From: Ignavibacteriaceae bacterium | GTDB lineage: Bacteria > Bacteroidota > Ignavibacteria > Ignavibacteriales > Ignavibacteriaceae | Direction of reading: 5' to 3' | DNA: 64,000 nt | NCBI GenBank assembly: GCA_041738675.1 | Contig: JBGSPH010000059.1 | Coordinates: 30,086-94,085, forward strand | In this document: positions 1 to 64,000 of the stretch, piece after piece | How positions within the stretch are numbered: position 1 is the first letter of the stretch | How the letters are laid out: each line of letters starts with the position of its first letter | Translations under genes and position numbers: made by a program | Notes under the pieces: generated by a model | Told to the model about the DNA's origin: nothing | Databases searched by the model: none | What the model saw: the letters and a program-made list of their open reading frames with translations, nothing else

Positions 1-1170
1 ACGAATCAGTTTTAATATCGGTTTCATTTGTTCTTCTGTTGCACCACTATCCCAGGCAACTTTTGCTTCGATGTGAGCAGCTGCTAATGTTTTCTCAGCT
101 ATTCTTCTTATCTCTTCAATTCTATCCTGCCTATCGTAAACATCCTGCATCACTCTATTAGTATCCTCACGGTGGCAAACCTGGCAGGTGTTAGCAATAT
201 TGTTCAATGGAGATTGAATGTGATGATCTGTAAACTTAACTCCGCCTTCTGATTTGTACGGCATATGGCAATCCGAGCAGGAAACTCCGCGAATAGCATG
301 GATGCCTGTCATAAATAATTCAAAATCCGGATGCTGTGCTTTTAGCATTGGTGCTCTGCTGAGTGCGTGTGTCCAATCAGAAAATTCTATTTCATCAAAG
401 TATGCTTCCATATCATCTGCACTAAAACCTTTATCCCAAGGAAAAGTTAAATACTTTTCTTCTTTACCTTTGAAGTAATATTCAACGTGGCATTGTGCAC
501 AAACAAGTGAACGCATTTCCTGTCTTGAAAATTCACTCATGTCTATTCCCTGTCTCTGGTATGCTTCGATAAGTGCAGGACGGGTAATTCTTAAGTTCAT
601 TGTTCTCGGATCGTGGCAATCCTGGCATCCAATAGGATTGACTATCTCTGAACCAAGATCAGTCCACTTTTTCTTGTAGAAATTAGCGGCACCTATTTCA
701 TTCATAACTCTTGGTACGTCTGTGCTTTTGCATGTCCAGCAAGTAGCAGGCATTGGACTATTTTCATTATCTCCGGTGCGTAAAATATTTCTAATATCTT
801 CAATCGCATGACCGTGACCTCTGCCCTGATTGTATTCTTTTGAAAAAGCATAACCAGCCCACATCACAACAAGTTCAGGATATTTTTCAAGATAATCTAT
901 CTTTTTTGATCCGCCATGTTTGCTTGCAAAATCTGTTCGCAAAGTTTTAAGATATGATTCAAACTCCCGTGGATAATTTTCTCCCCAAACCTCATTACGA
1001 GGTTCCCAATCATTTATTGGTTTTACAATTTGCAGTGTTGCGGATTCACTTCTTCTTTCAATTATAGACGAGGCGAACAATCCGACTAAAAAAACTACCA
1101 CTGCGGTTGCAAAGAACAATAACCATCCTAACCATGGCTTGTTTTTTACTACTTCACTAATTGGTCTCAT
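1..1170 (-). CDS. nrfA: Pentaheme cytochrome c nitrite reductase NrfA (first 390 codons; 3' end runs off the window)
   Basis: My own translation from ATG at 1170 gives MRPISEVVKNKPWLGWLLFFATAVVVFLVG (membrane anchor). It then shows PATCWTCKST (CxxCK lysine-ligated heme, nt 727-741) and four CxxCH motifs (CQDCH, CAQCH, CSDCH, CQVCH). The frame stays open to nt 1. It lies directly downstream of nrfH and is absent from the ORF track only because it is truncated. Confidence 0.9.
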   Translation of the reverse strand, partial: MRPISEVVKNKPWLGWLLFFATAVVVFLVGLFASSIIERRSESATLQIVKPINDWEPRNEVWGENYPREFESYLKTLRTDFASKHGGSKKIDYLEKYPELVVMWAGYAFSKEYNQGRGHGHAIEDIRNILRTGDNENSPMPATCWTCKSTDVPRVMNEIGAANFYKKKWTDLGSEIVNPIGCQDCHDPRTMNLRITRPALIEAYQRQGIDMSEFSRQEMRSLVCAQCHVEYYFKGKEEKYLTFPWDKGFSADDMEAYFDEIEFSDWTHALSRAPMLKAQHPDFELFMTGIHAIRGVSCSDCHMPYKSEGGVKFTDHHIQSPLNNIANTCQVCHREDTNRVMQDVYDRQDRIEEIRRIAEKTLAAAHIEAKVAWDSGATEEQMKPILKLIR

Positions 1171-1198
1171 AACTTTATTCCAAATGATTTATTAATAA

Positions 1199-1789
1199 TT
1201 AATTCTTTTTTAGTCCTAAACTTTTCTCTAACCACTCCGGCACATGTGAGGTTAAAACGGGAACTCTTGCATATGGAGTTGAAGATAAACTATTAACCCT
1301 TCCGTGAGGAACTTCCCTATGACAATCCCAACAGTAGCCATCACCTTCTTCCTGAATTTTTTGATTACTTATTGCTCTTACAGAAATAGGATGTATTGTT
1401 TCGGAGTGGCAGCGAATGCAATTCTGCTGCACCGCAGTCTTACCAGCTTGCTTAATTTGTATCACTTGAGGTTCTAAACGAAAAGTAAACATAAATGAAT
1501 GGCGCATTCCGTCTGTTGCTTTAAAGTAATACTTTTTTAAAATGTTATCCTGCGGTACGTGACAATCATTACAAACCGTGACCCGGGCATGACTGCTTCG
1601 TTCCCACGTAGCATATTGCGGATTCATAACATGACAATTGATACAAGCTTCCGGTTTATCTGATAAATAAGAAGTTGCTCTTCCAACATGCAGAGCAAAG
1701 AAAAATAGGCCTGCTAAAATACCAAGACTGAATAAAACCGGGACTTTCCATTTGGGTGGCGGTTTGATTTTATCTATTACTTTTTTCAT
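1199..1789 (-). CDS. nrfH: Tetraheme NapC/NirT-family quinol dehydrogenase NrfH
   Basis: It has an N-terminal TM helix and four CxxCH motifs (CINCH, CNDCH, CIRCH, CWDCH). The 196-aa size and position upstream of nrfA fit. Confidence 0.9.
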   Translation of the reverse strand: MKKVIDKIKPPPKWKVPVLFSLGILAGLFFFALHVGRATSYLSDKPEACINCHVMNPQYATWERSSHARVTVCNDCHVPQDNILKKYYFKATDGMRHSFMFTFRLEPQVIQIKQAGKTAVQQNCIRCHSETIHPISVRAISNQKIQEEGDGYCWDCHREVPHGRVNSLSSTPYARVPVLTSHVPEWLEKSLGLKKN

Positions 1790-1807
1790 AGTTGAATGTA
1801 TTTGGTG

Positions 1808-2281
1808 TTATTTTGTTTTACAGGAATTTTTTGACGGTCTTGTTTGATCAAATTTTTGTTTTAATATTTTAAGTTCTTCTTCACTAAGTACCTGCGGGAT
1901 TGTTTCAAATAAATTTCTTTCTTCTTTTCTTATGTGCGATTCCAGCAGGTGCCCGATCTTATCCATATTATCCATTAAAGAATCATCATCGTCCAACGAA
2001 AGTATACTACTCTTTAAAATCTTATGTTCAGATAGAATTTCAGTCACCAGTTCATCAATATATTTACTCCTGCCCTTTAAATATGGAAAAACAAATTCTT
2101 CCTCTTCTCTAAAGTGCCGATCAAGTTCATTTTTATAGAGTTCTTTTGCATAATTCATTTTGCCGATCGGATCTGTTGGCAGACCTTTATATTCCGGAGC
2201 ATTCTTTTTTAATAGTTGGGCGAGCATTAAGCCTTTCTTATGATCGCGTGATAAAGGAATTAGTGCCGGGTGTCTTTTCAT
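1808..2281 (-). CDS. Hemerythrin-like (HHE cation-binding) domain protein
   Basis: The pattern is LSRDHKKGL...LDRHFREEEEFVFP...LSEHKIL...LLESHIRKEERNLF, with His/Glu ligands spaced as in hemerythrin-type four-helix bundles. Its stop is 18 nt upstream of the nrfH start. Confidence 0.65.
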   Translation of the reverse strand: MKRHPALIPLSRDHKKGLMLAQLLKKNAPEYKGLPTDPIGKMNYAKELYKNELDRHFREEEEFVFPYLKGRSKYIDELVTEILSEHKILKSSILSLDDDDSLMDNMDKIGHLLESHIRKEERNLFETIPQVLSEEELKILKQKFDQTRPSKNSCKTK

Positions 2282-2295
2282 AATTTTCTTGTGTC

Positions 2296-2375
2296 ATGCT
2301 GAATTTATTTCAGCATCTTTCATATAAGAGTCAGACCCTGAAACAAGCCTGTCTGCCGACAGGCAGGTTCAGGGT
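2296..2375. repeat. Two adjacent hairpin elements of the GTCAYNCYGAR family
   Basis: The first hairpin is ATGCTGAA-tttat-TTCAGCAT (2296-2316). The second is nested: ACCCTGAA..CCTGTCtgccGACAGG..TTCAGGGT (2335-2375). They lie between the polyferredoxin stop and the hemerythrin start. Confidence 0.6.
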
Positions 2376-2380
2376 GACAA

Positions 2381-3619
2381 CTATTTATTATTTAATTGTT
2401 TATTCTTCATCTCAACTTCTTCATTCAGCTTTTTAAATTCTTTTGTACCTGTTGGATGACCGTAACTGTTCATCAATTTGTAGTGCTTTAAATATTCTTC
2501 TCTGGTGACGTTATTTTGCCAATTACCTGTTAACATTGCAAATCCAGTTACTAGCATAAAGATTGAAACAACTCCGATTGCAACCATTTTTTTACTGATC
2601 TTTTTCCTTCCCGGTAAAATTGTTTTCAGTTCCAAAGTATCTTTAACGGGACAAACATCAACGCAATTCAAACAAGTAGAACATTCATCAGAAATAACTG
2701 TTTTTACTTTATCCACTTTTATAAAAGATGGACAAGCTTTGTTGCAAAGTCCGCAATCGATACAACTTGCTGCATTTCGCTGAATTTTATTTGGGCTCAG
2801 CAAAGAAAATATTCCAAGCAATGCACCATAAGGACAAAGAAATCTGCACCAGAAATTTCTAATCACAACAGAAAGAACAAACAAAACTCCAATAACAATT
2901 AAAGCAGTTTGAGAAATATTTGCAAAGAAGTAATACATCTTAACATCTGAAACCTGATTATACGGACTATCAAGAAATGATTTAAGCGCCAATTCAGACA
3001 TCAGAAATATAACAGAGTATGCTAAAAATCCAAGTAATAAATACTTTAAACTTCGTAAAGGATAATCCAGCCACTTTGGAAGTTTTAATCTGCGTTTAAA
3101 AAACTTTTCTCCAAAATCTCCAACTAATTCTGAAATAAATCCAATTGGGCAAAACCAACTGCAAAATGATTTACCAAAAACCAATGACATTAAAACGATA
3201 GAAAGAAAAATAAAAAATCCTGCAGGATGTGCTGAATGAATTTCTCCTGTAGTTAAGAAAAGATAAAAACTCATAAAAGAGCTGATTGGAAGAAATCCAT
3301 CCACGCCGGGTGGGCGTGAATAAAAAGCAGTTGCGCCGTTTGTAACTAAGTATTGATTGAAAAGATAAAACTCAACTCCAATCCAAACACAAAGTGCAGC
3401 AAAAACTGATTGAACAATAAATCTTGTTTTCTGAATCCCCTTTTCATCGTTACGAATTATTCTGGTCTTTGATATTTTGATTGCGTCATTTCGATCCCGA
3501 TTTATCGGGAGAGAAATCTTTTTCTCTTTTAGTTGTAAAGATTTCTCACTCGAAGACTCATTCGAAATGACCTCTTCAGCAGCTTCTTTATAATTTTCAA
3601 TTAAGTTTGAATGTTTCAT
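2381..3619 (-). CDS. Membrane-bound polyferredoxin, NapH/MauN/NosR-like 4Fe-4S protein
   Basis: It has multiple TM helices, two CxxxCP-type membrane motifs (CSWFCPIG, CRFLCPYG) and two classical 4Fe-4S motifs (CIDCGLCNKACP, CSTCLNCVDVCP). Confidence 0.75.
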   Translation of the reverse strand: MKHSNLIENYKEAAEEVISNESSSEKSLQLKEKKISLPINRDRNDAIKISKTRIIRNDEKGIQKTRFIVQSVFAALCVWIGVEFYLFNQYLVTNGATAFYSRPPGVDGFLPISSFMSFYLFLTTGEIHSAHPAGFFIFLSIVLMSLVFGKSFCSWFCPIGFISELVGDFGEKFFKRRLKLPKWLDYPLRSLKYLLLGFLAYSVIFLMSELALKSFLDSPYNQVSDVKMYYFFANISQTALIVIGVLFVLSVVIRNFWCRFLCPYGALLGIFSLLSPNKIQRNAASCIDCGLCNKACPSFIKVDKVKTVISDECSTCLNCVDVCPVKDTLELKTILPGRKKISKKMVAIGVVSIFMLVTGFAMLTGNWQNNVTREEYLKHYKLMNSYGHPTGTKEFKKLNEEVEMKNKQLNNK

Positions 3620-3627
3620 ATTTTTAG

Positions 3628-3647
3628 ATCAGATTATAAAGTCTGAT
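3628..3647 (-). promoter_or_regulatory. Palindrome ATCAGA-N8-TCTGAT, 8 nt upstream of the polyferredoxin start codon (candidate Rrf2 operator or 5'-UTR hairpin)
   Basis: The sequence is ATCAGATTATAAAGTCTGAT(TA). Both arms are identical to the site at 4097-4120. Confidence 0.45.
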
Positions 3648-3663
3648 TATCTAATAAAAAATT

Positions 3664-4092
3664 TTATATTCTAATTTTGTTCAAAGTTTTTTCTTTGAAC
3701 TTATCAATCGTTTCTGAACTTAGCATTTCATACGCTTTAGTTCGTAATTCCCCCCATTGATGGTGAACTGGACAGGGTTTATCAGGTGAACAATGTGGAA
3801 ATCCCAGCACACACGAATTAAAACTATCTAAACCATCAATCGCTTCAACGATACTTATTAATTTTATTTTAGATGGATGCTTTGCAAGTTTAAATCCGCC
3901 GGATTTACCTTTTTTAGATTCTACGATTCCGCTTTCAGTTAAGCTTTGGAGTATTTTAGATATGAATTCTTTGGGTATGTTTAGTTGTTTAGAAATCTCT
4001 TCAGCGGGACAAACACATTCTTCATCACGAGCAGCCATAAATAGAACTGCCTGTAATCCATATTCACATTTTTTTGAAAAAAATACTGTCAT
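3664..4092 (-). CDS. Rrf2-family transcriptional regulator (NsrR/IscR-like, three-Cys cluster motif)
   Basis: The N-terminal wHTH reads KCEYGLQAVLFMA...ISKQLNIPKEFISKILQSL..GIVESKKGKSGGFKL. The C-terminal CVLGFPHCSPDKPC carries three cysteines. Confidence 0.85.
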   Translation of the reverse strand: MTVFFSKKCEYGLQAVLFMAARDEECVCPAEEISKQLNIPKEFISKILQSLTESGIVESKKGKSGGFKLAKHPSKIKLISIVEAIDGLDSFNSCVLGFPHCSPDKPCPVHHQWGELRTKAYEMLSSETIDKFKEKTLNKIRI

Positions 4093-4096
4093 TTCC

Positions 4097-4120
4097 TAAT
4101 CAGATAAAATTGTCTGATTA
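4097..4120 (-). promoter_or_regulatory. Palindrome TAATCAGA-N8-TCTGATTA, 4 nt upstream of the Rrf2 start codon (candidate autoregulatory operator or 5'-UTR hairpin)
   Basis: It has perfect 8-bp inverted arms. The sequence ATCAGATAAAATTGTCTGATTA matches 3628-3649 in 16 of 22 positions, with all differences in the central spacer. Confidence 0.45.
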
Positions 4121-4171
4121 AAATTAACGCATAAATGTTAAACTGTCAAGCTAGAGAATTGTCAAATAATA

Positions 4172-6058
4172 TCAATTTGCTTCTATTAAATCTATAAATC
4201 TTGCTGTCTCATTAGATATGAACTCAGATTCGCTCTTCAATTGTTTAACAAATTTATTTTCATCAAATTTTCCTCTTACATTTTCAAAATCTTTTTCCCT
4301 TACTTCGTCATCTACATCCAAACCAAATCCTATTTGGCTAACCTGATCAAATTCTTTCTCAGCATCTTTAAGAATCATATTATTAAGCTTGATGCTGTTA
4401 TCCCGCCAATCAGAAATTATCTGAACCAACTGGGCTCTGCTTAATTCATCAATTTTTGTATCAGTTCTTTTTTCTATCAGATTAGCACACCAAGCCCAGC
4501 TTGCTGATATGTATTTTTCATTTAGCTTTTGTAACTCTTCAGTTAAAGTGTCAAGATCCTTAATGCCTTTATCCCTTATTGATTCGATTAAGCTATCATA
4601 ATCCTTTTTGCTGATAAACATTCCCGCAGCATCTACCCACTTTTCGCTGTAAAGTGCCGGATCATATTTTAATAAAGATTTTATTTTCTCAAAGTCATTC
4701 TCATCAAATATTCTTTTAAGTAATTCCTGTCCGATATAAATCTTAATTGCAATTTCATAATATTTAGTACACGTTTTAAGCAGCAATCGTTTGATGTTTA
4801 ATCCTTTGTAAGAGACATACTCCTGTTCTTTATTAGCTTTCTCAAGTAGTTCTTTCATCCTTTTTGAACCTTCGAGTATCTTACCAATGATATAGGGATT
4901 AAGAAGTTCGAAGCTGATAATATCGTACTTCAATACGTCTTTTCGTCTATCTCGAGTAGGCCATTTCTCACTGTCTCTTCTGGTTCCGACTGTAAAAAGA
5001 TTCATAGCAGGAGTGAGAATACTTTTCCCATCTTCTTCATTGATATAGGAGAAAGGAAATTCGCTTGCATCAAAATTTGTATAGTGCTTTCCGATCACAA
5101 CACTGAAAGCACCAACTCGAGACGGCCAGAGCATATAAGAAAATGATCCTGTCTTTGCCCCTCTTTCTAGAATTCCCTGATGTAATGGGCCAAGTTTGTA
5201 CATGTGATTACTTTGATTTGTACCGCTGCCTGCATTGTAAAATGAGAACATTGCAGCAATAAGCAATGTGGATTTATGATGTGTAACAGTATAGGGCCCT
5301 GCAAAAACACTTACCGCCTCACCATGAAATCCTTCACAGTTTGAAAAGAATACACAATTCTCTGCTGAATATTGTTTTCCAATTTTCACTCCCTGCCCGA
5401 TAAAACAATTTTCAATTAAAGCTCCATCTGTAACGGATGAACCTGATTGTATTATAAAATGTTTTGCAATCACACTGTTTCCAATTTTAACCGGGTCATC
5501 TTTACTGCTGAGTATGGTGCCTTCAAATAGATCGGTTACTCCTTCAAGAATTGCTGAGTTTTCTATCAAAACATTTTTAATTGTTACGCAATTTTTTATT
5601 ACGGATCCTTGTCCAATTTTACCGATGTTTGATTTTTTTGATGCGAAATAATTTTCAATTATCTCCGTTAACGATTTGATGAATTCAAAATCATGCCTGC
5701 AGGTTACCATCAGATAAGCTATTTGTGCAGATAATTTATCATAAAGCAATAATTCCCTTCCACCACCTTCATTAAGTATGCTGATGCTGGTTCCATTACC
5801 AAAATATGTATCGCAATTAACAGTTAGGCTGCCAATATTTTCGAGAACTACATCATTTTCAATCACGTAATTTGAAAGTTTTTTTATATCCTGAATTCTG
5901 ACATTATTACCAATAAAAATTTCATCACTGAAATTTACGTTTCTAATTAACTCAATATTAAAATCATCCGATACATTTATCTTCTTCCAATCTTCCGCAA
6001 TACATCCTCTTTTTTCTAAGTTATTAATTTCTCCCGGATTTAATTTTCTGTATTTCAT
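4172..6058 (-). CDS. Large left-handed beta-helix-like repeat protein with helical C-terminal half (DUF4954-like by recollection)
   Basis: The N-terminus is MKYRKLNPGEINNLEKRGCIAEDWKKINV. Many hexapeptide-like runs follow (IGNNVRIQD, IGQGSVIKNCVTIKNVLIENSAILEG, IENCFIGQGVKIG). The family name is from memory and was not searched. Confidence 0.45.
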   Translation of the reverse strand: MKYRKLNPGEINNLEKRGCIAEDWKKINVSDDFNIELIRNVNFSDEIFIGNNVRIQDIKKLSNYVIENDVVLENIGSLTVNCDTYFGNGTSISILNEGGGRELLLYDKLSAQIAYLMVTCRHDFEFIKSLTEIIENYFASKKSNIGKIGQGSVIKNCVTIKNVLIENSAILEGVTDLFEGTILSSKDDPVKIGNSVIAKHFIIQSGSSVTDGALIENCFIGQGVKIGKQYSAENCVFFSNCEGFHGEAVSVFAGPYTVTHHKSTLLIAAMFSFYNAGSGTNQSNHMYKLGPLHQGILERGAKTGSFSYMLWPSRVGAFSVVIGKHYTNFDASEFPFSYINEEDGKSILTPAMNLFTVGTRRDSEKWPTRDRRKDVLKYDIISFELLNPYIIGKILEGSKRMKELLEKANKEQEYVSYKGLNIKRLLLKTCTKYYEIAIKIYIGQELLKRIFDENDFEKIKSLLKYDPALYSEKWVDAAGMFISKKDYDSLIESIRDKGIKDLDTLTEELQKLNEKYISASWAWCANLIEKRTDTKIDELSRAQLVQIISDWRDNSIKLNNMILKDAEKEFDQVSQIGFGLDVDDEVREKDFENVRGKFDENKFVKQLKSESEFISNETARFIDLIEAN

Positions 6059-6131
6059 TGTATCCTCTTCAAATTTGCCAATGCAAAAAAGATAATCTCA
6101 ATTAACAGTAGATGAAAAACTCAGACACTAA

Positions 6132-6941
6132 TTACACAATTGGTAATTCACTTAAAGTATGGCTTTCAATTTCTCTAAAGTACTTTACTGTTCCAACTTT
6201 TAATTCCAAAGTTGATTCTTCATCACAAGCGATAATGCCGTGGGGATGAAGCTGCATCATAGAAACCGTCCACATATGATTCACACCTTCTTCAACAGCC
6301 ATTCTTAATGCACGCGCTTTACTGTAACCGCTTACTATTATCAGAACTTCTCTGGCATCCATAACTGTTCCAACACCAACAGTTAAAGCAGTTTTAGGAA
6401 CTTTATTAACATCATTGCCAAAGAATCTTGCATTTGCAAGTCTTGTGTCATAAGTAAGAGTTTTAATCCGTGTTCTTGAGGAAAGGGATGATGCGGGTTC
6501 GTTGAAAGCTATATGACCATCTGCACCAATACCACCTAAGAAGAAATCGATACCCCCAAATGATTTTATTTTTTCTTCATACAAATGACACTCTTTCTCA
6601 AGATCTTTTGCATTTCCATTCAGGATGTTGATATTTTCTTTCGGGATATCTATATGACTGAATAAATGCTGCCACATAAAATAGTGATAGCTCTCAGGGT
6701 GATCTTCTGATATATCAACATACTCATCCATATTAAACGTAACTACATTTTGAAATGAAACCTTACCTTCATTATGAAGTGCAACTAACTCGGCATAAGT
6801 ACCGATTGGCGAGGAGCCGGTTGGTAATCCCAATATATAAGGCTTTTCTTTTGTCGGTTTTGCATGATTAATTTTTCCTGCAACGTAATGAGCAACCCAT
6901 TTACTTAGCGACTGATAATTATCATAAATTAAAATTCTCAT
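6132..6941 (-). CDS. nagB: Glucosamine-6-phosphate deaminase
   Basis: Motifs [20 protein letters not shown] and [13 protein letters not shown] are present, and the 269-aa size is typical. Confidence 0.9.
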
Positions 6942-6962
6942 GTTACACTCCTGTAAAAATTG

Positions 6963-9098
6963 TTAAAGCATAATTTTTGTGTCGGCAACGAAACTGCCAC
7001 TGCCATCTTCAAGAACAATTAAGGGATTAATATCAAGCTCTTTAATCTGAGGACAATCAACAGCAAGCTGGGATAAACGCATAATACACTCTTTAATTGA
7101 ATTGATATCCCTTGGTATTCGTCCTCTTACACCGGAAAGAATTGCGGATGCTTTGGTCTCAGTAATTAAATTATCAACTGATTTTTTATCCAGCGGAGCA
7201 ATTCTGAAACTTACATCTTTGTATATCTCAACAAAAATTCCACCAAGACCAAACATTATAATAGGACCAAACGTAAGATCTCGTTTCAATCCTAAAATCA
7301 CTTCTTCACCTGGAGGTATCATTCTCCTGACAAAAACACCTTTTATATTTGCATCCGGTTTGTGCCTATTCACATTTTCAATAATTTTTTTATAAGATAA
7401 TGCCGCCTGATCTTTTGATTTGATATCAAGTATTACTCCTCCGACATCAAACTTATGTACAATATCATCAGACATAATTTTCATTACAACCGAATAACCA
7501 AGCAATTCAGATAGTTCTATTGCTTCTTTTTCAGATTTTGCCAATCCGCTTTTCAGCATTGGAAAATTATAAGCTTCAAGAACCTTAGCAGCTTCTTCTT
7601 CCGGTAAATATTTTTTACCCTCATTTATTGCATTGTTCAATATCAAATGAGCAGCTTCTTTCTTTACGTCATCAAAAGTGTCAGCCGGTTCTCTAATATC
7701 TTCGAGCATTTTTTTGAATTTATATGTAGTGGCAAATGAAATTGGCATTGATTCAGGAAGTATGTAATGAGGAATTTTATTCCGTTGAAGAATATCTATT
7801 CCTGCAGCAACATCTGCTTCACCCATAAATGATGTGTATATTGGTTTATCAAACTGACTTGCAAGATGGCTTATCTCAGTTGCAATATTTTCTATTTCAG
7901 TCATTGACTGAGGAGTTAGAATCACAAAGACACCATCAACATTTGCATCTTTTAATATGCTTGAAACTGCTACACTGTATCTGTCTGCTCGCGCATCACC
8001 AATAACATCAACAGGATTATTAATGTTTGCAGTTTTAGGAAGACTCTTTTTTAAGATACTGGTTGTTTCAGGGTTGAATTTTGGTAATTCCAATCCATAT
8101 TTAATTGCTGCGTCAGTGGTTAACACACCGGGGCCTCCGGCATTTGTAACTATAGCTATTCTATTGCTCTTAGGTAATGGCTGATAAGTAAATGCAATTG
8201 CTTTGTTAAACATCTCCTCAATATCATCACAACGAATTATTCCTGCTTGTTTAAAAGCAGCATCACATATCTCATCACTACCGGCTAGAGAACCCGTATG
8301 AGATGCCGCTGCAGAGGCTCCGGCACTGGTCCTTCCGGATTTTATTGCAAGGATTGGTTTTCCGGTTTGTTCAATTACTGTCCTTGCTGCTTTCATCAAT
8401 CCATGTCCCTCACTTATCTCTTCGAGATATAAGAGAATTACTTTTGTTTTAGGATCATCTTTAAGATAATAAAGCAAATCAATTTCACTTATGTCTGCTT
8501 TGTTACCAATACTAACAAACTTAGAAAATCCAATATGCTTAGCCTGTGCATAATCTAAAACAGCTGTGCATAAAGCACCACTTTGTGAAATGAATGCAAT
8601 GTTACCTTCTTCAGGCATTTTGCGCGCAAATGATGCATCAAGTTTTACAGATGGATCAGTATTAATTACACCAAGACAATTTGGTCCGATAAATGAAATT
8701 CCATACTTCTTTGCTATTTCTTTTATTTGCTCCTCTCTCTCAATTCCCTGCCCGCCAACTTCCTTAAATCCTGCAGAAATAATTATCGCACCCTTTATTC
8801 CTTTTTGCCCGCATTGTTCAAGTGCCATATGCATTACCGAACTAGGATAAACAATAACTGCTAAATCTACAGGATCTTCAATATCGATTACGTATTTGTA
8901 AGTTTTTATGGATGAGATATGGTTTTCTTTTGGATTGACGGGGTAAACAACTCCTTTAAATTCAGCTTTTAAAATGTTTACAAGAATATCGGCAGGTACA
9001 GTACCTTTTACTTTATTAGCACCAAGAACAGCAATTGATTGTGGATGAAATATTCTGTGAATATTTTTTATTTTATCAGAAATATTGTTGCTCATCAA
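6963..9098 (-). CDS. ADP-forming (NDP-forming) acyl-CoA/acetyl-CoA synthetase, fused alpha-beta type
   Basis: It has a CoA-binding N-terminus (IAVLGANKVKGT), a phosphohistidine loop (ASHTGSLAGS) and a C-terminal ATP-grasp region. No GNAT domain is present. Length is 711 aa. Confidence 0.85.
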   Translation of the reverse strand: MMSNNISDKIKNIHRIFHPQSIAVLGANKVKGTVPADILVNILKAEFKGVVYPVNPKENHISSIKTYKYVIDIEDPVDLAVIVYPSSVMHMALEQCGQKGIKGAIIISAGFKEVGGQGIEREEQIKEIAKKYGISFIGPNCLGVINTDPSVKLDASFARKMPEEGNIAFISQSGALCTAVLDYAQAKHIGFSKFVSIGNKADISEIDLLYYLKDDPKTKVILLYLEEISEGHGLMKAARTVIEQTGKPILAIKSGRTSAGASAAASHTGSLAGSDEICDAAFKQAGIIRCDDIEEMFNKAIAFTYQPLPKSNRIAIVTNAGGPGVLTTDAAIKYGLELPKFNPETTSILKKSLPKTANINNPVDVIGDARADRYSVAVSSILKDANVDGVFVILTPQSMTEIENIATEISHLASQFDKPIYTSFMGEADVAAGIDILQRNKIPHYILPESMPISFATTYKFKKMLEDIREPADTFDDVKKEAAHLILNNAINEGKKYLPEEEAAKVLEAYNFPMLKSGLAKSEKEAIELSELLGYSVVMKIMSDDIVHKFDVGGVILDIKSKDQAALSYKKIIENVNRHKPDANIKGVFVRRMIPPGEEVILGLKRDLTFGPIIMFGLGGIFVEIYKDVSFRIAPLDKKSVDNLITETKASAILSGVRGRIPRDINSIKECIMRLSQLAVDCPQIKELDINPLIVLEDGSGSFVADTKIML

Positions 9099-9107
9099 TT
9101 CTCCTAA

Positions 9108-9350
9108 TTACTTAAGGTATTGCGAAATAAATTTTGCTGCATCGGCAACCGATTGAATTTCAAGTGCTTTGTCTTCTTCCATTTCGATTTGAAATTCCTC
9201 TTCAAAGGCAGCCACTAATTCAACACTCTGAAGTGAATCTGCCCCAAGATCAAAAATAAAATTTGCACTATCAGAAATATTTTCCTCCTTTGTTTTAAGA
9301 ACCTTTGCAATTACTTTTTTGACACGTTGCTGAACCTCATTATTATCCAT
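9108..9350 (-). CDS. Acyl carrier protein
   Basis: It is 80 aa with the LGADSLQSVELV phosphopantetheine-attachment motif. Its stop is 9 nt upstream of the acyl-CoA synthetase start. Confidence 0.85.
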   Translation of the reverse strand: MDNNEVQQRVKKVIAKVLKTKEENISDSANFIFDLGADSLQSVELVAAFEEEFQIEMEEDKALEIQSVADAAKFISQYLK

Positions 9351-9589
9351 AGGAAATATCCTTTCTTGCGTGGAAGTATGTGGGTGAATAGTTTGTGAGA
9401 ATGATCATCATCTTGAAGTAAAATTTCATTGATTTAAATTTACAGGATGAAATTTCCAATTAAAAGTAATTCGTGAATTTAATTGTTACAATAATTAAAT
9501 TGTTGCGGAACAACAAGGATTTGTTTATCCAAATAAATAAGCCCTAAATAATAATATCGTAAATATTATTTAGAGATCAAACTGAGAAC

Positions 9590-9904
9590 TTATTTAATCA
9601 TAGTTAAAAGTATTTTTGATTTTACTGTTGCTTTCAATCCGTGCGGAACATCTGGCGGCATTACAATAATTTCCCCTGCTTTAACATTATATGGATTTCC
9701 ACCAATCTTAATTTCCATTTCACCATCAACCATATAAACGACTGCTTCATAAGGTGAAGTGTGTTCTGTTAATGATTCATCTTTATCAAACGCAAAAAGT
9801 GTGATATTCCCGTTTGGCTTTTTGATAATTTGTTTACTAACAATTGAACCTGTTTGGTACTCAATAGATTCTATTAGTTTCTCCTGAGAAATTTTGTCAG
9901 TCAT
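9590..9904 (-). CDS. Cupin domain protein
   Basis: It is 104 aa, with LTEHTSPYEAVVYMVDGEMEI...GEIIVMPPDVPHGL in a cupin motif arrangement. Confidence 0.7.
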   Translation of the reverse strand: MTDKISQEKLIESIEYQTGSIVSKQIIKKPNGNITLFAFDKDESLTEHTSPYEAVVYMVDGEMEIKIGGNPYNVKAGEIIVMPPDVPHGLKATVKSKILLTMIK

Positions 9905-10080
9905 TTAAGCTCCTTTAATTTTTAATGATTTTCGATATAAGAGTCTATTTACAATATGTTTTTCGGATTTCTCGATCAGAATTTCGTTTAATAAGTTTAA
10001 AGTCTAAGATAATCTTTATTAAATAGCTAAAATAATCTCAGTATAAAATTTAATTTTATAGAATATTATTTAGCCTGTTA

Positions 10081-10854
10081 TTATTTTTCTAAAAAGTTTT
10101 TTCTTATCAGAATAATTAAAAATATAGTTGCAGTATAATATATAAAGAATGGGATAATGAAATCTATCAAGCCAAACCAAAGCATTATTGAAATAATCAT
10201 TAATTGAGTTCCAAGTCCATAAAGTGAAACTATCGTCATGAACCAATTAGGAAATCTCTTTTTAAGTACTGCAGTCTTATCTAAGAGATAGATTACATTA
10301 TCAAAAAGACTATAAAATATTTTATAAAGATAAAACGTTAAATTAACATTACGCTGGCTTTCACCGTAAAAAGCATTTGGTGCTTTCTTCTCAAGTATTC
10401 TGCTGGTTGAATCACTACCAGAGGAATTATCTCTTAATATCACGTAGAAATAATTATAAAGAGTACCTTGAAATTCGATTCCAAAGAATGCAAGAAGAGA
10501 AAATACAAATGTTGTGTTTGTTTTATATCCAACCGCCATAATAATTAAAAAGTTTAGAATTATGTCAGAGATTGAATCAAGGTATCTACCTGTATAGGAA
10601 GGTGTATCTTTTATTCTGGCTAATTCTCCATCAGCCGCATCAAGAATAGATTTTAATATTAGAAATATGCCTGCTGAAATATAAAATCCTTTTATAATAG
10701 AAAAGACAGCAAGCAGCCCAGAAAGTGTAAATAGTAATGTTATATGTATTGGTGTGAGTTTTGAATCTTTAAACTGATCAGCAATAAATACCGCAAGGGG
10801 TCTTCCATAATCAGATAAATCAATAAATTGTTTTCCCTTTGAAAGTTTAGGCAT
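10081..10854 (-). CDS. CDP-alcohol phosphatidyltransferase family membrane protein
   Basis: DAADGELAR-x8-G-x3-DSISD matches the D-x2-DG-x2-AR...G-x3-D-x3-D signature. It has multiple TM helices. Confidence 0.8.
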   Translation of the reverse strand: MPKLSKGKQFIDLSDYGRPLAVFIADQFKDSKLTPIHITLLFTLSGLLAVFSIIKGFYISAGIFLILKSILDAADGELARIKDTPSYTGRYLDSISDIILNFLIIMAVGYKTNTTFVFSLLAFFGIEFQGTLYNYFYVILRDNSSGSDSTSRILEKKAPNAFYGESQRNVNLTFYLYKIFYSLFDNVIYLLDKTAVLKKRFPNWFMTIVSLYGLGTQLMIISIMLWFGLIDFIIPFFIYYTATIFLIILIRKNFLEK

Positions 10855-11007
10855 TTTTTAATTATACTATTATTCTGGCTGTTCAACTGGTGGTTAGACT
10901 TCTGTTCATATGTTTTTCAGCAAATTAAAGTCCTTATTGTTTTTACTAAGGATTTAGTTTCTGTTTATTATTTTACTGTGCCACACAAATGAATCTAAAT
11001 GATTTAT

Positions 11008-12000
11008 TTATTTTATTGACGGAAGACTTTGATGCTTGGGATGTTTGGCAGAAATTTTTTCTTTTAATCTTTCATCAAATAGTTTACCTATTTCAGCACC
11101 TATTATAAAAACTACGGCTGTATAATAAATCCAGAAAGCGATTACTATGACCAGCGCATAAGTACCGTAAATTCTTCCCCAGGTTTGAAAGTTTGCAAGA
11201 TAATATCCAAAAAGTGTTTTCATCCCTACCCAAAATAATGAAGCCCATAGAGCACCAACTAAAGCGGAACGATGCTTTATTTTGGATGTTGGAATAAAAC
11301 TATAAAACAAATACATAAGTACGAGCATTATAAATAATGAAGCAAGAACTGTAAAAAGCTGCTGAAAAATTGCATGATTAAAAAATTGAAGATAAGGAGT
11401 TGATTCAGCAATTGATTTGAATAACTCTAATAATGGTAAAGCAAGAATTGAAGCAAAGAAAAGAAGTATCGCAACCAGTATTACAAGAAAGTCTCTTAGT
11501 TTACCAAGGAAAATATTTACCTCTATATCGGTTCCATTTATTTTATTTAGCACTGTACGCATACTGCTGAAAAATCCGCTTGCGGCAAAAAATAATCCTA
11601 CGAAACCCAAAAGTCCCGCAACATTTTTTAATTCAATTACCTCTTCAACACGACTAAAAATAATTTGCTTAACAAAATCAGCATACTCGCTATATGGAAT
11701 AGCTGTATTTATAAATGTAATAATTTGCAATTCCATTTCTTCTGAACTTAGAAAATTTCCAAGAATCCAGAATACAATCAATATTAATGGAATGATGCAA
11801 GTGAAAAGTGAAAATGCTAATCCGCCTGAAAATAGAAAAAGATGGTGCTGATCGGTTCTGTTATACAATCCACCGAAGTAATGTTTAAGAAACTCACCTG
11901 TCTTTTGCCAATGCGGGCGAAGATGGTATAGATATCTAAGCTGCCTAAAGTATTTGAAAAAAGATGACTTCTTATAAATTTTTTTAATTTTATTCTTCAC
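11008..12000 (-). CDS. YihY/BrkB (formerly RNase BN-like) family membrane protein
   Basis: It has about six TM helices. The motifs [21 protein letters not shown] and [16 protein letters not shown] are typical of the family. It overlaps the purL stop by 11 nt. Confidence 0.7.
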
Positions 12001-14218
12001 CGGACATGATTCCAGGAATTGTATTGTAATAAATATCTGATAGCTGAGCTACGCTTATTTCAAAAAGATTTTTAAGTTTCATTGATGATCCACTGACAAC
12101 ACCAAGCTTAGTAAACTTAACACCTGATATTTTAAGTTCAGATTCAAGATCAAGAATTTTATCTTTTGAAATTGAAATAATAATTCTTGATTGAGATTCT
12201 GAGAATAAAGAAAAATCTTTTCTCGATTTAATTGGAATTTCTACTTCACATCCAATTTGTTTTTCCTGGTTGATAATACAGCACTCTGCTAAAGCGGAAA
12301 CTATTCCACCTTCAGAAATATCATGTGCAGATTTAATCAAACCTTTTCTGATAAGATTTAACAGAGTATCCTGTAATTTCTTTTCTTCATCAAGATTTAT
12401 TGTAGGAGATTCCCCAGCAACTTTGTTATGAATAACTTTTGCATATTCACTTCCGCCAAGTTCTTCTTTATCTTCACCTAATAAATAAATTACATCACCT
12501 TCATCTTTGAAGTATGAAGTTGTAATGTGTTTTAAATCTTCAATCAGTCCAACCATTCCAATTGTTGGCGTTGGATAAACTGCTGTCTCCGGTGATTCAT
12601 TATAAAAACTTACATTGCCGCCGGTAACTGGAGTATCAAAATGTCTGCAAGCTTCTCCCATTCCTGCAATTGCCTGAGCAAACTGCCAGTAAACTTCCGG
12701 CTTATAAGGATTACCAAAGTTCAAACAATTTGTAACACCAAGCGGCACACCGCCAGAGCATACAATATTTCGTGCAGATTCTGCAACTGCAATCTTTGTT
12801 CCTTCTTTGGGATTAAGATAAACATAACGAGAGTTGCAATCGGTTTTCATCGCTAACGCTTTGTTAGTTCCTTTTACCAAAATAACCGCAGCATCACAAC
12901 CGGGCCCAACGACTGTATTTGTTCTTACCATCGAATCGTATTGATGATAAACCCACTGTTTAGAAACGATATTTGGTGATGAAAATACTTTTAAGAAAGT
13001 ATCCCTTAAATATTTTGGTTCAGGTAAAGTTTTTGAATCAAACTTTCTTGTTGCTTTTAAGTATTCGGGTTCTTTTTGCTCGCGTGTATAAACTGGAGCA
13101 CCGCCGCCAAGCACTAAATCAAACGAAGGCATTGTAACTTTTCGTTCACCTTGATAATCTATATGAAGGGTTTTATCATCTGTTACTTCGCCGATAATTT
13201 CACAATGTAAATCCCATTTTTCAAATACGGCTTTTACGCGATCTTCATAGCCTTTTTTAACACAGCACAACATTCTTTCCTGACTTTCACTCAACATAAT
13301 TTCGTAAGCTGTCATACCCTTTTCGCGCAAAGGAACTTTATCAAGATTGATCTTCATTCCTGATTCACCTTTTGCACTCATCTCACTAGTTGAGCAGGAA
13401 ATTCCTGCCGCACCCATATCCTGAATTCCGATCAGCCAATCGTTTTTTATTATTTCTAATGTTGCTTCAAGCAAAAGTTTTTCGGTAAACGGATCACCAA
13501 CCTGAACTGAAGGACGCTTTGCTTCTGACTTTTCAGAAATTTCTTCTGATGCAAAAGTTGCACCGTGTATTCCATCTCTTCCTGTGGATGAACCTACAAT
13601 CATAATAGGATTGCCAACACCTTTTGAAGTAGCTGAAGCAACGTGTTTTTTATTTACAATTCCAACTGCCATTGCATTAACAAGCGGATTGCCTTGATAT
13701 GATTCATCAAAATAAACTTCGCCGGCAACAGTCGGAACTCCAAAACTATTTCCGTAATCACCAATACCACGAACAACACCATCAAATAAAAATCTTGTGC
13801 GAGCATCTTTTAAAGATCCAATACGAAGTGAGTTTAAAGAAGCAATTGGGCGCGCGCCCATCGTAAAAATGTCTCTCATAATTCCACCAACTCCTGTTGC
13901 CGCTCCCTGATAGGGTTCAACTGCAGATGGATGGTTATGGCTTTCAATCTTAAATGCTACAGCTAAATCATCACCAATGTCGATTAGTCCGGCATTTTCT
14001 TCACCAGCTGCAACAAGTAATCTTCCGCCGCTGCGCGGTAATGTTTTTAATTGTGCAATGGAGTTTTTATAACTGCAATGCTCGCTCCACATTACAGAAA
14101 AAACACCTAGCTCAGTAAAAGTTGGAGTGCGACCAAGAATTTTTAAAATCTTTTCCCATTCATCTTTAATTAATCCGTGCTCTAAGGCAAGCTCAAAAGT
14201 TACTTCGGGTTCTTTCAT
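11990..14218 (-). CDS. purL: Phosphoribosylformylglycinamidine synthase subunit II
   Basis: It is 742 aa and contains [31 protein letters not shown] and GAAG motifs. Confidence 0.95.
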
Positions 14219-14267
14219 TACTCTTAAATCTTTTTTTTAAGTGAATTATAATTTTTCTTTTTCTCGG

Positions 14268-14886
14268 CTGTCACGAACCATTTCGTGACAGAATTTATTT
14301 AATTTCAATTCCAGCATATTCCGCATCAACAAATAAAACTGAATGATCGTTACAAACATAATTACGGGCACTTGAATATTTATAGTCTTCTGACTTCAAA
14401 ACTAACCCTGATTCAACAGGATTGTTATGAATATAATGCAACTTAGTCCAAAACATTTTTTCATTTCTAATAACTTCATCATCAAATCTTTGCATCCAGA
14501 ATTTTCTTTTATGTTTAGGATATTTTTTACCTGCTTCAATAAAAACATTTATTAGGATTTCGTCATTCCTTTCAATCTCTTCCATAATATCCCACGCAGA
14601 AAACTTTTTTATATCCCGCATAATATCAGAGATTGTTCCATATTGTCTATCAACTTCTATAATCCAATGAAAGTGAGAAGGCATAATTACAAAAGCTAGT
14701 ATCTTAAAATGATATTTCTTCTGGTAATGAATAATGTTCTTTATCAAAAAATCACAATAAATATCTTTCAAAAACACTCGTGTAAATTCAACAATTGTTG
14801 TTGTGACAAAGAAAATACTTTCATCGGTTAAATTTAATCTGCCTCTTCTACCCATTGTCAATCAGTCACGAAGTGGTTCGTGACTG
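14268..14886 (-). mobile_element. REP-RAYT unit: Y1 transposase gene flanked by inverted REP hairpins
   Basis: REP1 at 14268-14291 is CTGTCACGAAccaTTTCGTGACAG, 3 nt beyond the stop. REP2 at 14863-14886 is CAGTCACGAAgtggTTCGTGACTG, 1 nt beyond the start and in the opposite orientation. Confidence 0.8.
14295..14861 (-). CDS. REP-associated tyrosine transposase (IS200/IS605-like Y1 HUH enzyme)
   Basis: It has an HUH motif (MPSHFHWIIE), a C-terminal catalytic Tyr context (DYKYSSARNY) and is 188 aa. REP hairpins flank it. Confidence 0.8.
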   Translation of the reverse strand: MTMGRRGRLNLTDESIFFVTTTIVEFTRVFLKDIYCDFLIKNIIHYQKKYHFKILAFVIMPSHFHWIIEVDRQYGTISDIMRDIKKFSAWDIMEEIERNDEILINVFIEAGKKYPKHKRKFWMQRFDDEVIRNEKMFWTKLHYIHNNPVESGLVLKSEDYKYSSARNYVCNDHSVLFVDAEYAGIEIK

Positions 14887-15019
14887 CCGTATAAATTAGT
14901 TTGGAAATTTTATAGGGAAATATAAGGGAAAGTGGGGTAAATATTTCTAAGAAATTTATAATGATAGAATTTTGAAACTGTTATTAGATTAGGAACAATT
15001 TGCAGTAGCGATAAGAAAA

Positions 15020-15208
15020 TTATTTTTTATTGATTTCTTCTATTCTTTTCTTATAAATTATGAGGGTAATGGATCCAACTATGATCATTAATATTATTAC
15101 TAATCTTTCTTCATCAATCTTAAACGATTTTAATAAGATAATAATTAAAGTCATTATAATTAATTGGATATAAATAAATTTTTGGATTCTGGGATCTAGT
15201 TTATTCAT
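15020..15208 (-). CDS. Hypothetical small membrane protein (62 aa, two predicted TM helices)
   Basis: The ORF shows two hydrophobic stretches and a Lys-rich tail. It lies 3 nt downstream of the preceding small ORF. I recognise no family. Confidence 0.4.
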   Translation of the reverse strand: MNKLDPRIQKFIYIQLIIMTLIIILLKSFKIDEERLVIILMIIVGSITLIIYKKRIEEINKK

Positions 15209-15211
15209 AAT

Positions 15212-15445
15212 TTAATTTTTAGAAAAGAAACTGATTATTAAAGTTATAATTGATAATAGAGCTACAATCCATCCAGACACTAAAAAATGCTTTTGATAAT
15301 CTGGTAGTTCACCCCAAACCTTCAACTTTCCAAAAGTTGGTACAATTACTATGATGAATAAAAGAGTCATACCAAATAAAGGATCCATTCCCATTTTTTC
15401 AAAAATGTTATTAAAAAAATGGATGGTGCTTTCTTTTAAATTCAT
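15212..15445 (-). CDS. Hypothetical small membrane protein (77 aa, two predicted TM helices)
   Basis: The ORF shows two hydrophobic stretches (LLFIIVIVPTF, WIVALLSIITLIISFF). I recognise no family. Confidence 0.4.
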   Translation of the reverse strand: MNLKESTIHFFNNIFEKMGMDPLFGMTLLFIIVIVPTFGKLKVWGELPDYQKHFLVSGWIVALLSIITLIISFFSKN

Positions 15446-15467
15446 CTTTTTTACGCCTAATTTTTAG

Positions 15468-15491
15468 TTGTCACGAACCACTTCGAGACAG
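15468..15491. repeat. REP hairpin copy 3 (degenerate)
   Basis: GTCACGAAccacTTCGAGAC has one stem mismatch. The loop matches the reverse complement of REP2. Confidence 0.65.
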
Positions 15492-15668
15492 ATAAACTAA
15501 CTTAATACAATTCTAGCATTTTAAGTATAAACAAATTAAACTGAATGATCATCACAAACATAAGCACGAGTATAGAATATCTAAAATCTTCTGGTTTTAA
15601 AACTAATCCCGCTTCAACAGAATTACTAGGAATGTAATGCAACTTAGCTCAAAATATTTTTTCATCGG
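15492..15668 (-). pseudogene. Decayed 3' fragment of a second RAYT gene
   Basis: By eye it is about 75-80% identical in nucleotide sequence to 14295-14466, the last ~57 codons of the intact RAYT. It carries TGG>TGA in the MFWTKL-equivalent codons and a 1-nt deletion in the YSSARNY region. Confidence 0.75.
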
Positions 15669-15692
15669 CTGTCACGAGCCATTTCGTGACAG
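15669..15692. repeat. REP hairpin copy 4
   Basis: CTGTCACGAGccaTTTCGTGACAG shares both flanks with REP1 (tcggCTGTCACGA...GACAGaattt). Confidence 0.75.
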
Positions 15693-15708
15693 AATTTTTT
15701 GATCAATT

Positions 15709-16422
15709 TCATTTCAAAAACTCTTCCCAAATCTTAAATAACTGGTAAGTTGCATAAATATCCTTAGAACAATAAACAGCAATATCTTTTATTCTTCCTG
15801 CTTCATAAAGTGTTTTTACTTCCATTCCGGAAATATCTTTTGATTTTGGTGATTCAATTCCAAATGCGTGGCAGTAAAAATCCAGATTAAATTTTCTTGT
15901 TGTACTATAAAAAGTAAACTGCTCAAGCAGATCGATATGAATATCACCATAACGATAGCCCATTAAATTTTTTGTTGGTTTAATTTTTAACATTGCAGAA
16001 CGCATCATTAAAAATGGAACATCGAAATTTCTTCCGTTAAATGTTATAAACTGATCAACGTGCAAAGCAACTTTCCAGAATGATTCAAGCATTTCCTTTT
16101 CTGGTAATCCTTTGTAATACACATTTGTGCTTTCAGAATTCCATTCTTCAGGTTTGTCTGATTCGTAGTAAACATAGGATTTTTCTTTTTCAACGTCATA
16201 CATTCCAATTGCAACAGACTTTGCTGTAAATGGATAAAGTGAGGTGTAACGAATTGCTTCATCTTTCATCGCTTCTTTTTTGGTGGGATCAACTTCTTTG
16301 TCAGCATATTTCAATAGATACTCACGCTGAGTTTCGGACAAAGATTCAAAAGGATATGAACAAGTTTCGATATCAAAGATCAGTTTGCGCATTTTAACCT
16401 CCCAATAATTTAAGAATGTCAT
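15709..16422 (-). CDS. RNase H-fold 3'-5' exonuclease (DEDD, PolB-exonuclease-like)
   Basis: LIFDIETC (ExoI), FNGRNFDVPFL (ExoII) and CSKDIYATYQLF (ExoIII-like) are present. The more likely start is the ATG at 16392 (MRKLIFDIE). Confidence 0.6.
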   Translation of the reverse strand: MTFLNYWEVKMRKLIFDIETCSYPFESLSETQREYLLKYADKEVDPTKKEAMKDEAIRYTSLYPFTAKSVAIGMYDVEKEKSYVYYESDKPEEWNSESTNVYYKGLPEKEMLESFWKVALHVDQFITFNGRNFDVPFLMMRSAMLKIKPTKNLMGYRYGDIHIDLLEQFTFYSTTRKFNLDFYCHAFGIESPKSKDISGMEVKTLYEAGRIKDIAVYCSKDIYATYQLFKIWEEFLK

Positions 16423-16432
16423 TGCGATGTTA

Positions 16433-16876
16433 TTAACTTATAATAATAACTCCAGATTCAAACTTTTTAATCTTCTCTATAAATTCCTCAGTAAGTGGAG
16501 TTGATTTTCTTGTTTTTGGATCAACAAAAACAACAACTCCTTTTCCATCTACAATAATTTCTCCAGTTTTCTTTCTTACAATCAAATGATCATACCCAAA
16601 CGAAGAATTTTTTATGTATGATACTTTTGAATAGACATCGAGTTCGTCATCATAAAATGAATGTCCTCGATAATTAATTTCATTTCTAACCATAAAAAAC
16701 AATCTGCCGTCAGAAAATATTCCACCTTCCGGCATCAATCCTGCCTCTTTCACATATTCTAATCGAGCGTGCTCAAAGAAATTAATGTAAACTGCATTAT
16801 TGCAAACACCAAGCATATCAACCTCGTGAAAGCGCACTTTGAGGGTTATTTTATGTTTGAAATCTTTAATATCCAT
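16433..16876 (-). CDS. Acyl-CoA thioesterase, 4HBT/YbgC-like hotdog fold
   Basis: VRFHEVDMLGVCNNAVYINFFEHARLEY is typical of YbgC-type thioesterases. Length is 147 aa. Confidence 0.75.
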   Translation of the reverse strand: MDIKDFKHKITLKVRFHEVDMLGVCNNAVYINFFEHARLEYVKEAGLMPEGGIFSDGRLFFMVRNEINYRGHSFYDDELDVYSKVSYIKNSSFGYDHLIVRKKTGEIIVDGKGVVVFVDPKTRKSTPLTEEFIEKIKKFESGVIIIS

Positions 16877-16953
16877 TTATTCATTCATTGCAATATTGTT
16901 ACTTCATTGTTGAAATTGAAACAATTGAAAAATAAAACAAATCAACAATTTAA

Positions 16954-17976
16954 TTAACTAAAAACTTGATCAATTATATCAGCAGATTTTTTCACTTCAT
17001 CAAATGTTACATCCAGATGTGCAATTGCACGGATCAAATCAATCTTTCCAACAGAAACAAGCAATCCTTTATCTTTACATCGTTTTAATCCTTCTTCAAC
17101 AGAAATTGTTTTAGGATGAAAAAGTAAAATATTTGTGTGAACAGAATTCATATCAATTTCCAGGTTTGGATTTGCATTAATTCTTTCTGCAAGATATTTA
17201 GCCTTTTCGTGATCTTCTTTTAATCTTTCAATATTATTTTGCAACGCGTATAAACCTGCAGCAGCAAGAATTCCAACTTGTCTCATTCCTCCGCCCCAGG
17301 CTTTGCGAACACGATATGCTTCTTTAATAAAATCCTTTGAACCTGCAATAATGGAACCAACCGGGGCGCCCAATCCTTTTGATAGACAACAGGAAATGGA
17401 ATCAAAATGTGAGGCATATTCTTTTACAGAAATTCCGGTTGCAACGGAAGCATTCCAGATTCTTGCACCATCAAGATGAAAAAAGAGATTATACTTTTTT
17501 GCGAGATGTTTTAGTGAAACAATATTCTCAATCGGCCAAATAGTTCCGCCGCCACGGTTGTGAGTATTCTCAACTTCAATAACTTTTGTGCGCGGCATAT
17601 AGTAAGCAGAAGTTGGACGAATTATCGGTTCAACTTGCTCAGGAGTAATTACTCCATACTTCCCTTCGATTGGAAATAATTGAATTCCGCTTAATGCTGC
17701 CGGCGAACCGGATTCATAATTAAATATATGTGCATCACGATCGCAAATAACTTCATCACCGGGATTTGTTAAAACATTTAAGCATATCTGGTTTCCCATT
17801 ACTCCGCTTGAAACATAAAGCGCAGCCTCTTTGCCAAGAAGTTCTGCAGCATACTGCTCAAGTTTATTTACGGTTGGATCTTCTTTAAAAACATCATCAC
17901 CAACTTCAGCGTTGTACATTGCTTTGCGCATTGCTTCTGATGGGCGTGTCACTGTGTCGCTTCTTAGGTCAATCAT
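16954..17976 (-). CDS. ltaE: Low-specificity L-threonine aldolase
   Basis: The N-terminus MIDLRSDTVTRPSEAMRKAM, the PLP lysine context CLSKGLGAPVGS and the 340-aa size all fit. Confidence 0.9.
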   Translation of the reverse strand: MIDLRSDTVTRPSEAMRKAMYNAEVGDDVFKEDPTVNKLEQYAAELLGKEAALYVSSGVMGNQICLNVLTNPGDEVICDRDAHIFNYESGSPAALSGIQLFPIEGKYGVITPEQVEPIIRPTSAYYMPRTKVIEVENTHNRGGGTIWPIENIVSLKHLAKKYNLFFHLDGARIWNASVATGISVKEYASHFDSISCCLSKGLGAPVGSIIAGSKDFIKEAYRVRKAWGGGMRQVGILAAAGLYALQNNIERLKEDHEKAKYLAERINANPNLEIDMNSVHTNILLFHPKTISVEEGLKRCKDKGLLVSVGKIDLIRAIAHLDVTFDEVKKSADIIDQVFS

Positions 17977-18109
17977 AGAAGAGCCCCCTCCAACTCCCCC
18001 TAAAGGGGAGAGAACTGCAAAGGAACAACTCCAAAATCTTTTTCATTTTATTATTCTTTTCTAATTAATTAAAATAAATTAACAAGCGAGCAATGCAACA
18101 ATTGGACAA

Positions 18110-19756
18110 TTAAAGTTTAAACTTTTTCTTCATCCACAATAAAATATTGATTCCAAAAATCCACAAAGAAAATGCTGATGATAAAACAGGAATTATCAAT
18201 GGATTTTTTGTGTAAAATGTTTTTTCATTATTTAACGGCACATCTACAATTAAATGTGTTCTTGTAAACATTTCTGTTTCAACTTCTGTTGCTCCAAACT
18301 TGTTTATCAAACAACTTACTCCGCCGTTAGCACAGCGCACAACTGCTCTTCTGTTTTCCACAGCGCGCAAGTTTGCAAATTCTTTATGCTGATATGGCCC
18401 GCTTAACTTTCCGTACCAGCTATCATTTGTAAGCACCGTTAAAAACTGTGCACCACGATCAACAAAATAATTTGGAAAAGTTGGGAACACCGATTCGTAA
18501 CAAACTAATCCTCCAACTTTTATTGTGTCTTCACCATTCATAAATTTAAACACTGTGGTATCCTGTCCAACATTCCAACCGCTGATTCCTACTCCCCATT
18601 TTAACAAATCTCCAAGAAATGGAAGCTGATCTACAAAAGGAGTATGCTCACCAAGAGGAACTAAATGCATTTTTCCATATCGCTGAATTTCATTTCGATT
18701 AGGTTGAAGTAGTAAAATTGAATTGTATGTCGCATAATAGTATTTACTAACTTCACTGTACTTTGCATTTCGCGGAGGATTATTTTCATAAATTAAATAA
18801 TCTGGCATACCAGTTAATAATGAAACATTATTTTTATTTAGAAAAGAATAGATGGAATCAACTTCATTCTGATAGGTTCCTGACAATAAATAGACCGGTA
18901 AAGCAGTTTCTGGCCAGAGGATAATCTTTGCACCTTCATCAACACATTTTTGTGAAAGCTCAAAATAGTTATCAAGTATTTGATCCAGTCCGCCAAGTTC
19001 CCACTTATTCCAGGGATCAAGATTCGGTTGGATGATTCCAACTTTTATTTTTTCTTCATCATTGCTCGTTGAAGATATTTTTACAAATCCATAAACTAAA
19101 ATTAAAACGAAAATCGATACGGCAATTGAAAAGTAAATCGAACCAATTTTCACATTCTCTTTAAAAGATTTTATTCCTTTAAAGATGAATATATTCATCC
19201 ATAAAACAATAAATGATAAACCAAAAGCTCCAACAATATCCGCAATCTGAACAAATGAAGTAAACTTTGCTAAACCGTGTCCAATTGTTAACCAGGGAAA
19301 CTTCAAATCAGTCAATGAAAGCAAATACTCCCCTGTTACCCAAAAGAATGGAAAGAAGTAAAGTGATAGATCTTTTTTAAAAACTTTTCTTGAAATAAAA
19401 TACAAAGTCGAATTTATTAGCATTACACAAGGAAGAAAAAATACCAGAACCACTCCGCTGATCATTAAAAAAGGATCTGCTTCACTTTGCCAGCTTCCAA
19501 CCCAAAATACTGTAACCAGACTCATCACAAAAAAAGTGAGATATGAAGCTGAGTTTACATTCAATAGTGTTTGTCTTTTTGTTACCACAAAAAAGTAAGG
19601 AACAAAAGCCACGAAAAGTAAGAGTGTGAATGGAAAAGGAAATGGGGTAAATGAAATTCCAAAAAAAATTCCGGATAATATTAATAGAAATCTATCATTT
19701 CTCCTTTCTTTTTTTTCTTCGACTGAAACGGATTGTCTTTTAAATAAAAACTTCAA
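18110..19756 (-). CDS. lnt: Apolipoprotein N-acyltransferase
   Basis: It has an N-terminal multi-TM region and a C-terminal nitrilase-like domain with WPE, K and the catalytic CYESVFP. Confidence 0.85.
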   Translation of the reverse strand: MKFLFKRQSVSVEEKKERRNDRFLLILSGIFFGISFTPFPFPFTLLLFVAFVPYFFVVTKRQTLLNVNSASYLTFFVMSLVTVFWVGSWQSEADPFLMISGVVLVFFLPCVMLINSTLYFISRKVFKKDLSLYFFPFFWVTGEYLLSLTDLKFPWLTIGHGLAKFTSFVQIADIVGAFGLSFIVLWMNIFIFKGIKSFKENVKIGSIYFSIAVSIFVLILVYGFVKISSTSNDEEKIKVGIIQPNLDPWNKWELGGLDQILDNYFELSQKCVDEGAKIILWPETALPVYLLSGTYQNEVDSIYSFLNKNNVSLLTGMPDYLIYENNPPRNAKYSEVSKYYYATYNSILLLQPNRNEIQRYGKMHLVPLGEHTPFVDQLPFLGDLLKWGVGISGWNVGQDTTVFKFMNGEDTIKVGGLVCYESVFPTFPNYFVDRGAQFLTVLTNDSWYGKLSGPYQHKEFANLRAVENRRAVVRCANGGVSCLINKFGATEVETEMFTRTHLIVDVPLNNEKTFYTKNPLIIPVLSSAFSLWIFGINILLWMKKKFKL

Positions 19757-19758
19757 TT

Positions 19759-20364
19759 TTATTTTTTTCTCTTTATTATAAAATATCTAACAACAAAAAA
19801 TAAAATTATTACTCCGGTAAAAATCCAAATTATAGTACTGTATGTTTTAAGATAACCGTCTATCAAATCAACATTTTCACCGAAAGATATTCCAAGAAAA
19901 ATTAGAATTATATTCCACAACGCTGAACTTACCAGGCTAAGAATTGTTGTTTTGTTAACGTTAAGCCTACTCATTCCTGCAAAGAATGAAATGACCGCGC
20001 GAGTTCCTGGTAAAAATCTGTTTGCAACAATTAAATAATAGCCCCATTTTCTAAATGCAGTTTCAACTTTATCCACAGACTGAATATTAATAAATTTTAT
20101 TTTTCCTGAGTGGATCAATTTTTTATCAAATTGCCAGCCGATTATAAAAGCTGTTAAAAATCCGGCAAGACTTCCTAATGTTGCTGAAATCAATAAAGGG
20201 ACGAATGAAATTGTTCCCGTGCCGACTAAAGAACCTCCGATAACAACTATAATATCGCTTGGCGAAGGGGGAAAAAGATTTTCTATAAACGCAAAGAAAA
20301 ATATTGTAAGATAAATCCATAGAGGAGTAAAGTCAGAAATTTGAGTTAGGATTGATTCGAACAT
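19759..20364 (-). CDS. DedA/SNARE-associated (VTT domain) membrane protein
   Basis: FIENLFPPSPSD...FLPGTRAVISFFAGMSR is typical of DedA proteins. Confidence 0.8.
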   Translation of the reverse strand: MFESILTQISDFTPLWIYLTIFFFAFIENLFPPSPSDIIVVIGGSLVGTGTISFVPLLISATLGSLAGFLTAFIIGWQFDKKLIHSGKIKFINIQSVDKVETAFRKWGYYLIVANRFLPGTRAVISFFAGMSRLNVNKTTILSLVSSALWNIILIFLGISFGENVDLIDGYLKTYSTIIWIFTGVIILFFVVRYFIIKRKK

Positions 20365-20365
20365 T

Positions 20366-20854
20366 CTAATCCTTTTTCATCAATAAAGCAGTAGCAAAGG
20401 ATACTACACCTTCAGTTCGTCCGACAAACCCAAGTTTTTCTGTTGTTGTTGCTTTGATAGAAATTTGATCAATCTCAGTATTTAGTACTTCCGAAATACG
20501 CGTTCTTATCCGATCAACATAAGGAGATATATGTGGTTTTTCCATTGCAAGAACACAATCAAGGTTTCCTAATTCGTAGCCTTTAGAATTGATTACTTCA
20601 TTCACGTGTTTAAGAAGTAGCGCGCTATCCGAATCTTTCCAGCGTTCATCAGTATTTGGAAAATGAAGACCAATGTCACCAAGTGCTAATGCACCCAGCA
20701 TAGCATCGCAAATTGCGTGAAGAAGCACATCAGCATCAGAATGTCCTTCCAAACCTTTATCAAATGGAATTTCAACTCCACCAATTATTAATTTTCTGCC
20801 TTCAGCAAAAGCATGAACATCAAAACCAAATCCTGTTCTAAAATTTAATTTCAA
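20366..20854 (-). CDS. ispF: 2-C-methyl-D-erythritol 2,4-cyclodiphosphate synthase
   Basis: The motifs GFGFDVHAF and [15 protein letters not shown] are present. Length is 162 aa. Confidence 0.95.
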
Positions 20855-21132
20855 TATCTAACCTCAAATCTTTTAAATTCATTTTTATATTCTAACCAAT
20901 CAACTGAACAATTTGTAACATGTGATTTCATTGGTCCGATTTTTAATTGTTTTATCAATTCGTTTATCAAACCAAAATCACCTTCAACTTCTGTAAGTAC
21001 TTCACCGTTAAAAAGATTTTGCGTGTAACCATTCAGATTTAGATTATCTGCATGTCTCATCACAAAATATCTATACCCAACACCCTGAACTAATCCGGTA
21101 ACAATTATTTTGGCTCTTCCTAAATCACTCAT
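20851..21132 (-). CDS. acyP: Acylphosphatase
   Basis: It has [13 protein letters not shown] and is 93 aa. It overlaps ispF by 4 nt. Confidence 0.85.
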
Positions 21133-22030
21133 CTTTTACAGAAAATATTTCCGAAACAATTAACCCTATAAAAATAAGAACACATCCAATTAAGCCAAAA
21201 TTAGAAATTTTTTCGCTGAGTAGAAAGTAAGCAAATACAGCAGCAAAGATTGGTTCGATGGAGAAAATAATTCCGGCTTTTGTAGGTGAAACAAATTTTT
21301 GAAACTTTAATTGTATCACAGTTGCAATTATGGAAGCAAATATTGCTGTGTAAAGAATAGCAGTAACAACAGTTGTATTAAATGTAAACTTAACTGTCTC
21401 TAAAGACGAGATAGAAAAAATAAATGATAAAATAAATCCGCCAATTCCTGTAATTAGCAATTGGACAAATACCATTGGCAGGTATTCATACTTCTTAGTG
21501 AATACATCAACATACACAACCTGAAAAGCAAAAAGTAGTGCACACAATAAGGTTAGCAAATCACCAAGATTAAAATCTGAACCGAGTTGTTTAATAAAAT
21601 CAATTACATTCTCGCCTTTGCTTGATAACATTATCAATCCAATCAATACTAAAAAAACACTAAGAATGTTAAACCATTTGGGTTTTCGCTTTTCAATAAT
21701 TAGTTGTAAGATTGGAATAAATACTACAAACGTTCCCGTTATGAATCCTGATTTAGTAGCCGTGGTAAGATTTAATCCCAAAGTTTGTGAAGCAAATCCA
21801 GTGAAGTAAAAAAATCCAAGAACTGCCCCTGCCACGAGTGTTTGCTTGTTTGTCTTTTTTAGTGATGCATAGACAAAAGGTAGAAAAATCAGAGCAGCTA
21901 TGCTAAATCGCAATCCGAGAAATAATAAAGGTGAAATATCAGTAAAAGCATTTTTGACGAGAGCAAAAGTACCGCCCCAAATTAAAGTATTAAATAGAAG
22001 TGCAATTTCACCGGTGTATTTTTTCATCAA
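21125..22030 (-). CDS. DMT-superfamily (EamA) transporter
   Basis: It has ten predicted TM helices arranged as two EamA-like halves. Confidence 0.75.
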   Translation of the reverse strand: MMKKYTGEIALLFNTLIWGGTFALVKNAFTDISPLLFLGLRFSIAALIFLPFVYASLKKTNKQTLVAGAVLGFFYFTGFASQTLGLNLTTATKSGFITGTFVVFIPILQLIIEKRKPKWFNILSVFLVLIGLIMLSSKGENVIDFIKQLGSDFNLGDLLTLLCALLFAFQVVYVDVFTKKYEYLPMVFVQLLITGIGGFILSFIFSISSLETVKFTFNTTVVTAILYTAIFASIIATVIQLKFQKFVSPTKAGIIFSIEPIFAAVFAYFLLSEKISNFGLIGCVLIFIGLIVSEIFSVKDE

Positions 22031-22088
22031 AGGTTATTCTATCAATTCTAAATATCTAACTTAATCTTGAACTTGAATCTGAACTCAA

Positions 22089-23003
22089 TCATTCTTTATC
22101 CTTGCTTCGCACGTATCCAAAAGATTTTAGCATATTAAGATTTGAACGCCACTTTTCTCTTACCTTAACTCTCAGTTCAAGATAAACTTCACGATCTAAA
22201 AATTCCTCAATGCTTCTTCTTGATTTTTCACCAAGTGATTTAATTGCTCTGCCTTCTTTTCCAATGATTATTGGTTTTTGGCTTTCTCTTTCCACAACGA
22301 TTTCAGCACTTATGTAATCTTTTGAATTTTCTCTTTCAATAAATTCGGCAATTAAAACTTCACAGCTGTAAGGAACTTCATCTTCATAAAGTTCAAATAG
22401 TTTTTCACGGATAATCTCCGTAACAAAAAATCTTTCGCTTTCTTCAGAAACAATATCATCAGGATAATACTTTGAACCTTCCGGTAAACACTCAACTATA
22501 TCGTTTAGTAATCTTTCAAGATTGAATTTAAGATTTGCAGATACAGGAATAACTGATTTAAAAATGTTTAGTTTCTCAAATCGTTCAATCAATGCCAGCG
22601 CTTGTTCTTGTGAAATAGTATCAATCTTATTTAGAACTAAAATTTTAGGATTAGCTTTTTCACTTATCACTTTCTGAATGTATTCATTCTCCTCTGCTCC
22701 TTTAAATGATTGTTCAGAACTGACATCATAAAGAATCACAAACACATCGGCATCTTTTACAGAAAGATCAATATCATCCATCATTTTTTCTTGAAGAAGA
22801 TATGCGGGTTTTAAAATTCCTGGAGTATCGAGAAATACTATTTGATAGTTTTCTTCGGATAATATTCCGAGTATTCTTTTTCGAGTTGTTTGTGGTTTGG
22901 ATGTTGTGATGGAAATTTTTTGTCCGAGCAAAGCATTCATTAACGTGGATTTACCAACATTTGGTAACCCAATTATGGCAGCATAACCAGCTTTTGTATT
23001 CAT
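22089..23003 (-). CDS. era: GTPase Era
   Basis: GLPNVGKSTL (G1), DTPG (G3) and NKID (G4) are present, plus a C-terminal KH domain (IIGKEGRAIK). Confidence 0.95.
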   Translation of the reverse strand: MNTKAGYAAIIGLPNVGKSTLMNALLGQKISITTSKPQTTRKRILGILSEENYQIVFLDTPGILKPAYLLQEKMMDDIDLSVKDADVFVILYDVSSEQSFKGAEENEYIQKVISEKANPKILVLNKIDTISQEQALALIERFEKLNIFKSVIPVSANLKFNLERLLNDIVECLPEGSKYYPDDIVSEESERFFVTEIIREKLFELYEDEVPYSCEVLIAEFIERENSKDYISAEIVVERESQKPIIIGKEGRAIKSLGEKSRRSIEEFLDREVYLELRVKVREKWRSNLNMLKSFGYVRSKDKE

Positions 23004-23139
23004 TCTTGTCTTTTAATTTTTGTGATGTGCAAATATACGAAATGGATGGGCAATTTAAGGCAGAATAACATATTGTGGTATTTTAGATTCTTGAAAATCT
23101 ATACTATAAAAACATATCTTAATAATTTATTAAGGTAAG

Positions 23140-23167
23140 GTCACACTTCGACTTCGCTCAGCGTGAC
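23140..23167. repeat. Short dispersed element (GTCAYNCYGAR family), hairpin
   Basis: GTCACACTTCGACTTCGCTCAGCGTGAC shares CGACTTCGCTC.G..TGACATT with 26939-26975. It lies between the anti-sigma stop and the era start. Confidence 0.55.
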
Positions 23168-23203
23168 ATTAGGTTAAATTATAAAACGAAAAATCAAAAA
23201 CTA

Positions 23204-23713
23204 TTAATGACCAAAATTCTTTTTAGAATGCTTTTGATAATCGTAGAGAAAATAACCTGAAACCAGCATTATAAATGATAGCACCGAACCAAATATGGAT
23301 AGATTCTTTTTACCAAAGAAAGATGAGAAATAATCTCCGATAGAATTGGAATAATTTGAAACTAAATCTGAGGATTCACTTGCTTGGATCGAAATAATAA
23401 TCTCATAAAATACATAAGCGGTTATTCCACAAACTATTAAACCTAATAATGATAAGACTGTAAACAGAAAATACTTTTGTTGATGCTTAGATGATTTCCT
23501 GATTTTTATTTTCCCAATGACTTTTTTTGTGAAATCAGCTGATGGCAAATCTGATTCAACACTTTTTAGGAAAGTATTAGCAGATAAAAGCGCTTCATAT
23601 CTTTTCTTTATCTCTGGTGAGTTTTCAATCGCATTTTTTAACTGATTCATTTCTTCACGATTTAGTTCTTCATCTAAATACTTATTAAGTAATTCATCAT
23701 TGATAGTTTTCAT
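23204..23713 (-). CDS. Putative anti-sigma factor (single-pass membrane protein)
   Basis: It overlaps the ECF sigma gene by 4 nt. The N-terminus LLNKYLDEELNREEMNQL is typical of anti-sigma domains. A central TM helix is present. Confidence 0.55.
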   Translation of the reverse strand: MKTINDELLNKYLDEELNREEMNQLKNAIENSPEIKKRYEALLSANTFLKSVESDLPSADFTKKVIGKIKIRKSSKHQQKYFLFTVLSLLGLIVCGITAYVFYEIIISIQASESSDLVSNYSNSIGDYFSSFFGKKNLSIFGSVLSFIMLVSGYFLYDYQKHSKKNFGH

Positions 23714-24282
23714 AATATTTCCTGCAATAAATTTCTTTTTTCAATTATATCTTTTAAAAGATTTCGTGATCGATGTAAGATAACTTTTACATTTGCAACA
23801 GAAATCTGTAACACTTCACTTATTTCTTCTGTACTCATTTCTTCAAGATAAAACATAGATATAACAGCTGCATTTTTTGGTGGAAGTTCATTAACAATCT
23901 TTTTTATTAATAAAGAGTTATCTGCTTTAATAAAGTCATCAGCTAAATATTTACTTTCAAGATAGTGCAAATCATCTATGGAACTCATTTCGCTTTCAAT
24001 TTTTCTTTTAGTGCTTGATAGTTTGGTTAATGCAGTATTATAAACTATACGATAGAACCAAGTTGAAAACTTCGACTCAAACTTAAAAGTATAAATACTA
24101 TTGTATGCTTTAAGAAAACAATCCATCAAAACTTCCTCTGCATCAAAATCATTTTTTAACATACGCCTGAGCATAGTAAAGGCTTTATTCTTGTAACGAT
24201 CTATAAGAACAGCGTAATCCGCCTGGTTACCTTTCTTTACGGATTCAATAATCTCAACATCGGTAAGGTTTTTCATTATCAT
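23710..24282 (-). CDS. ECF-type RNA polymerase sigma-70 factor
   Basis: Region 2 reads DAEEVLMDCFLKAY..FKFESKFSTWFYRIVYN. Region 4 reads LPPKNAAVISMFYLEEMSTEEISEVLQISVANVKVILHRSR. Confidence 0.85.
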   Translation of the reverse strand: MIMKNLTDVEIIESVKKGNQADYAVLIDRYKNKAFTMLRRMLKNDFDAEEVLMDCFLKAYNSIYTFKFESKFSTWFYRIVYNTALTKLSSTKRKIESEMSSIDDLHYLESKYLADDFIKADNSLLIKKIVNELPPKNAAVISMFYLEEMSTEEISEVLQISVANVKVILHRSRNLLKDIIEKRNLLQEIL

Positions 24283-24286
24283 AATA

Positions 24287-24316
24287 GACTAATTCATCTT
24301 GACAAAGGTTACAAAT
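24287..24316 (-). promoter_or_regulatory. Candidate ECF-type promoter of the sigma/anti-sigma operon
   Basis: The minus strand reads ATTTGTAACCT-N13-TTAGTC. The -10 ends 5 nt before the first ATG (24282), so the mRNA could be leaderless or use the second ATG. Confidence 0.5.
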
Positions 24317-24360
24317 ATGTATGTGCGGCAGAAATTTAGTTTGAAATTTTTATAGAGTCA

Positions 24361-24390
24361 ATTTGTAACCTAAACTTTAAGTGTTTAGTC
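24361..24390 (+). promoter_or_regulatory. Candidate ECF-type promoter of the divergent membrane-protein gene
   Basis: The plus strand reads ATTTGTAACCT-N13-TTAGTC. Both boxes and the spacing are identical to the minus-strand copy at 24287-24316. Confidence 0.5.
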
Positions 24391-24468
24391 AAATGTTATA
24401 GAGAATTAAATACGTAACTAAAAATTAAATCCTTTTATCATAAGGATTAGAAACAAAGGAGAAATAAA

Positions 24469-24816
24469 ATGCAATCACAGGTTGTAGCGGTATTCATTCC
24501 AATTATTCTTACTCTGGTAATTGGAGCGGTATTTATCATTTACTTTTATTTAAGATCTAAAGAAAAGCAAATGCTAATTGAAAAAGGTCTAACTGCAGAA
24601 GAAATGAAAAAATTCTTTGAAGAAAAAAGAGATGGGCTATGGCTAATGAGAATAGGGATTATTTCAATTTTCTTCGGATTAGGACTAGGATTTGGTATGA
24701 TGATGGAAGAATCTACAATAAAGGATTTTTGGGTTCCTCTCTCTTTATTTGTGGGTACTGGAATTGGTTTTGTTCTTGCAAATGTTATACCAGATAAGAT
24801 GAAAAAGAATAATTAA
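24469..24816 (+). CDS. Small integral membrane protein (three predicted TM helices), probable ECF regulon member
   Basis: It is 115 aa with a GGAG-containing RBS (aaaggagaaataaaATG), which is rare in this window. The ECF-like promoter lies upstream. Confidence 0.5.
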   Translation: MQSQVVAVFIPIILTLVIGAVFIIYFYLRSKEKQMLIEKGLTAEEMKKFFEEKRDGLWLMRIGIISIFFGLGLGFGMMMEESTIKDFWVPLSLFVGTGIGFVLANVIPDKMKKNN

Positions 24817-24820
24817 TTCA

Positions 24821-24848
24821 AAACCCCTTCCCTTAGGGAAGGGGTTTG
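24821..24848. terminator. Bidirectional hairpin terminator between convergent genes
   Basis: AAACCCCTTCCC-ttag-GGGAAGGGGTTT forms a 12-bp stem. It sits between the stop at 24816 (+) and the trxB stop at 24852 (-). Confidence 0.7.
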
Positions 24849-24851
24849 GGG

Positions 24852-25814
24852 TTAGGCTTCTTGCGCTTCCAACCATCGTTCTGCATCTAATGCCGCCATA
24901 CAGCCAGTACCTGCAGCAGTAACAGCTTGCCTATAAACATGATCAGCCACATCACCGGCAGCAAAAACACCTTCAATATTTGTATAAGTTGAACCGGGTT
25001 TTGTAATTAAGTAACCGGTTTCATCCATATCAAGAAATCCTTTAAATAACTTTGTATTAGGCTGATGCCCAATTCCAAGAAACATTCCATCTGCTTTAAA
25101 TTCATTTGTTGATCCATCTTTTGTATCCTCAAGAATAACTCCTGTCATACTTTTCTTTCCATTCTCTTCAATTCCAATAACTTCCTTAACTATTTTATTT
25201 GTTAGGAATTTTATCTTTGAATTTTTCTGTGCACGTTCAGTCATAATTTTTGATGCACGGAATTCATCCCTTCTGTGGATTATAGTAACCTCGCTTGCAA
25301 ATTTTGTTAGGAAGTTTGCTTCTTCCATCGCTGTATCACCACCGCCAACAACAATTACTTTTAATCCTTTAAAGAAAAATCCATCGCAAGTTGCGCAGGC
25401 AGAAACACCGTAACCCATATACTTCGATTCACTTTCTATTCCAAGTAATTTTGCTGAAGCACCAGTTGATATAATGATTGAATCAGCGGTATAGTTTTCG
25501 TCGTAAGATTTTACTTTGAATGGACGACTTGAAAAATCCACTTCAGTTATCTCTTTGTAAAATGACTGAGCACCAAATCGCTGAGCCTGTTTACGCATAA
25601 TATCCATTAAAGCTGGACCATCAATTCCGTGTTCAAATCCCGGATAATTTTCTACTTCCGTGGTAATTGTTAATTGTCCACCCGGCTGCATTCCTTCGAA
25701 AATAACCGGACTAAGATTTGCACGACCAGTATATATTGCGGCTGTTAATCCTGCCGGACCAGAGCCAATAATTAAAACTTTAAAATGATTTTTTTGATTT
25801 ACTTGTTTAGACAT
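24852..25814 (-). CDS. trxB: Thioredoxin-disulfide reductase
   Basis: It has GSGPAG, the redox-active CATCDG and GGGDTAMEEA. Confidence 0.95.
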   Translation of the reverse strand: MSKQVNQKNHFKVLIIGSGPAGLTAAIYTGRANLSPVIFEGMQPGGQLTITTEVENYPGFEHGIDGPALMDIMRKQAQRFGAQSFYKEITEVDFSSRPFKVKSYDENYTADSIIISTGASAKLLGIESESKYMGYGVSACATCDGFFFKGLKVIVVGGGDTAMEEANFLTKFASEVTIIHRRDEFRASKIMTERAQKNSKIKFLTNKIVKEVIGIEENGKKSMTGVILEDTKDGSTNEFKADGMFLGIGHQPNTKLFKGFLDMDETGYLITKPGSTYTNIEGVFAAGDVADHVYRQAVTAAGTGCMAALDAERWLEAQEA

Positions 25815-25906
25815 TTTTTCTCCAAAACTGGTTATGTACTTAATTTTAATTTTTTGTATTTGTAAGATTCAGATAAGTTGGTGAAGATTCAAGAAGAAGA
25901 TTGTGA

Positions 25907-26899
25907 TCATTCAAACAAAAATTTAGCATTGCGCTGCAAACTTTTTAACTTTGTACGTTTGATGGGGCTTTCAGCAAACCGCTCTTTAAATGATTGATTC
26001 TCTAATTTCATGATTTCATCATAAGTCAATTCTTTATTGAGTGGATAAAATTCCTTAACTGAACTGATAACAGAAAATTTTTGATTCCAGGGGCAAACAT
26101 CCTGACAAATATCACAACCAAAAATCCAATTCTCAAACTTCCCTTTTAACTCAACAGGAATCTCATCTTTATTTTCAATTGTCTGAAATGAAATACATTT
26201 ATTTGCATCAACTACATATTCCTGAACAATCGCTTTAGTTGGGCAAGCATCAATACAAGCTGTGCAAGTTCCGCAATGATCAGTTATCATTTCAGAGTAA
26301 TCAAACTCATAATTCGTAATAATTGTTGCTATGAAAAACCAGCTACCATAATCAGGATTGATTACATTTGTATGCTTCCCCATCCAACCAATTCCAGCAT
26401 GCACAGCCCATACTTTATCCATAACTGGTCCTGTATCTACATAAGAAAGAGATTCAAATTCTGGATCAACTTCTTTAAGCATCATTTCAAGTTCATCAAG
26501 TTTTTGCCAGATGACAAGATGATAATCTTTTCCCCACGCATAACGAGAAACCTTGCCTACCGGCAGGCAGGTTTTTCCTTTTTCATTTTTATCAGAATAA
26601 TTTTCTGGTGCGTAATAATTAAGTGCAAGTGATATAACGCCTTTTGCAGTTGGAAGAATTTCTTTTACACCTTTTCTTTTATGGAGATTTTTCTCCATAT
26701 AATTCATTGAAGCTTGATAACCCCTATCTAACCATAGCTGAAGTTTTTTAGTTTCATCTTCAAGCAAATCAGCTTTTGTAAAACCAACTAGATCAAATCC
26801 AAGCTGTTTTGCTTTTTCGATTACTATTTGGTTGGTTAGTTTGTGCATAAGATTTTTTGTATCCTGCGTATCAATAAATCGCGAAAAACTCCGACGCAA
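25907..26899 (-). CDS. queG: Epoxyqueuosine reductase
   Basis: It has SRYAWGKDYH, CGTCTACIDACPT, CISFQTIE and GCDICQDVCPWN. Confidence 0.9.
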   Translation of the reverse strand: MRRSFSRFIDTQDTKNLMHKLTNQIVIEKAKQLGFDLVGFTKADLLEDETKKLQLWLDRGYQASMNYMEKNLHKRKGVKEILPTAKGVISLALNYYAPENYSDKNEKGKTCLPVGKVSRYAWGKDYHLVIWQKLDELEMMLKEVDPEFESLSYVDTGPVMDKVWAVHAGIGWMGKHTNVINPDYGSWFFIATIITNYEFDYSEMITDHCGTCTACIDACPTKAIVQEYVVDANKCISFQTIENKDEIPVELKGKFENWIFGCDICQDVCPWNQKFSVISSVKEFYPLNKELTYDEIMKLENQSFKERFAESPIKRTKLKSLQRNAKFLFE

Positions 26900-26938
26900 T
26901 TGGATATTTAATTGTTCAGTTTTTTCTGTTATACTTTC

Positions 26939-26975
26939 TCCCTCGACTTCGCTCGGGATGACATTTCAGTGTGAC
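26939..26975. repeat. Short dispersed element (GTCAYNCYGAR family)
   Basis: The minus strand reads GTCACACTGAAATGTCATCCCGAGCGAAGTCGAGGGA. It shares GAGCGAAGTCGA with 23140-23167. It lies between the Rieske stop and the queG start. Confidence 0.55.
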
Positions 26976-26989
26976 AATGAGAAATAAAT

Positions 26990-27322
26990 TCATCTCCACT
27001 TTAATTCTTTAGGATTAACAAGAGCAAACACTTCATCCTTAATAATTTTAACGGGAAAAGTATCAAGTCCTCTTGCGCCTGTTGGCTGTTTACCGGTTTT
27101 TAGATTGAACATCCATCCGTGTGCTGGACAAACAACACAGCCATCTTCCACAAAACCATTATAAATTGATTGAGTGTGCTGATGCGGACAAGTATTACTA
27201 ACAGCAAAAACTTCTTCATCAATTATAAATACTGCAATATCTGTTTCATTAATCAAAAATCGCTTGCCCTGATTTTTTTTGAGATCTGATAATTTACAAA
27301 CTTTTATATAGCCATCTTCCAT
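26990..27322 (-). CDS. Rieske [2Fe-2S] domain protein (NirD-like small subunit type)
   Basis: CPHQH and CPAHGW motifs are present. Length is 110 aa. The start overlaps the upstream stop by 1 nt (TAATG). Confidence 0.8.
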   Translation of the reverse strand: MEDGYIKVCKLSDLKKNQGKRFLINETDIAVFIIDEEVFAVSNTCPHQHTQSIYNGFVEDGCVVCPAHGWMFNLKTGKQPTGARGLDTFPVKIIKDEVFALVNPKELKWR

Positions 27323-28167
27323 TAAACAAAATCCTTAAATACTTTATCCTGCACAATTCCCTTTTCTGAATGCTTGACCGTAGCCAGAGCAAATTCAGGA
27401 TCGTGCCCGAAATATAAATGCCAGTTTTCATCTGCAGCTAGTTGTAAATATTTTTTCTTTTCCTGAACAGTAATCATTGGCTGTAAATCGTACCCCATCA
27501 CATATGGAATTCTTATCTGTGAAACGAAAGGCATCAAATCAGCACAATACAGAATTGAATTTGATGAATCATAAATTTTTATCATTTGCTGTGCAAAAGT
27601 ATGCCCATTAATAATTCTGAATGAGATATTTTCATCAAAATTTATTTCACCATCTATAAGATTTAAAACACCTTCTTTAACAAGCGGTTCAAAATTTTCT
27701 TTAATATAACTTCCTTTATCTCTATCAGAAGGGTTCATTGCCCACTCAAAGTTTTTCTTTTGAACAAAATATTTTGCGTTAGGAAATGTTGGTATAAGTT
27801 TTCCATTTTCTAATTTGGTTGATCCGCCTGTGTGATCAAAATGAAGATGAGTTAGAAGAACATCAGTAATTTCATTTGGGTTAATTCCATTTTGTAGGAG
27901 TGCAATTTCAATATCAAGTTTAGGATCGATGCGATAAATGTTTTTAGATTTTTCATCCCATTTATTCCCCATACCTGTATCGATTAAAATTTTTTTATCA
28001 TCGCTAACCATCAACAGATTTCTTGTGGAAAGTGTAACACGATTTAATTCATCTGCTGGATTTGTTTTTTCCCAAAGTGGTTTTGGGATTATCCCAAACA
28101 TTGCACCACCGTCTAATCCGATAAAACCGGAGAGAATAGTTTTTAGTTTGTATTTACCGATTTGCAT
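27322..28167 (-). CDS. MBL-fold metallo-hydrolase
   Basis: LLTHLHFDHTGG carries the HxHxDH motif. Length is 281 aa. Confidence 0.8.
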   Translation of the reverse strand: MQIGKYKLKTILSGFIGLDGGAMFGIIPKPLWEKTNPADELNRVTLSTRNLLMVSDDKKILIDTGMGNKWDEKSKNIYRIDPKLDIEIALLQNGINPNEITDVLLTHLHFDHTGGSTKLENGKLIPTFPNAKYFVQKKNFEWAMNPSDRDKGSYIKENFEPLVKEGVLNLIDGEINFDENISFRIINGHTFAQQMIKIYDSSNSILYCADLMPFVSQIRIPYVMGYDLQPMITVQEKKKYLQLAADENWHLYFGHDPEFALATVKHSEKGIVQDKVFKDFV

Positions 28168-28309
28168 ATATACTTAAAAATTGATTTTGATGTTTGAAAT
28201 TAAATAAGAATGGAAAGAGATGGAAATGTAATAATTCGATAGTGAGCAAAATTCATTAGCACTTTAAAACAGAAAAGGCTGCCCTTTTGAGACAGCCTCT
28301 GATAAAAAC

Positions 28310-28642
28310 CTATCTTCCAATTCCATCTAAATATTCTTTTCTTTTTAATAGAGTATCAACATCTTCTACATGGTTTGGATCAGGAACGCAGCAATCAACG
28401 GGACAAACAGCGGCACATTGTGGCTCATCATGAAATCCTTTACACTCTGTACATTTATCAGGTACGATGTAAAAGAAATCGGTTGAATAAAATTCATTTG
28501 CGCCGGAAGGAGCTGCATCACCATTTCCATAATGCGCACCGGCTAATTCCCAATCAACTCCGCCTTCATAAATTGCAGTATTTGGGCATTCAGGCTCGCA
28601 AGCCCCACAATTGATACATTCCTCAGTTATTTTTATTGCCAT
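28310..28642 (-). CDS. 4Fe-4S dicluster ferredoxin
   Basis: It has [12 protein letters not shown] and CTEC...CAAVCP. Length is 110 aa. Confidence 0.85.
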
Positions 28643-28760
28643 AATTTTTTCTCCTTAATATTAACAGAATGAGCAAATAATTTCTAAACTTGTATGCTAT
28701 TTAGGAAAAGTCGGGCTATTCTTCAAGGTACATTTTAAAATATTTCGTTTTTAGCAATAT

Positions 28761-29486
28761 TTACCAGCTTCCACTTGCACCACCTCCACCAAAAGATCCA
28801 CCGCCGCCGCTAAATCCACCCCCACCGCCACTCCAACCAGAGCCTCCTCCCCAACTGCTGCTTCCGCTTGACCAACCACCAGACCGAGTACTTGTTCGGT
28901 AGACGCCTCCAGGAACAAACGGACCGCCGCTTTTCAAAAATAAAAAGATGACAATCAAAATGATCACAAAAATTATAAAAGGAAAACCGGAATCCTCATC
29001 ACTTTCATCAGCAGTATATTCTCCGCCAATTGCAGAGATGATTGCATTAACACCTTCACTTACCCCTCCATAATAATCTTCATTCCTGAACTTAGGTCTA
29101 ATAACATTTCTGATAATCGAACTTGCAACTGCATCAGGTAAAGCACCTTCCAAACCATAGCCAGCTTCAATTCTTAATTCTCTATCATCTTTTGCAATTA
29201 TTAACAATATTCCATTATCATTTTTTGCAGTTCCGATTTTATTTTTAGTTGCTGTTTCCTCAGCTAACATTTCAATCGGATAACCTTCCAGTGAAGGGAT
29301 CATCAATACAAGAATTTGATTTGAAGTAGTATCCTGATATGTTTTTAATCTACTATTTAACCTATCCAACTCTGATTTAGTTAACGTATTTGTTAGATCA
29401 GTTGCCCACATTTTCAGCTTTGGTATTTCAGGCTGAGCAAATGCGTACGATACAAAGATCAGAAAAACAATGAAAGAATACTTCAT
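28761..29486 (-). CDS. TPM-domain (YgcG-like) protein with TM helix and Gly/Ser/Trp-rich tail
   Basis: It has a signal peptide and a TPM core (ILVLMIPSLEG...RELRIEAGYGLEGALPDA). The C-terminus is GGWSSGSSSWGGGSGWSGGGGG. Confidence 0.75.
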   Translation of the reverse strand: MKYSFIVFLIFVSYAFAQPEIPKLKMWATDLTNTLTKSELDRLNSRLKTYQDTTSNQILVLMIPSLEGYPIEMLAEETATKNKIGTAKNDNGILLIIAKDDRELRIEAGYGLEGALPDAVASSIIRNVIRPKFRNEDYYGGVSEGVNAIISAIGGEYTADESDEDSGFPFIIFVIILIVIFLFLKSGGPFVPGGVYRTSTRSGGWSSGSSSWGGGSGWSGGGGGFSGGGGSFGGGGASGSW

Positions 29487-29488
29487 TC

Positions 29489-30097
29489 TTAAAATTCAAC
29501 TTTAGGCGGTGTATCAGACCCTTGAATGGCTTTGAAATATTGTTTCTCTCCAAATCCAAACATACCAGCTAACATCGATGCAGGCAATCTTTTTATGGTT
29601 GTATTGTAAGATTGAACAACCTCATTAAACTTTTTTCGTTCAACAGAAATTCGGTTTTCTGTTCCTTCTAATTGAGCCTGAAGCTGTAAAAAGTTTTCAT
29701 TGGCTTTTAATTGGGGATAATTTTCGACTGTAACTAATAATCTTGATAATGCTCCACTTAACTCTCCTTGTAATGATTGAAACTTAGCAAAAGCCTGTGG
29801 GTCATTAAGAACTTCGGGTGTAATATTAAATTGACTAACTCTTGAACGAGCTTCAGTAACCTGTGTTAATACTTCTTTCTCAAAATCGGCATAACCTTTA
29901 ACGGTATTTACAAGATTTGGAATTAGATCTGCTCTTCTCTGATATTGATTTTCTACCTGCGACCATTGTTTGATTACCTCCTGATCGAGCGAAATCATAT
30001 TGTTGTAGGAGCTTACTCCCCAGGCAACTAACATTCCTACAGCTAAAAGGACGACTGCGCCAATAGCACATCCGATCATCATTCCTTTATTTTTCAT
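29489..30097 (-). CDS. LemA family protein
   Basis: It has an N-terminal TM helix. VENQYQRRADLIPNLV...ENRISVERKKFN is typical of LemA. It forms the usual LemA-TPM pair. Confidence 0.85.
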   Translation of the reverse strand: MKNKGMMIGCAIGAVVLLAVGMLVAWGVSSYNNMISLDQEVIKQWSQVENQYQRRADLIPNLVNTVKGYADFEKEVLTQVTEARSRVSQFNITPEVLNDPQAFAKFQSLQGELSGALSRLLVTVENYPQLKANENFLQLQAQLEGTENRISVERKKFNEVVQSYNTTIKRLPASMLAGMFGFGEKQYFKAIQGSDTPPKVEF

Positions 30098-30220
30098 TAT
30101 TGCTCCTTAAAATATCTTAAAGAAATTTTGGATTTAACAGAACATTTAGATTTCAAGAATTCTTTGGCAAAAATATAATACTTAATGAATGTAAATGTAC
30201 ACTATGTAAGAATTTTTTTT

Positions 30221-31120
30221 TCAAGGTTTTTCGCCCATGAAGCTATTTTGTAAATACTCTAAGGCTTTGTTAGATATTTCCAGATTTTTTTGAACAGCAA
30301 ATTTTTCTGCATTTTGAACGTTACCGGAGTAAAACCGCAGCCATAAAAAATTACCAATAATAATTGCGTCAAAAATTCTATCTTCGATAAAAGCGTTTAT
30401 TGTTAAGTAACCGAACAAAATATTCCATCCGAGTGACAAAGTACCGCTAATGTATTCGCCTGTATAAAATTGTCCGAATCCCGGAATTAAATAAGAACTG
30501 TACTTAGCAAAATTAACATTATACATTTTATCATTAACAGATTTACACAAATTAGCTAAAGCTGTATCAAGATTATTTTCATTAAAGATTTCATAAGCTT
30601 TTTCCCAGTCATCAGAAAAAATATAATTCCAACCGATCCAATACTTAGTTTCCTTTTGGTTGGATATAAATCTTTGATCATTTAATAAGTCATTTAGTAT
30701 TCTTTCAGCTTGTTTATTCGTGCGGCGTAAAATATTTGTTCGGGCATTAAGTGTCTTAGCCACAAAATATTCTTCTTCATTTTTAGCATAAATTTCAGCG
30801 AATGTTAGATATTTTACAGCTTCATCAAACTTAGCACCTGCTTTGTAAGATTTACCAATCAAAAGATTTGATTCAAATGCAAATTGATTTTCTTTATCAA
30901 ATAACTTAAGACGTTTGAATTCTGTAATCGCGTCAAAATATTTTTCATGATTAAATAGTTGATTTGCATATTCATATTGCTGCTTCAATGTGCTTTGTGT
31001 AAAAACATTTGAAGCGAGCATTACAAGAAATAGAAATATATTTTTAATTACAAAAGTCATAAGTCGGTGCAAAATAATTTTTCTCTTCCAGAAACAATTT
31101 AACTCCTTCATCAAATTCAA
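30221..31120 (-). CDS. Exported TPR-like protein with C-terminal two-TM module (paralog 2)
   Basis: The likely start is the ATG at 31060 (MTFVIKNIFLFLVMLASNVFTQ, a signal peptide). Its C-terminal IPGFGQFYTGEYISG...LFGYL...FYSGN aligns with the neighbouring paralog. Confidence 0.55.
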   Translation of the reverse strand: MNLMKELNCFWKRKIILHRLMTFVIKNIFLFLVMLASNVFTQSTLKQQYEYANQLFNHEKYFDAITEFKRLKLFDKENQFAFESNLLIGKSYKAGAKFDEAVKYLTFAEIYAKNEEEYFVAKTLNARTNILRRTNKQAERILNDLLNDQRFISNQKETKYWIGWNYIFSDDWEKAYEIFNENNLDTALANLCKSVNDKMYNVNFAKYSSYLIPGFGQFYTGEYISGTLSLGWNILFGYLTINAFIEDRIFDAIIIGNFLWLRFYSGNVQNAEKFAVQKNLEISNKALEYLQNSFMGEKP

Positions 31121-31892
31121 AATTTACTCTTGCGTTAAATATTTGCGCTGATGCAATCGATCCATAAATATTTCCGGCATAAAATCCTGCACCAACCGCT
31201 GTAAATATCCACGCACGGGTTGGATGATCATGTTCAAAATTGGTATAAGCCAGATATGCAAATAAACCTGTTAGTATAAATGCAGTTATTCCATCACCAT
31301 ATTCTTGCGTATAGATTTTTCCTGCACCTGGAATAATTGTTGAGAAAATTCCTGCCCACACTTCACTTTTATACGGCGGATTATTTTTCAAATCGTAGAA
31401 ATTGGATAACTCATTTTTCTCTTCATTCTCAAAAGGGATTAAGAATCTTTCTTTTTCGGGTATATCATTCTGAATAAACAGCAGTGAAGTGTTTTTTAAT
31501 CTATATGCATTGTTGGAAAACGGTGATTGTGAATTAATAAGTACATCAGCAAATGAATAAAAACTTGAATCAATATTTTGTAAGTAAAGTGATTTGAGCA
31601 TTTCAATTTTGCTTTGCTCATAAAATGATGAAGTTATTTTTATCGAACTAAATTTTTTATACGCATTTGATTGATCGTTTATAGCAGAATATCCAACAGC
31701 TATTTTAAATTGAATCGAATCATCAGCAAACACTGATAAATATTTTTCATATTCATCAATTGCACGTAAATAATCTTTATCGCAAAAAAGATAATCTGCA
31801 AACAGTTTTAAGTTTTGGGGTGAATTAAAATTAATCTCTTGAGAAATTATTAGTGATGATAAAAGAGAAATGAAAAAAAATATTTTAAGCAT
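31044..31892 (-). CDS. Exported TPR-like protein with C-terminal two-TM module (paralog 1)
   Basis: The signal peptide is MLKIFFFISLLSSLIISQ. Its C-terminus reads IPGAGKIYTQEYGDG...LFAYL...FYAGN. The start abuts the stop of the YidD-like gene. Confidence 0.55.
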   Translation of the reverse strand: MLKIFFFISLLSSLIISQEINFNSPQNLKLFADYLFCDKDYLRAIDEYEKYLSVFADDSIQFKIAVGYSAINDQSNAYKKFSSIKITSSFYEQSKIEMLKSLYLQNIDSSFYSFADVLINSQSPFSNNAYRLKNTSLLFIQNDIPEKERFLIPFENEEKNELSNFYDLKNNPPYKSEVWAGIFSTIIPGAGKIYTQEYGDGITAFILTGLFAYLAYTNFEHDHPTRAWIFTAVGAGFYAGNIYGSIASAQIFNARVNFEFDEGVKLFLEEKNYFAPTYDFCN

Positions 31893-32401
31893 TATTCTTT
31901 TATATAAGTATTAGCGGGAATATATTCTATCCTATTCTCATCCAAAGTATATGACGATATCGGATCGTAATAATGATTTGTACCAAATAGTGAATAATGC
32001 TCATGTCGTCCAAAAACATTTGTGTCTCTTGTAAACCTATCAAAAAACATCAATGTTCCCTGAACTAAATTTGTTTCCTTCATTGACTGAGCCAGAAAAC
32101 TTGAACAGGATGGATGAAATGGACAGTTAGCTCCATCAACATCTGAAATAAAAAACCAGTAAGCAATAATAACTGGTTTAACAATTACATCAGATGTTGA
32201 TTCAATTGAAAGGTCATAATCTCTTTCGTGATAGGTATCTGCTATTTGATATGTCGGGTCAGACTTTTCCCATCTTACCCAGTCTGTTTGGGAATAATTT
32301 GTAAGTTGAAAAATTGTTATAAAAAGTAAAAAATATTTTTTATTTATTATCAAGCAAGGCTCTTGCAATAACAATTTTTTGGATTTCCGAAGTACCTTCA
32401 T
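31892..32401 (-). CDS. Atypical long YidD-domain (PF01809-like) protein with N-terminal signal-like segment
   Basis: AYWFFISDVDGANCPFHPSCSSFLAQSMKE parallels E. coli YidD [27 protein letters not shown] (from memory). The ATG start overlaps the acd gene by 62 nt. A TTG at 32353 (LIINKKYFLLFITIFQL) is a more plausible start. Confidence 0.6.
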   Translation of the reverse strand: MKVLRKSKKLLLQEPCLIINKKYFLLFITIFQLTNYSQTDWVRWEKSDPTYQIADTYHERDYDLSIESTSDVIVKPVIIAYWFFISDVDGANCPFHPSCSSFLAQSMKETNLVQGTLMFFDRFTRDTNVFGRHEHYSLFGTNHYYDPISSYTLDENRIEYIPANTYIKE

Positions 32402-33485
32402 AAATTTCTGTTATCTTGGAATCACGTAAATATCTTTCAACCAGATATTCACGAACATAACCATAGCCTCCATGAATTTGAATTGCATCAAGTGCATTTT
32501 GTACAGCAACTTTTGAAGCATAAAGCTTTGCCATAGCACCTTCTTTGATATACGGTTTGCCAGCATCTTTAAGTGCAGCAGCTTTTAATGTTAACAATTT
32601 AGCAGCATCAACTTTTACAGCCATATCTGAAAGCATAAATTGAATGGCTTGAAAATTTGAAATAGTCTGACCAAACGCTTTTCTTTCCTTTGCATATTTA
32701 ACAGCTGCGTCTAATGATGCCTCTGCAATTCCTACAGCTTGAGCAGCAATACCAATTCTTCCACCGTTAAGTGTGTTCATTGCAAAGTTAAATCCTTTGC
32801 CCTCTTCCCAAACAAGATTTTCCGCAGGAACTTTACAGTTTGTAAATGTGAGCGAACAAGTATCCGAACTTCTAATTCCAAGTTTATCTTCTTTCACTCC
32901 GTGATCAAATCCCGGTGTGCCTCGTTCAACTAAAAAAGTTGATATACCTTTATGAGCAAGCTCTTTATTTGTTGTTGCCATCACCAAAACATAATCAGCA
33001 GAGATTCCGTTTGTTATCCAGTTTTTAATTCCGTTTAAACTATAGCTATTTCCATCTTTATCAGCAATTGTTTTTTGCTTTGTTGCATCACTTCCCGCTT
33101 CAGGTTCTGATAAAGCAAACGCACCAAGTTTTTCACCCTTAGCAAGTGGAATAAGATATTTCTGTTTTATAAAATCCGATCCAAACTTTTCTAATCCATA
33201 GCACACTAAAGAATTATTGACAGACATTATCACACCAAGACTTGCATCCACTTTAGAAATTTCTATCATTGCAAGAACATAACTTATTGTATCTAATCCA
33301 GCCCCCCCATATTCTGTAGCAACCATCATACCCATAAAACCAAGCTCGCCCATTTTCTTTACGATCTCTGAAGGAAACTCTGCGGATTTATCTCTTTGCA
33401 CGGCAGAGGGTGCAATTTCATTCAATGCAAAATCTTTTGCAGATTCCTTGATCATTAAATGTTCTTCGGTGAGATCAAAATTCAT
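32340..33485 (-). CDS. Acyl-CoA dehydrogenase (short/medium-chain type)
   Basis: It has GAFALSEPEAGSD and the C-terminal YEGTSEIQ motif with catalytic Glu. Length is 381 aa. Confidence 0.9.
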   Translation of the reverse strand: MNFDLTEEHLMIKESAKDFALNEIAPSAVQRDKSAEFPSEIVKKMGELGFMGMMVATEYGGAGLDTISYVLAMIEISKVDASLGVIMSVNNSLVCYGLEKFGSDFIKQKYLIPLAKGEKLGAFALSEPEAGSDATKQKTIADKDGNSYSLNGIKNWITNGISADYVLVMATTNKELAHKGISTFLVERGTPGFDHGVKEDKLGIRSSDTCSLTFTNCKVPAENLVWEEGKGFNFAMNTLNGGRIGIAAQAVGIAEASLDAAVKYAKERKAFGQTISNFQAIQFMLSDMAVKVDAAKLLTLKAAALKDAGKPYIKEGAMAKLYASKVAVQNALDAIQIHGGYGYVREYLVERYLRDSKITEIYEGTSEIQKIVIARALLDNK

Positions 33486-33636
33486 TTTAAATCCTTTTTT
33501 AATTTTGATTAAAACCTGTTAATTTTAATCCGATTGATTTGTAGGTTTATTTTATATCAAAAATAAAGGAATAAATCTTATGTATCAATCAGGGGAAGGA
33601 ATGTAATATGCAGAATCAATATTTTTTTGAAAATTC

Positions 33637-34788
33637 TTGGCCTATGGTTGCAAAATGATGGAACAAATGTTAACTGCGGATTCAGTTAGTAAAACAATGC
33701 TTAAGGGTCTCACTCTCAAAGAATTAGAAGACTTCTTTACCGTAGCGGGAGAAAAAAGATTTAGAGGTGATCAGGTTTTTGAGTGGATATACGGACACAT
33801 GGCAGAAAATTTTGATGATATGTCAACCATCCCAAATTACCTAAGAAAAAAACTCAATCTTTATTGTGAACTAAATACACTTACCTTATTCTCATCTGAA
33901 CAATCTCAAAGAACCGGCACAAAAAAATATTTATTCAAAACTCATGATAATTTAGTTGTTGAGGCCGTGGTTATACCTGATCCCAAAAGAATTACACTAT
34001 GCATATCCACTCAGGTTGGATGCCCTTTGGATTGCCAATTTTGTGCAACAGGATTAATGGGTTACAAAAGAAATCTTTCGTCTGCGGAGATTATTGACCA
34101 ATTCCTGATGGTATCGAGAGACTATGGTAAAAATAAAATTTCTAATATTGTGTACATGGGAATGGGTGAGCCGCTTCTTAATTATGCAAACACTCTAAAA
34201 ACACTTCAGATATTCGCAGAAGAGAAAACAAAAGACATTAGCTTAAGACGTATTACAGTTTCTACAGCGGGCATTGCTCCAAAAATTGTTGAACTTGCAG
34301 ACAGTGGATTAAAAGTAAAATTGGCTTTATCTCTTCATTCGATGTTTGAAGAAACACGAAACAAAATTATGCCTATCAATAAAAAATATTCTCTGCAAGA
34401 AAATTTAGAAGCCGTAAGATATTACGCAAAACAGACGGATACACCAATAACTTTTGAATATGTGATGTTAAAAGATATCAATGACAGGACAGATGATCTT
34501 AATGCACTTTTAAAATTATGTAAATCACTTCCGTGCAAAATTAATGTTATTCCTTTTAATTCTATCTCACATATGAGTCCCACCGGATTTGCACATGAAC
34601 TTCAGCCTTCCCAAAAATTCCAGATTGATGAGTTTGTAAAAACTCTTAGAGCGAATAACATAGTAGTTATGGTAAGATTTACACAAGGAGAAGATATTGC
34701 TGCTGCTTGCGGACAGTTAGCATATAAGAGCCTCACCCCAACCCTCTCCTCCGAAAGGAGTCCTTCGGACCAAGGAGAGGGAGAATAG
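33637..34788 (+). CDS. rlmN: 23S rRNA/tRNA adenine-C2 methyltransferase RlmN (radical SAM)
   Basis: It has CPLDCQFCATG and GMGEPLLN. The ORF-track start is TTG, and the likely ATG is at 33655. The last ~19 codons are encoded by a hairpin repeat element. Confidence 0.9.
   Translation: MAYGCKMMEQMLTADSVSKTMLKGLTLKELEDFFTVAGEKRFRGDQVFEWIYGHMAENFDDMSTIPNYLRKKLNLYCELNTLTLFSSEQSQRTGTKKYLFKTHDNLVVEAVVIPDPKRITLCISTQVGCPLDCQFCATGLMGYKRNLSSAEIIDQFLMVSRDYGKNKISNIVYMGMGEPLLNYANTLKTLQIFAEEKTKDISLRRITVSTAGIAPKIVELADSGLKVKLALSLHSMFEETRNKIMPINKKYSLQENLEAVRYYAKQTDTPITFEYVMLKDINDRTDDLNALLKLCKSLPCKINVIPFNSISHMSPTGFAHELQPSQKFQIDEFVKTLRANNIVVMVRFTQGEDIAAACGQLAYKSLTPTLSSERSPSDQGEGE
34731..34783. repeat. C-rich/G-rich long hairpin element embedded in the rlmN 3' end
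   Basis: CCCTCTCC-TCCGAAAGGAgTCCTTCGGA-ccaa-GGAGAGGG is a nested imperfect palindrome. The antisense frame reads GGEGWGEA, a typical shadow ORF of such elements. Confidence 0.6.
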
Positions 34789-34789
34789 A

Positions 34790-35368
34790 ATGCGCAAACT
34801 AACACACGATGAGATTTCGGCAAACCGAAGTACACTCGAAAAAATCCACACAGTGCCAAAACTCCCCGTTACAGTTTTATTAAATTCTATTCGTAGTTCA
34901 TACAATGTTGGTTCGATATTCAGGACTTCAGATGGGGCAATGATTGAGAAGCTTATTTTATGCGGTTATACACCATATCCACCAATAGACGAAAATTCTC
35001 CAGGCAACAAAGATGTTTTAAAAACTGCACTTGGCTCAACACAAAGTGTAAACTGGGAATATATAAAAAGTCCAATCGAAGCTATTAAAAATCTTAAAGC
35101 ACAAGGAATAAAAATTTGCGCCTTAGAACTTACTGAAGACAGTAAGACTTATTCTGATGCTACGTTATATAATTTTCCACTTTGCCTTGTTGTGGGTAAT
35201 GAAATCACTGGTGTTTCACAAGAGGTTTTAGATCTATCTGATTATTCAATAGAAATTCCTCAATACGGAATTAAGCAATCCTTAAATGTTGCAGTTGCTT
35301 ATGGAATTGCAATTTTTGAGTTGAGAAAAATATTTAATTCTGATATAAAATCTACATCGCGGCAGTAA
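34790..35368 (+). CDS. SpoU/TrmH-family RNA 2'-O-methyltransferase
   Basis: It has SYNVGSIFRTSDGA, LVVGNEITGVSQEVL and IPQYGIKQSLNVAVAYGIAIFEL (SPOUT knot motifs). The ATG lies 1 nt after the rlmN stop. Confidence 0.85.
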   Translation: MRKLTHDEISANRSTLEKIHTVPKLPVTVLLNSIRSSYNVGSIFRTSDGAMIEKLILCGYTPYPPIDENSPGNKDVLKTALGSTQSVNWEYIKSPIEAIKNLKAQGIKICALELTEDSKTYSDATLYNFPLCLVVGNEITGVSQEVLDLSDYSIEIPQYGIKQSLNVAVAYGIAIFELRKIFNSDIKSTSRQ

Positions 35369-36008
35369 AATACTCTTCTCCATTATCTTTGGTATGTATC
35401 ATCAACAAATTTGCTCTTAACATCTTTACCAATGTCCTTGATGCTCTTCTTTCCGAAATATTAACAAGATTACTTAACTCTTTTACGCTGATTCTTTCAA
35501 CTTTTGATAAATACTCAAAAACTGTTTTTTCGGTGGGACCAAGAATATATTTTTTTAATGCAGTTTGATTAGTGTGCGCACGAAGAATCCTGATCATTTC
35601 TTTGCTTGCCTGCACACTCTTATCATTCACTCTTATGGTAACAACCGCCTTGGTGATGTCAAGATCTGATTGATAGTCCTGAATTCTATGTGGTTTTATG
35701 TTTGATTCCGGAACATCTACTATAACAATTTCTTTACCGTCAACTTCTCGGTATTCTATTATAAAATCAAGTGGAGGCTCACAATAGTTAAGTGCAGCAT
35801 CTTTTACTAATTCAGTTGTTTCTTTTTCACTTTCAACACCAACAATTTTTTTATCATCATCAATTCCAAATAAAACATAACCGCCTTTGGTATTGGCAAA
35901 TGCAATCATTTCGCGGGCAATTTTATCGTGAGTCGAAAATTTTCTTTTAAACTCTACTTGAATATTCTCACCTTCTTCGATGAGACTTAACAAATCTCTA
36001 TATCGCAT
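35352..36008 (-). CDS. AlbA_2 (Schlafen-type) DNA-binding domain protein with C-terminal wHTH
   Basis: The N-terminus is EGENIQVEFKRKF...IAREMIAFANTKGGYVLFGIDDDKKIVGV. The C-terminus is FEYLSKVERISVKELSNLVNISERRASRTLVKM. The 3' end overlaps the convergent trmH-family gene by 17 nt. Confidence 0.6.
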   Translation of the reverse strand: MRYRDLLSLIEEGENIQVEFKRKFSTHDKIAREMIAFANTKGGYVLFGIDDDKKIVGVESEKETTELVKDAALNYCEPPLDFIIEYREVDGKEIVIVDVPESNIKPHRIQDYQSDLDITKAVVTIRVNDKSVQASKEMIRILRAHTNQTALKKYILGPTEKTVFEYLSKVERISVKELSNLVNISERRASRTLVKMLRANLLMIHTKDNGEEYFTAAM

Positions 36009-36038
36009 AATGTAGGGAACTTATTTAATCAGTAAAGA

Positions 36039-38435
36039 TTAATTGAAATGTCTGCGTGGATCCCAGAGAGGTTCAAGTTTCTTTTTTGGGGTTGTTCCAG
36101 CAGTTTTATTCGGATCAACTATTTCATTATTTGAGTTTGTGATTGCACCTTCATCAATTTTTGTATTTGCTACTATACCCCCAAATACCTGTTCAACTAT
36201 CTTTAAAGAATCTTCATCAGTATTAATTGCAACTACTGTAGAATCAAATTCTATTTTCTTTAAAGCACTTAAGCTGTCATCAATTGCTTTTTGTATTCTT
36301 ACTTTTTCCTGTTTATATGCTGTAACTTTTTTAGAAACATTTTTTACATAAACACTTTTTGGATACTTTGCTATTAAGGTATCATAAACAGAAGCTGCTG
36401 AATCGGGCATAAACAAATCATTCTCCAGTATCCAGCCAGAAGTGTATAGAGCTTGGGGTGCAATAGTTGATTTTGGATACTCACGGTAAATATTAAAAAA
36501 TTTGTTCAATGACTGAGAGTAATTACCAGAAAGCATCAAATCTTCTGCCGATGCATATTGATCGCTTGCCGGATCAAAATTTAAATCTATGAGTGGTTTA
36601 TTTAGCTTGTCAGCCGCAGCATTAACTATGGATCTACTTTTATAATCGTTATAAATTATTTCAAACAAACTATCAGCTTTTTGTTTTTCATCAATAGTTA
36701 GATAATAACTTCCGAGTGCATATAATGTATTAGGATAATATAATGGCGAGTTATAGTCATCCAATATTTTTTTATAAAGATAGTATGATGAATCCGGCAC
36801 ATCTAAATCTGTTAAAAATAAATTTCCTAACTCAAGTGTATTTTTTGCAAGTACTGTTTTTGCAGAATCAACTGTTATCTTAAGTTTTTGCGGCGGATTC
36901 TTTTTAAACTTAACACTATCTAATTTGATTGTAGATTGTGTACTGTTAAGAATATTTTTCGGGTTTTTAGGGTCCTTAAGTTCTGCAATATGTTTTTGCT
37001 TTAAAGAATCCAACATTCGGTATTTAAGCCCGACTGTATCAGCAGGATTATAAAGTCCAAGATTAATTAGGCTATCTATTTTAACCAAACTATCCCTAAC
37101 AAAAATTGAGTCTTTAATAAAAGTAGAATCTTTAAGATTCGGGTTCTTGCTATACATTGTATCAACTCCCTTCCAAATATCCTGTAGCTCTTTCTGAGCA
37201 AGATAATCCTCAAGAAGTTTTAATGAATCAGCAACATATGCTGATGAATCCCCGGCAAATATTTCGGGATTCTGAGTATAGTAAAGCTGCCTGTCAAATC
37301 TATTAATATCTTTTCTTAGCTTCGAATATTTTGCAAACAGGAGGTTATTGCTTTTTGCTTTATCAAGATATTCTTTGGGTGGATTTGAAGCTGCTGATTT
37401 AGAAAAATAATATCCTGCACTATCATACTTTAAAAATCTGGTTCTATACAGCTCACCCATTTCGAAATTTGATGCAGAAGAAAACGGCGTGTTTTTATAT
37501 GTTGTATCAACCAGGCGAAATTGGCCAAGAGCTTCATTATACTTACCTAACTCAACAAGTGTTTTTCCTATTTCAAAATCAATCTCATTATATGACGGTA
37601 AAAACTTGTCTGCAGTTCTGATATCCTCAAACATTTCTAATGCATTTTCAGTTTGCCCGGCAGTACGTAAAGCAACCGCATATTTAATTGTGGCAATTAT
37701 CTCAAGATCAAAATCAGGTTCATTATCAAAAACTTTTTCATAAGCCAATATTGCATTGTCATTTTCCCCAATTAAAGTGTACATTTTCCCAAGTTCATAA
37801 TAAATCTGTGCTCTAACTACACCATCATCATAAACATCAGCAAATTCATTTGCCAGGCTGATTGCATCTTGATAATCTTCTTCCCTGATCCTATACTTTA
37901 TTTCCTGAACATAAGAGTCTTTTATGATATCCTCATAATCCTCTTCAACAGCTTTAACGCGAACCTCTTTAATAACTCTTAGTGCTTCTGTAAAATCTCT
38001 TAATTCAAACGAATTTTTTGCAATCCACAAATTGGCTTCTGTTATTATTTCATCTTCATCAATATCGGTTGCAAGAAGTTCTTCAAATTTTCTTTTAGAT
38101 TTTTGATAATTACCCTGATAATAAAATGATTTACCGAGCATCATCAATGCTTCATCAACATAGGATGATGTGGCATTGAATTGTAAAATTTTAGAACTTT
38201 TTTCTACAACTTTAACTAATGAGGTTTTAGCATTACCCGGAATTACTAGGGGCTCAGTAGCAAAAAGATCACGTTTCTGCGAGAGGATTTCCAGTTCAGC
38301 ATCCTCATATAAGCTTGCGGTGTTATAGTAGAGATTAAAGTAAGTCGTAAAGTCATTCCAGACCGAGCATCCACCTATTCCAAACAGAAGTAATGATAAT
38401 GAGATAAGTCTGGTGGTTTTGTTTCTAAAATTCAT
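36039..38435 (-). CDS. Large TPR-repeat lipoprotein
   Basis: It has a lipobox (LLLFGIGGCS), followed by many TPR-like A/Y/L-periodic repeats. Length is 798 aa. Confidence 0.65.
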   Translation of the reverse strand: MNFRNKTTRLISLSLLLFGIGGCSVWNDFTTYFNLYYNTASLYEDAELEILSQKRDLFATEPLVIPGNAKTSLVKVVEKSSKILQFNATSSYVDEALMMLGKSFYYQGNYQKSKRKFEELLATDIDEDEIITEANLWIAKNSFELRDFTEALRVIKEVRVKAVEEDYEDIIKDSYVQEIKYRIREEDYQDAISLANEFADVYDDGVVRAQIYYELGKMYTLIGENDNAILAYEKVFDNEPDFDLEIIATIKYAVALRTAGQTENALEMFEDIRTADKFLPSYNEIDFEIGKTLVELGKYNEALGQFRLVDTTYKNTPFSSASNFEMGELYRTRFLKYDSAGYYFSKSAASNPPKEYLDKAKSNNLLFAKYSKLRKDINRFDRQLYYTQNPEIFAGDSSAYVADSLKLLEDYLAQKELQDIWKGVDTMYSKNPNLKDSTFIKDSIFVRDSLVKIDSLINLGLYNPADTVGLKYRMLDSLKQKHIAELKDPKNPKNILNSTQSTIKLDSVKFKKNPPQKLKITVDSAKTVLAKNTLELGNLFLTDLDVPDSSYYLYKKILDDYNSPLYYPNTLYALGSYYLTIDEKQKADSLFEIIYNDYKSRSIVNAAADKLNKPLIDLNFDPASDQYASAEDLMLSGNYSQSLNKFFNIYREYPKSTIAPQALYTSGWILENDLFMPDSAASVYDTLIAKYPKSVYVKNVSKKVTAYKQEKVRIQKAIDDSLSALKKIEFDSTVVAINTDEDSLKIVEQVFGGIVANTKIDEGAITNSNNEIVDPNKTAGTTPKKKLEPLWDPRRHFN

Positions 38436-38607
38436 ATTACAAGCTATTAAACCTTAGTAAAAAGAAAAAGGCATTTTTTTCCCATAGATAAAATGTAAAA
38501 TAAAACAAGAAATGGTTTAGCTAATGGCATAATAAGCAATTTTTAAAAGGCGATCATACAAGCGGGCATAAAATCTAACGATTTTCAATTTACAATTTTT
38601 GTAAAAA

Positions 38608-39687
38608 TTATTTTTTTATATGTGCTAATTCATTACCTACTTTTAATCTAACCAATCCTTCGGATGTTCCTATCCAAAGATTAATTCCATCAAAGTAGAG
38701 AGTCTGGATGTTTGAGGTTGAAATATTTAATTCGTTAAGATCAACGGGTATAACTTTTTTTGTTACACGATTAATTAGATACAATCCTTTACCGTATTCC
38801 GATTTATCATTTTTCTTAAATTCATAAACTCCCGCCCAAATATAATTGCCCGTTCTTGCTAAACAATAAACACCGTTTCCACCAAGCCCGTTAGCTTTAG
38901 AAATTCTATCCCATTTAAGTTTTCTATCCCAAACGTAAATGCCGCCAAGATTATACTCGGGCTGCTCATTAGTTATAAACTCATCAGTTCCAAACCATAT
39001 CTCTTTATTTGTAAAAATAAGATCAGAAACTGAAACCGATTTACCTTCCTGATTAAAATTTCTACCGCTATTCTTAAAATAATTCCAAGCTACCTGATCA
39101 TCAATTTTTTTTCTTGAATTATACTTGTGAACACCAGACTCAGCTCCAAACCAAACAATACTGTCGCCATCAAATGCTATAGTATTAAAGTTATTAGTTT
39201 TTTCATCTTTGTTTATCACACGATTGTAGTCTGTAAATCTATTTGTTTTAACATCAAAAACTGTAACGTTTCTAAATCTGCCAATCCATAATCTGTTCTT
39301 CTTTTCATCAAAGCGTAAACTTCTAATCCAGTTGCCAAATTCGCCGCCCTGTGCAAATTTTCTTTTAGTCCACTTTTTAGTTTTTTTTGAATAGATAAAT
39401 AGACCTTCGCTTGCACCTGCCCAAACAAAATCTTTACTTGCTGCAACACAATGGAAAAGATCGTTTTCAAGGTTTCCGCTTTTGGTAGAAAAGTTTATCC
39501 ACTTGCCATCTTTCATTGAGTATTGATAAACACCCTGTCCATATGTTGCTACCCAAATGGAAGTTCCTTCCTGCTTAATATCTGTAATACGAGCACCTTC
39601 AAGAAAAAGCTGCGATTCGATTTGAGCCAAAGTAATTGATTCGATTAAAATCAGAAATGAAATAACATATTTTATTTTTAAAAACAT
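38608..39687 (-). CDS. Secreted beta-propeller protein with two-component-regulator-propeller-type repeats
   Basis: It has a signal peptide. W-x-G/A-T-x-x-G motifs recur (IWVATYGQGVYQY, VWAGASEGLFIY, LWIGTSEGLVRL). Confidence 0.55.
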   Translation of the reverse strand: MFLKIKYVISFLILIESITLAQIESQLFLEGARITDIKQEGTSIWVATYGQGVYQYSMKDGKWINFSTKSGNLENDLFHCVAASKDFVWAGASEGLFIYSKKTKKWTKRKFAQGGEFGNWIRSLRFDEKKNRLWIGRFRNVTVFDVKTNRFTDYNRVINKDEKTNNFNTIAFDGDSIVWFGAESGVHKYNSRKKIDDQVAWNYFKNSGRNFNQEGKSVSVSDLIFTNKEIWFGTDEFITNEQPEYNLGGIYVWDRKLKWDRISKANGLGGNGVYCLARTGNYIWAGVYEFKKNDKSEYGKGLYLINRVTKKVIPVDLNELNISTSNIQTLYFDGINLWIGTSEGLVRLKVGNELAHIKK

Positions 39688-39744
39688 TATAACCGAAGTT
39701 TGTTTTTTAAGAATGTTTGCAGATAAAGATTTAGAAACTCAACA

Positions 39745-40509
39745 CTATACAATCATCATATTTTCTAAAGATGATTGTTCTATTTCCTCAAAATCAGAAT
39801 TAAAATGATCTTGAAATCCATTAAGAATTGATATACTTAATTTAGCATAGTCAACATCAATATTCAGTGCAGATTTTAAGTCTATGGTTGTTGATGAAAT
39901 TTCATTTAACATTTCATCTCTTTTTTTGTCACTAACATTAAGATAGTTAACTATTCTTTTATGATACTCACCGCAAAGAATAGAACCATGTTGTAATATT
40001 ACATTACCTAATTTTCTTTGAGCACTGCCGACTAATTTTTTGCCGTTATAATTCAATTCGCTTTTTGCAGAAACAGCAAAACAGATTGCACTAATTTCAG
40101 ATTTATAAAACTCTTTAAAATCCGGTTGAGAATGTTCCAAATCAATTGTATTTAATCTTTCATCAAAATTGATAAGACCTTTGCGCAAAGCAAGATTTAT
40201 CTCGTTATAAATATTTTTTGCAGAAGTTGTTGGCTCAATTGGATAAATGACAGAATAAGTAAGTTCTTGCGAATGAAGGATTGCTCTTCCGCCTGTTGGT
40301 CTTTTTACAATATCGATTTGATGATACCTTGTTTTTGAAGTATCTATATCTTCTAAAGATTGATTAGCCCCAAGCGAAATACAATACGGATTCCATCTAT
40401 ACAATCTTAAAACTGCATTACCCTGCACAAAGTTTTCAGCAAGGAATACATCAAAATCCATATTAAATTTTCCGCTATTAACTCCGGAGTTTAGAAATTT
40501 CCAATTCAT
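39745..40509 (-). CDS. Lipoate/octanoate protein ligase family (BPL_LplA_LipB domain) protein
   Basis: It has RPTGGRAILHSQELTYSV and GKKLVGSAQRK (catalytic Lys context). Its start overlaps the lpxA stop by 4 nt. Confidence 0.7.
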   Translation of the reverse strand: MNWKFLNSGVNSGKFNMDFDVFLAENFVQGNAVLRLYRWNPYCISLGANQSLEDIDTSKTRYHQIDIVKRPTGGRAILHSQELTYSVIYPIEPTTSAKNIYNEINLALRKGLINFDERLNTIDLEHSQPDFKEFYKSEISAICFAVSAKSELNYNGKKLVGSAQRKLGNVILQHGSILCGEYHKRIVNYLNVSDKKRDEMLNEISSTTIDLKSALNIDVDYAKLSISILNGFQDHFNSDFEEIEQSSLENMMIV

Positions 40510-41282
40510 CTACCGATAATACCACGATTGCTTTTGCGGATAAATGAAATTATATCTTTAACGTGTTGATTGCCTCCAAGTTCAGCCTCCATTTTAATCA
40601 ATGCCTGGGAAACATTTAGACCTGAATTGTAAAGCATATCATAAGCATTTTTTATAATCTGGATTTCTTCATTGCTAAAACCCCGTCTTCTCAAGCCAAC
40701 TTTATTAAGTCCTTCATACTTAATCGGAAATCTTCCGCTAAGCACAAATGGCGGTACGTCTTTAAGCACAGTGGTATTCGTACCAACCATACAGTGTTTA
40801 CCAACACGACTAAATTGATGCACTCCACTCATTCCACCAATGATTACCCAGTCTTCAATATGAACGTGCCCCGCGATTGTAACACCATTTGCGAATATTA
40901 CATTATCTCCCACAACACAATCATGTGCAACGTGAGAATATGCCATCAACAAACAATTTTTTCCTATGCTAGAATAACCTGTTTCTTTTGTACCTCTGTG
41001 CAATGTTACAAACTCATGTATCACTGTATCATCCCCAACAAAAAACTGAGTGGATTCATTTCCAAATTTAAGATCCTGAGGTCTGTGTGCAACTGATGCA
41101 GCCTGTTTGATCTTTACACGATTACCGATTCGTGCACCATCATACAAAACAGCACTTGGTCCAATTTGGCAATCATTTCCAATCTCAACATCATCTTCAA
41201 TGATTACAAGAGGAGCAATAACATTGTTATCTCCAATTTTTGCTTTACTGCTTACAATTGCAGTAGGATGTATGGTATTCAT
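40506..41282 (-). CDS. lpxA: Acyl-ACP--UDP-N-acetylglucosamine O-acyltransferase
   Basis: It has hexapeptide repeats, the MAYSHVAHDC catalytic His context and a helical C-terminus. It sits in the lpx cluster. Confidence 0.9.
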   Translation of the reverse strand: MNTIHPTAIVSSKAKIGDNNVIAPLVIIEDDVEIGNDCQIGPSAVLYDGARIGNRVKIKQAASVAHRPQDLKFGNESTQFFVGDDTVIHEFVTLHRGTKETGYSSIGKNCLLMAYSHVAHDCVVGDNVIFANGVTIAGHVHIEDWVIIGGMSGVHQFSRVGKHCMVGTNTTVLKDVPPFVLSGRFPIKYEGLNKVGLRRRGFSNEEIQIIKNAYDMLYNSGLNVSQALIKMEAELGGNQHVKDIISFIRKSNRGIIGR

Positions 41283-41284
41283 AA

Positions 41285-42697
41285 TTAATCTTGCACTTTC
41301 TTTGGTCTATCAACGATACCGGCCATAAATTCTGCTTCAGCAACAAGAACATTTTCAACATAAACTTTTCCAGCCATAGTGAAAGTGCTGGATTTCTTTT
41401 GCAGCAATTCAACTTCCAGAAAAAGCTGATCACCTGGAACAACGGTTTTTCTGAACTTCGCTTTATCAATTTTCATAAAGTAAACAAGTTTCTCTTCAAA
41501 ATTAGGTAATGAGTTTAAAAGAAGTATTCCGCCTGTTTGAGCCATCGCTTCGATTAATAAAACACCTGGCATAACAGGTTGCCCAGGGAAATGTCCTGTA
41601 AAAAATGGTTCATTAATTGTTACACACTTGACACCAATCACTTTCTTTTCAACTTCAAGATGAATTATTTTATCAACAAGAAGAAATGGATAACGGTGAG
41701 GAAGTATTCTTTCAATCGCATTTATGTCAAATACAACTCCCTCTTTTTTTACAAATTGAAATTTCTTCACAAGCTTTTTTTGCTGATAAAGTTTTCTAAT
41801 TTGTTTCGCAAACTCAACGTTTGCTTTATGTCCGGGTCTTGCTGCAAGTATCTGGGCTTTAACCGGGGCACCAATAAGTGCTAGATCGCCAATCAAATCA
41901 AGAAGTTTATGTCTTACAGGTTCATTCCTGTATCTCAATTTTTTATTGTTTAGAATTCCATCTTCCCCAAGCACAAATTTTTCTTTTAAACCAATCCTGG
42001 TTCCCAAATTATCCAGCTCAACTTGATTAAGTTGATGATCAACAATTACAACTGCGTTATCAAGATCTCCACCTTTAATCAAACCCTGGTCAGCTAATGC
42101 TTCAACTTCACTTAAAAAGCAAAAAGTTCTCGCAGAAGCAAATTCATTAACAAACTCTTTATCAAGATCAAACATACCTGTATGCTGGCTGCCAAGTGCA
42201 GGATTCTGATAATCAACCATGACTGTAAGTCTGTATTTATCTAAAGGAAGTGCAACGATATCAACTTGCCTGGCTTCATCGGAATAAGTTACGGTCTCAT
42301 CAATTATCAAATAATCTTTAGGTGCATCTTGTTTCTCTATCCCTGCTTCTAACAAAGCATTCACATAAGAAATAGCGCTGCCATCTCCTATCGGTGGTTC
42401 AATACCATCTAACTCTATATTAATATTATCGATTTGCAGTCCAGCGATAGCGGCAAGAACGTGCTCAACAGTGTAAACTTTGGCTTCACCAATCCCAATT
42501 GTTGTGCCGCGGGAAACATCAATGACATTATCTGCCAGTGCAGGAATTTCAGGATTACCCCCAAGATCAACTCTAATAAATTTGATACCCGAATTAATTG
42601 GTGCAGGTTTAAATGTCATTGTACATTGAGTACCTGTATGAAGACCTATTCCGCTTAATGATGTAGGTTTAGATATGGTTCTTTGAAGTTCTATCAT
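41285..42697 (-). CDS. lpxC/fabZ: Bifunctional UDP-3-O-acyl-GlcNAc deacetylase / 3-hydroxyacyl-ACP dehydratase
   Basis: The N-terminal LpxC region has GIGLHTG, TVEHVLAA and HKLLDLIGDL. The C-terminal FabZ region has LPHRYPFLLVD and FFTGHFPGQPVMPGVL. Confidence 0.95.
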   Translation of the reverse strand: MIELQRTISKPTSLSGIGLHTGTQCTMTFKPAPINSGIKFIRVDLGGNPEIPALADNVIDVSRGTTIGIGEAKVYTVEHVLAAIAGLQIDNINIELDGIEPPIGDGSAISYVNALLEAGIEKQDAPKDYLIIDETVTYSDEARQVDIVALPLDKYRLTVMVDYQNPALGSQHTGMFDLDKEFVNEFASARTFCFLSEVEALADQGLIKGGDLDNAVVIVDHQLNQVELDNLGTRIGLKEKFVLGEDGILNNKKLRYRNEPVRHKLLDLIGDLALIGAPVKAQILAARPGHKANVEFAKQIRKLYQQKKLVKKFQFVKKEGVVFDINAIERILPHRYPFLLVDKIIHLEVEKKVIGVKCVTINEPFFTGHFPGQPVMPGVLLIEAMAQTGGILLLNSLPNFEEKLVYFMKIDKAKFRKTVVPGDQLFLEVELLQKKSSTFTMAGKVYVENVLVAEAEFMAGIVDRPKKVQD

Positions 42698-42806
42698 AGT
42701 TGTTCCATTTTTTTATAATATTGATAAAAAAAATAGTAAGATGGTGGACTAAATACAATTGAAGGAAAGTTATTGAAGAAGAAAGGATTGTCAAAAAAAG
42801 CTCAAG

Positions 42807-43844
42807 TTACTTTAAATTTTCTTTTATTTTTTTCAATTCACCTTCAAGTTCAGATATTTTTTTTGAATACTCCGGTAAACTATGGATATGAGCATTAATC
42901 TTTTGTGCAATTTTAATTTCGCGTGCAGGTGAACCCAAATAATAACCGGGTTTCAAAATTGATTTTGAGACTCCTGATTGTGCTGTAATAACAACATTAT
43001 CGCCAATTTCAATATGTCCTACTAGTCCGGATTGTCCGGCAAGAATACAATGCTTTCCAATTTTGGTGCTGCCGGAAATTCCTGTCTGAGCAGAAATAAC
43101 AGTGTCCTCGCCAAGAATTACGTTATGAGCAATCTGAACAAGATTATCTATCTTACAACCCCGTTTAATAATTGTGGAGCCCAGTGCAGCGCGATCAATA
43201 GAAACATTAGAACCGATTTCAACATCGTCTTCAATAATTACATTACCAATTTGTGGAATTTTTTCATACTCGCCTTTATCATTTGGAGTATAGCCAAATC
43301 CATCGCTTCCAACAACGGTGCCTGAATGAATTATTACCTTGCTGCCGAGCAGACAGTTTTCTCTGATGCTAACATTTGCATGAATTAAGCATTTACTGCC
43401 TATCGAAACATTTTCTGAAATTACAGTGTTGTGAAAAATTTTTGTGTTTGCTCCAATTTTGCATCCTGCAGAAATAACTACATTTTTTCCAATTGCAGTA
43501 CTATTTGAAATTTTTGCTGTTGGATGGATAAATGATGAAGGATCAATTCCGTTGAGAGAAAAATCAGGTGCAAAATATTTTTTTAGGACTGTGAAAAAAG
43601 ATTTTTCAGGTGATTCAACTTCTATGTAAGTAATATCATTTCTGGATTTAGAAAATCCTGTTTTTACAATTATAGCAGAAGCCTTTGTAGTGGCAAAATA
43701 TTTTTCAAATGATGGGAGATAAAGAAAAGTTAATTCACCATTTTGCGCATCTTCAATTTTCGCAACATTATAAATATCTAGATTACTATCACCGGATAGA
43801 GTGCCATTAATTAAAGATGCAATTTCCCGGATATTAATCTTCAT
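42807..43844 (-). CDS. lpxD: UDP-3-O-acylglucosamine N-acyltransferase
   Basis: It has a long hexapeptide-repeat core, GSDGFGY and a C-terminal coiled coil. Length is 345 aa. Confidence 0.9.
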   Translation of the reverse strand: MKINIREIASLINGTLSGDSNLDIYNVAKIEDAQNGELTFLYLPSFEKYFATTKASAIIVKTGFSKSRNDITYIEVESPEKSFFTVLKKYFAPDFSLNGIDPSSFIHPTAKISNSTAIGKNVVISAGCKIGANTKIFHNTVISENVSIGSKCLIHANVSIRENCLLGSKVIIHSGTVVGSDGFGYTPNDKGEYEKIPQIGNVIIEDDVEIGSNVSIDRAALGSTIIKRGCKIDNLVQIAHNVILGEDTVISAQTGISGSTKIGKHCILAGQSGLVGHIEIGDNVVITAQSGVSKSILKPGYYLGSPAREIKIAQKINAHIHSLPEYSKKISELEGELKKIKENLK

Positions 43845-43854
43845 TTAATAAAGC

Positions 43855-44367
43855 TTATTTAAGTTTAAGTTTTTCCAGAACCTGAGCAGTTAAATCATAT
43901 TGTTCTTTGGCAAAAAGGATCATAATATCTCCACTTCTATCAAAAACATAATCATAGTCTTCGGCTTCAGCAATTTCTTTTAGTGCACCAAAAATTTTAT
44001 TCTGAACAGGTTTCATCAACTCATCTTGTTTTTGAAACAACTCACCGTTAGTACCAAATTTCTTTTCTCGATACTGAGCGATCTGAGTTTCTAACTGAAC
44101 AAGTGCCGCTTCAGTTTCAGCCCGAGTTTGATCTGTCATTATTAATTTTCGTTTCTCATAATCATCATACTTTACTTTCCACTCATTCTCAAGCTTATTA
44201 AGTTCTGTTTGCCACTCTTGTATCGATGCATCAAGTTTTTGTCTTGCATCCAGCACGTCGGGTAGATTATCCATAATTGCATCGGAATCAATATAACCAA
44301 TTTTAAGTTGTGCAAAAGAAATTGCAGATGAGATTATTAGAAATGAAATAACAAGTAACTTTTTCAT
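43855..44367 (-). CDS. OmpH/Skp-family periplasmic chaperone (copy 2)
   Basis: It has a signal peptide and LKIGYIDSDAIM, followed by a coiled-coil-rich region. Length is 170 aa. Confidence 0.8.
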   Translation of the reverse strand: MKKLLVISFLIISSAISFAQLKIGYIDSDAIMDNLPDVLDARQKLDASIQEWQTELNKLENEWKVKYDDYEKRKLIMTDQTRAETEAALVQLETQIAQYREKKFGTNGELFQKQDELMKPVQNKIFGALKEIAEAEDYDYVFDRSGDIMILFAKEQYDLTAQVLEKLKLK

Positions 44368-44409
44368 TGAAGATCCTATTGTTTGATTTTACTTAATCAA
44401 AAAATGATA

Positions 44410-44452
44410 AATAAAAAAATAAAGTTCTCCCCAAAAATACATGGGGAGAACT
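44410..44452 (-). terminator. Rho-independent terminator between the two skp paralogs
   Basis: The minus strand reads AGTTCTCCCC-atgtattttt-GGGGAGAACT, followed by TTATTTTTTTATTT. Confidence 0.65.
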
Positions 44453-44471
44453 GAGCAAACTTAAAAACTAT

Positions 44472-44996
44472 TTAGTTCCCTCTTTTTAAACGATCCAAAA
44501 CTTTGAATGTGATATCAAAAGATGAATCAGCATACAGAAGAATTATATCCCCGCTTTTGTCAAATACAAATTGCATGTTTTCTTCTTTAGAAACTTTTTC
44601 GATAGAAGCATAAATTTTTGCTTTGATTGGAGCAAAAAGTTCTTCTTGTTTCTTATAGATTTCGCCAGTGCCTTGTGTAAACTTTGCTCTTCTGAATTCC
44701 ATAATATCCTGTTCCATCTTAACAATTTTCTGCTGGGATTCAGTTTTTTTAGCTTCATTCATTGTTTCAGCTTGCTTTTGGTAATCAGCGATTGATTGCT
44801 GATAAGCCAATGTCATCGAATCCAATTGAGCTGACCATTTATTTGTAAGTGCATCTAGGTCACCCTGAGCTTTGATGGATTCTGAGAATTGGGTTAAGAT
44901 TACCTCAGAATCAACATAACCAATTTTTAACTGTGTCTGTGCAAATGAAGTAAAGCCCAACACTAAAAATGATAAGACTAAAATATAACTTTTCAC
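44472..44996 (-). CDS. OmpH/Skp-family periplasmic chaperone (copy 1)
   Basis: It has a signal peptide and LKIGYVDSEVIL, followed by a coiled-coil-rich region. Length is 174 aa. Confidence 0.8.
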   Translation of the reverse strand: MKSYILVLSFLVLGFTSFAQTQLKIGYVDSEVILTQFSESIKAQGDLDALTNKWSAQLDSMTLAYQQSIADYQKQAETMNEAKKTESQQKIVKMEQDIMEFRRAKFTQGTGEIYKKQEELFAPIKAKIYASIEKVSKEENMQFVFDKSGDIILLYADSSFDITFKVLDRLKRGN

Positions 44997-45030
44997 TATT
45001 TTCCTCGTTCTTTATGATTGTACAAATTAT

Positions 45031-47556
45031 TTAGAAACCTTTACCAAACTGAAAGTGGAATAACCATTCAGGCTCTCTGCCCTCAGTCATTAAACGATCA
45101 AACCCGTATCCAAGATCAAATCCTATCAATCCAATAGGATTGATTAATAACCTTGCGCCAAATCCTACTGATCTTCGCAGATCAAAAATATCTGTTTTTT
45201 GAAAATTTTCAAAGACGTTACCTGCCTCCGCAAACATTAAAAGGTATAGAGGAATTGGCTCTAAAGTAACAGCCACTCTAAATTCTGCACCAAATTTAGC
45301 CATAACTCTACCACCGACAACAAAACCAGTAGTTGGATCTCTCGGACCAACAGTTCTATCGTCATATCCCCTCAGTGCGGTTGTAGCTATTACTAAACCA
45401 TTACCGCCCATATAGAAAAACTCAAATGGTTGAATATTTGTACCTCTTACTATTTCATCTAAATATCCAACATTAGCCATTGTATAAAGCGCAATCCTAT
45501 TCGAGTTAAATAATCTTCTGTACCATTCTGTTAGAAAGTTTATCTTTAAATAATCAACATCACCTGGTAAAAATCTACCACCGGAAAGTTCAACATCTAC
45601 TTGTAAAGAGGTACCGTTAGAAGGAAAAATAGGATTGTCTATGTTTTTTCTTGATATAAGCGCACCTACAGAAAACTGATTGAATACTCCCTCTTTATAA
45701 TAATTCTGTCCTTCAATAACATTATTGTATTGATATCTAAATCTACCTTGAACATAAAAGAAATCATCGGGCCATTTTAATCTGCGCCCAACTCTTATTG
45801 TAGCACCTGATTGACGGAGATCATAAACATATTGCTGTCGCGTATCAAATACCTCTACTCCAACCGAGGTAGGAGTATCAAACATCCACGGTTCTGTAAA
45901 TCCTAAAGTAAATGTTCTGTATAAACTTCCAACACCAAACTGCCAGTTAAAACTTAAAACCTGTCCGGCACCAAGTCTGAATGGTTCAGCAATAGAAAAG
46001 TTTGTTAAAGTAACACCAACAGCACCGCTAAATCCAAAACTACCGCTGTATCCAACCGAAGCATTAAGATAATCGCTGGATTTTTCTGAAACTTTAAAAC
46101 CAATATCTACGGTGCTGTCGCTGGAAAGTTTTGTGGTTATCCCCTCAGGACCATATAATTGTTCAACATTAAAGTACTGCAGATTTGCAAGGTTCTGTAC
46201 ACTACGAAATAATAAACCTCTGTTAAAAAAATCACCTGGCACAGCAAAGAGCTCTCTTCGTATTACTTTTTCTTTGGTTTTATCATTACCAGTAATATCT
46301 ACTCTGCCAACTCTAAACTGATTTCTCTCTTCCACTCTAATTGTAACATCAATTGAATCTTCTCCAATCTTTGTTTCTTTTGTTTGAAGATTAAAGGTGA
46401 GGTATCCGTTATCCAGGTATAAAGCAGATACATCATCCTGTCTTTCGTTGCCGCGCAAATTTTGTTCAAACTTTTCAAGATCATAAACATCACCAGGGGC
46501 AAAATCTAATCTTTCGTTTAATGCATATGATGGATAAACAGTATTACCTTCCCACTTTATATTTCTTATTTTGTACTGAGGTCCCTCAAAAACATCCATA
46601 ACAATTTTGATATCTTTTTTATCATCGGAATAGACTAAAGAATCCGAAAGGATTTCAGCATCACGGTAACCATTTTTTTTGTAAAAATTTACCAGAAGTT
46701 CTTTATCTTTTTCATAATTCTTGGGATCAAATTTTGCACCGCTCCAAAATTTCCACCATACTTTTTCTGATGTTTCATCCATCTCGCTTTTTAAATCATC
46801 ATCATCAAAGGCTTCATTATTATTAAAAGCTATTTCTCTTACGGTAACTTCATTACCTTCTTCAATTAAAAATTTTAGAAGCAGTCTTTCTTTTATTTTA
46901 TTAATAAGGTTTGATGATTTGGCTTCAGATCCACTATACTCAACCTCATATTCATCAGAAAGATCAGTAGTGTTTTGCCATCTGACAAGGACATCTTCAT
47001 CAAGCGTATCTGCAGTAAAGTACTTATAATACTTAGCTGTAATTATGGTGTTATAATACCCTTCTTCTTCGTAAAGTCCGTTTATTCTCTGAATAATTTT
47101 TGAAACATCCTGTGGTTTTAAAATAGAGCCTCGCAGAAAAGTAATTTTCTTTTCTATATCATCAGAATCTACTTCATCATTACCTTCAATAACAACCTTT
47201 TCAAGCCTTGGATATTCCTGAACTTTTATGAGAAGAAAAACACCATCGCTTAATTCTTTATCGATAAGAATCTGGACATCAGAAAAAATATTTAATGCCC
47301 AAAGATTTTTAATTGCATTAATTGTTTTATCACCAGGAACTTGTATTTCATCTCCAACTTTCAGCCCCGTTGAAACAATAACTGTATTAGCGTCGGAAGA
47401 TTTATTACCATCAACAGTAATTCCAAGTATTTTATATGTTGTTCTCTGCTGAGAAAAGACTGCAGAAGAAATAATCAGAATAAAAAACACCAAAAAATAT
47501 TTAGGCAATCTCATTGGGGAGGAAATGAACATTCTCCGGACCTTCTTCCTTTTCAT
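45031..47556 (-). CDS. bamA: Outer membrane protein assembly factor BamA
   Basis: It has POTRA repeats and a C-terminal beta-barrel ending FHFQFGKGF. The likely true start is the ATG at 47514 (MRLPKYFLVFFILIISSAVFSQ). Confidence 0.9.
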   Translation of the reverse strand: MKRKKVRRMFISSPMRLPKYFLVFFILIISSAVFSQQRTTYKILGITVDGNKSSDANTVIVSTGLKVGDEIQVPGDKTINAIKNLWALNIFSDVQILIDKELSDGVFLLIKVQEYPRLEKVVIEGNDEVDSDDIEKKITFLRGSILKPQDVSKIIQRINGLYEEEGYYNTIITAKYYKYFTADTLDEDVLVRWQNTTDLSDEYEVEYSGSEAKSSNLINKIKERLLLKFLIEEGNEVTVREIAFNNNEAFDDDDLKSEMDETSEKVWWKFWSGAKFDPKNYEKDKELLVNFYKKNGYRDAEILSDSLVYSDDKKDIKIVMDVFEGPQYKIRNIKWEGNTVYPSYALNERLDFAPGDVYDLEKFEQNLRGNERQDDVSALYLDNGYLTFNLQTKETKIGEDSIDVTIRVEERNQFRVGRVDITGNDKTKEKVIRRELFAVPGDFFNRGLLFRSVQNLANLQYFNVEQLYGPEGITTKLSSDSTVDIGFKVSEKSSDYLNASVGYSGSFGFSGAVGVTLTNFSIAEPFRLGAGQVLSFNWQFGVGSLYRTFTLGFTEPWMFDTPTSVGVEVFDTRQQYVYDLRQSGATIRVGRRLKWPDDFFYVQGRFRYQYNNVIEGQNYYKEGVFNQFSVGALISRKNIDNPIFPSNGTSLQVDVELSGGRFLPGDVDYLKINFLTEWYRRLFNSNRIALYTMANVGYLDEIVRGTNIQPFEFFYMGGNGLVIATTALRGYDDRTVGPRDPTTGFVVGGRVMAKFGAEFRVAVTLEPIPLYLLMFAEAGNVFENFQKTDIFDLRRSVGFGARLLINPIGLIGFDLGYGFDRLMTEGREPEWLFHFQFGKGF

Positions 47557-48328
47557 TCTTTGTTATTTGCTCACTTACTTTACCGAATCTTCTTTCTCTC
47601 TTTTGAAATATTTTAATAGCATCATATAAATCAAATTTAGAAAAATCCGGCCAAAGAGTTTCTGTAATTATAAATTCAGAATAAGCAATTTGCCAGAGCA
47701 AAAAATTACTCACCCTAAATTCTCCACTAGTTCTTATTACCAAATCAGGATCAGGAATGTCTTTTGTTGTAAGAAACGATGATACAATCTTTTCATCTAT
47801 ATCTTCACTTTTAATTTTTCCCTGAACTGCGGAATCTGTAATCTGTTTTATTGCTTCAAGTAATTCCCATCTTCCGCTGTAACTTAAAGCCAGATTTAGT
47901 ACCATCTTTTTATTGTTTTTAGTTCTTTCAATATCAAATTCTAATTGCTTCCTAACAGCCACAGGCAAAGCCTCGATATTTCCGATTGTAGTAAGACGGA
48001 TATCATTATCATTAAGTTCATTTACACGATCGCGCAAACTATTAAGTAAAAGCCTCATTAGTGTTGAAACTTCATCTTTTGGTCGCTTCCAGTTCTCTGT
48101 GGAAAAAGTGTATAGGGTAAGAAACTTAACTCCAATTTCAGCACAGGCTTCAACTATTTCTTTAACAGTGTCAACACCACGTTTATGACCAGCAACTCTT
48201 GGTAAGCCTCGTTTTTTTGCCCAACGTCCGTTACCATCCATAATAATGGCGATGTGCTTAGGAATTTCACCCGATTTTTTTAACAGTACTTCGATCTGCT
48301 CATCGGGTGCGGAGCTTTTTTTCTTCAA
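47501..48328 (-). CDS. uppS: Isoprenyl transferase (undecaprenyl diphosphate synthase)
   Basis: It has IAIIMDGNGRWA, RTSGEFRVSNFLLWQ and ERRFG. A ~25-aa tail follows the usual C-terminus. Confidence 0.9.
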   Translation of the reverse strand: MKKKSSAPDEQIEVLLKKSGEIPKHIAIIMDGNGRWAKKRGLPRVAGHKRGVDTVKEIVEACAEIGVKFLTLYTFSTENWKRPKDEVSTLMRLLLNSLRDRVNELNDNDIRLTTIGNIEALPVAVRKQLEFDIERTKNNKKMVLNLALSYSGRWELLEAIKQITDSAVQGKIKSEDIDEKIVSSFLTTKDIPDPDLVIRTSGEFRVSNFLLWQIAYSEFIITETLWPDFSKFDLYDAIKIFQKRERRFGKVSEQITKNEKEEGPENVHFLPNEIA

Positions 48329-48443
48329 AATCCATTCCTGTTATTGATTTAGCGTGTAAAGTTAAATTTAGCGTACATGAATGTCAAGGTAACTATATCT
48401 TGCTAAATTAGTTTAAATGTTGTAAAGCGAGAGTAATTTAAAG

Positions 48444-48475
48444 TACTCAGACTGAAAATAAACTCAGTCTGAGTA
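48444..48475 (-). terminator. Hairpin terminating the lexA three-gene unit
   Basis: TACTCAGACTG-N10-CAGTCTGAGTA forms an 11-bp stem, 9 nt beyond the stop at 48484. No strong U-tract follows. Confidence 0.5.
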
Positions 48476-48483
48476 ATTAGATT

Positions 48484-48915
48484 TTAAGAGAATAGGATCT
48501 TTTCTGATCTGTTTTCCTTGCGGATTAAGAGTTCTGGTTTTTCTGTTATCTGGAATAGTTTAATATTTTTCTTTGTTTCCGGATCAAGTTCATCCAATAG
48601 TACCTTGGCATTTTTTAGATTTAAGAGAGATACACCAACAAATAATTGTATTTTTTTATTTGATCCTCTTTTTTGTCTTTGTGCAAGATATGATAATTTA
48701 TTTTTTATAAACGATGGATCTTTAAAATCCTGATCGTCCAAAGTTATTCCGATTGCAAAATTATCTTTTTGTTTTGCAATCACGTCGATTTCAAATCCGC
48801 CAATGTTAGATGGCTCCGGAAGATACGTACCAAATTTTCTAAATAAAGTCAGATATCCTTTTTTCCAGAATTCTTCAATCAACAAATCAACATCTCTTCT
48901 TCTATCTGTGTTCAT
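48484..48915 (-). CDS. Hypothetical protein with degenerate PD-(D/E)xK (YraN/Hjc-like) core
   Basis: GGFEIDVIAKQKDNFAIGITLD resembles GEIDLIA...VEVK of YraN-type endonuclease folds. The ExK position reads TLD instead. It is 143 aa and lies 12 nt after the WYL-like ORF. Confidence 0.35.
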   Translation of the reverse strand: MNTDRRRDVDLLIEEFWKKGYLTLFRKFGTYLPEPSNIGGFEIDVIAKQKDNFAIGITLDDQDFKDPSFIKNKLSYLAQRQKRGSNKKIQLFVGVSLLNLKNAKVLLDELDPETKKNIKLFQITEKPELLIRKENRSEKILFS

Positions 48916-48927
48916 AATATCACCTCT

Positions 48928-49176
48928 TTACGATGCAAGTGGAATGATTGGGATTATCGGAGAAAATCTTTTTTTCTCAAGTACTTTAATGTTTGCAATC
49001 TTATTGTAATTGAATTTTTTAATTTCACTTGATTGATAGACTTTCCCATAAATTACTTTTGAGCCGCTTCTTTCCATCGTTATATAATATGGCTCAATTA
49101 ATACCTCGTTAAGTCCATATAAAAATCTCAAACGATTTCTATTTTTAATTGCTGTTTCAAATATTTCTGTTTTCAT
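48928..49176 (-). CDS. Stand-alone WYL-like domain protein (no HTH)
   Basis: LRFLYGLNEVLIEPYYITMERSGSKVIYGKVYQSSEIKKFNYNKIANIKVLEKKRF follows the WYL pattern (h-Y...R-h-h-P-Y-h...G-h-Y-h...R-F-..-RI). It is 82 aa and lies 13 nt after lexA. Confidence 0.5.
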   Translation of the reverse strand: MKTEIFETAIKNRNRLRFLYGLNEVLIEPYYITMERSGSKVIYGKVYQSSEIKKFNYNKIANIKVLEKKRFSPIIPIIPLAS

Positions 49177-49189
49177 ATCATGTTCCTTT

Positions 49190-49849
49190 TTAATTTAACC
49201 ATCTTATTACGCCAGTAACTTTACCCACAATTGAAAAATCATTTTTATTTTTAATAACAATTGGTTCATATGATTTGTTTTGTGGAATCAATCTTATTTG
49301 CTGGTTCTTATTTTCATAAATTTTTACTGTAACCTCATCATCAATACGAGCTACAATTATATCTCCGTTAACCGTATTTGCTTTAGGTGAAATAATTACT
49401 AAATCACCTTCAAATATTCCTGCATCGATCATACTATCACCATTTACTCGAAGAGCAAAGGAGTCAGCATCTTTTTTTATGAAACCAGGATCTATAACAA
49501 TCGATCCTTCAATATTTTCTTCAGCAGTTATTGGTGAACCGGCAGCAACTCTGCCTATTATTGGAATTTTGCCAAGGATATTTGCTTCATTAATATTTAT
49601 TGAGGCAGTAGATTCAAACTCATCACGGGTAATTGTGATTCCACGGCTTGCATTACTTAGAATATTTAAATAACCTTTTTTGGTCAGCGCTTCTAAATGT
49701 CTTTTAACACCAAAAGTTGATGAAATATCAAAACGCTTTCCAATTTCTCTAAGTGTCGGTGGGTAACCATTCTCCAGTAAAAACTGCTGAATAAAGTTTA
49801 ATATTTCTTCCTGTCGATCTGTTAACTGTTTTTTTTCCATTTTGATCAC
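49190..49849 (-). CDS. lexA: LexA repressor (S24 autopeptidase)
   Basis: The N-terminal wHTH reads GYPPTLREIGKRF. The cleavage region is VAAGSPI, the catalytic Ser is in GDSM and the Lys is in VTVKIY. The track start is GTG, and the likely ATG is at 49840 (MEKKQLTDRQ). Confidence 0.9.
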   Translation of the reverse strand: MIKMEKKQLTDRQEEILNFIQQFLLENGYPPTLREIGKRFDISSTFGVKRHLEALTKKGYLNILSNASRGITITRDEFESTASININEANILGKIPIIGRVAAGSPITAEENIEGSIVIDPGFIKKDADSFALRVNGDSMIDAGIFEGDLVIISPKANTVNGDIIVARIDDEVTVKIYENKNQQIRLIPQNKSYEPIVIKNKNDFSIVGKVTGVIRWLN

Positions 49850-49870
49850 TTTTAGTATTTATAAAGTAGT

Positions 49871-49917
49871 GCTCATTTGTTCACCTCAAATATAGTGTAC
49901 AAGTGTTCACTTGTCAA
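49871..49917 (-). promoter_or_regulatory. lexA promoter with overlapping candidate LexA operators
   Basis: The minus strand reads TTGACA (49917-49912), a 17-nt spacer, then TATATT (49894-49889). The palindrome ACAAGTG-nn-CACTTGT (49899-49914) covers the -35 and spacer and contains GAACACTTGTAC. A second GAACAAATGAGC (49882-49871) sits at the predicted start site. Confidence 0.55.
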
Positions 49918-49951
49918 TAGTAGATATAAAAATAATTTTATTTTTTTAGAC

Positions 49952-51034
49952 TTAAAATTGGTAGGCAGGGTCTAGTAAATAGAAAAGCTTTTGTCCGATA
50001 TGATTAATATTCATTATTCCACTAAATATTCCTTCGCCGGGACCAAATGCAAAAATTCCCACTGGTGAAGGTGTATGACTTCCTGAAGAATATGCTAACT
50101 CCAAATCGCTTCCATCAAGATTGCCTTTGGTGATTGACATTCCTCCGGTTTCATGATCAGAGGTTATAACAATTAATGTATTGCCATCTTTCTTTGCAAA
50201 ATTTAACGCCTCAGTTACAGCAGCTGAAAAATCTTCCATCTCATCGAGCAATTCTTTTGATTTACGATCATGCCCAGCCCAATCAATTTGGGAACCTTCA
50301 ATCATTAGTACGAACCCGTCTTTATCACTCTTTAAATGATTTAGAGCTGTTTTTGTTAAATCTCCTAAAGAATAATTTCTTTTTGATGATTCCGGTAATC
50401 CATCCATTTCCAAAAGTGCGTAAAAATTTGTAATTGATTCCGGCAATGAATTTAATTCTGAATAATTTTTAGGCAAACTATAATCTTTTAACTTCAAATC
50501 ATCCATCAAATTTCTGTTATCTTCTCTTTCACCCGATAAACTTTTTGGTAAAAAATATTTTAATCCGCCGCCAATAATTACATCAAAATTTTGTTCTACC
50601 ATTTGAGAGGCTATTAGATTTTGGTCATATCTGCTTATTGAGTGTCCAAGGAATGCCCCCGGTGTAGCGTGAGCAATTGATGCTGTAACAACAACACCAG
50701 TAGATAAACCTAATTTTTCTGCGTGCTCAAAAATTGTGTATAGTGGATTTCCTAAAGTATCCACAGCAACATATTTATTATTTGTAAGATGACCTGTTGC
50801 AATTGCGGTGGCACCTGCAGCAGAATCAGTAATTAGCTTATCTGCAGAACAAGTGATTGATAATCCGATAGTTTTAAATTCTTTAAAGGGCGAGTTTGGA
50901 TTTTTTAATAAAGAGGCACCAACATAGTTGATGCCCATTCCATCTCCGATTAGGATAATAATATTTTTAGGTTTTACATTTTGTGCGATTAATAAATTAA
51001 AAGCAACTAAAAAAAGTACAACAACACGTAACAT
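49952..51034 (-). CDS. Alkaline phosphatase (PhoA family)
   Basis: It has a signal peptide, GDGMG, TDSAAGATA (catalytic Ser) and DHETGG. Confidence 0.85.
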   Translation of the reverse strand: MLRVVVLFLVAFNLLIAQNVKPKNIIILIGDGMGINYVGASLLKNPNSPFKEFKTIGLSITCSADKLITDSAAGATAIATGHLTNNKYVAVDTLGNPLYTIFEHAEKLGLSTGVVVTASIAHATPGAFLGHSISRYDQNLIASQMVEQNFDVIIGGGLKYFLPKSLSGEREDNRNLMDDLKLKDYSLPKNYSELNSLPESITNFYALLEMDGLPESSKRNYSLGDLTKTALNHLKSDKDGFVLMIEGSQIDWAGHDRKSKELLDEMEDFSAAVTEALNFAKKDGNTLIVITSDHETGGMSITKGNLDGSDLELAYSSGSHTPSPVGIFAFGPGEGIFSGIMNINHIGQKLFYLLDPAYQF

Positions 51035-51037
51035 AAT

Positions 51038-52126
51038 TTATTCTACTTCAACAGCCTTTTTTTCTACCTTGAACAACCAATTATGTTTATCTGGTTTTTC
51101 ATTATAATGGATAGAAGTAAGTTCCTGAAATAATTTCAGATCTAATTCACCAGGTTGACCATTATTAAATGTCATATTTTTATCTTTATATGTAAGCCAT
51201 CCAATAGAAGAAATTATAGCGGCAGTACCAGTACCAAATAACCCAACAAGGTTTCCTTTATCATAAGCTGATATTACTTCATCAATTGAGATTGCTCTTT
51301 CGGTTACATTCATTCCCCACTCTTTTAATATTTGGATTACCGAACGTCTTGTAACTCCCGGCAAAATTGATCCGCTTAATTTGGGAGTAGTGATTTCATC
51401 TTTAAATTGAACGAAAATATTCATCGTTCCGACTTCTTCTAAATATTTTTGCTCAACACCATCAAGCCAGAGAACCTGAGTAAATCCTTTTTTACTTGCT
51501 TCCTGTGCTGCTAACAAACTTGCAGCGTAATTAGCAGACGTTTTACATTCGCCTAAACCTTTTCTAACAGCACGAACATAATCATCCTGTACCAATATTT
51601 TTACTGGTTTAAATCCTTCAGGATAATAAGGACCAACGGGAGAAAGTAAGAGAACCAATTTATATTCAAATGAAGGTCTTACACCAAGCGCAGGATCAGT
51701 TCCAAACATAAATGGTCTGATATAAAGTGCTTCGCCTCTGTTGGTAGGAATCCAATCACTATCAATTGCAACAAGTTCCTTTAACGCTTCAAGAGCAAAA
51801 TCCACATCTACTTCCGGCATACAAATTCTTTTGGCAGAATTATTTAATCTTTGCATATGTAGATCCGGACGGAAAATAACCACTTCACCATTTACAGTTT
51901 TAAAAGCTTTAAGTCCTTCAAAAATAGACTGACCATAATGAATGACTGACATTGCAGGATGCATTTGAAGATTTTCAAGCGGCTTTATAATGGGATTGTG
52001 CCATCCTTTATCTTTAGCGTAATCCATTTCAAAAATGTGATCGGTAAATATTTGTCCGAATCCTAAGTTTTTTGGAAGAACAATTTTTTCAGTTCTTTCC
52101 TTAATGATGTATTTAATTTGTTCCAT
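51038..52126 (-). CDS. ilvE: Branched-chain amino acid aminotransferase (fold type IV, long form)
   Basis: It is 362 aa, with FEGLKAF, the PLP Lys context CKTSANY, and GTGTAA. Confidence 0.9.
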   Translation of the reverse strand: MEQIKYIIKERTEKIVLPKNLGFGQIFTDHIFEMDYAKDKGWHNPIIKPLENLQMHPAMSVIHYGQSIFEGLKAFKTVNGEVVIFRPDLHMQRLNNSAKRICMPEVDVDFALEALKELVAIDSDWIPTNRGEALYIRPFMFGTDPALGVRPSFEYKLVLLLSPVGPYYPEGFKPVKILVQDDYVRAVRKGLGECKTSANYAASLLAAQEASKKGFTQVLWLDGVEQKYLEEVGTMNIFVQFKDEITTPKLSGSILPGVTRRSVIQILKEWGMNVTERAISIDEVISAYDKGNLVGLFGTGTAAIISSIGWLTYKDKNMTFNNGQPGELDLKLFQELTSIHYNEKPDKHNWLFKVEKKAVEVE

Positions 52127-52242
52127 TTTTCTTTCCTTCCTTGTTATTGAAGGTAGTTCTGATTTTTAATTATTTGAATAGTAATATATATTTTATAAAG
52201 TAAGAAGCAATTTTAATTTGATGTAAACCATATTATTTGCAT

Positions 52243-53016
52243 TTAAAAGATCAGCATCCAGAGAACATAATCCAATATTAAAATTAATGCAGCAGAAAGA
52301 ACAAAAGATCTAATGGTTGATAAACCAACTCCTTCTGCGCCGCCTTCTGTTCTAAATCCAATATGACAACCCAATAAGGATGTTACTCCGCCAAAGAAAA
52401 TTGTTTTAACTAAACCAGAAATCAAATCTGCCATATCAAAAAATCTACTTACGGAATTAAAGAATACAGCGAACGAAACTCCAAGGAAATAATTTGATAC
52501 TAAATAAGCCCCAAAAACCGCAATGGTATTCGCAAAGATTACAAGTATCGGCATCATAATTATTGCGGCTAAAAATCTTGGCATTGCCAAATATCTTACA
52601 GGACTAATAGCCATCGTTTCAAGTGCATCAATTTGTTCTGTTACTTTCATCGTCCCCAGTTCTGCTGCAATTGAAGCGCCAACTCTTCCAGCAATTACTA
52701 TTCCTGTTAGCACCGGACCAAGTTCTGTAATAATTGCACGAGTTGTTGCGCCGCCTAAAAACGAAAGAGGAGCAATTCCTTTTAATTGATAAGCTGCCTG
52801 CCATGCAGAAACCGCACCAGTAAAAACAGCAATAATCAAAACAAGTGGAAGTGAGTTCACTCCAATGTGTTCCATCTGAAAAAGGATTAGCTTTTTGCTT
52901 TTTGGTATTTGAGAAAAATTTTTAATAATACCAAAAAATAGATTAGAGATTTGCCCAAATTCCTGCAGGAACGCTAATGTTCTATTTCCAAGTTTTTGAA
53001 ATGCTGCTGATATCAA
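52243..53016 (-). CDS. mlaE: MlaE-family ABC transporter permease
   Basis: It has five TM helices. The motifs GPVLTGIVIAGRVGASIAAELGTMKVTEQIDAL are typical of MlaE. No adjacent mlaF or mlaD is present. Confidence 0.8.
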   Translation of the reverse strand: MISAAFQKLGNRTLAFLQEFGQISNLFFGIIKNFSQIPKSKKLILFQMEHIGVNSLPLVLIIAVFTGAVSAWQAAYQLKGIAPLSFLGGATTRAIITELGPVLTGIVIAGRVGASIAAELGTMKVTEQIDALETMAISPVRYLAMPRFLAAIIMMPILVIFANTIAVFGAYLVSNYFLGVSFAVFFNSVSRFFDMADLISGLVKTIFFGGVTSLLGCHIGFRTEGGAEGVGLSTIRSFVLSAALILILDYVLWMLIF

Positions 53017-53344
53017 AACAAATAATCTAATTAATGATTTACAAACTTAAAGAAAAAAGCAGGAAAAATTGTTTTCACCTATCGTAAAATCGTATAGGAT
53101 TTTGATGAGAGGATTCAAGGATTAAATCTTTATATCAATACATTTATTCAAAACGAGACATCACCAAGGTTTTTAGCTGTAATTTTCACATCTAATTGTT
53201 GCAATTTTTAACTTAAAACAATACTAATATGGCACTATAGTTATTATCACAATCAGCGATTTTAACAGGAAAAAATATATCCTGATAAATAGATGTAACT
53301 TTTTAGATGTTTTGAAATTTTTATAAAAAGTGATTTTATAATAA

Positions 53345-56300
53345 TTGGAACCAAATACTTTAAATCTAATTGATAGCGCCCCTATCGCAATTCTAACTTT
53401 TAACAGGAATGGCGAAATTGATTACGCTAATAAATCTTTTGCCGATTTGGAATTGCTGTATGGATTTGAGTATCCTGCCAATTTGATGGGTTCAAGTATT
53501 TTTGGAAAAGAACTTTTTCCAAGGTTTACTATCACTACTGAACTAAACGATATATTATCGGGATTTCTGTTTGAGAAAGAACTAAACTTTGTTGAAACAA
53601 AAACACAGGGGTTAATTCACTTAATTATAAAAGGCGCGCCCATTTTTGATAGCGATGAAATTATCGGCGGAATTATAATAATTGAAGATTTGAAGATCCT
53701 GACCAAAACAAAAAAAGAAGCTGCAATAAGAAATGATTTTATAGAAAATGCCATTCATAACGTTTCTGATTTTTTTCTTGTTGTTGATCGTATGGAACGA
53801 ATCCAATTCTTTTCAAAAAATATTTTACACTATATAAATATTCCCGCAAATCTTATTCAAAGTGTTTCTTTAGGAAGTTTGTTTGATTCAGAAACTTCAA
53901 AAATTGTTAAAGAGTATTTTGAATATGCTAAGAAAAACCGCACAGTGGTTATCGAAAAAATATCTTATGAAGTAAGAGGAAACCGAAAGGTTTTTGAATG
54001 CCGCTTTGTTCCACAGGAAAATTTTAGAAAAGAAATAAGTTTTGTTTATTTATTCTTTAAAGACATAACTGCTCAGGAAAGAGAAATTGATAATCTTTAC
54101 AAGGATGTTAGTAAGCTTGAGTTTTATCAAACGATTACAAAAAAATCCAGCGAAGCTGTTTTTGTAATTAATGATGAAAACATAATTGAGTATTGGGATG
54201 AATATGCTGAAAAACTTTATGAATTTTCTAATGAATCAGCACTTGGTAATGCCGTACGTAATGTTGTTAGTATTCTTTCTGATAGTTTTTTGGATTCATT
54301 AAAATCTAAACTGATTGATAAAGAGATTCACAAAATTATATTATCATATTTTGATAGAAACCGGGAGAAAAAAACTTACGAAACTTATTTTGCTTTTCTT
54401 GATGAAAAGAAAAAGAGCATAGTTGTTAAGAGTATTGATATAACTGATAAAATAAACTTTGAAGAAGGATTAAAATTATCTTTAAAAGGTTTGCGGGATA
54501 TAATTTCTAAATCTCCTTTAATGATTTGTAATATTGATAAAGATGGACAGATATTATTCGTCAATTCTGCTTTTCAAAAATCACTTGGTTTTACTGAAGA
54601 GGAATTACTTTCAAAAAGTTTTTACAATTTAATTGAACCGTCTTATTTAGAAAATAATATTTTTGATTTGCAAAGTTTTATCGGCGATGAAGTTAAAAAT
54701 TTAAAGCTTCCCTTAAACAATAAAAATAATTCTTCAACATTATTCAGTTGTACATTTCACACTTCTCGGGATAACGAAAACAGAATACAATTCTTCAGCT
54801 GTTTTCTTACTGAGTCTAGTGAACAGAAAAAGAATGTTGACGAATCAAACCTATATCTGTCACTTGTTAATTCAGCTTATGATGGAATAGCATTGGGCTG
54901 CGAGGGAAGAATAATTATTGCAAATAAATCTTTTGCAAAAATATTTGGCTATAACTCAAACACTGAGTTAGTTAACAAGGAAATAATTGAGCTTGCTTCA
55001 AACGATGCGATATTGAAAGTAGCAGAATATTTCAGATTGCTTGAAAGAAAAAAAGAAGTGCCAACAAGATTTGATTTTCTTGGTAAGAAAAAAGATGGAA
55101 GTAGTATTCATACAGAACTTTCTATCGGATCTTTTGAATCTGATAACAAAATTTATATTGTAATGATCGCACGTGATGTTACAGAAAGAATTCGTGCGCA
55201 GCGTGCAATAAGGGAATCTGAAGAAAAATACAGAAACATAACTGAAAACATTGACGATTTTCTTTTTACCTTTGAAAGAACCGGATTAGCATTAAGACCA
55301 ATTTTCTGCACTTCATCAATTCAGAAAGTTACCGGATACAATCAAGCAGAATTTTTAACGGATTCAAAATTATTTATAAAAGCAATTCATCCTAGTGATT
55401 ACGCTTCAATAAAACCTAAACTAATTAATTTGATGAAAAGCAGAATTCAACTTTCGGGTGAGTTTGAATTCAGGATCATTAATAAACAAGGAAACATTGT
55501 TTGGGTTAGAGCAAAAATTAATCTTGTGAGATCAGGAACAGGAAGGATACAAAAAATATTCGGTCTTGTAAGCGATGTTTCATTCAGAAAACGTGCTGAA
55601 GAAGAGTTAAAAAAATCAACACAAAATCTTATTAAACTTAACGAAACAAAAGATCGTTTTATTTCAATCATCTCTCACGATCTTCGCACTCCATTCAGTT
55701 CAATATTAGGATTTACAGATCTGCTTGCAAACGATGAGGAGTTAACTGAAGATGAGCGAAAACAGTATATTAAGTATATACAGGAATCTTCGCGCTCAAT
55801 GCTTGCACTTGTAAATTCGCTTTTAGATTGGACAAGATTACAAACAGGAAGAATAAAATTTGAGCCACAGAAAATTGATATTTCAAAAATTATATTGGAT
55901 TCAGCAAATGCACTTTCTGGCGCTGCAATTCAAAAAGGGATAGAAGTTGAATCTTCGGTTAATCAATCACTTTATCTTTTTGTTGATAAGAGTTTAATAA
56001 CACAAGTATTTAATAATCTTATTTCCAATGCAATCAAGTTTACTAATAAAGGTGGATCGATAAAGATTTCCAATCAGGCAGTCAACAATTCACGTTTTGT
56101 AAAATTTAGTATCAAGGATACAGGTGTTGGAATTAAAAATGATGATCTTGAAAAACTTTTTAGTGTCGATGCAAAGTTTACTTCCGAAGGTACTGCGGGA
56201 GAAAAAGGCAGCGGACTTGGATTATCACTCGTAAAAGAAATTATAGAAAAACATGGGGGTACAATTTCAGTAGAAAGCGAATACGGCAAAGGCTCTGAAT

Positions 56301-56710
56301 TTATTTTCACTTTGCCAATCGCTTCCTCCAACATTTTAATAGTTGATGATAATAAAACCGATCGATTGCTTTATTCAAAGATCTTAAAAAATATTTCTCC
56401 GGAATACAATGTTGAGGTTGCTTCTGATGGTAAAGAAGCGATACAAAAAATATTATCATCACCACCAGCGCTTGTAATTACAGATCATGCAATGCCAGTA
56501 ATGAACGGCTATGAATTTTTAATTGAGTTAAATAAAATGGATATAAAAGGTAAGCCGCCTGTTATTGTGCTAAGCAGTGATATTGATCGAGCTATAATTA
56601 ATGATTACACAGAACTTGGGATTGAGTTTGTTTTTCAGAAACCGGTAAACATCGGAAGCTTTAAACTCGCAATAGAAAAATCTCTCCAAAAAGGATTGAG
56701 CGGCGATTAG
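53345..56710 (+). CDS. Multi-PAS hybrid sensor histidine kinase / response regulator
   Basis: It has about five or six PAS-like modules, HisKA (ISIISHDLRTPFSS), HATPase (GSGLGLSLVKEIIEKHGG) and a receiver (ILIVDDNK...VITDHAMPVMNG). No TM segment is present. The start codon is TTG. Confidence 0.85.
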   Translation: MEPNTLNLIDSAPIAILTFNRNGEIDYANKSFADLELLYGFEYPANLMGSSIFGKELFPRFTITTELNDILSGFLFEKELNFVETKTQGLIHLIIKGAPIFDSDEIIGGIIIIEDLKILTKTKKEAAIRNDFIENAIHNVSDFFLVVDRMERIQFFSKNILHYINIPANLIQSVSLGSLFDSETSKIVKEYFEYAKKNRTVVIEKISYEVRGNRKVFECRFVPQENFRKEISFVYLFFKDITAQEREIDNLYKDVSKLEFYQTITKKSSEAVFVINDENIIEYWDEYAEKLYEFSNESALGNAVRNVVSILSDSFLDSLKSKLIDKEIHKIILSYFDRNREKKTYETYFAFLDEKKKSIVVKSIDITDKINFEEGLKLSLKGLRDIISKSPLMICNIDKDGQILFVNSAFQKSLGFTEEELLSKSFYNLIEPSYLENNIFDLQSFIGDEVKNLKLPLNNKNNSSTLFSCTFHTSRDNENRIQFFSCFLTESSEQKKNVDESNLYLSLVNSAYDGIALGCEGRIIIANKSFAKIFGYNSNTELVNKEIIELASNDAILKVAEYFRLLERKKEVPTRFDFLGKKKDGSSIHTELSIGSFESDNKIYIVMIARDVTERIRAQRAIRESEEKYRNITENIDDFLFTFERTGLALRPIFCTSSIQKVTGYNQAEFLTDSKLFIKAIHPSDYASIKPKLINLMKSRIQLSGEFEFRIINKQGNIVWVRAKINLVRSGTGRIQKIFGLVSDVSFRKRAEEELKKSTQNLIKLNETKDRFISIISHDLRTPFSSILGFTDLLANDEELTEDERKQYIKYIQESSRSMLALVNSLLDWTRLQTGRIKFEPQKIDISKIILDSANALSGAAIQKGIEVESSVNQSLYLFVDKSLITQVFNNLISNAIKFTNKGGSIKISNQAVNNSRFVKFSIKDTGVGIKNDDLEKLFSVDAKFTSEGTAGEKGSGLGLSLVKEIIEKHGGTISVESEYGKGSEFIFTLPIASSNILIVDDNKTDRLLYSKILKNISPEYNVEVASDGKEAIQKILSSPPALVITDHAMPVMNGYEFLIELNKMDIKGKPPVIVLSSDIDRAIINDYTELGIEFVFQKPVNIGSFKLAIEKSLQKGLSGD

Positions 56711-56716
56711 ATTGTG

Positions 56717-56756
56717 AAACCTTCAAGGTTTTTGTTTTGCAACCTTGAAGGTTTTT
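56717..56756. terminator. Bidirectional terminator made of two mutually complementary palindromes
   Basis: AAACCTTCAAGGTTT (56717-56731) and AACCTTGAAGGTTTTT (56741-56756) sit between convergent stops at 56710 and 56761. Confidence 0.65.
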
Positions 56757-56760
56757 GAAT

Positions 56761-58848
56761 TTATTTCTTCTTTAAAACAAAACCTGATGATGTTGGAATT
56801 TTAATCTTACCACTAACAGTTTCAATGGTTTTTATTCCAGCTTTTTCTGAATTCACTAAAACTTCCCACTTACCTTTTGGCAATTCACAAACAACTGCAT
56901 TTAAAGGATGCGCATTAAATAGAACTACAAAATTCTCTTCACTATGTTTTAATTCATATCCCAGAGCAAAATTATTATCCATAACAGAAATAAATTTTAC
57001 TTCATTATGATCTGCTCTACGGAACGATTTAAATTCTTTTCTAAGTTCAATCAACCCTTTGTAGTAATCCCATAAATCCTTGTTCATTTTTACGTGATCA
57101 TAATTAATATAATTCACTTCATTGTCTTTATCATAAGAATTATGGTCCAACATTCCACGATGAGGATCCTTTTGATTTGTTAATGGAATTACCTTGCTTC
57201 GAGCAAATTCCTGTCCGCTGTGTATCATTGTAATTCCGCGAGAAGTAAACAAGAACAGCGCACCTAGTTTATTAAGTTTTAACTGTGTTGGAGTAAGCTT
57301 TGCATTTTTATCAACATCTTTAATTACTTCATCAACTTTTACATCTCCCAAACCGATGCGGATAAAATCTCCAAAGGTATAACCATCGTGTGATTCGAGA
57401 TAGTTAACTGCATGCTCGGGTTTTTGAAATAATCCGAGAGAATCTTTTGTAAGTGTACCTGTAACATAACTTTTAATTCTTTGCGTCGAGTTATTTCCGT
57501 ACCAATTTCCAAATATCCAACCATGTCCATCTTTAGGATTTTCGCCTTTAATTCCATTTCTTATCTGATCATTCCATGCACCCCAGCCGCGCAAAGAAAA
57601 TCCTGCAGGATCATATCCACCACCCCAGGGTTCGCAAACAAAAACCACATCTGGATTTTTTTTCTTCGCTTCATAAATTATTGTTTCAATCGTTTCCCAA
57701 TCAATAAGTTTTCCAAGATCAAACCGGAAACCATCTACATGATATTCTTCCATCCAGTATAAAACACTTTCAACAATTAATCTGCGCATCATAGGGCGCT
57801 CAGTTTTAAGATCATTTCCACATCCGCTAACAGCGCAATAACTTCCATCAGGATTTAATCTGAAGTAGTATTCTCTATCAATTTCTTTTAGGTTACCGAG
57901 CTCATATTCAGAAAGATGATTGTAAACAACATCCATCATAACTGCAATATTTTCTTTATGAAATGCCTTAACCATATCTTTAAAATCTGTTACAGCTTTT
58001 GCATCAGCACCGCTCCATTTATTAAATTCTATTTCACGAACATTTTCTGAGAAGTATGATTCGGGTGCAAAGAATGCGGCTGTCATATACCCCCAATGAT
58101 TCCGTTCGTAAGGATTCCATGTATTAAACTTTCCAAGTACAGAGTCTTTATAAGGAATTTCTATATTTGCAAATTCTTGTGCTGGTAAAAGTTCGATTGT
58201 ATTAACACCAAGATTTTTTATATAATCGATTCCGCCTGTTTTTCCTTTTTCGATCAGACCCTTAAAAGTCCCTCTTTCTTTAACACCTGAAGATTGATGT
58301 TCAGTCATATCACGAACATGCATTTCATACACAATAAGATCTCGCCAATCTCTTTGTATCCATTTATCATTTTGCCAATCATAATCGCCTTCTTTAATAA
58401 CAATACCTTTGCGGGGGGAATAATAAGTATTATAGCTTGCAACCGCTTTTGCATAAGGGTCAAGACAAAACACTGCTTCTTTCTCTTTATGCTTAACATT
58501 AAATCCATAGTATTTCCCGTAAAGTTCATCATCAAGAGTAACTTCCCAAACCGCATTTTCATCACGAATCATTTCATATTCTTTTCCCTTCAGCTCGTCA
58601 ACTTTTTCAAAAATCATAAGAGAAACTTTTTCCGCGTTTGGTGTAAACAATCTAAAATATGTTTTACCATCTTTAACAAATGAACCTAGTTTTTTATCAG
58701 AGTAATATTTATCTAGTTCATATTGTCTTAACTGAAACTCAGTTTTAATTTTTAACTGAGATTTTGATTTGTCTGAAATGTACAAGGTACTTCCTGTAAA
58801 TGTTATTGTAATTAAAATTATTATCGATTTTATTATAAAACTTTTCAT
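56761..58848 (-). CDS. GH13 pullulanase-type (type I pullulanase-like) alpha-glucan debranching enzyme
   Basis: It has a signal peptide and GH13 conserved regions (DVVYNHLSE, DGFRFDLGK, EPWG, YLESHD), plus an N-terminal CBM48-like region. Confidence 0.8.
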   Translation of the reverse strand: MKSFIIKSIIILITITFTGSTLYISDKSKSQLKIKTEFQLRQYELDKYYSDKKLGSFVKDGKTYFRLFTPNAEKVSLMIFEKVDELKGKEYEMIRDENAVWEVTLDDELYGKYYGFNVKHKEKEAVFCLDPYAKAVASYNTYYSPRKGIVIKEGDYDWQNDKWIQRDWRDLIVYEMHVRDMTEHQSSGVKERGTFKGLIEKGKTGGIDYIKNLGVNTIELLPAQEFANIEIPYKDSVLGKFNTWNPYERNHWGYMTAAFFAPESYFSENVREIEFNKWSGADAKAVTDFKDMVKAFHKENIAVMMDVVYNHLSEYELGNLKEIDREYYFRLNPDGSYCAVSGCGNDLKTERPMMRRLIVESVLYWMEEYHVDGFRFDLGKLIDWETIETIIYEAKKKNPDVVFVCEPWGGGYDPAGFSLRGWGAWNDQIRNGIKGENPKDGHGWIFGNWYGNNSTQRIKSYVTGTLTKDSLGLFQKPEHAVNYLESHDGYTFGDFIRIGLGDVKVDEVIKDVDKNAKLTPTQLKLNKLGALFLFTSRGITMIHSGQEFARSKVIPLTNQKDPHRGMLDHNSYDKDNEVNYINYDHVKMNKDLWDYYKGLIELRKEFKSFRRADHNEVKFISVMDNNFALGYELKHSEENFVVLFNAHPLNAVVCELPKGKWEVLVNSEKAGIKTIETVSGKIKIPTSSGFVLKKK

Positions 58849-58872
58849 ACTTAAACCTTATTATTTTAAGAA

Positions 58873-59202
58873 TTATTGAGAGTAAACTTCTCCATCAACA
58901 ATAGGGGTAACACAAATAAGCGGATTTTCCGGGACTCCAAATTTTTGAAAGATATCTTCAAAAAGTTGAAAATGCATTCCGCGTTTTTCAAGCTTATGAA
59001 ATTTCGCATAGCTCATAAACTGCTCTTTCTCATCAGAAGGTGCATCAAAAGTTATAGCTTTTGGATAATCCTCTTTGGCATGAGATTTTAAGAATTCAAT
59101 CTTTCTAGCATCGCCGCCTTCCATTTCGTAAGAAACGGCTCTGAATTCCTTAACTAATCCGTTATTTATTATTAAATAGATATTTAAAATAATTTCGTTC
59201 AT
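58873..59202 (-). CDS. Hypothetical small protein
   Basis: The ORF overlaps the upstream 7TM gene by 41 nt. An internal ATG at 59124 (MEGGDARKIEFLK) would remove the overlap. I recognise no family. Confidence 0.3.
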   Translation of the reverse strand: MNEIILNIYLIINNGLVKEFRAVSYEMEGGDARKIEFLKSHAKEDYPKAITFDAPSDEKEQFMSYAKFHKLEKRGMHFQLFEDIFQKFGVPENPLICVTPIVDGEVYSQ

Positions 59203-59875
59203 CGTTAAAAGGGGAATTATAAAGACAAATAAAACTTAAACACATTGCAAATATAAATGCAAACTTGCACATTATACTTTCTATAGCAGAGATGATAGCA
59301 TAGTTACCCAAAAACATTAATGTAAATCCAAGTAACACGGGCAAGCTTATAAAGATTGATCCAAACAATAATACTTTAGCAATGATTTTTTTCTTTTTAT
59401 CATCTGTCTTCGGGATAAATCTTGCAAACAGAATAATAGATAATAATACTGGCAGATAATAAAACGCACCAAATAAATCTCCCAATGGATAATGGTAACT
59501 TGCATAAAGAACAGTGCAGCTTGTTACTACAAATTGCGGGATTACAAATAAATAGTAAATCGAGAATGCAACAGCCGGAATAAAAATTAAACCCCATTTT
59601 AGACTTAGATTTATGCTTCGAGTAAGAGTAAGAGCTAGAAGTAAATTTAAGGGCGGCAGAAATCCGATAATTACAAAGGCAAGAAATGGATAGAATGAAT
59701 CCTGCAACCCAACCTGGCACATTAAAAATTCCATAGATTGATACGCCGCCAGTAATGCGATCATTAGCATTGCAATGATGTTTACTTTATTCTTCTCAAT
59801 AAAAACAATCAGATTAAAAAGTAAAAGAAACTCAATGCAAGCAAAAAGTAATGATAATATTCCGTTCCAATTCAT
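59162..59875 (-). CDS. Seven-TM integral membrane protein of unknown function
   Basis: It is 237 aa with about seven hydrophobic helices and a short KTDDKKKK loop. It resembles stand-alone 7TM sensor-type modules, but I can assign no family by eye. Confidence 0.45.
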   Translation of the reverse strand: MNWNGILSLLFACIEFLLLFNLIVFIEKNKVNIIAMLMIALLAAYQSMEFLMCQVGLQDSFYPFLAFVIIGFLPPLNLLLALTLTRSINLSLKWGLIFIPAVAFSIYYLFVIPQFVVTSCTVLYASYHYPLGDLFGAFYYLPVLLSIILFARFIPKTDDKKKKIIAKVLLFGSIFISLPVLLGFTLMFLGNYAIISAIESIMCKFAFIFAMCLSFICLYNSPFNDERNYFKYLFNNK

Positions 59876-59886
59876 AATTTATTTTA

Positions 59887-59923
59887 CCACAGAGTTAACA
59901 GAGAACAACAGAGTTAAAAGAGA
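59887..59923. repeat. Left arm of imperfect inverted repeat bracketing the GxxExxY gene
   Basis: CCACAGAGTTAACAGAGAACAACAGAGTTAAAAGAGA has three ACAGAG cores 9-10 nt apart. It ends exactly at the stop codon. Confidence 0.7.
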
Positions 59924-60307
59924 TTATTCTTTGTAATATTTGTTTATTAATCTTTTAATGCCTTCTTTTAAGAGCACAACATTAAAGTTTATCAATAAGC
60001 CAAATTGATTATTCATTAATTTCATAAAAGTAAGAGTTTGAGCAATATGGATATCAGAAACCCCATCAACCGATTTTAATTCTAATACAAGTCGATTTTC
60101 AATTAATAAATCCAAACGATAGCCACATTCAAGTTTAACATCTTCATAAATTAATGGTACTGGCTTTTCTTTCTCAACAATTAAGCCTTTTTTATTTAAT
60201 TCAAACGCGAGACACTCTTTATAAGAACTTTCTAACAACCCAGGCCCGAGAGCCTTATGAACTTTAATTGCAGATTCAATCACACTTGAAGTTAAATCAT
60301 TAATCAT
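59924..60307 (-). CDS. GxxExxY family protein (PD-(D/E)xK nuclease fold)
   Basis: GPGLLESSYKECLAFEL carries GxxExxY. YRLDLLIENRLVLELKS carries D...ExK. Length is 127 aa. Confidence 0.8.
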   Translation of the reverse strand: MINDLTSSVIESAIKVHKALGPGLLESSYKECLAFELNKKGLIVEKEKPVPLIYEDVKLECGYRLDLLIENRLVLELKSVDGVSDIHIAQTLTFMKLMNNQFGLLINFNVVLLKEGIKRLINKYYKE

Positions 60308-60346
60308 TCTCTGCTCCCTCTGTTTATTACTCTGTTAGCTCTGTGG
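60308..60346. repeat. Right arm of imperfect inverted repeat bracketing the GxxExxY gene
   Basis: Its reverse complement is CCACAGAGCTAACAGAGTAATAAACAGAGGGAGCAGAGA. By eye about 27 of 38 positions match the left arm. It begins exactly after the start codon. Confidence 0.7.
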
Positions 60347-60363
60347 ATATTTCCTCAAAGACC

Positions 60364-61755
60364 TTACTTTCCAGGTCCAACCATCTTTTCTGGTCTAACA
60401 ACTTCATCAAATTTTTCTGAAGTGAGCAAACCGAGATCCAAAGCCGCTTGTTTAAGGGTTGTGTTTTCTTTGTGAGCTTTCTTTGCAACCTTGGCAGCAT
60501 TATCATAACCTATATGTGGATTAAGCGAAGTAACAAGCATCAAAGAATTTTCGAGATGTTTTTTGATGTTTGCTTTATTTGCTTCAATTCCAACCACACA
60601 GTGTTCTGTAAAACTATCACATGCATCGGCAATTAATCTGATAGAATTAAGTACGTTGAAAATTATTACCGGCTTAAAAACATTTAATTCAAAATTACCC
60701 ATTGCACCACCAAAGTTTACGGCAACATCATTACCAAAAACCTGAGCGCAAACCATTGTCATTGCTTCACTTTGAGTTGGATTAACTTTACCGGGCATAA
60801 TTGAACTGCCAGGTTCATTTTCAGGTAAGTTAAGTTCTGCTAATCCACAACGTGGACCGGAACCAAGCCAGCGAACATCATTTGCAATTTTCATAAGTGA
60901 TGCTGCAAGAGTTTTTAAAACGCCGCTAAATTCAACAAGTGCATCGTGTGTTGCAAGTGCTTCAAATTTATTTGGAGCAGTTACAAATTTCTTTCCAGTT
61001 AGCTTTGCAATATGCTCAGCAGATTTTACTGCAAATTCAGGATGTGTATTTAATCCAGTTCCTACAGCAGTTCCACCAAGTGCCAACTCGTACAATCTTG
61101 GTAATGCGGAATTTATTCTATCTAATCCATTTGATAACATTTGAACATATCCGCCAAACTCCTGCCCAAGTGTTAATGGAACTGCATCCATCAAATGTGT
61201 TCTGCCAATTTTTATTATGGATTGATATTCTTTTTCTTTTACTGCAAGGGCATCACGTAATTTTGTGATCATTGGAATCAACCTGCGATGAATTTCTTCA
61301 ACAGCAGCTATGTGCATTGCAGTTGGAAAAGTATCGTTAGAGGATTGGGCTTTGTTCACATCATCATTTGGGTGGATTGGTTTTTTGCTTCCCATTTCGC
61401 CGCCGGCAATTTCAATTGCACGATTTGAAATTACCTCATTAGCATTCATATTCGTTTGAGTGCCGCTTCCTGTTTGCCAAACTACAAGCGGAAAATGTTC
61501 ATCAAGTTTTCCTTCAATAACTTCATCTGCAGCTTTAATGATCAGATCTGCTTTATCTGCAGGAAGAGTTTCAAGTTCTTTGTTTGTAAGTGCAGCAGCT
61601 TTCTTCAAAATTCCTAGTGCGCGAATAAGCTCACGCGGGAATCTATCACCACCAATTTTAAAATTCATTAAAGATCTTGCGGTTTGCGCTCCATAGTATT
61701 TATCTGATTGAACTTCAATTTCACCCATTGTATCTTTTTCAATTCTAAAGTCCAT
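60364..61755 (-). CDS. fumC: Class II fumarate hydratase
   Basis: It has the [16 protein letters not shown] signature. Length is 463 aa. Confidence 0.95.
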
Positions 61756-62227
61756 TTTGTTCTCCCTTAATAAATTATGATTATTTTTTTTATCTCTTGA
61801 ATTTAAAATACTACAATTTTGATATAGATGAACTTTTTAGAATCTAAAAATCGATTTTTACTTCGATTAATTTGTCAAGAAAGAAAAATATTACCACTCT
61901 TTTATAGATTTCGGTACTTCTTGCCTGATATTATTAAGATGAGTATTGATAATTGTGTATGAATTTTATCAGAAGAAAACCTATTCAATTTGATCAATTC
62001 AGATCACCTACTTTTGTTTAAAATGAATCAATAAAATTAGAAAATCTCAATTATGGATTTAACACAAGTTGAACTTTGATTTACAATAATTTTACAATGG
62101 GTAATTCTTTTTCTGTAGATTTTTTTTGACATATTTATATTTTAGTGGTGGTTCATTCAAAGGCACAATAATTGAAAGGAAAGCCCATAGTATTTGTTAC
62201 AATTCTTTAATTATTTATCGGATAGAA

Positions 62228-62641
62228 ATGAATATTCCCATTATCGACCGCAGCAATTATCTTAAAGGTTTATTTATCACCGCAAAACTTGATAAAGAAC
62301 TGACTGATAAAGAAAAAGACATTCTTAAAAAAATTTCAGATAAATTAGGTTTCGCTTCAGATTTTTTTCAAGAAACTATTAGAAGTTTGCTCTCCAATAA
62401 ATATATAAATGAAGAACCAATTATTTTTTCTAATCAGGAAATAGCTCGTTCATTTATAAAAGATGCGGTAAAATTAGCCTACGTAAATGATAGTGTAACT
62501 GAGGCAGAAATTAATTGGCTAAAAAATACTGCCGATATTAACAAGCTTAACAACGGTTTTGTAGAAAAAGAATTTAATTCTGCTAAAGAAACTCCTCGTT
62601 CAATAATCGGTAGTGATTTTGCTCTCTATTCGATAATTTAA
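62228..62641 (+). CDS. Hypothetical protein, possibly TerB-like helical domain
   Basis: The ATG at 62228 (MNIPIIDRSNYLKGLFITAKLDKELTDKEKDILKKI) is preferred over the TTG at 62126. Repeated D/E-x-E-K helical segments and a second VNDSVTEAEINWLK segment resemble TerB-type tandem helices. The assignment is weak. Confidence 0.35.
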   Translation: MNIPIIDRSNYLKGLFITAKLDKELTDKEKDILKKISDKLGFASDFFQETIRSLLSNKYINEEPIIFSNQEIARSFIKDAVKLAYVNDSVTEAEINWLKNTADINKLNNGFVEKEFNSAKETPRSIIGSDFALYSII

Positions 62642-62769
62642 ATTCTACGACAATCAAAATCTCAATAATTTTCTTTGTCGTTTACTGCCCTTATTTCTAA
62701 TTTTGATTAGAACATTTTAAAAAATTATTCTAATCAAAAAATGTATTTACTTTTCTAAAGGATCTTACC

Positions 62770-63804
62770 ATGCAAAAAATGAAAGCCCTTGTAAAAAAAT
62801 ATTCTAAACCTGGAATCTGGATGGATGAAGTTGCTGTTCCTGAATACGGACCAAATGATGTATTGATTAAAATTCTTAAAACAGCCATCTGCGGAACCGA
62901 TATTCACATTTATAATTGGGACGAATGGGCACAAAAAACTATTCCCGTTCCAATGCATGTTGGGCACGAATATGTTGGTACTGTTGAAGCTTTCGGATCA
63001 AATGTTCACGATGTAAAAGTTGGTGAACTTGTCAGTGGTGAAGGTCATATCGTTTGCGGTACTTGCAGAAATTGCCGTGCTGGTCGTGGTCATCTTTGTC
63101 CAAATACAAAAGGAGTTGGTGTCAATCGTCCGGGAGCGTTTGCAGAATATTTAGTAATACCTGTTCAAAATCTATGGCATTGCGATCCGAAAATCTCAAC
63201 TGATTTGTTTTCTGTATTTGATCCATTTGGAAATGCAGTGCACACAGCACTTAGTTTTGATTTGCTGGGTGAAGATGTTTTAATTACTGGTGCTGGTCCA
63301 ATTGGAATTATGGCAGCAGCAGTGGTTATACATGCTGGTGCAAGGAATACAGTAATAACAGACATGAATCCCTATCGTTTAGAACTCGCAAGAAAAATTG
63401 GTGTTACGCGTGCAGTTGATGTTTCCAAGGAGAAACTTCCTGATGTTGTTAAAGAACTTGGTATGAAAGAAGGATTTGATGTTGGTTTAGAAATGAGCGG
63501 CAGTATTCATGCATTTAATGATATGATAGAAGTTATGTTTCATGGCGGTAACATTGCATTGCTGGGCATCCTTCCTTCAAATGCTGGTGTGGATTGGACA
63601 AAAATTATTTTTAACGGATTAAATATTCGTGGTATTTATGGAAGAAAAATGTTTGAAACCTGGTATAAGATGCAAGCAATGGTTCAAAGTGGATTGGATA
63701 TCACACCTATCATCACACATAAATTTAAGATAGATGATTACAAAGAAGGATTTGAGATAATGAAATCCGGAAATTCAGGCAAAGTAATTCTTGAATGGAA
63801 TTAA
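62770..63804 (+). CDS. tdh: L-threonine 3-dehydrogenase
   Basis: [56 protein letters not shown] is near-identical in pattern to E. coli Tdh. The likely start is the ATG at 62779 (MKALVKK). Confidence 0.95.
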
Positions 63805-63823
63805 TCTCGGTGAAACTCCATGC

Positions 63824-63891
63824 CTTCTCCGTGTTACTCTGTGTAAAAAATTATTTCACGGAGAACATAAGAGGATTCACAGAGAACCACT
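63824..63891. repeat. ORF-less member of the CAC(A/G)GAG repeat family in the tdh-kbl spacer
   Basis: TTCTCCGTG (63826-63834) pairs with CACGGAGAA (63858-63866). Additional CTCTGTG and CACAGAGAACCAC cores are present. These are the same core words as the arms flanking the GxxExxY gene. Confidence 0.6.
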
Positions 63892-63923
63892 CAGTATAAA
63901 ATAAATTAAAATGGAAAGAATGA

Positions 63924-64000
63924 ATGAACAACTCAACTAAACAGCATTACTCAGAGATTCTAACTAACATTGAAAAAGAAGGACTCTTCAAAAAAGAAAG
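63924..64000 (+). CDS. kbl: Glycine C-acetyltransferase (2-amino-3-ketobutyrate CoA ligase), N-terminal fragment at the window edge
   Basis: My own translation gives MNNSTKQHYSEILTNIEKEGLFKKE, which parallels the E. coli Kbl N-terminus (..LTNDLETARAEGLFKEE). It sits in the canonical tdh-kbl pairing. Confidence 0.7.
   Translation, partial: MNNSTKQHYSEILTNIEKEGLFKKE

Follow-up and report, generated by a model that had tools for sequence, protein, structure and literature searches.

Genes for a WYL-like domain protein and an orphan partner protein accompany lexA in Ignavibacteriales genomes

Introduction

WYL-domain proteins are known as single-stranded DNA (ssDNA) sensors in LexA-independent DNA damage responses, exemplified by DriD and PafBC, and as regulators of defense systems. 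To our knowledge, all characterized WYL ssDNA sensors and defense regulators are fusions with a helix-turn-helix (HTH) domain. WYL domains sense ssDNA in DNA damage regulators, and the pathways defined by these regulators are independent of LexA (PMC11804915, PMC13004042). The WYL domain of DriD binds ssDNA, but WYL by itself does not make up the binding pocket, for which the linker and the WCX domain are also required (PMC9186387). WYL domains also occur as accessories that modulate another protein rather than as transcription factors, as in the WYL1 accessory of type VI-D CRISPR systems and the WYL domain of Pif1 helicases (PMC9186387). The YolD/YqjX proteins (PF08863) are LexA regulated and have been proposed as the UmuD counterparts of Gram-positive bacteria; they are small, stand-alone SH3/Sm-like members of the WYL superfamily, encoded in a tight operon with a partner (PMC6511836). 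In a further type of arrangement, an autoregulated lexA gene is cotranscribed with downstream SOS genes of the sulA/imuA-like kind.

Here, we analyze a lexA locus within a 64,000-nucleotide stretch of Ignavibacteriaceae DNA, which we refer to as the window. Two short genes lie 3′ of lexA, and we refer to their products of 82 and 143 amino acids as p82 and p143, respectively. The HTH-WYL-WCX regulators (DriD of Caulobacter, PafBC of mycobacteria, and the WYL activators of Acinetobacter and other Moraxellaceae) share with p82 a WYL/Sm-like barrel and a DNA damage theme. In contrast to DriD and PafBC, which are independent of LexA, p82 has neither an HTH nor a WCX domain and is encoded inside a lexA operon. 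WYL1 and the Pif1 helicases resemble p82 in using WYL as an accessory, but WYL1 carries an additional RHH domain, the WYL domain of Pif1 is fused in cis, and the partners and genomic contexts differ. We consider YolD/YqjX the nearest precedent for p82 and p143, although the partner of YolD/YqjX is a Y-family polymerase of the YqjW/UvrX type, whereas that of p82 is p143. A small WYL-like protein wired into the SOS response is therefore not unprecedented, a point that the preliminary description of this locus had missed. Ignavibacteria would share an autoregulated lexA with the sulA/imuA-like operons, but their cargo is the p82/p143 pair, which we found in no other clade of our metagenome sample.

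Results

All three genes are on the minus strand in the order lexA, p82, and p143, with intergenic gaps of 13 and then 12 nt. The features of the unit are, from 5′ to 3′:

49912..49917, minus strand: -35 hexamer TTGACA, the same hexamer at the same position in 48 of 48 related loci
49895..49910, minus strand: LexA box 1, GTGAACACTTGTACAC, of the GAAC-N4-GTWC type, filling the spacer between -35 and -10; putative operator
49889..49894, minus strand: -10 hexamer TATATT of the lexA promoter
49869..49884, minus strand: LexA box 2, GTGAACAAATGAGCAC, directly 3′ of the -10 hexamer and over the expected transcription start; putative operator
49190..49840, minus strand: lexA, 216 amino acids from the conserved ATG at 49840 (the start in the open reading frame list is the GTG at 49849)
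49184..49187, minus strand: Shine-Dalgarno-like AGGA, 7 nt 5′ of the p82 ATG
48928..49176, minus strand: p82 gene, encoding a predicted WYL (Sm/SH3-like) domain that stands alone and is followed by a tail in which FSPIIPI is conserved
48921..48926, minus strand: Shine-Dalgarno-like GAGGTG, 5 nt 5′ of the p143 ATG
48484..48915, minus strand: p143 gene, orphan alpha/beta protein with a possible restriction endonuclease-like fold and no canonical ExK
48444..48475, minus strand: hairpin with a 13-bp stem, starting 9 nt past the p143 stop codon

The lexA promoter (TTGACA-17 nt-TATATT) is of the sigma70 type and matches at 11 of 12 positions. Both LexA boxes are kept in 48 of 48 loci, with PSSM scores of 22.9 for box 1 and 24.0 for box 2. 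A search of the entire 64 kb for 16-bp palindrome-type sites yielded three matches that correspond to two sites, both at the lexA promoter, against an expectation of 0.27. We infer that the two 16-bp boxes are LexA operators, through which lexA would regulate its own expression. Motifs of the AGGAG/GAGG type are kept at the Shine-Dalgarno-like position of p82 across lineages. The hairpin downstream of p143 has a folding energy of -19.8 kcal/mol and is the probable end of the lexA-p82-p143 transcription unit; similar hairpins are present in close relatives, though not everywhere. The 3′ end of p82 contains a weak match to a promoter (48980-48953), and such matches are no more numerous than expected by chance. 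From spacing and operators, the three genes are predicted to be cotranscribed and induced by damage. Every sequence-level statement in the preliminary description, covering the ORF layout, the gaps, the LexA motifs, the promoter with its palindromes, and the hairpin, was verified, and the hairpin stem reported there as 11 bp counts 13 pairs. No RNA family in Rfam was matched anywhere within the 64-kb window.

The LexA protein is entirely canonical. It matches TIGR00498 with an E value of 1.6e-67, scoring 227 bits where the family cutoff is 111, and comprises an N-terminal winged HTH (LexA_DNA_bind, PF01726, 1.3e-22) and a C-terminal Peptidase_S24 domain (PF00717, 2.8e-36). The VAAG cleavage site, the GDSM serine (Ser136), and the TVK lysine (Lys173) are invariant among 10 divergent LexA orthologs; together with the TIGR00498 match, this bears out the original reading of lexA as intact. 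The ortholog comparison revealed neither a lineage-specific insert nor a visible docking motif. Searches of the three window proteins against Pfam, NCBIfam, PHROGs, and PADLOC named LexA alone, and profile searches against PDB sequences returned nothing significant.

The trio of lexA, p82, and p143 is present in all 50 Ignavibacteriales species genomes, so that both small genes adjoin lexA in related genomes, as the preliminary description had asked to be checked. It also occurs in Melioribacteraceae and in lineages with entirely different flanking genes, with four unrelated contexts in all. In a metagenome sample seeded with LexA, the trio follows all 10 Ignavibacteria-type lexA genes, and p82 and p143 follow no lexA gene from other clades; a SulA-family gene follows 4 of the 36 non-Ignavibacteria lexA genes. 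The gaps between the trio genes measure 10 to 20 nt in more than 60 loci, and the p82/p143 pair was never seen without lexA in the loci examined. The proposal of a tight three-gene unit thus holds: it stands behind a promoter with putative LexA operators and recurs wherever the Ignavibacteria LexA clade occurs. As judged from their sequences, p82 and p143 are not chance ORFs, because 49 of 50 species-level genomes carry each of them intact and at its usual length, with the same 10- to 20-nt gaps, even where identity falls to 42 to 48%. The conserved synteny is partly that of a core-genome neighborhood which is stable in general; the region ilvE ... lexA ... uppS-bamA is preserved in most genomes. 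Neither phages nor plasmids were found to carry p82 or p143 homologs, and an origin from a mobile element or a defense system was rejected on this ground. Profiles of defense systems (PADLOC) gave only a weak WYL match and no effector match. One protein, P0245, is a p82-p143 fusion with the same N-to-C order as the gene order; it may be an artefact of assembly or gene calling, and, as the only such protein and one encoded on a contig of 1,032 bp, it was given low weight as Rosetta stone evidence.

Structural modeling supports p82 as a stand-alone, HTH-less WYL domain. The AF2 model (pLDDT 87.6) contains one helix (residues 2 to 12) and five strands (residues 14 to 20, 23 to 34, 40 to 46, 52 to 56, and 60 to 70), so that the whole 82-residue protein is a predicted WYL barrel followed by a 12-residue tail. 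The best 17 Foldseek matches in the PDB are all WYL domains (of DriD, PafBC, BrxR, and CapW, with entries that include 7tzv and 9c5g), at TMq values of 0.69 to 0.79, rmsd of 1.4 to 2.2 Å, and sequence identities of 11 to 19%. The match to Hfq is at a TMq of about 0.63, and p82 fits WYL proper better than it fits YaeO or Hfq. Sequence profiles agree faintly: p82 itself has no Pfam match, PF13280 (WYL) is matched by 13 of 37 relatives at a best E value of 2.1e-4, below significance, the PADLOC WYL profile matches p82 at an E value of 0.0021, and one JGI COG label reads “YafY.” Together with the structure, these matches uphold the earlier description of an HTH-less WYL protein. Family profiles and the model revealed no HTH family match and no WCX dimerization domain, and p82 by itself therefore cannot serve as a transcription factor. 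The protein is basic (pI 9.9; median, 9.95), has no transmembrane segment, and conserves R13, K40, Y20, Y30, Y43, F55, and F71 across the family. Membership in the YolD family was rejected, as none of 37 relatives of p82 matches PF08863 at an E value of ≤1 and an alignment of p82 with the YolD of SPbeta by hhalign has a probability of 0.07%; moreover, the roughly 5 kb flanking each side of the listed loci contain no polymerase gene. A p82 match to PBECR2 (E value of 0.028) was dismissed as noise, and the yafY gene of Escherichia coli K-12 was dropped as a WYL reference because the gene of that name encodes an unrelated lipoprotein.

By sequence, p143 is an orphan, its relatives forming about 50 clusters in a set of 1.84 billion representatives. 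The window protein belongs to no Pfam, NCBIfam, PHROG, or PADLOC family, and when the members were scanned one by one with Pfam, PHROGs, and PADLOC, no two of them matched a common family; a single member matches AHJR-like with an E value of 0.06. Its AF2 model is of low confidence (pLDDT 66) and has the topology αβββαβαβ, which fits the a-b-b-b-a-b core of PD-(D/E)xK enzymes. Foldseek matches are weak (E values of 2e-3 to 1e-2, TM scores of 0.43 to 0.54, best PDB match at 7.9e-3, best BFVD match at 2.4e-3), and nearly all fall on nuclease folds: XisH (PDB 2inb and 2okf), the nuclease domains of Cdn1/Can2, Bax1, MmcB-like DNA repair proteins, and restriction endonucleases. XisH and the MmcB-like proteins are of similar size, share the a-b-b-b-a-b topology, and are the best matches, but p143 differs from them in the low TM scores, in the lack of any sequence-profile relation, and in having no ExK. 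Four positions are strongly conserved across the family, namely, D44 (95%), D/E63 (97%), K/R73 (97%), and D/E10 (93%), although D44, at the start of beta2, is Ala in two members. At the expected (D/E)xK site in beta3, the canonical ExK is absent family-wide, and an invariant G56 and a variable T58 are found there. The preliminary description had called p143 a degenerate PD-(D/E)xK-like protein with TLD at the ExK position. The fold assignment is weakly supported, in that topology and Foldseek matches favor it, whereas the low-confidence model and the missing sequence-profile link do not; the TLD motif does not hold across the family, and degeneracy is not settled because D44, D/E63, and K/R73 are conserved. 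We presume that p143 is more likely a noncatalytic or noncanonical DNA or protein binder with a nuclease fold than a classical PD-(D/E)xK enzyme. The claim for both small ORFs survived the profile and structure searches, which placed neither of them in an unrelated family. The protein is basic (pI 9.5; median, 9.49) and has no transmembrane segment.

Several other leads on p143 were abandoned. A match to C2_PACS_N (E value of 0.079) is noise, and a repeated weak match of residues 3 to 64 to the RCK region of the CASTOR channel (E values of 0.09 to 0.5) was dropped for want of Pfam or Foldseek support. Equivalence to the WCX domain was rejected, with no WYL regulator among the best 50 PDB matches by Foldseek. 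Binding to the beta clamp through the C-terminal x[SD]LF and LFS-COOH motifs was also rejected; these motifs are lineage specific and absent from Melioribacteraceae-type proteins, and therefore cannot define the function of the family.

Discussion

The conserved trio suggests that p82 and p143 form an accessory module of the SOS response that has not been described before. In the reading that we tentatively favor as the most likely one, the Ignavibacteriota have an SOS operon of their own, with three cistrons under LexA autoregulation, whose p82-p143 complex is SOS induced and binds ssDNA. In undamaged cells, LexA would occupy both boxes and keep the three genes low, and DNA damage would derepress the operon through RecA-stimulated self-cleavage of LexA. 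The Sm-like barrel of p82 would then bind single-stranded nucleic acid, most likely ssDNA, like the WYL domains of DriD, PafBC, and CapW. Its conserved FSPIIPI tail would pair with p143, which in this pairing may fill the place of the DriD linker and WCX domain. The resulting heteromer could act where damage has generated ssDNA, with a role in protection, processing, or recruitment, and fresh LexA made from the same transcript would shut the operon off again. Binding of ssDNA by p82 alone is uncertain because p82 lacks both the linker and the WCX domain on which the DriD pocket depends. For some WYL proteins, the ligand is RNA or another molecule.

Foremost among the alternatives, although unlikely on balance, is a feedback role in which p82 and p143 bind ssDNA, RecA filaments, or LexA and thereby tune LexA cleavage or re-repression. 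They would then resemble RecX or DinI in function, or serve LexA as a WYL sensor acting in trans. Such a role would explain why the two genes stay attached to lexA when ordinary SOS genes are scattered; the linkage is absolute and lexA specific even where all flanking genes differ, and a shared mRNA with LexA would favor a fixed stoichiometry. The gene order wHTH(LexA)-WYL-partner also parallels the domain order HTH-WYL-WCX of DriD and PafBC. However, the LexA of this lineage is canonical, with no insert peculiar to the lineage and no visible motif for docking, and known WYL damage regulators work independently of LexA. That p82 and p143 form a WYL module which senses ssDNA and acts in trans, directly on LexA or on its reaction with RecA, is, in our estimate, quite improbable; it would amount to a “split” WYL regulator, an idea to which we attach the same slender probability, with LexA supplying the DNA-binding domain. 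Also rather unlikely, though more credible than the split regulator, is a sensor/effector nuclease in which p143 is active through a rearranged site (D10, D44, the acidic cluster 61-63, and K/R73) and p82 gates it or targets it to ssDNA. The PD-(D/E)xK topology of p143, its Foldseek matches to nuclease folds, and the four conserved positions speak for it, and the glycine and variable residue in beta3, the two members with Ala in place of D44, the lack of a sequence profile to any nuclease family, and the low model confidence speak against it. MmcB is SOS regulated in Caulobacter, and an SOS-induced DNA-processing enzyme of this kind would have a comparable role.

Two further readings take p82 and p143 out of the SOS response. 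As housekeeping or unrelated neighbors of lexA, for instance RNA-binding Sm-like factors, they would depend mainly on expression signals of their own. The stability of the ilvE-lexA-...-uppS-bamA region in most genomes, the RNA binding of other Sm-like folds together with the structural similarity of p82 to Hfq, and the internal promoter-like match in p82 are all in line with this. Yet the gaps are too small for separate promoters or terminators in any of the more than 60 loci, and the trio shifts as a unit into unrelated contexts, never leaving the pair without lexA, which makes mere adjacency improbable. We disfavor most strongly, as very improbable, a defense-island or toxin-antitoxin-like module under WYL regulation comparable to BrxR and CapW. 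WYL proteins often regulate defense systems, and p82 has its weak PADLOC WYL match, but the trio has a core-genome position, is vertically inherited, and is universal in the phylum, there are no phage or plasmid copies and no effector match, and p82 lacks the HTH required of a repressor.

In the literature that we searched for LexA in connection with WYL or Ignavibacteria, a lexA-p82-p143 operon is not described, and there is no Pfam or NCBIfam model for the pair; the earlier judgment that this is not a described system was thus borne out. What distinguishes the locus is a minimal WYL domain, devoid of DNA-binding and dimerization domains, that is hard-wired, along with a partner that is itself an orphan, into the lexA operon throughout a phylum. 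Should the pair be an SOS effector, it would add a new component to a textbook regulon; should it act on LexA or RecA, it would join two damage-sensing systems regarded as alternatives. If the split regulator were true, the RecA/LexA and WYL/ssDNA systems, so far described as independent, would be physically merged in the Ignavibacteriota. In either case, p82 and p143 represent two protein families that currently have no Pfam or NCBIfam model. Cultured carriers of the trio include Ignavibacterium and a Melioribacteraceae isolate, and direct biochemical tests are feasible, as both proteins are small (82 and 143 amino acids), soluble, and present in cultured species.

Organization of the lexA locus

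The lexA gene of the window heads a tight unit of three minus-strand ORFs, as the preliminary description had proposed. We refer to the two downstream ORFs as p82 (82 aa) and p143 (143 aa), and to the whole unit as the trio. Its flanks are core housekeeping genes, with an ilvE-type aminotransferase gene and an alkaline-phosphatase gene upstream and uppS and bamA downstream. The unit contains the following features.

Features of the lexA-p82-p143 unit (window coordinates)
49895-49910, minus strand: predicted LexA box 1, GTGAACACTTGTACAC; fills the 17-nt spacer between -35 and -10
49869-49884, minus strand: predicted LexA box 2, GTGAACAAATGAGCAC; just past the -10 hexamer
49190-49849, minus strand: lexA ORF as listed from GTG; relatives conserve the ATG at 49840
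48928-49176, minus strand: p82 ORF, 82 aa; begins 13 nt past the lexA stop
48484-48915, minus strand: p143 ORF, 143 aa; begins 12 nt past the p82 stop
48444-48475, minus strand: hairpin of 13 pairs, -19.8 kcal/mol; 9 nt past the p143 stop

The encoded LexA matches TIGR00498 (E = 1.6e-67), carries LexA_DNA_bind and Peptidase_S24 domains, and is canonical. The AAG cleavage site, GDSM serine, and VK lysine are invariant across ten LexA orthologues with identities down to 47%. The top promoter match of the region, TTGACA-17 nt-TATATT (49917-49889), agrees at 11 of 12 positions, and both predicted boxes share the core GAAC-N4-GT(T/A)C, which is typical of the Gram-positive-type LexA box. Across the 64-kb window the pattern produces three matches against 0.27 expected, all falling in box 1 and box 2, whose PSSM scores (22.9 and 24.0) compare with 10.3 for the next best site. 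All 48 related loci whose upstream sequence could be used keep the order -35, box 1, -10, box 2. In nearly every lineage the start codons of p82 and p143 are preceded by SD-like AGGAG/GAGG motifs, and hairpins comparable to that of the window occur in close relatives, though not everywhere. Read from sequence, the locus has the form of a lexA promoter of the autoregulation type followed by three tightly packed, translationally independent cistrons.

Unlike p82 and p143, lexA lacks a preceding SD-like motif (window 49841-49868 and loci L017 and L020-L050). Its leader varies in length: the ATG lies within ~5 nt of box 2 in many lineages, implying a very short 5' UTR there, while the leader of the window and its close relatives is ~25 nt longer. 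The alkaline-phosphatase-like gene (49952-51034, between ilvE and lexA) occurs in some Ignavibacteriales genomes and not others, indicating a variable insertion point upstream of the lexA promoter. As listed, the same-strand uppS and bamA ORFs share 56 nt (47501-47556); bamA probably begins at an ATG farther downstream. No Rfam families were found in the window.

Distribution of the trio

Scanning a single genome for each species placed p143 in 50 loci, all in Ignavibacteriales-type MAGs. Every one of them has lexA and p82 immediately upstream, so the synteny put up for testing in related genomes is borne out, and p82 is intact in 49. Intergenic gaps are 10 to 20 nt in nearly all 50, the exceptions including a 13-nt overlap in four lineages. 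The lowest identities across these loci are 58% (LexA), 47% (p82), and 42% (p143). The trio also occurs in more divergent members: Melioribacteraceae share the flanks of the window, and three divergent lineages have wholly different ones (NadE and DsbD upstream with a PAS kinase and sigma54 regulator downstream; RsmB and a polysaccharide synthase upstream with a CHASE2 cyclase downstream; and a convergent RsmB-F gene and a GT4 gene downstream).

To test the converse without bias, we retrieved 80 metagenomic lexA loci by LexA alone. Where LexA is at least 53% identical and downstream sequence is available, p82 follows in 10/10 loci, and p143 does too wherever the contig extends far enough; no locus with LexA at or below 50% identity has either gene. 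Genes downstream of lexA in other clades are heterogeneous (SulA family, 4/36; WYL, 0/36). The trio is co-inherited throughout Ignavibacteriota and absent elsewhere, a real finding that is reproducible across a phylum.

In one MAG (L026:5754-5966), p82 is split into a 17-aa ORF and a remainder, probably by an assembly frameshift rather than gene loss. P0245 is a 237-aa fusion of p82 then p143 in which the p82 stop position reads Trp (..LVS-W-KK-MDNE..). The stop may truly have changed from TGA to TGG, or the fusion may be an artefact of sequencing or gene calling; being a singleton on a JGI contig of 1,032 bp, it carries little weight as evidence.

p82 is a minimal WYL domain

Curated families do not match the window p82, which reaches E = 0.0021 against the PADLOC WYL model. 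Of 37 family members, 13 give weak matches to Pfam WYL (PF13280), the best at 2.1e-4, and one JGI homologue is labeled COG "YafY" (WYL-containing). The AF2 model of one helix and five strands is confident (pLDDT, 87.6; pTM, 0.74), and its 17 top PDB matches by Foldseek are all WYL domains of DriD, PafBC, BrxR, and CapW (TMq, 0.69 to 0.79; rmsd, 1.4 to 2.2 A over 69 to 79 columns), with Sm, Hfq, and YaeO scoring lower. The HTH and WCX domains that define these four proteins, which act in LexA-independent pathways, are both missing from p82. It is a minimal WYL domain, as its description as an HTH-less WYL protein had held.

The family is basic (median pI, 9.95), and F6, A9, I10, F18, Y20, P29, G38, K40, Y43, G44, N62, and P73 are invariant in all lineages. 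The tail F71-S-P-I-I-P-I (residues 70-82, window 48928-48966) is conserved in every lineage and predicted to be disordered, with AF2 confidence dropping first to 63 and later to 43; the tail probably serves as a peptide that docks onto a partner. In DriD (PMC9186387), WYL strands, the linker (Tyr240), and the WCX domain together form the ssDNA pocket, so p82 alone may need a partner to complete a binding site. By analogy, the conserved tail would sit where the DriD linker does.

In concept, the nearest precedent is YolD/YqjX. The members of this family, which belongs to the WYL-like superfamily, are small SH3-type proteins under SOS regulation; their genes adjoin Y-family polymerases, and they are proposed UmuD analogues (PMC6511836). 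This precedent is partial: sequence rules out p82 as a member, and its partner, p143, differs. Our literature searches turned up no account of a lexA-WYL operon, nor of the p82 or p143 families.

p143, an orphan that may have a nuclease-type fold

Family models gave no consistent match to p143 and its relatives, and PDB sequences gave none to p143. Searching 1.84 billion cluster representatives with a profile recovered only 50 clusters at E<=1e-3, nearly all stand-alone proteins of 120 to 154 aa, with named members in Ignavibacteriaceae, Melioribacteraceae, and other Ignavibacteriales/Ignavibacteriota. The AF2 model of this basic alpha/beta protein (alpha-beta-beta-beta-alpha-beta-alpha-beta) is mediocre (pLDDT, 66), coming from a shallow alignment. 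All Foldseek matches are weak (E, 2e-3 to 1e-2; TM, 0.43 to 0.54), and most are PD-(D/E)xK folds: XisH, Cdn1/Can2 nuclease domains, Bax1, a CdiA-CT toxin, BstEII, MmcB-like repair proteins, and RecB-family nucleases. The likeness to PD-(D/E)xK proteins first suggested for p143 stands as a weak claim, the absence of ExK noted with it is confirmed, and the earlier structural reading was largely right.

Among 60 sequences sharing <70% identity, L12, G20, R26, Y31, L32, P35, D44, G56, L77, G94, and I118 are at least 90% conserved, and D/E10 (93%), D/E63 (97%), K/R73 (97%), and K/R48 (100%) are conserved by class. In the beta3 strand, where the (D/E)xK site is expected, the sequence is A-I-G-I-T and its G56 is invariant, so p143 lacks the canonical motif; as position 44 is also Ala in two members, p143 is unlikely to be a classical nuclease, judging by these residues. 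It may have a rearranged active site. A CASTOR ion channel (C-terminal RCK region) recurred as a nonsignificant profile match to residues 3-64 (window 48724-48907; E, 0.09 to 0.5) with which no other tool agrees.

Possible roles of p82 and p143

We tentatively favor an ssDNA-binding SOS effector complex, a reading that falls a little short of even confidence. The tight spacing and the two predicted boxes suggest that the trio would form a single SOS-inducible transcript; p82, by analogy with DriD, may bind ssDNA or a related nucleic-acid ligand, and p82 and p143 would act as a complex at damaged DNA. That they instead give feedback on LexA or RecA is rather unlikely; that lexA adjoins them in every locus speaks for it, and that the WYL regulators sharing the p82 fold act independently of LexA speaks against it. 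Slightly less probable again is a WYL-gated noncanonical nuclease, an idea that draws on the weak fold matches and has to accommodate the A-I-G-I-T strand.

The most novel of the readings is a trans-acting WYL sensor that would couple the sensing of ssDNA directly to LexA; we consider it improbable, though highly interesting if true. Still less probable is that p82 and p143 are unrelated neighbours; the trio stays together amid wholly different flanks. A defence or toxin-antitoxin module, which the BrxR and CapW likenesses might evoke, is the least credible by far; no phage or plasmid homologues of p82 or p143 were found.

Variation in p143 tails

The p143 C termini are lineage-specific short linear motifs (window 48484-48540; P0247-P0278 and P0357-P0375) and, because they vary by lineage, cannot carry the core function. 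An [IV]LFS-COOH terminus occurs in 135 of 259 family members, and the tail is absent from Melioribacteraceae-type p143. Deep-branching members have an internal x[SDT]LF (QASLF, LDLF, PSLF, and PTLF) and a terminal F/Y-x-N, the x[SD]LF form recalling the beta-clamp-binding pentapeptide, QL[SD]LF.
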